Shown: one piece after another, positions 1 through 15,866 of the stretch
Layout: every line of letters starts with the position of its first letter
Position numbering within the stretch: the first letter of the stretch is position 1
Assembly (NCBI GenBank): GCA_026014495.1
Contig: JAOZIF010000126.1
Span: 1 to 15,866 of the forward strand
DNA length: 15,866 nt
Source of the DNA: Candidatus Bathyarchaeum sp.
GTDB taxonomy: Archaea; Thermoproteota; Bathyarchaeia; Bathyarchaeales; Bathyarchaeaceae
Direction: 5' to 3'
Notes under the pieces: generated by a model
Told to the model about the DNA's origin: nothing
The model's input: the letters and a program-made list of their open reading frames with translations, nothing else
Databases searched by the model: none
Translations under genes and position numbers: made by a program

Positions 1-1
1 A

Positions 2-415
2 TTAAAAGAATATGAATCCGCAGTCGACATAGCAAAAGCTATGGACGATGACATATCCAGGACAAAAAGCATCCTTGGAGAATACTTACGCAGACTAGAC
101 TCGATACGAAATCTAGCCGAGAGATCAAAGAAGATACGTGAAGTAGTCTTTAAGCTCGCTGGCAAAAAGTCAGCACAAAGCAGCCTCGGAGAGATAACCG
201 TCGGCGACCTAAGCGTAATCCTAGACGCAAACCCATTCCACGAACTAACAGCAATCGAGCAAGTCGTTCGCAGTCAGCAAGACAGGCTATTAGTACTCCA
301 AAAAGCACGCGATGCACTAAACTGGGTCGACCAAATAGGAGACACTGAAGGACTCAAGTATTTGGTTATGGAAAACGACGGGGTTCCAGAGAGAATTCTG
401 CTCAAGATCTCCTAG
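2..415 (+). CDS. Hypothetical protein, helical/coiled-coil N-terminal half; 5'-truncated or starting upstream of the called ATG at 41
   Basis: The frame is open from position 2 (LKEYESAVDIAKA-MDDDISR...), so ATG 41 may not be the true start. Heptad-like stretch ISRTKSILGEYLRRLDSIRNLAERSKKIREVV. Co-oriented with the two roadblock genes, 22-bp gap to the next gene. Confidence 0.75.
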   Translation, partial: LKEYESAVDIAKAMDDDISRTKSILGEYLRRLDSIRNLAERSKKIREVVFKLAGKKSAQSSLGEITVGDLSVILDANPFHELTAIEQVVRSQQDRLLVLQKARDALNWVDQIGDTEGLKYLVMENDGVPERILLKIS

Positions 416-437
416 ATCAGACAGGATGTGAAAAACA

Positions 438-1148
438 ATGAACAGGGAACCCTGCGCCATTGCCTTAACCACTGCATTAAATGAGATCCAAAAGGCGTAC
501 CCTGAAATCAAACATTCTTTCATTTTTACTCATAATAAATCAATAATTACTGGAGACCAAAAAACCGACGAAAAAACCATACAACAGATACTGGAATCTT
601 TAGAATCCTTAAAACAAAAAACAAAAACAATTGGCAATCTCAAAAGCTTTAGCGTCAACGGAAAAAACGGCAAACTAATCATATTCGACATCCAGGACAA
701 CTGCCTTGTCTTGGCAACATCCAAAAATATCGACAAATCTCACATTTACTCCATAACCCACGTAATAATTCCAACAATCCTAAAAACCATGGAAATATTA
801 ACACCTCCCACAACTCAAGTTACGCCACAAAAAAAACTGGTTGTTGACACACTCAGTGGATTCTTTTCCAGAGACTCTGTGCAAATTGATGCAGAAACAC
901 TAATTGAATGGACACAAAACCCTAACCCACACGACCAAACAAACTCTACAAGAACACAAGAAACCAGTCAAGAACCAATTGACCATGTCAAAATCGAAAC
1001 GATAAACGGTAATTCTACACTCTGCAAAGTTAAGGAAATTAACGACCAAAAACTGAAAGGAAAAAACATAATCAGAATTCCCGAAAAAATCTGTAACATA
1101 CTCGAAATCAAAAAAGGAGATACAGTAAAAGTTAAACCAATGACATAG
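438..1148 (+). CDS. Roadblock/LC7 (MglB/LAMTOR-like) domain fused to a C-terminal CDC48_N-like double-psi beta-barrel
   Basis: aa ~5-120 follow the roadblock alpha-beta-beta-alpha-beta-beta-beta-alpha pattern (ALNEIQKAYPEIKHSFIF...IGNLKSFSVNGKNGKLIIFDIQDNCLVLATS). A T/P/Q linker follows. The C-terminus has VQIDAETL...VKIETINGNSTLCKV...GKNIIRIPEKICNILEIKKGDTVKVKP, resembling the CDC48/VAT N-domain motif GIIRMD...GDxVKV. Assigned by eye. Confidence 0.65.
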   Translation: MNREPCAIALTTALNEIQKAYPEIKHSFIFTHNKSIITGDQKTDEKTIQQILESLESLKQKTKTIGNLKSFSVNGKNGKLIIFDIQDNCLVLATSKNIDKSHIYSITHVIIPTILKTMEILTPPTTQVTPQKKLVVDTLSGFFSRDSVQIDAETLIEWTQNPNPHDQTNSTRTQETSQEPIDHVKIETINGNSTLCKVKEINDQKLKGKNIIRIPEKICNILEIKKGDTVKVKPMT

Positions 1149-1158
1149 AGGTACACAA

Positions 1159-1515
1159 ATGCCAGACACAAAATCAGAAACAAAAAATAGCGAAGAAGAC
1201 AATGAAGAACTGCGAAAAAAACTGCAGGAACTTAAGAATCAAAAAGGAATACTTGGGTATATAGTAAGAGACTCTCAATCAGCATCAATAGATCTTAAGG
1301 ATCCCACAAAAATAATCGATTATGCGCTTCTTTCATCCACAGCCTTTGACATAGGATGTGACATGACAGAAACTCTGCAGATGGGCGAATTAGATAACCT
1401 AGTTGTGGAAAGCGAAGAAACAAAACTGTTATTCATGAATATCAATGACCGTCGTCTCAACATATTTATGGAAAAAAATGTTGACCACAACAAGTTGTAC
1501 ACGGACTTGAAATAA
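1159..1515 (+). CDS. Roadblock/LC7 domain protein
   Basis: LQELKNQKGILGYIV...LLSSTAFDIGCDMTETLQMGELDNLVVESEETKLLFMNINDRRLNIFMEK fits the roadblock pattern. GAGGT Shine-Dalgarno-like motif at 1148-1152. Confidence 0.8.
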   Translation: MPDTKSETKNSEEDNEELRKKLQELKNQKGILGYIVRDSQSASIDLKDPTKIIDYALLSSTAFDIGCDMTETLQMGELDNLVVESEETKLLFMNINDRRLNIFMEKNVDHNKLYTDLK

Positions 1516-1522
1516 ATTCCCC

Positions 1523-1543
1523 TTTTTTAAAAAGATTTTTTTT
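1523..1543 (+). terminator. Putative archaeal oligo-T terminator after the roadblock operon
   Basis: T6 (1523-1528) and T8 (1536-1543) tracts directly after the stop at 1515. Confidence 0.5.
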
Positions 1544-1771
1544 ATCAAACACGCCCTAAACAAAAACTGGCTCTGAAAAGCGATAATTAGGAACCCTATC
1601 AAACAATTTTCATTTACGTTACCACTTTGTTCAGATCTTCTAGTTTTGCTTTAGAAAATTGTTTAGCTGTAGCAGTTCAGAGATAAATCTAAAAGTGTTA
1701 CTATTGTAACTGGTCTTTACAGCGTAACATATTTGTATGTTCGATTTTGACGAGATGCTGAGTTGAGAAAC

Positions 1772-2611
1772 ATGGGAAAGCTGATGGGATTCATTCAGAT
1801 AATCCGACCACTAAACTGCGTCATGATGGGATTTGCAGTAATAGTGGGCGCATCTTTGGTTTCCACACTCAACTTTACACCAAATCTGTTCCTAGGGTTT
1901 GCAACATCCTTTGCCTTGACCGCTGCATCCATGGTGATAAACGACTTCTACGACCGTAAAATCGATGCCATCAACGAGCCAAACCGTCCAATTCCGAGAG
2001 GCGACATCAGCCCAAAACAAGCTCTGATATTCGCTTTTGCTTTGAGTTTAACCGGATTTGTAGCAGCATTCAAAACTAACCTGCCAAGTCTTATGGCGGC
2101 GGTAGGGGCGTGGATTATTTCAATAACATACATTACTAAAGGAAAGGGCACTGGGCTACCAGGAAATTTTTTGGTCAGCGCAACAGTTGTAATGCCGTTC
2201 ATTTATGGTGGATTATCTGTAGGGCAACTTGAAAGCTCCACATTACTATTTGTTGCAATAGTCTTTTTTTCTAACACAGCAAGAGAAGTAACAAAAGGAA
2301 TTGTAGATGTTGAAGGCGACAGGTCTCACAAAATCAGAACAATAGCAGTGACACATGGAGAAAAGGCAGCGGCAATTGTTGCAACAATTTTCTCTTTTTT
2401 GGCGGTCTGTCTTAGTCCATTACCGTGGATGTTGGGGCTAGTTTCGGACCTGTTTGTTCCTCCAGTAATCGTAACAGACCTAGGCCTGATAGTCTCTTCT
2501 GTTTTACTTCTTCAAGACTACTCTAGAACTAACGCCAAAAAAATAAAGAACCTGAACCTAGTTTGGTTTGTTACGGGACTTGTTGCTTTCATTCTGGGCA
2601 CAATTACATAA
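1772..2611 (+). CDS. UbiA-family prenyltransferase, probable digeranylgeranylglyceryl phosphate (DGGGP) synthase
   Basis: IIRPLNC start, first Asp-rich motif NDFYDRKIDAINEPNRPIPRG, second motif AREVTKGIVDVEGD, multiple TM helices. ATG 1772 preferred over TTG 1763. Confidence 0.88.
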   Translation: MGKLMGFIQIIRPLNCVMMGFAVIVGASLVSTLNFTPNLFLGFATSFALTAASMVINDFYDRKIDAINEPNRPIPRGDISPKQALIFAFALSLTGFVAAFKTNLPSLMAAVGAWIISITYITKGKGTGLPGNFLVSATVVMPFIYGGLSVGQLESSTLLFVAIVFFSNTAREVTKGIVDVEGDRSHKIRTIAVTHGEKAAAIVATIFSFLAVCLSPLPWMLGLVSDLFVPPVIVTDLGLIVSSVLLLQDYSRTNAKKIKNLNLVWFVTGLVAFILGTIT

Positions 2612-2933
2612 TTTTGCTTCCTGCGACAATGTCCCTTTCGGGAGTAAGCAATGCTACGTTTCCCACATTATCATCTTCGGCAGCTAAAATCATACACTGG
2701 GACTCTAGTCCCATGAGCTTTCTTCGTTGCAGATTCAACAAAAAAGCAAATTTTTTGCCCACTAACTCTTCAGGTTCATAATAATTTAGTATTCCCGCCA
2801 CGCACTGCCTCTTCTCAAAACCAAAATCGACAACAAGTTTAATCAGATTTCTTGACCCAGGAATCTGTTCTGCCTCTTCAATTTCGCCAATACGTATATC
2901 AATCTTCTTGAAGTCGTCAAACGTTATTTCCAT
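2604..2933 (-). CDS. Stand-alone tRNA-binding OB-fold protein (MetRS C-terminal domain / Trbp111 / CsaA family)
   Basis: ITFDDFKKIDIRIGEIEEAEQIPGSRNLIKLVVDFG...RQCVAGI...NLQRRKLMGLESQCMILAA matches the family signature. Confidence 0.9.
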   Translation of the reverse strand: MEITFDDFKKIDIRIGEIEEAEQIPGSRNLIKLVVDFGFEKRQCVAGILNYYEPEELVGKKFAFLLNLQRRKLMGLESQCMILAAEDDNVGNVALLTPERDIVAGSKIM

Positions 2934-3097
2934 ATTAAGCCACCAATAACAATTTCATTCATGTCCAAAATTTTAAACTTTATCTATCCATTGTAATGGC
3001 TTCATTTTTCAGAATACAGCTGTTAGAGCATGTTCTTTTGGGTACAACTCAAAAGTTACTTGGGCTCATGTGCTACCTGAAGTTGATGGCTTAGATT

Positions 3098-5738
3098 TCA
3101 GTTTTTGTTCTTTTTGTGCACGATTATCGTGAATTGGGCTCCTTTGCCGGGTGTACCTGTTTCTTTGATTGACCAACCATATGATTCACAAATTTTCTGT
3201 ATAAGATAAAGTCCATAACCTGTACATTTGCCATAGCCTTCATTGAAGATTAACTCTTTTTCAGCTTCGGGTATTCCTATACCGTTGTCCTCATAAATCA
3301 GCTGTAACATGTCGTCGTTTTCTTTGTAGTGCACCCTGATTTTGGTGACTTTTTTGCCATGTTTCATAGAGTTATCAATCAAATTGTAAAAGAATTGCAG
3401 CAGTTGTGAATCTGCCATTACAGTTAAACCGCAACATTCATTTTCGAGTTTAGTGTCGCCCAAACCTGAAAACAATATCACAGCTTCGTTGACAATCTTC
3501 TCAACATCCACGTAAGAGCGATCTTCTACTCCAATCATCTCATAGATTCTTGCAAAACCAAAAATATCAGTTATCTGACTAATAGCCAATTCAATCGAAT
3601 CCAAGTATTTTGAGGCACTGTGATTGGTCGTCAGACTTTGGTTAGCCAAATACACATTGTTTGCTATAACTGATAGTTTATTTCGGGCATCATGTCTAGT
3701 TGCTTTGCCAACAACACGTAGTTTTTCAATAACGCGCTCTAGTTCATTTACCATATTGTCAACTGCGATTTCTGCATTTTTGCGGTCAGTGATGTCACGA
3801 AATGTTCCTTGGAGTATTCTTTTGTTATTTACTGTAAATTCAGATGCTTTGATTAGAACATCTTTGATTTGCCCTTTTTTAGTTATAATTTGCGTTTTAT
3901 CAATGCTTTTAATTTTTTCGTCACAATGTTTCTTGAAACCTGGTGTAACACCTTTTGTGCACTCTTCTGTAGGATGAAGGATACGTTGAGTTTTGCCAAT
4001 TAATTCCGATTTAGTTCTGCCAACTAGTTTGGTTGCTGCGCGGTTGCAGTCAACTATTATTCCTGTTTTAGCATCAGCCAAGAAAATAGCATCAAGTGCC
4101 TCCTCAAACAGTTTACGATATTTTTCTTCAGAATTCTTTAGTTCGTGTTCAACCTTTTTGTTTTCGGTGACATCTTTTAATATGCCTACAGCATAAACGT
4201 TACTTCCAACTGTAATCGTTTTCAAAGATAGTTCAATTGGGACTCTTTTATGGTCCTTCGTAAGCCCAACAGTGAAGAATGGTTTTCCTTCAGGTATATT
4301 ACCAGTATTTTCAAATTTTTGTACTCTAGGTCTAGCTTGGGGAAGAACATCTGGAGGAACTATAGAAAAAATCTTTTTTCTGGTTATTTCTTTTTTTGAA
4401 TAGCCAAAAATTTTTTGGAATGCGTTATTGCAGTAAGTAATATTCCCTTTCGGGTCAATTAGAGCTATTGCATCATTTATGGAATTTACTATAGTGCTAA
4501 ACTTTTCTTCGCTTTCAATTAACGAGTCTTCAGCTTTCTTTCGTTCGGTTATGTCTAATGCAATTTCTGTTGCACTAATTATTTCGCCATTTTCATTTCT
4601 TATTGACGTAGCAGTTATATCAAGATGTGTGTAATTCCCAGTTGGACCTAGAATTACTTGGTTGTGAGTAATTTGGTCTTTTCCTGTTTCAAAAATCTCT
4701 TTTACTCCACAGTTAGAGCAAACGGATTTTCTATGGTGCAAGGCAGTGTAACACTTTTTCCCGATTACGTCACCGCATGCATCAAGTATTACCTTGTTTG
4801 CGTAGAGAACCTTGAAATCTTTTGAAATTACAGTTAAGCCCAGCACTAGTATTTTTTGTAACCGTTTCAAGCATTTCACGTTGTTGTCTAATTGCATTTT
4901 CAGCGTTCTTGCGTTCTGTAATGTCGACATTATACCCATTCCAAATAATGCTTCCATCCGCTTGTTTTTCAGGCACAGATTTCCCTAACATCCACTTGAT
5001 GGAACCACCCGGAAGTTGGACTCTGTACTCGCACTCCCAAAGAGTAAGATTTTCAGCTGAAAAAAGGATTGAATTTAACACTTTATCATAATCTTGTGGA
5101 TGAATAACGTTGATAATTGGAGAAAAATCAGACTTTACCGCTTCCGGAGAACAACCAAAGATTTCTTTGATAGCGTTTGTAGAAAAAGGTACACAAAAAG
5201 TACCATCAATGTTCATTTTAAACTGATATACCATGCCGGGCATCTGAGATGAAATTTTTAGAAACCGTTCTTCATTTTCTTTTAAAGCCTGTTCTATTTT
5301 GCGTTTTTTTATAAGTTGTTGCAGGTAATATGATAATTCCCCATAAACTGTTTCGGGTTTACCTACTTTGTTAATATACTGATTAGCACCAAGATTCAAC
5401 GCTTTAATTGCAACATCTTCTCTGCCTTTTCCGGTAAACAGAATAAATGGAATATTTTTGTCTTTTTTTCTCAATTCAGTTAAAAACGTTAGTCCGTCTT
5501 TTTCTGGCATCTGATAGTCAGAAACAATCACATCAAAATCTGTGACCTCCAGTTTTTTCATCGCTTTTTTAACTGATGAGGCTGTTTCGATTTGAAATGG
5601 ACCAATTGTTTCCAAAATTTGTTTTGTGGTTGTTAGTAAACCAAGTTCATCATCTACATGTAAAATATGGATTAGTTGTTCCTTTTTGATGGGTGTAGTA
5701 GAGTGGATGAATTTTAATTCTACAACAGGAGTTACCAT
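3098..5738 (-). pseudogene. Hybrid sensor kinase REC-PAS-PAS-PAS-PAS-HisKA-HATPase interrupted by a 1-nt frameshift (true pseudogene, sequencing error or recoding)
   Basis: ORF 4782..5738 carries REC (LHVDDE, SDYQMP, FTGKG, K) plus PAS. ORF 3098..4957 carries three PAS domains, H-box HDARNKL, N-box NLIDNSMKHG, DNGIGI and GYGKCTGYGL. Removing one base from CCC at 4839-4841 joins them (..VTKNTSAG-LTVISKDFKVLYANK..) into 2640 nt, 879 aa. Confidence 0.85.
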
Positions 5739-6138
5739 AGTGATTACTCAACTTTTCGTCTAGTATTAACTCATATTCCTAAACCATCACGCATACAACA
5801 TTTAACAATTATGGAATTTAGGTATGAATCTAAAATATAGTCGTTCTGATTCTGAATATATGTAATGTTTATTTTATTTTTTTGTATTGATAATGTAAGC
5901 ATAAACATAAACGATGCATCTCCTCGATTAAAAAAACAATAATAAAACCACGAATTGCTAAATAGGTAGTCTTCATTAACAACTATACTCCTACAAACAA
6001 TTAGCAAAATCACCAAAAAACCAACCAAAAACAAGCATAAATATTTCGCAAATACACATATCCAAAACAACATCAACTGTTTTAAGCATGACAAAACACA
6101 AATAATAGACGTACAAAAAAGCTACATTGGTGAAAAAA

Positions 6139-7059
6139 ATGCTAGTTACAAACAAGGAAGTTTTGTCCGTTGCTTCCGCTGGAGGCTACGCAGTTGGAGC
6201 ATTCAACATCAACAACATGGAAATTTTGCAAGCCATCATCGAAACAGCCAAAGAAGAAAAGTCACCAATAATCGTATCTGCGAGTCCAAGCGCAGTCAAG
6301 TACGCTGGACTAGACTACTTGGTTGCAATGGTTAAAGCCGCAGCAAAAACAAATCCAGACATACCAATGACTCTGCATTTAGACCATGGAAAAGACATCG
6401 AAACAGCCCAGATGTGTATTAACGGCGGATTCACCTCAGTCATGATTGATGGTTCACACTTAGATTTTGAAGGAAACATCGCCATGACAAAGCATGTTGT
6501 GGAGATAGCGCGCTCAAAAGGCGTCTCAGTAGAAGCAGAACTTGGAAAACTAGTTTCACAAGAAGCAACAGCTCAAGGCGCAGAAGACCCATACACTGAC
6601 CCTGATAATGCTAAAGAATTTGTCGATCGAACAGGTGTAGACTCTCTGGCAGTTGCCATAGGCACATCGCATGGAGCCTACAAGTTCAAGGGCGACGTGA
6701 AACTGGATTTTGACCGATTAAAAGACATTAGAAGAAAAGTTAACGTTCCACTTGTTTTACATGGCGCTTCTGGTGTTCCTTCGTGGATTGTTGAGAAGGC
6801 AACAAAGTATGGCGCAGAACTCAGTGGAGCTAAAGGAATTCCTGATAAGCATATAAAATGTGCAATCTCTTTGGGTATAGCAAAAATCAACATCGACACT
6901 GATTTGAGGCTTGCATTTACGGGTTCAGTTCGTGAAGTTTTGGTCACGTCACCTAAGGTATATGACCCCCGCAAGATTTTGGGGCCAGCCAAAGAAAACA
7001 TGAAACGGGTTGTCCAAGAAAAAATGCGCCTCTTCGGAAGCTCGGGTAAGGCTGTTTAG
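6139..7059 (+). CDS. fba: Fructose-1,6-bisphosphate aldolase, class II (Zn-dependent, bacterial type B)
   Basis: YAVGAFNINNME, LHLDHG, SVMIDGSH, VEAELG, AIGTSHGAYKFKG, LVLHGASG, KINIDTDLR, DPRK. ATG 6139 is preceded by GGTGA (6129-6133), so it is preferred over TTG 6127. Confidence 0.95.
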   Translation: MLVTNKEVLSVASAGGYAVGAFNINNMEILQAIIETAKEEKSPIIVSASPSAVKYAGLDYLVAMVKAAAKTNPDIPMTLHLDHGKDIETAQMCINGGFTSVMIDGSHLDFEGNIAMTKHVVEIARSKGVSVEAELGKLVSQEATAQGAEDPYTDPDNAKEFVDRTGVDSLAVAIGTSHGAYKFKGDVKLDFDRLKDIRRKVNVPLVLHGASGVPSWIVEKATKYGAELSGAKGIPDKHIKCAISLGIAKINIDTDLRLAFTGSVREVLVTSPKVYDPRKILGPAKENMKRVVQEKMRLFGSSGKAV

Positions 7060-7071
7060 AAGGAAAACTCG

Positions 7072-8100
7072 GTGAAGGTCGGAGTGCTCAGTGGGGGAGG
7101 TGATGCTCCGGGAATAAACGCAGTAATAAGAGCGGTAGTGCGGAAAGGTATTCGTAACTACGGTTATGAAATGATTGGCGTTTTGGATGGGTGGCGGGGA
7201 CTGGTTGAAGGCTCTTTTACACCTTTGAATCTGGAAACTATTTCTGGTTTACTTCCTCGTGGAGGCTCAATTTTAGGAACCTCCAGAACTAACCCATTCA
7301 AACGCGAAGGAGACACTCAAAAGGTCTTAGATAACGCCAACAAGAAAGGAATAGACACAGTAGTTGTTATTGGTGGGGACGACACTCTTGGCGTAGCCCT
7401 CAAAATGGGGGAATTAGGACTTAAGTGTGTGGGAGTTCCAAAAACAATCGACAATGACCTAGGCTTAACTGACTACACTTTTGGTTTTAACACCGCTGTT
7501 CACATCGCGTGTGAAGCTATCGACAGGCTGCACACCACGGCTGAGGCACATCACAGAGTAATGATAATTGAGGTAATGGGCAGATATACGGGCTGGATTG
7601 CTTTAGAGGCGGGAATAGCTGGAGGAGCAGACATTGTTTTGATTCCCGAGAAACCTTTTAACATAGACGAAATATGTAAGCACATAAAACAAAGGCATGA
7701 CAGAGGCAAAGCCTTTAGTTTGGTTGTTGTTTCTGAGGGAGCGAAACCCAAAGGTGCCCAAAGAATAATTTATGGAGCAGGTTCAGACGAGTTTGGAAAC
7801 CCGCGGCTAGGTGGCATAGGGTACTATGTTGGGAAGGAAATTGAAAGGTGCATAGGAATCGAAACACGTGTTGTGGTTCTTGGGCATCTTCAACGTGGTG
7901 GTTCTCCAACAGCTTTTGATCGAGTGTTGGCAACAAGGTATGGAATTGCTGCTATAGACTTGGTTCACAACAACCAGTTTGGGAACATGGTTGCGCTTCA
8001 AGGAAATCAGATTGTTTTGGTTCCATTAAAGGATGTGATCGGTAAGCGGAAATCTGTAGATTTGGGGCTCTACGAAATAGCTAAGGTGTTCTCGGGCTAG
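7072..8100 (+). CDS. pfkA: 6-phosphofructokinase, PfkA superfamily group III (mixed-substrate clade; PPi-type signature)
   Basis: SGGGDAPGINA, GGSILGTSR, IGGDDTL, VPKTIDND, EVMGR, LGHLQRGG. GTG start 12 bp after fba with AGGA upstream. Confidence 0.93.
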   Translation: MKVGVLSGGGDAPGINAVIRAVVRKGIRNYGYEMIGVLDGWRGLVEGSFTPLNLETISGLLPRGGSILGTSRTNPFKREGDTQKVLDNANKKGIDTVVVIGGDDTLGVALKMGELGLKCVGVPKTIDNDLGLTDYTFGFNTAVHIACEAIDRLHTTAEAHHRVMIIEVMGRYTGWIALEAGIAGGADIVLIPEKPFNIDEICKHIKQRHDRGKAFSLVVVSEGAKPKGAQRIIYGAGSDEFGNPRLGGIGYYVGKEIERCIGIETRVVVLGHLQRGGSPTAFDRVLATRYGIAAIDLVHNNQFGNMVALQGNQIVLVPLKDVIGKRKSVDLGLYEIAKVFSG

Positions 8101-8167
8101 AAAATAAAACATTTTTGATTGTTGCTAAATGAAAGGGGAAAAAATAGAACCACATATTAGCGGTTGT

Positions 8168-8722
8168 TTAATCGTTGACTTTTGTCACGTAAACAGTTGC
8201 TACCATGCAGTCTCCTAATCTCTGACAAATAATGCATTCTTGAGGAATGGGAGAATCCTTTGGACGGCTTGAGAGATACCCAAAATGGTGAAGGCATCCT
8301 GAGAAGAACCGCTCTTCACTTGCTGCCGCGCTTTCTTCTGTTTTTGCATATCTTGCTTGTGATTTTACGGGGTTACTTTGATTTTTTGCATTCATTTTTT
8401 GAGCTTTCATTATCATTGCTTGCTGTGGATCTGTGGTTAAGATTCGGTTTCTTAGAAACAGCACCACACCTGCACCAAGAAGTGACACACCAATCAAGAA
8501 GTAATGGATAACGACCATACCTATTCCTAGGCTGATGGCTTCACCTGTTCTAGATCCAAAGAATACAGCACCTATGTCTTTGTTCCATGTGGAGATGTCA
8601 GTCCATGTTAACAAACCGACCCATGCTAAAACAAGTGCCCCAGAGGCAAATAATGCTAATATTATTAGTTGTGGCTTAGAACGTATAAAATCGATTTTTG
8701 ACAATAATGATTCTTTTGACAT
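8168..8722 (-). CDS. Hypothetical membrane protein, two TM helices plus C-terminal Cys/His putative metal-binding motif
   Basis: Hydrophobic segments LIILALFASGALVLAWVGLLTW and ISLGIGMVVIHYFLIGVSLLGAGVVLFL. C-terminal CLHHFGYL-x12-CIIC-x5-C. A T6 tract follows on the minus strand at 8139-8144. Confidence 0.75.
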   Translation of the reverse strand: MSKESLLSKIDFIRSKPQLIILALFASGALVLAWVGLLTWTDISTWNKDIGAVFFGSRTGEAISLGIGMVVIHYFLIGVSLLGAGVVLFLRNRILTTDPQQAMIMKAQKMNAKNQSNPVKSQARYAKTEESAAASEERFFSGCLHHFGYLSSRPKDSPIPQECIICQRLGDCMVATVYVTKVND

Positions 8723-8956
8723 TCTGTCTCCTCGCTCTAATTCTTCGGATAGTCTAACCTTAATTTTAAAGGACTATTTAGTTTTGATGAATCCAAAATA
8801 CTATTTAACAATCCAGTATAGTTTTTCACTTAGTTTTTTTGGGCTAAGTGTACGCCTTGTATTTACAACGTGTTTGATTCCAACTTTTGCTGGTTCAGAT
8901 TATTCTTCCACTTTTTTTGCGGTTTAGTCGAATCTGCTCAAAGCATACCCGGTAAA

Positions 8957-10648
8957 CTAGGTAACATACTTAACGCCTTTCCTTAACCTTTTTGTGAAAA
9001 ATACGATAATCAATACTACAGCTAGAAATAATAATGAAAAAATAACCCCTAAAAGAAGCCCAGGATTTGTGCTAGCTTCTTGATGCATATTGATGTCGAC
9101 TGGATTAATTATTGGATGGTTGTCTTGGTTTTTTTCGTTTATGCTGTATGGAGTGTCTCCTATGTCGTCTGCGTTATTGTCTGTGCCGTTGTAGTCGCTC
9201 CAGAAGTTGCCTATTGTGCCGTTATCCCAGATGTTTTTGGGAAAGCTTTGATAGGTTGTAATATATTCTTCAACATTCTTAGTGTTGTTAACGAAATTGT
9301 TAAGGTAAAACAGATTTTGAGAAGCATGGTCCCAAAACCACAAAGCTCTATGTGTGCAGTCTGATATTGTGTTATTGACAAAAGTGTTGCTGTTTGAACC
9401 GTAGAGGTCGATACCGCCAGAACTGCCCCCTGAAATTACGTTGTAGTTAAGGGTGTTTTCGTTAGATTCTTCTAATCTGATGGCGGTACTTCCTTTATTT
9501 ATTGCATTTCCTGTTATCGTGTTTTGAGAAGAATAAACAAGATGGATGCCCCGCCCTGCATCAGATAATGTGTTGTCGTTTACTGTGTTAATGGTTGAAC
9601 TAAAAAGTAGGATTGCATCTTTTTGAACTTGAACTGAATTTCTTTGTATTTTAGAGTTTGTAGTAGCCACAAGGATTATGCCTTGCATGTTTTGTGATAA
9701 TTTAAGGTTTTCAACAGTTATATTGGCGCAATTAACTAAGACTAAAAACGGTGTGTCTTCAGGTACTTTTTCGTCTTGTTTGTTAACCCAATAAATTATT
9801 GATTTCCCGTTTATTGTGTTCGAGGAATCTATGTCATTAATAAAATCAGACAAATCCCAACTTGAATCCCAGTTTAAGTTAAAATTTAAATTACTATTGC
9901 TTATTTTGTTGGCTCTTAAGACATTGTTTGATCCAGCAAGTGTTATTCCAGTTGACTGGTTGCTAACAATGTTATTAGATATATTATTACCATTTGAGTT
10001 AATGACAAGTCCACCATCTGGATTGTTTATTATTGTGTTATTGTATACGGTGTTGCCGTCAGAATACGTGATGCTCATCCCGACATAATTTTCAGTTACA
10101 AGGTTGTTACAAATGTAGTTGTTTGGCGAATATTTTATGGATATTCCACAACTGCGAGCACTTGGACCATCTATTGTGTTTCCTGTGATGTTGTTTTCTG
10201 ATGATCCGTAAAGCCAGATTCCTTCTCCGTTGTCTAAAATAGTGTTGCCAAAAACTCTGCAGTAATTTACGTGAAGGAGATGTATTCCTTTTCTGCTAAA
10301 AGAGTAAGCAGATGGCTTAACGGTGAAACCTGTTATGTTGGCATTATTGTGGCGTATTAGGACAACGGTTCCGTTTAAACGATAATCTCCTACTATTGTT
10401 GTTGTTTTTGGGTCTTCGCCAACCAAAGAAATAGGGCGATCAATACAAACACTCTCGTTGTATGTTCCGCTCTTTACAAAAATAATATCTCCTTCAGAAG
10501 CTGCATCAACTGCTGCTTGAATAGTAGGAAAATCGTCGGGAACAACAACGGTATCACCTTCCGCTGTCACTACTTCAATTTGGGGAAAAGAAACCAAAAC
10601 AAACGAAAAAACGAGCAAAATAGAAACTACTGTTTTGAGATTCAACAT
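8957..10648 (-). CDS. Secreted, membrane-anchored right-handed parallel beta-helix (NosD/CASH-like) protein, 563 aa
   Basis: Signal peptide. VVPDDFPTIQAAVDAASEGDIIFVKSGTY N-cap, repeated GIxL..SxxNxIxxNxI coils, GNFWSDYNGTD...IGDTPY C-cap, C-terminal TM followed by basic residues. GAGGAG RBS lies in the upstream gene's end. Confidence 0.88.
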   Translation of the reverse strand: MLNLKTVVSILLVFSFVLVSFPQIEVVTAEGDTVVVPDDFPTIQAAVDAASEGDIIFVKSGTYNESVCIDRPISLVGEDPKTTTIVGDYRLNGTVVLIRHNNANITGFTVKPSAYSFSRKGIHLLHVNYCRVFGNTILDNGEGIWLYGSSENNITGNTIDGPSARSCGISIKYSPNNYICNNLVTENYVGMSITYSDGNTVYNNTIINNPDGGLVINSNGNNISNNIVSNQSTGITLAGSNNVLRANKISNSNLNFNLNWDSSWDLSDFINDIDSSNTINGKSIIYWVNKQDEKVPEDTPFLVLVNCANITVENLKLSQNMQGIILVATTNSKIQRNSVQVQKDAILLFSSTINTVNDNTLSDAGRGIHLVYSSQNTITGNAINKGSTAIRLEESNENTLNYNVISGGSSGGIDLYGSNSNTFVNNTISDCTHRALWFWDHASQNLFYLNNFVNNTKNVEEYITTYQSFPKNIWDNGTIGNFWSDYNGTDNNADDIGDTPYSINEKNQDNHPIINPVDINMHQEASTNPGLLLGVIFSLLFLAVVLIIVFFTKRLRKGVKYVT

Positions 10649-10650
10649 TT

Positions 10651-11718
10651 TTATCTCCTCTGCGTAAAGCCACGTCTACAGAGTGTCTCTAATGCAGTAA
10701 CTGCAAAAATTCCAGCAACTAGAAAAGTCCATGAGGGAAACTCGGGGATTATTTTTATGTCTATTGGAACCATAATTGGATTGCTGTCTTGATTGTTTTC
10801 GTCAATAACGTAGGGGGTGTCTCCTGTACCGTCGTTGTTTATGTCTGTTCCGTTGTAGTCGTTCCAGTAGTTTTGGTTGATGAGGTTTACAGAAACGTTG
10901 TATCCAAATGTTAGTGCATATGTTTCTGTTGCAGAAAACTGTACCGTGTTGTTGACATAATTGTTGTTGGTTATTGTGTTGTTGTTAGAAACGTAGATGC
11001 ATGTTCCAACACCTGAATTTGATATGTTATTTCGGGTTACTGTGTTGTTGCTTGAATACTGGAGCCTGATGGCGGGGTCGTCACAGTTTGTTATTGTGTT
11101 TTCTGAAACTGTGTTGTTGTAGCTACTTGACCAAATCTGGATTCCCTCAGTGCAAGAGTCAATATAGTTCCCACTCACAAAATTATCGTTTGACTTGCTT
11201 AGTTGGATTGCGCTTGAGAGGCCAATTGACTCAAAATAGTTTCCAGTTATGTTACTGTATGAGGTGCCGACTAAAATTATGCCGTGCTGATTGTCTGCTA
11301 TCCTGTTTCCATAGATTCTGCAAAAGTTCACTTCACCTATTGTTATTCCTGCATAGCCGTAAAGTAACTTAAAACCAGAAATTGACACATTGTCACATTG
11401 TATCGTTATTGGTCTTCTGTATTCTTCAGAAGGGTCTCCATAAACTATTGGGGCAGCTGCACCATCAATTATCGTGGTGTCTAGATTTTCTCCAATCAAA
11501 GACAATGATTTGTTAACTACAATGTTTTCGTGGTAGGTACCCTTCTTTACGTAAACTGTATCTCCGTCTACTGCATTATTAATAGCTTCTTGGATGGAAC
11601 CGTAATCATCAGGAACAACAAGCGTATCAAGCTCTGCTTTAGTCACTTCAACTGCTGGAGAACAAACTACAATTAAAAGAAAAATAAGCAACACAACAAA
11701 CAATGATTTAGTTTTCAT
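10651..11718 (-). CDS. Beta-helix (NosD/CASH-like) surface protein with PEF-CTERM-like tail, 355 aa
   Basis: Signal peptide, VVPDDYGSIQEAINNAVDGDTVYVKKGTY, beta-helix repeats, NYWNDYNGTD...GDTPY, IIPEFPSW + TM + RR. AGGAG RBS. Overlaps the upstream gene by 11 nt. Confidence 0.88.
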   Translation of the reverse strand: MKTKSLFVVLLIFLLIVVCSPAVEVTKAELDTLVVPDDYGSIQEAINNAVDGDTVYVKKGTYHENIVVNKSLSLIGENLDTTIIDGAAAPIVYGDPSEEYRRPITIQCDNVSISGFKLLYGYAGITIGEVNFCRIYGNRIADNQHGIILVGTSYSNITGNYFESIGLSSAIQLSKSNDNFVSGNYIDSCTEGIQIWSSSYNNTVSENTITNCDDPAIRLQYSSNNTVTRNNISNSGVGTCIYVSNNNTITNNNYVNNTVQFSATETYALTFGYNVSVNLINQNYWNDYNGTDINNDGTGDTPYVIDENNQDSNPIMVPIDIKIIPEFPSWTFLVAGIFAVTALETLCRRGFTQRR

Positions 11719-13048
11719 CTTTTCGCTCCTGATTAAAAAAATACCTGTACGCTATCGATAAAAAGGTAACAATAAAGAACAATGCAGTTAGAAAACTCCA
11801 TGAAGAAAACTCTGGAATTGCACTAAACTCTTGAGTTGTGTGGATATCAAATGGATTCATTAAGGGGTAGCTGTCTTGGTTGTTTTCGTTTATGATGTAT
11901 GGGGCATCTCCTATTCCATCTGCGTTGTTGTCTGTGCCATTGTAGTCGCTCCAATAGTTGCCTCCTGACGGAAACCCGTTATCCCATCCCCGTGTGTTGG
12001 CTTCTCCAAGATAGGTTGTTGCTTGATTGGCATTATCAATGAAATTGTTATGATGAATGAGATTATTTGAAGAATATTGATTATTATTTATTCCATATTC
12101 ATTATTGGAAGTTATGTTGTTCAAGAACACTAAATTGCCATAAGAATAAGTTGTCACGTATATTCCAGTGGCATTATTTTGGTCTATATTATTTCTGGAA
12201 ATAGTGTTGTTCCTTGATTCATACAAACAGATTCCGTTTCTACTGTTGTTTTCAATTTGGTTTCCAGTTATTGTTGTGTTACTAGCCCATTCAACATGAA
12301 CACCATCCAGCCCGTTATTATTAATTTCATTGTCCGATATGCAGTAATCTCTTGGGTTGAGATGAACCTTGATTCCATGCTCTTCATTGTATGTTACAAT
12401 ATTGTTTGATACAACATCATTTCCCGAAGCCATAGAACAAATACCAGTTTCATAGTTGTCATGTACATTATTTTTAGTAATCAGATTGTCTGTAGAATAC
12501 TGAATAAAAATTCCTACACAATTTGATTCCACAATGTTGCCGGAAATGATGTTATTGTTTGAACTAGTTAGGTAAATGCCGTAACCGTTCCAACCATCAT
12601 TGTGTATTACACTATTTTCGTTAATTAGGATATTTTGGGATTTGTCAACGTAGATGCCAATATTGTTGTCTGTTATTGTGTTTCCAGTTATGTTAATTTT
12701 AGATGAGGACACGATATAGCATCCGTTATCAAAATCGTCTAACTTGACATTAAATATTCTTGAATTATTTATGTTGTCCAGATAGAATCCATAATCGGCG
12801 CCATCGCCTGTAAGAGTGTAACCGTTCCCATCGATTACTGTACCGTCTTTTTCCAAAATTATTGCTCCAGTTAGGTTACCCGTAAAAGTGTAAACGTTGC
12901 CATCTCGTTGAATCTTATCTGTTCCTTCAACTGTCCCGTCAGGTCTTATGTAAATTGTCTCTTGAGCATTCACTATATTGCATAATGGAAAACTAAACAA
13001 AACAACAGAAATTACTAGTAACACTACGATTGTTGACTTTGATTTCAT
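11708..13048 (-). CDS. Beta-helix (NosD/CASH-like) surface protein with PEF-CTERM-like tail, 446 aa
   Basis: Signal peptide, IYIRPDGTVEGTDKIQRDGNVYTFTGN N-cap, many GIxL/V..SxxNxIxxN coils, GGNYWSDYNGTD...IGDAPY, IPEFSSW + TM + basic tail. Confidence 0.88.
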   Translation of the reverse strand: MKSKSTIVVLLVISVVLFSFPLCNIVNAQETIYIRPDGTVEGTDKIQRDGNVYTFTGNLTGAIILEKDGTVIDGNGYTLTGDGADYGFYLDNINNSRIFNVKLDDFDNGCYIVSSSKINITGNTITDNNIGIYVDKSQNILINENSVIHNDGWNGYGIYLTSSNNNIISGNIVESNCVGIFIQYSTDNLITKNNVHDNYETGICSMASGNDVVSNNIVTYNEEHGIKVHLNPRDYCISDNEINNNGLDGVHVEWASNTTITGNQIENNSRNGICLYESRNNTISRNNIDQNNATGIYVTTYSYGNLVFLNNITSNNEYGINNNQYSSNNLIHHNNFIDNANQATTYLGEANTRGWDNGFPSGGNYWSDYNGTDNNADGIGDAPYIINENNQDSYPLMNPFDIHTTQEFSAIPEFSSWSFLTALFFIVTFLSIAYRYFFNQERKDEN

Positions 13049-13093
13049 TTTGTACCTAAAGATTACTACTTTGACATGGGGAAAAGAGTTTTT

Positions 13094-13162
13094 GTCAAGA
13101 AACTTTGACCAAAAATAAACAATTTAGCAATTTGCTCAGTCAAGAAACATTGACCAAGAATA
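13094..13162. repeat. Two 24-bp direct repeats, each containing the palindrome GTCAA-N6-TTGAC (putative operator pair)
   Basis: 13094-13117 gtcaagaaactttgaccaaaaata versus 13139-13162 gtcaagaaacattgaccaagaata: 2 mismatches, 45-bp period. Confidence 0.8.
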
Positions 13163-13381
13163 TTTGAGCGTAACAAATTGTTATTTAGCTTCAAAATAGC
13201 TTTCTAAGAGTGAGACTTCGCTGATTCGACTGGTTCAGTATTTAACTTGTGAAATCAAGCCACATTTTTCAGGCGAGTGGCATTTGGCGTAAACAACAAA
13301 GTGCATTCTTGAATGATTTCTCATCGTTCTAGCAGCCTATTGTGTTTTCTGGTTTGCGTGATATTGAGCCGTTATCAAAGG

Positions 13382-13399
13382 TACATTACATGTGATGTA
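13382..13399. promoter_or_regulatory. 18-bp near-perfect palindrome TACATTACA|TGTGATGTA
   Basis: One mismatch from perfect dyad symmetry, intergenic, about 190 bp upstream of the beta-propeller gene. Function is inferred only. Confidence 0.35.
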
Positions 13400-13546
13400 A
13401 ATATACCGTAAAATTTTAACATTTGGTTCCAAAAATTAGGAAAAATTTCGGGTTCAAACACATTCAATTTCAGTGTTTACATTTGAATGCATTAGCTTAC
13501 AGTGCAAACGTCCAAGTTTTATGCATTTCTAAAGACAATTAGTTTG

Positions 13547-13561
13547 AAACTCAGTGAGTTT
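13547..13561. promoter_or_regulatory. Perfect 7-1-7 inverted repeat AAACTCA-G-TGAGTTT near the likely transcription start of the beta-propeller gene
   Basis: 27 bp upstream of ATG 13589 and downstream of a TATA-like TTTTATGC at about 13517-13524. Confidence 0.35.
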
Positions 13562-13588
13562 AGACTTTGTTTAAGGAAATGAAAAAAC

Positions 13589-15866
13589 ATGGAAAAACAC
13601 ATTAGAATTGAGAAAAGGGAAATATCAATAACAAAAATAACTGCAATTGCATTTTCTTTGATGTTAACAATTTCTGCAATATTAGCTGTTTTGCCAATCG
13701 CAATTGCCCATGACCCTGCATGGGATATTCCAACATTTACATACATCACTGCTCAACCAAATCCTATAGGCGTTAATCAAGAGGTTTTCCTTGTATTCTG
13801 GACTGCTGACCCTCCACCAACAGCAGCAGGTATTGGTGGCGACAGATGGACCAATTACATGATTACAGTCACAAAACCTAACGGAGACACCCAAACACTT
13901 GGACCATTCAACTCAGACCCAACAGGAGCAGCATACACATTATACACGCCTGATCAAGTAGGCACATACACATTTGATTTTGAGTACCCCGGACAAGTGC
14001 TGTCTTTGTATCATCCAGAAACAGGTATTGAAGGCCAAAATAGTCCATACGTAGGTGATAACTATCTACCCAGCAGTGCATCAACAACACTAACTGTGCA
14101 GCAAGACCCATTAGAAAAACTTCCAGAGTATCCACTCCCAACAGAGTACTGGACACGACCAATAGAAGGCCAAAACTCAGCATGGGCAGCTATTGCCTCA
14201 AACTGGCCTGGAGAAGACCTCATGCAAAGCAGACGAGTACAAGATGATGGCATTGCACCAAACAGCCCTCACATAATGTGGACAAAATCATTTGAGTCAG
14301 GTGGAGTCGTCGGAGGCTTGAGCTACGCCATTGATGGTGTAACATTTTACACTGGACAATCATACGAACGAAGATTTGGTGACGTAATAATCCTAGACGG
14401 AAAAATCTATTTTTCGCCACCACTTGGTAACGACGCTACTGGCGGTCCATACACTTGTTTGGATCTTCGTACCGGAGAAATACTGTGGCAAGTAGATGGA
14501 ATCAGTCCAACCTTTGGGCAGTTATACGATTATGAATCGCTCAATCAACATGGAGTCATACAAAGCGGAGTTCTGTTTGAGCCCGTTGGAAGCACATGGA
14601 TGGCATATGATGCATTCACTGGAGAATATCTCTACAATCTTACTGATGTTCCATCAGGCACTGAAGTGTATACAGAATACGGCGAAATAGACATTTACAG
14701 ACTAAGCTACAGCGAACGCAAACTTTACTGCTGGACCACAGCTGCACTACCTGATTCGCCATTAGTAAGGACACCAGGAACAACCACCAACGCTTACCAA
14801 TACAGGCCAATAGGCAAAAACGCTAACATGAGCGAGAATTACAGGTGGATAGTTGACATACCTGATTTGCCAGGAGAGTCAAACCCAAGTATTGTTACCG
14901 TTATTCCTGGAGATTTGATACTTGGCAGAAGCTCACAGGTATCAACCACTTCATCATGGAGGGGCACTCCAGATCCCTGGACAATGTGGGCACTAAATCT
15001 TGATGAGTCAAGAGGCGAAATAGGTGAACTTTTGTGGCTTAATGACTACGATGCGCCAGCAGGCAACGTTACACAAATGTTATCGTATCAACCAGTGGAT
15101 ACCGTGTATCGCGCGTTCGAAATGACGATTTTCGAGACAGGAGAACGTTTGGGCTACAGTCTTGATGATGGAAGTTTGTTATGGGGTCCAGTTGGGACAC
15201 CATATAATCAGTCCACACATGCGTACCAATATTTCAGTAGTAGGGCAGGACAAATTGCTTATGGTAATCTTTACGTGGGCGGCTATGGTGGAGAAACAAT
15301 TGCCTATTCGATGCTTGATGGGTCAATACAGTGGGTCTTTAATGACACTTTTTCAGGTCTTGAAACGCCATGGGGTCTTTATCCCAACCACCTCTCTATG
15401 ATTGCCGACGGAAAGGTATACACATTTACGGGTGAACACTCTCCTAACGTGCCTCCATACAAGGGTGCACGAACATGGTGTCTTAACGCTACCACAGGAG
15501 AAGAAATCTGGAGTTTACTCTCATGGTCTGGATCAGGCATAGGTGAAGCTTACGCAAACGCGTACATTGCCGATGGCTTCCTAATCTTCGATAACTTATA
15601 CACCAACCAGATAACAGTAATTGGCAAGGGACCAAGTGCCACAACCATTTCAGTGCCACAGACTGCAATAACCGAATGCTCCAGCGTAATGATAACTGGC
15701 TCAGTTATGGATATCTCTGCGGGCACAACACAAAATGAGCAAGCTGCACGATTCCCCAATGGAGTTCCAGCAATGTCTGACGAAGACATGGGATTGTGGA
15801 TGGAATACGTGTACATGCAAAAACCAATGCCATGCGACGCAAAAGGCGTTACAGTGACGTTGACTG
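13589..15866 (+). CDS. Large secreted Ig-like + PQQ-like (BamB-type) beta-propeller protein, 3'-truncated (>759 aa); missing from the ORF track
   Basis: Manual translation from ATG 13589 (MEKHIRIEKREISITKITAIAFSLMLTISAILAVLPIAIA-HDPAWDIPTFTYI...) is open to the window end (...MEYVYMQKPMPCDAKGVTVTLT). Trp-docking-like motifs TGEILW, TGEYLY, IGELLW, DGSLLW, DGSIQW, TGEEIW. Also DGKVYTFTGEHSP. Confidence 0.9.
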   Translation, partial: MEKHIRIEKREISITKITAIAFSLMLTISAILAVLPIAIAHDPAWDIPTFTYITAQPNPIGVNQEVFLVFWTADPPPTAAGIGGDRWTNYMITVTKPNGDTQTLGPFNSDPTGAAYTLYTPDQVGTYTFDFEYPGQVLSLYHPETGIEGQNSPYVGDNYLPSSASTTLTVQQDPLEKLPEYPLPTEYWTRPIEGQNSAWAAIASNWPGEDLMQSRRVQDDGIAPNSPHIMWTKSFESGGVVGGLSYAIDGVTFYTGQSYERRFGDVIILDGKIYFSPPLGNDATGGPYTCLDLRTGEILWQVDGISPTFGQLYDYESLNQHGVIQSGVLFEPVGSTWMAYDAFTGEYLYNLTDVPSGTEVYTEYGEIDIYRLSYSERKLYCWTTAALPDSPLVRTPGTTTNAYQYRPIGKNANMSENYRWIVDIPDLPGESNPSIVTVIPGDLILGRSSQVSTTSSWRGTPDPWTMWALNLDESRGEIGELLWLNDYDAPAGNVTQMLSYQPVDTVYRAFEMTIFETGERLGYSLDDGSLLWGPVGTPYNQSTHAYQYFSSRAGQIAYGNLYVGGYGGETIAYSMLDGSIQWVFNDTFSGLETPWGLYPNHLSMIADGKVYTFTGEHSPNVPPYKGARTWCLNATTGEEIWSLLSWSGSGIGEAYANAYIADGFLIFDNLYTNQITVIGKGPSATTISVPQTAITECSSVMITGSVMDISAGTTQNEQAARFPNGVPAMSDEDMGLWMEYVYMQKPMPCDAKGVTVTLT

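Follow-up and report, generated by a model that had tools for sequence, protein, structure and literature searches.

A Bathyarchaeial Roadblock protein carrying a C-terminal Cdc48/VAT-N-type double-psi barrel, encoded in a conserved gene cluster with a pilin-like protein

The locus and its conserved gene order

The window, by which we mean the whole stretch of 15,866 nt analysed here, opens with three tightly spaced genes on the forward strand. The second of these (P0001, hereafter the target) is the subject of this study. It lies 22 nt behind the gene for a coiled-coil protein and is followed after 10 nt by the gene for a Roadblock paralogue, P0121 (Table 1). A T-rich tract past the last of the three genes likely ends the transcription unit, as far as this can be read from the nucleotides themselves.

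Table 1. Features around the target gene (positions in the window; aa numbers refer to the target protein unless given as a length)
Feature	Position	Strand	Basis or remark
Coiled-coil/beta protein, 3' part (137 of 141 aa), first of the tight trio	2..415	+	5' end cut by contig end
Target gene P0001, Roadblock plus double-psi barrel, 236 aa	438..1148	+	ORF, homologues, AlphaFold model
Roadblock/LC7-fold domain, aa 1-125	438..812	+	model, VIA matches, Pfam in relatives
Flexible P/T/Q-rich linker, aa 121-131	798..830	+	low pLDDT, variable length
Double-psi beta-barrel, aa 132-235	831..1142	+	model, VIA, Pfam CDC48_N, PDB profile matches
Low-complexity insert, aa 161-181	918..980	+	alpha1-beta3 loop of first barrel half; pLDDT about 60
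Roadblock paralogue P0121, 118 aa, with acidic disordered N-terminal tail	1159..1515	+	BLASTP to target
T-rich tract past the last gene, likely transcription-unit end	1516..1550	+	read from sequence

The target reading frame starts with ATG and is uninterrupted, and its translation is identical to the one quoted in a first-pass annotation of this DNA. In a 90%-clustered protein collection it has 378 homologues at E<=1e-3, most of them 235-238 aa long, which stem from Bathyarchaeota metagenomes and MAGs. All of these share the residues at their N-terminus, which shows that the start codon is correctly assigned. An exhaustive search of 1.84 billion cluster representatives, clustered at 50% identity, returned 199 homologous representatives, 136 of them with E<=1e-10, and those records among the relatives that carry a name are assigned to Candidatus Bathyarchaeum or Bathyarchaeota. 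The reading frame is a real, conserved gene of the Bathyarchaeia.

The comparison of gene order drew on contigs from JGI, MAGs from NCBI, one complete chromosome and, from three families, nine genomes of GTDB. Five genes on one strand follow each other in the order winged helix-turn-helix (wHTH) protein (~110 aa), pilin-like protein (~140 aa), coiled-coil protein (141 aa), target, and Roadblock paralogue (116-173 aa). This order is kept wherever the locus extends far enough, in all three families and even where identity of the target drops to about 30%. A divergent member with three barrels (P0218) has other upstream neighbours. In our window the contig starts inside the coiled-coil gene, and the pilin gene therefore falls outside the 15,866-nt stretch. 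Directly 3' of the target, the Roadblock paralogue is found in all those loci which reach that far, and P0121 itself is recognisably related to the Roadblock domain of the target (BLASTP E 3e-5).

Full-length 141-aa orthologues of the coiled-coil protein are encoded directly 5' of the target in all loci that include upstream DNA (e.g. L001:7553-7978). Within the same genomes its mean column identity is 84%, compared with 27% for the target, and of the 21 genomes sampled in the host's order, the 10 that have its gene are precisely the 10 that have the target gene. A search for homologues returned only near-identical sequences, which added no diversity for its structural model (pLDDT 76.8). In the model a single strand is combined with two hairpins and a pair of long antiparallel helices. 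A fold search of the PDB gave nothing significant, the best matches, with E about 0.1, being prefoldin beta and a protein without assigned function (4dci), and a feature search of the Atlas produced a weak YlqD lead (0.81), so that the fold may be called prefoldin/YlqD-like without a significant match. In a three-chain prediction of the target with the downstream Roadblock protein and the coiled-coil protein, the latter as the scored partner, ipSAE values of 0.24 and 0.00 were obtained (mark 0.32), which speak neither for nor against a complex. Distant, stand-alone homologues of the coiled-coil protein occur in at least 19 other Thermoproteota genomes (E 3.5e-6 to 2e-25), and none of nine such loci inspected has a Roadblock neighbour. 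Several of the stand-alone genes have a small His-rich protein encoded next to them (L038, L039, L044), and one (L042) has a pilin-like gene as its neighbour.

Beyond the cluster, the window differs from some relatives in gene content. At 3098-6094, on the reverse strand, three genes (a PAS histidine kinase, a receiver-PAS protein and a 107-aa ORF) lie between a tRNA-binding gene and an fba-pfk pair, while in the relatives L001 and L004 the pair directly follows the tRNA-binding gene and this three-gene insertion is lacking. Conversely, three genes that are missing here stand between the Roadblock gene and UbiA in some relatives (L001:9207-10553); they encode a 186-aa protein with a weak DUF7509 match, an HTH_20/ArsR-like regulator and a Laminin_G_3 protein.

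Family range and the fold of the two domains

When 201 genomes drawn evenly from the phylum were searched, the target family was found, as a single copy, in 10 of the 21 genomes of the host's own order and in none of the 180 genomes outside it. Annotation pipelines have labelled its members as COG Roadblock/LC7/MglB or, in the case of two-barrel forms, as MazE/AbrB (JGI). The first-pass annotation knew of no characterised protein with this architecture, and in the literature that we searched we likewise found no description of a Roadblock domain joined to a double-psi barrel.

The alignment of 86 diverse, full-length family members (A1), proteins some 250 aa long, extends over 449 columns and has a mean column identity of 27%. 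When domain HMMs made from A1 were run on 152 family representatives, a Roadblock domain was found with one barrel in 98, with two barrels in 13 and with three barrels in 2, while the remainder had only the N-terminal or only the C-terminal domain and were mostly fragments. As relatives carry one to three barrels on long linkers, the barrel is an independent and repeatable module.

The structure of the target was modelled with AlphaFold2 from the 86-sequence alignment (mean pLDDT 89.6). Residues 1-121 have the order alpha-beta-beta-alpha-beta-beta-beta-alpha (H3-20, E24-31, E36-39, H45-62, E70-75, E78-85, E88-94, H100-121), and the roadblock-like fold that had been proposed from the sequence for this region is borne out. 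With VIA, residues 1-124 matched Roadblock3 of Prometheoarchaeum (9jue; Z 14.7, rmsd 2.5 Å over 114 residues), the C-terminal roadblock domains of Rag proteins in Rag-Ragulator complexes (Z 14.3-14.6, with 5x6v at 14.6, and 6nzd), MglB (6hjm; Z 14.3), Roadblock proteins of Streptomyces (Z 13.9-14.1) and a Roadblock protein of Thorarchaeota (7f8m; Z 12.9). Foldseek matches of the model to Roadblock structures had E-values of about 1e-5. By sequence the relationship is far less obvious: Pfam Robl_LC7 does not match P0001 at E<=1, nor did it match in the genome scan, and it is matched at E<0.01 by just 6 of the 86 relatives (best E 4.4e-6), which marks the target as a divergent member of the Roadblock group.

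The target thus shares its fold over residues 1-121 (Z 12.9-14.7, rmsd 2.0-2.8 Å) with the Roadblock/LC7 proteins MglB, MglC, LAMTOR2/3 and Asgard Roadblock1-3 (PF03259, COG2018), and, as in the MglB/MglC and LAMTOR pairs, a second Roadblock gene adjoins it. It differs from them in that Pfam Robl_LC7 does not match it and in that no partner GTPase was detected, either among the clustered genes or elsewhere in the genome. We know of no characterised Roadblock/LC7 member that has a C-terminal barrel.

Between the two domains lies the linker rich in threonine, proline and glutamine that was noticed at first reading. In the model it is a low-confidence segment, with pLDDT averaging 60 for the block 121-130, and its length varies strongly across the family.

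The C-terminal domain is predicted to be a barrel of six strands, built within one chain from two homologous beta-beta-alpha-beta halves (E132-139, E147-150, H152-160, E183-187, E193-200, E211-215, H216-222, E229-235). Its best structural matches in VIA, searched with residues 128-236, were designed barrels derived from VAT/Cdc48 (Z 12.2-12.4, the highest being 7dww with 12.4; rmsd 1.8 Å) and the barrel of Thermoplasma VAT (7dbo; Z 11.9, rmsd 1.9 Å over 83 residues), followed by Msm0858 (Z 11.5), Pex1-N (Z 10.9), plant CDC48A-N (Z 10.8), UFD1 and VAT-N (1cz5; Z 10.6 each), the N-domain of AMP phosphorylase (4ga5; Z 10.2) and NSF-N (Z 10.0). RNA polymerase barrels were also among the matches. 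Foldseek placed the target close to the VCP-like barrel of A. pernix (7dg9; target-normalised TM-score 0.84, rmsd 2.1 Å). Structural searches of the AlphaFold model thus identify the C-terminal domain as a double-psi barrel of the Cdc48/VAT-N type, as had been suggested, and not as an unrelated fold, just as they identify the N-terminal domain as Roadblock.

The resemblance to CDC48/VAT N-domains had originally been aligned by eye, and it also holds up statistically. Pfam CDC48_N matches P0001 with E 5.1e-5 over profile positions 23-83 of 85, although the score of 23.8 bits misses the gathering score of 35.1 bits, and 17 of the 86 family members are matched at E<0.01. A profile restricted to the barrel (A4), searched against PDB sequences, found VAT-derived barrels with E 7e-7 to 1e-3 and Cdc48 of A. 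pernix with E 2e-3. In comparison with the Nn barrel of VAT, Cdc48 and p97 and with Pex1, NSF and Ufd1 (CDC48_N, PF02359), the target has the same barrel (Z 10-12, rmsd about 2 Å, 82-89 residues) and the motif G-x-G-I-x-R/Q-I ... G-D-x-V-x-V in common. It differs in its sub-gathering Pfam score, in the absence of the Nc beta-clam and of AAA+ domains, and in the placement of its barrel, which is C-terminal, hangs by a tether from a Roadblock domain and occurs in two to three copies in some relatives. The target ends one residue past the barrel, and there is no Pfam match to CDC48_2 or AAA.

The low-complexity insert seen in the sequence is real, in that it corresponds to a loop of low pLDDT, but it does not lie between the two barrel halves as first described; it is located within the first half. 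The loop is shorter in the family consensus and in P0101 and P0117 (much so in P0101), its length being lineage-specific.

The N-terminal barrel of archaeal AMP phosphorylase mediates multimerisation, and among the matches listed the AMP phosphorylase N-domain 4ga5 is the natural structure with the highest identity to the target barrel (30% over 81 aligned residues). The target might accordingly be an oligomerisation scaffold, whose barrel would self-associate and, jointly with the coiled-coil protein, bring Roadblock dimers into higher-order complexes, and tandem barrels as found in relatives would favour such multivalent assembly. We give this idea hardly any credence, as the likeness to the AMP phosphorylase N-domain is limited to the shared half-barrel motif and the Z-score of 4ga5 is lower than those of the VAT barrels. 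A specific kinship of the target barrel with the Cdc48- or AMP-phosphorylase-like N-domains of its own host was considered and rejected, the HMM matches covering just a short half-barrel motif with 5-11 bits. The host genome also contains, unlinked to the cluster, a weak CDC48_N match (G000:C97:15500-15742) at the N-terminus of a 520-aa ORF (L030); this ORF probably encodes an enzyme of the AMP phosphorylase type that starts with a double-psi barrel.

DNA binding, GTPases and unfoldases

The most conserved motif of the barrel, G-x-G-x-I-x-I-P-x-K ... G-D/E-x-V-x-V, resembles the DNA-binding domains of AbrB/SpoVT proteins at least as much as it does VAT-N. With proteins of the AbrB/SpoVT/MazE group (PF04014) the second barrel half has the motif G-x-x-x-I-P-x-K...L-x-I-x-x-G-D/E-x-V in common, and it is strongly basic, with a mean net charge of +6.5 (median pI of the whole barrel, 9.0), while the Roadblock domain, the coiled-coil protein and the second Roadblock protein are acidic. 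A strongly basic half with such a motif fits nucleic-acid binding. The double-psi barrel and the AbrB-type fold are reportedly held to be evolutionarily related, as cradle-loop barrels.

A serious rival to a role as a pilus subunit (see below) is that the target regulates transcription, its basic barrel half binding DNA in the manner of AbrB, SpoVT or MazE, for example at the pilin or wHTH promoter. The Roadblock domain would then dimerise or sense a signal, and either the coiled-coil protein or the Roadblock protein encoded downstream might titrate it. Matches in this direction are weak and repeated. Pfam MazE_antitoxin/AbrB reached E 0.017 on P0001, missing the cut-off (15.5 versus 24.7 bits), and matched 3 of the 86 relatives; the AbrB regulators 5itm and 2l66 appeared with E 0.016-0.04 in PDB profile searches, AbrB regulators reaching about 0.02 with the barrel profile A4; and one two-barrel relative has been labelled as the antitoxin component of a MazEF toxin-antitoxin module (JGI). 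A cluster of Bathyarchaeota proteins in the ESM Atlas, in which a winged-helix DNA-binding domain (HTH_24/FaeA) is fused to Robl_LC7, points the same way, and suggests that Roadblock has been reused with several output domains in this lineage.

We nevertheless consider a regulator of this kind rather unlikely. In AbrB-type proteins two chains form the swapped-hairpin barrel, whereas the model of the target is no swapped-hairpin homodimer of ~50-aa units: its two units lie in one chain and form a six-stranded double-psi barrel. All structural matches listed for the C-terminal domain are double-psi barrels; AbrB-type swapped-hairpin structures were absent from the best 50 matches listed by Foldseek or VIA, a result that covers the top of the two lists. 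The first barrel half is acidic and without the basic motif, one to three barrels on long disordered linkers would be unusual for a repressor, and the cluster already encodes a wHTH protein.

Roadblock proteins are usually discussed as partners of small GTPases, and the Cdc48/VAT-N barrel as the substrate and cofactor port of AAA+ unfoldases. From these associations the first-pass annotation had proposed an adaptor linking roadblock/GTPase signalling to substrate recognition or AAA+ unfoldases. In such a model, a small-GTPase regulator like MglB or LAMTOR would use its barrel to hand substrates or cofactors to Cdc48/VAT or another AAA+ protein. The folds themselves speak for it, as the Roadblock domain is best matched by MglB, LAMTOR and the C-terminal domains of Rag proteins, and the barrel by the adaptor- or substrate-binding N-domains of p97, VAT, Pex1, NSF and Ufd1; two canonical Cdc48/VAT genes are also present in the host genome. 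These are, however, unlinked to the cluster, to which no AAA+ gene is linked at all, and the barrel profile matches the Cdc48 N-domains of the host through the short half-barrel motif only. The Nc subdomain, which forms the cofactor groove of p97-N, is missing from the target. None of the conserved clusters examined contains a GTPase gene, and the host genome (93% complete) yields no Ras/Arf match and a sole, sub-threshold match to Roc inside a 606-aa ORF. The proposed adaptor therefore finds no support from its surroundings and appears to us very improbable. A pilin cluster devoid of a GTPase makes an accessory or regulatory protein of a pilus the likelier assignment. As a separate observation, the same 93%-complete genome encodes Roadblock-fold proteins though it has no Ras/Arf match.

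A possible role in a type IV pilus-type system

Two genes 5' of the target, the conserved cluster encodes a pilin-like protein with a class III signal peptide, which passes the NCBIfam model TIGR02537 (archaellin/type IV pilin N-terminal domain) with 30.3 bits at a cut-off of 20 and weakly resembles UpsA. In one sublineage (L013, CP070754.1) the cluster adjoins, divergently, the genes for a T2SSE ATPase and a T2SSF platform protein, and in another genome (G141) a T2SSE gene lies about 4 kb away. In 8 of the 9 relatives that were checked, among them G162, whose genome is complete on a single contig, no T2SSE gene is found near the cluster. The host genome has three T2SSE genes and further pilin-like genes, located elsewhere than the cluster.

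Archaeal type IV pilus loci often contain genes for Roadblock proteins of arCOG02603, which have been described with a single Roadblock domain and without a function (Makarova, Koonin and Albers 2016, PMC4858521). The target is, by gene context, likewise a Roadblock-fold protein beside a pilin with a class III signal, and in L013 the cluster also lies beside T2SSE/T2SSF assembly genes; it is set apart by the fused barrel, the second Roadblock protein and the coiled-coil protein. We think that it is best filed with both the Roadblock accessory proteins of archaeal pilus loci and the cradle-loop barrels, as a variant within each.

Of the possible functions, we tentatively favour a cytoplasmic one, in which the target serves a type IV pilus-type system as an accessory or regulatory subunit. 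Its Roadblock domain may dimerise, either with itself or with the paralogue encoded downstream, and in this way provide a Roadblock platform of the usual kind. From there the tethered barrel, of which relatives have one to three, would bind a protein or peptide partner belonging to the pilus system, comparable to the barrels of VAT, p97, Pex1 and Ufd1. A small GTPase would apparently not be involved, and the outcome might be an effect on the assembly or the expression of the pilus.

A more far-reaching form of this proposal seems quite unlikely to us. In it, a GTPase-independent pair of Roadblock proteins and a free-standing substrate-recognition barrel of the VAT-N type would constitute a new cytoplasmic switch or adaptor of the archaeal type IV pilus machine. 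By analogy its role might, with equally little assurance, be likened to the way in which MglB/MglC control the polarity of bacterial pili, a cradle-loop barrel and not a G-protein serving as the output module. The barrel would then be, and this too we regard as a long shot, a natural double-psi barrel that has retained an AbrB-like motif. If this were true, it would bear on how the double-psi and AbrB folds diverged.

The family is found in just one order of uncultured Bathyarchaeia, and its direct physiological reach is therefore modest. Its members nonetheless present the Roadblock domain and the VAT-N barrel outside their usual settings, joined in a single protein, associated with a pilin operon and in a genome without a detectable small GTPase. 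If their biochemistry were worked out, it would provide a first function for the Roadblock genes that recur in archaeal type IV pilus loci, and also a natural, modular double-psi barrel with an AbrB-like motif, repeatable in tandem, for the study of how cradle-loop barrels have evolved.
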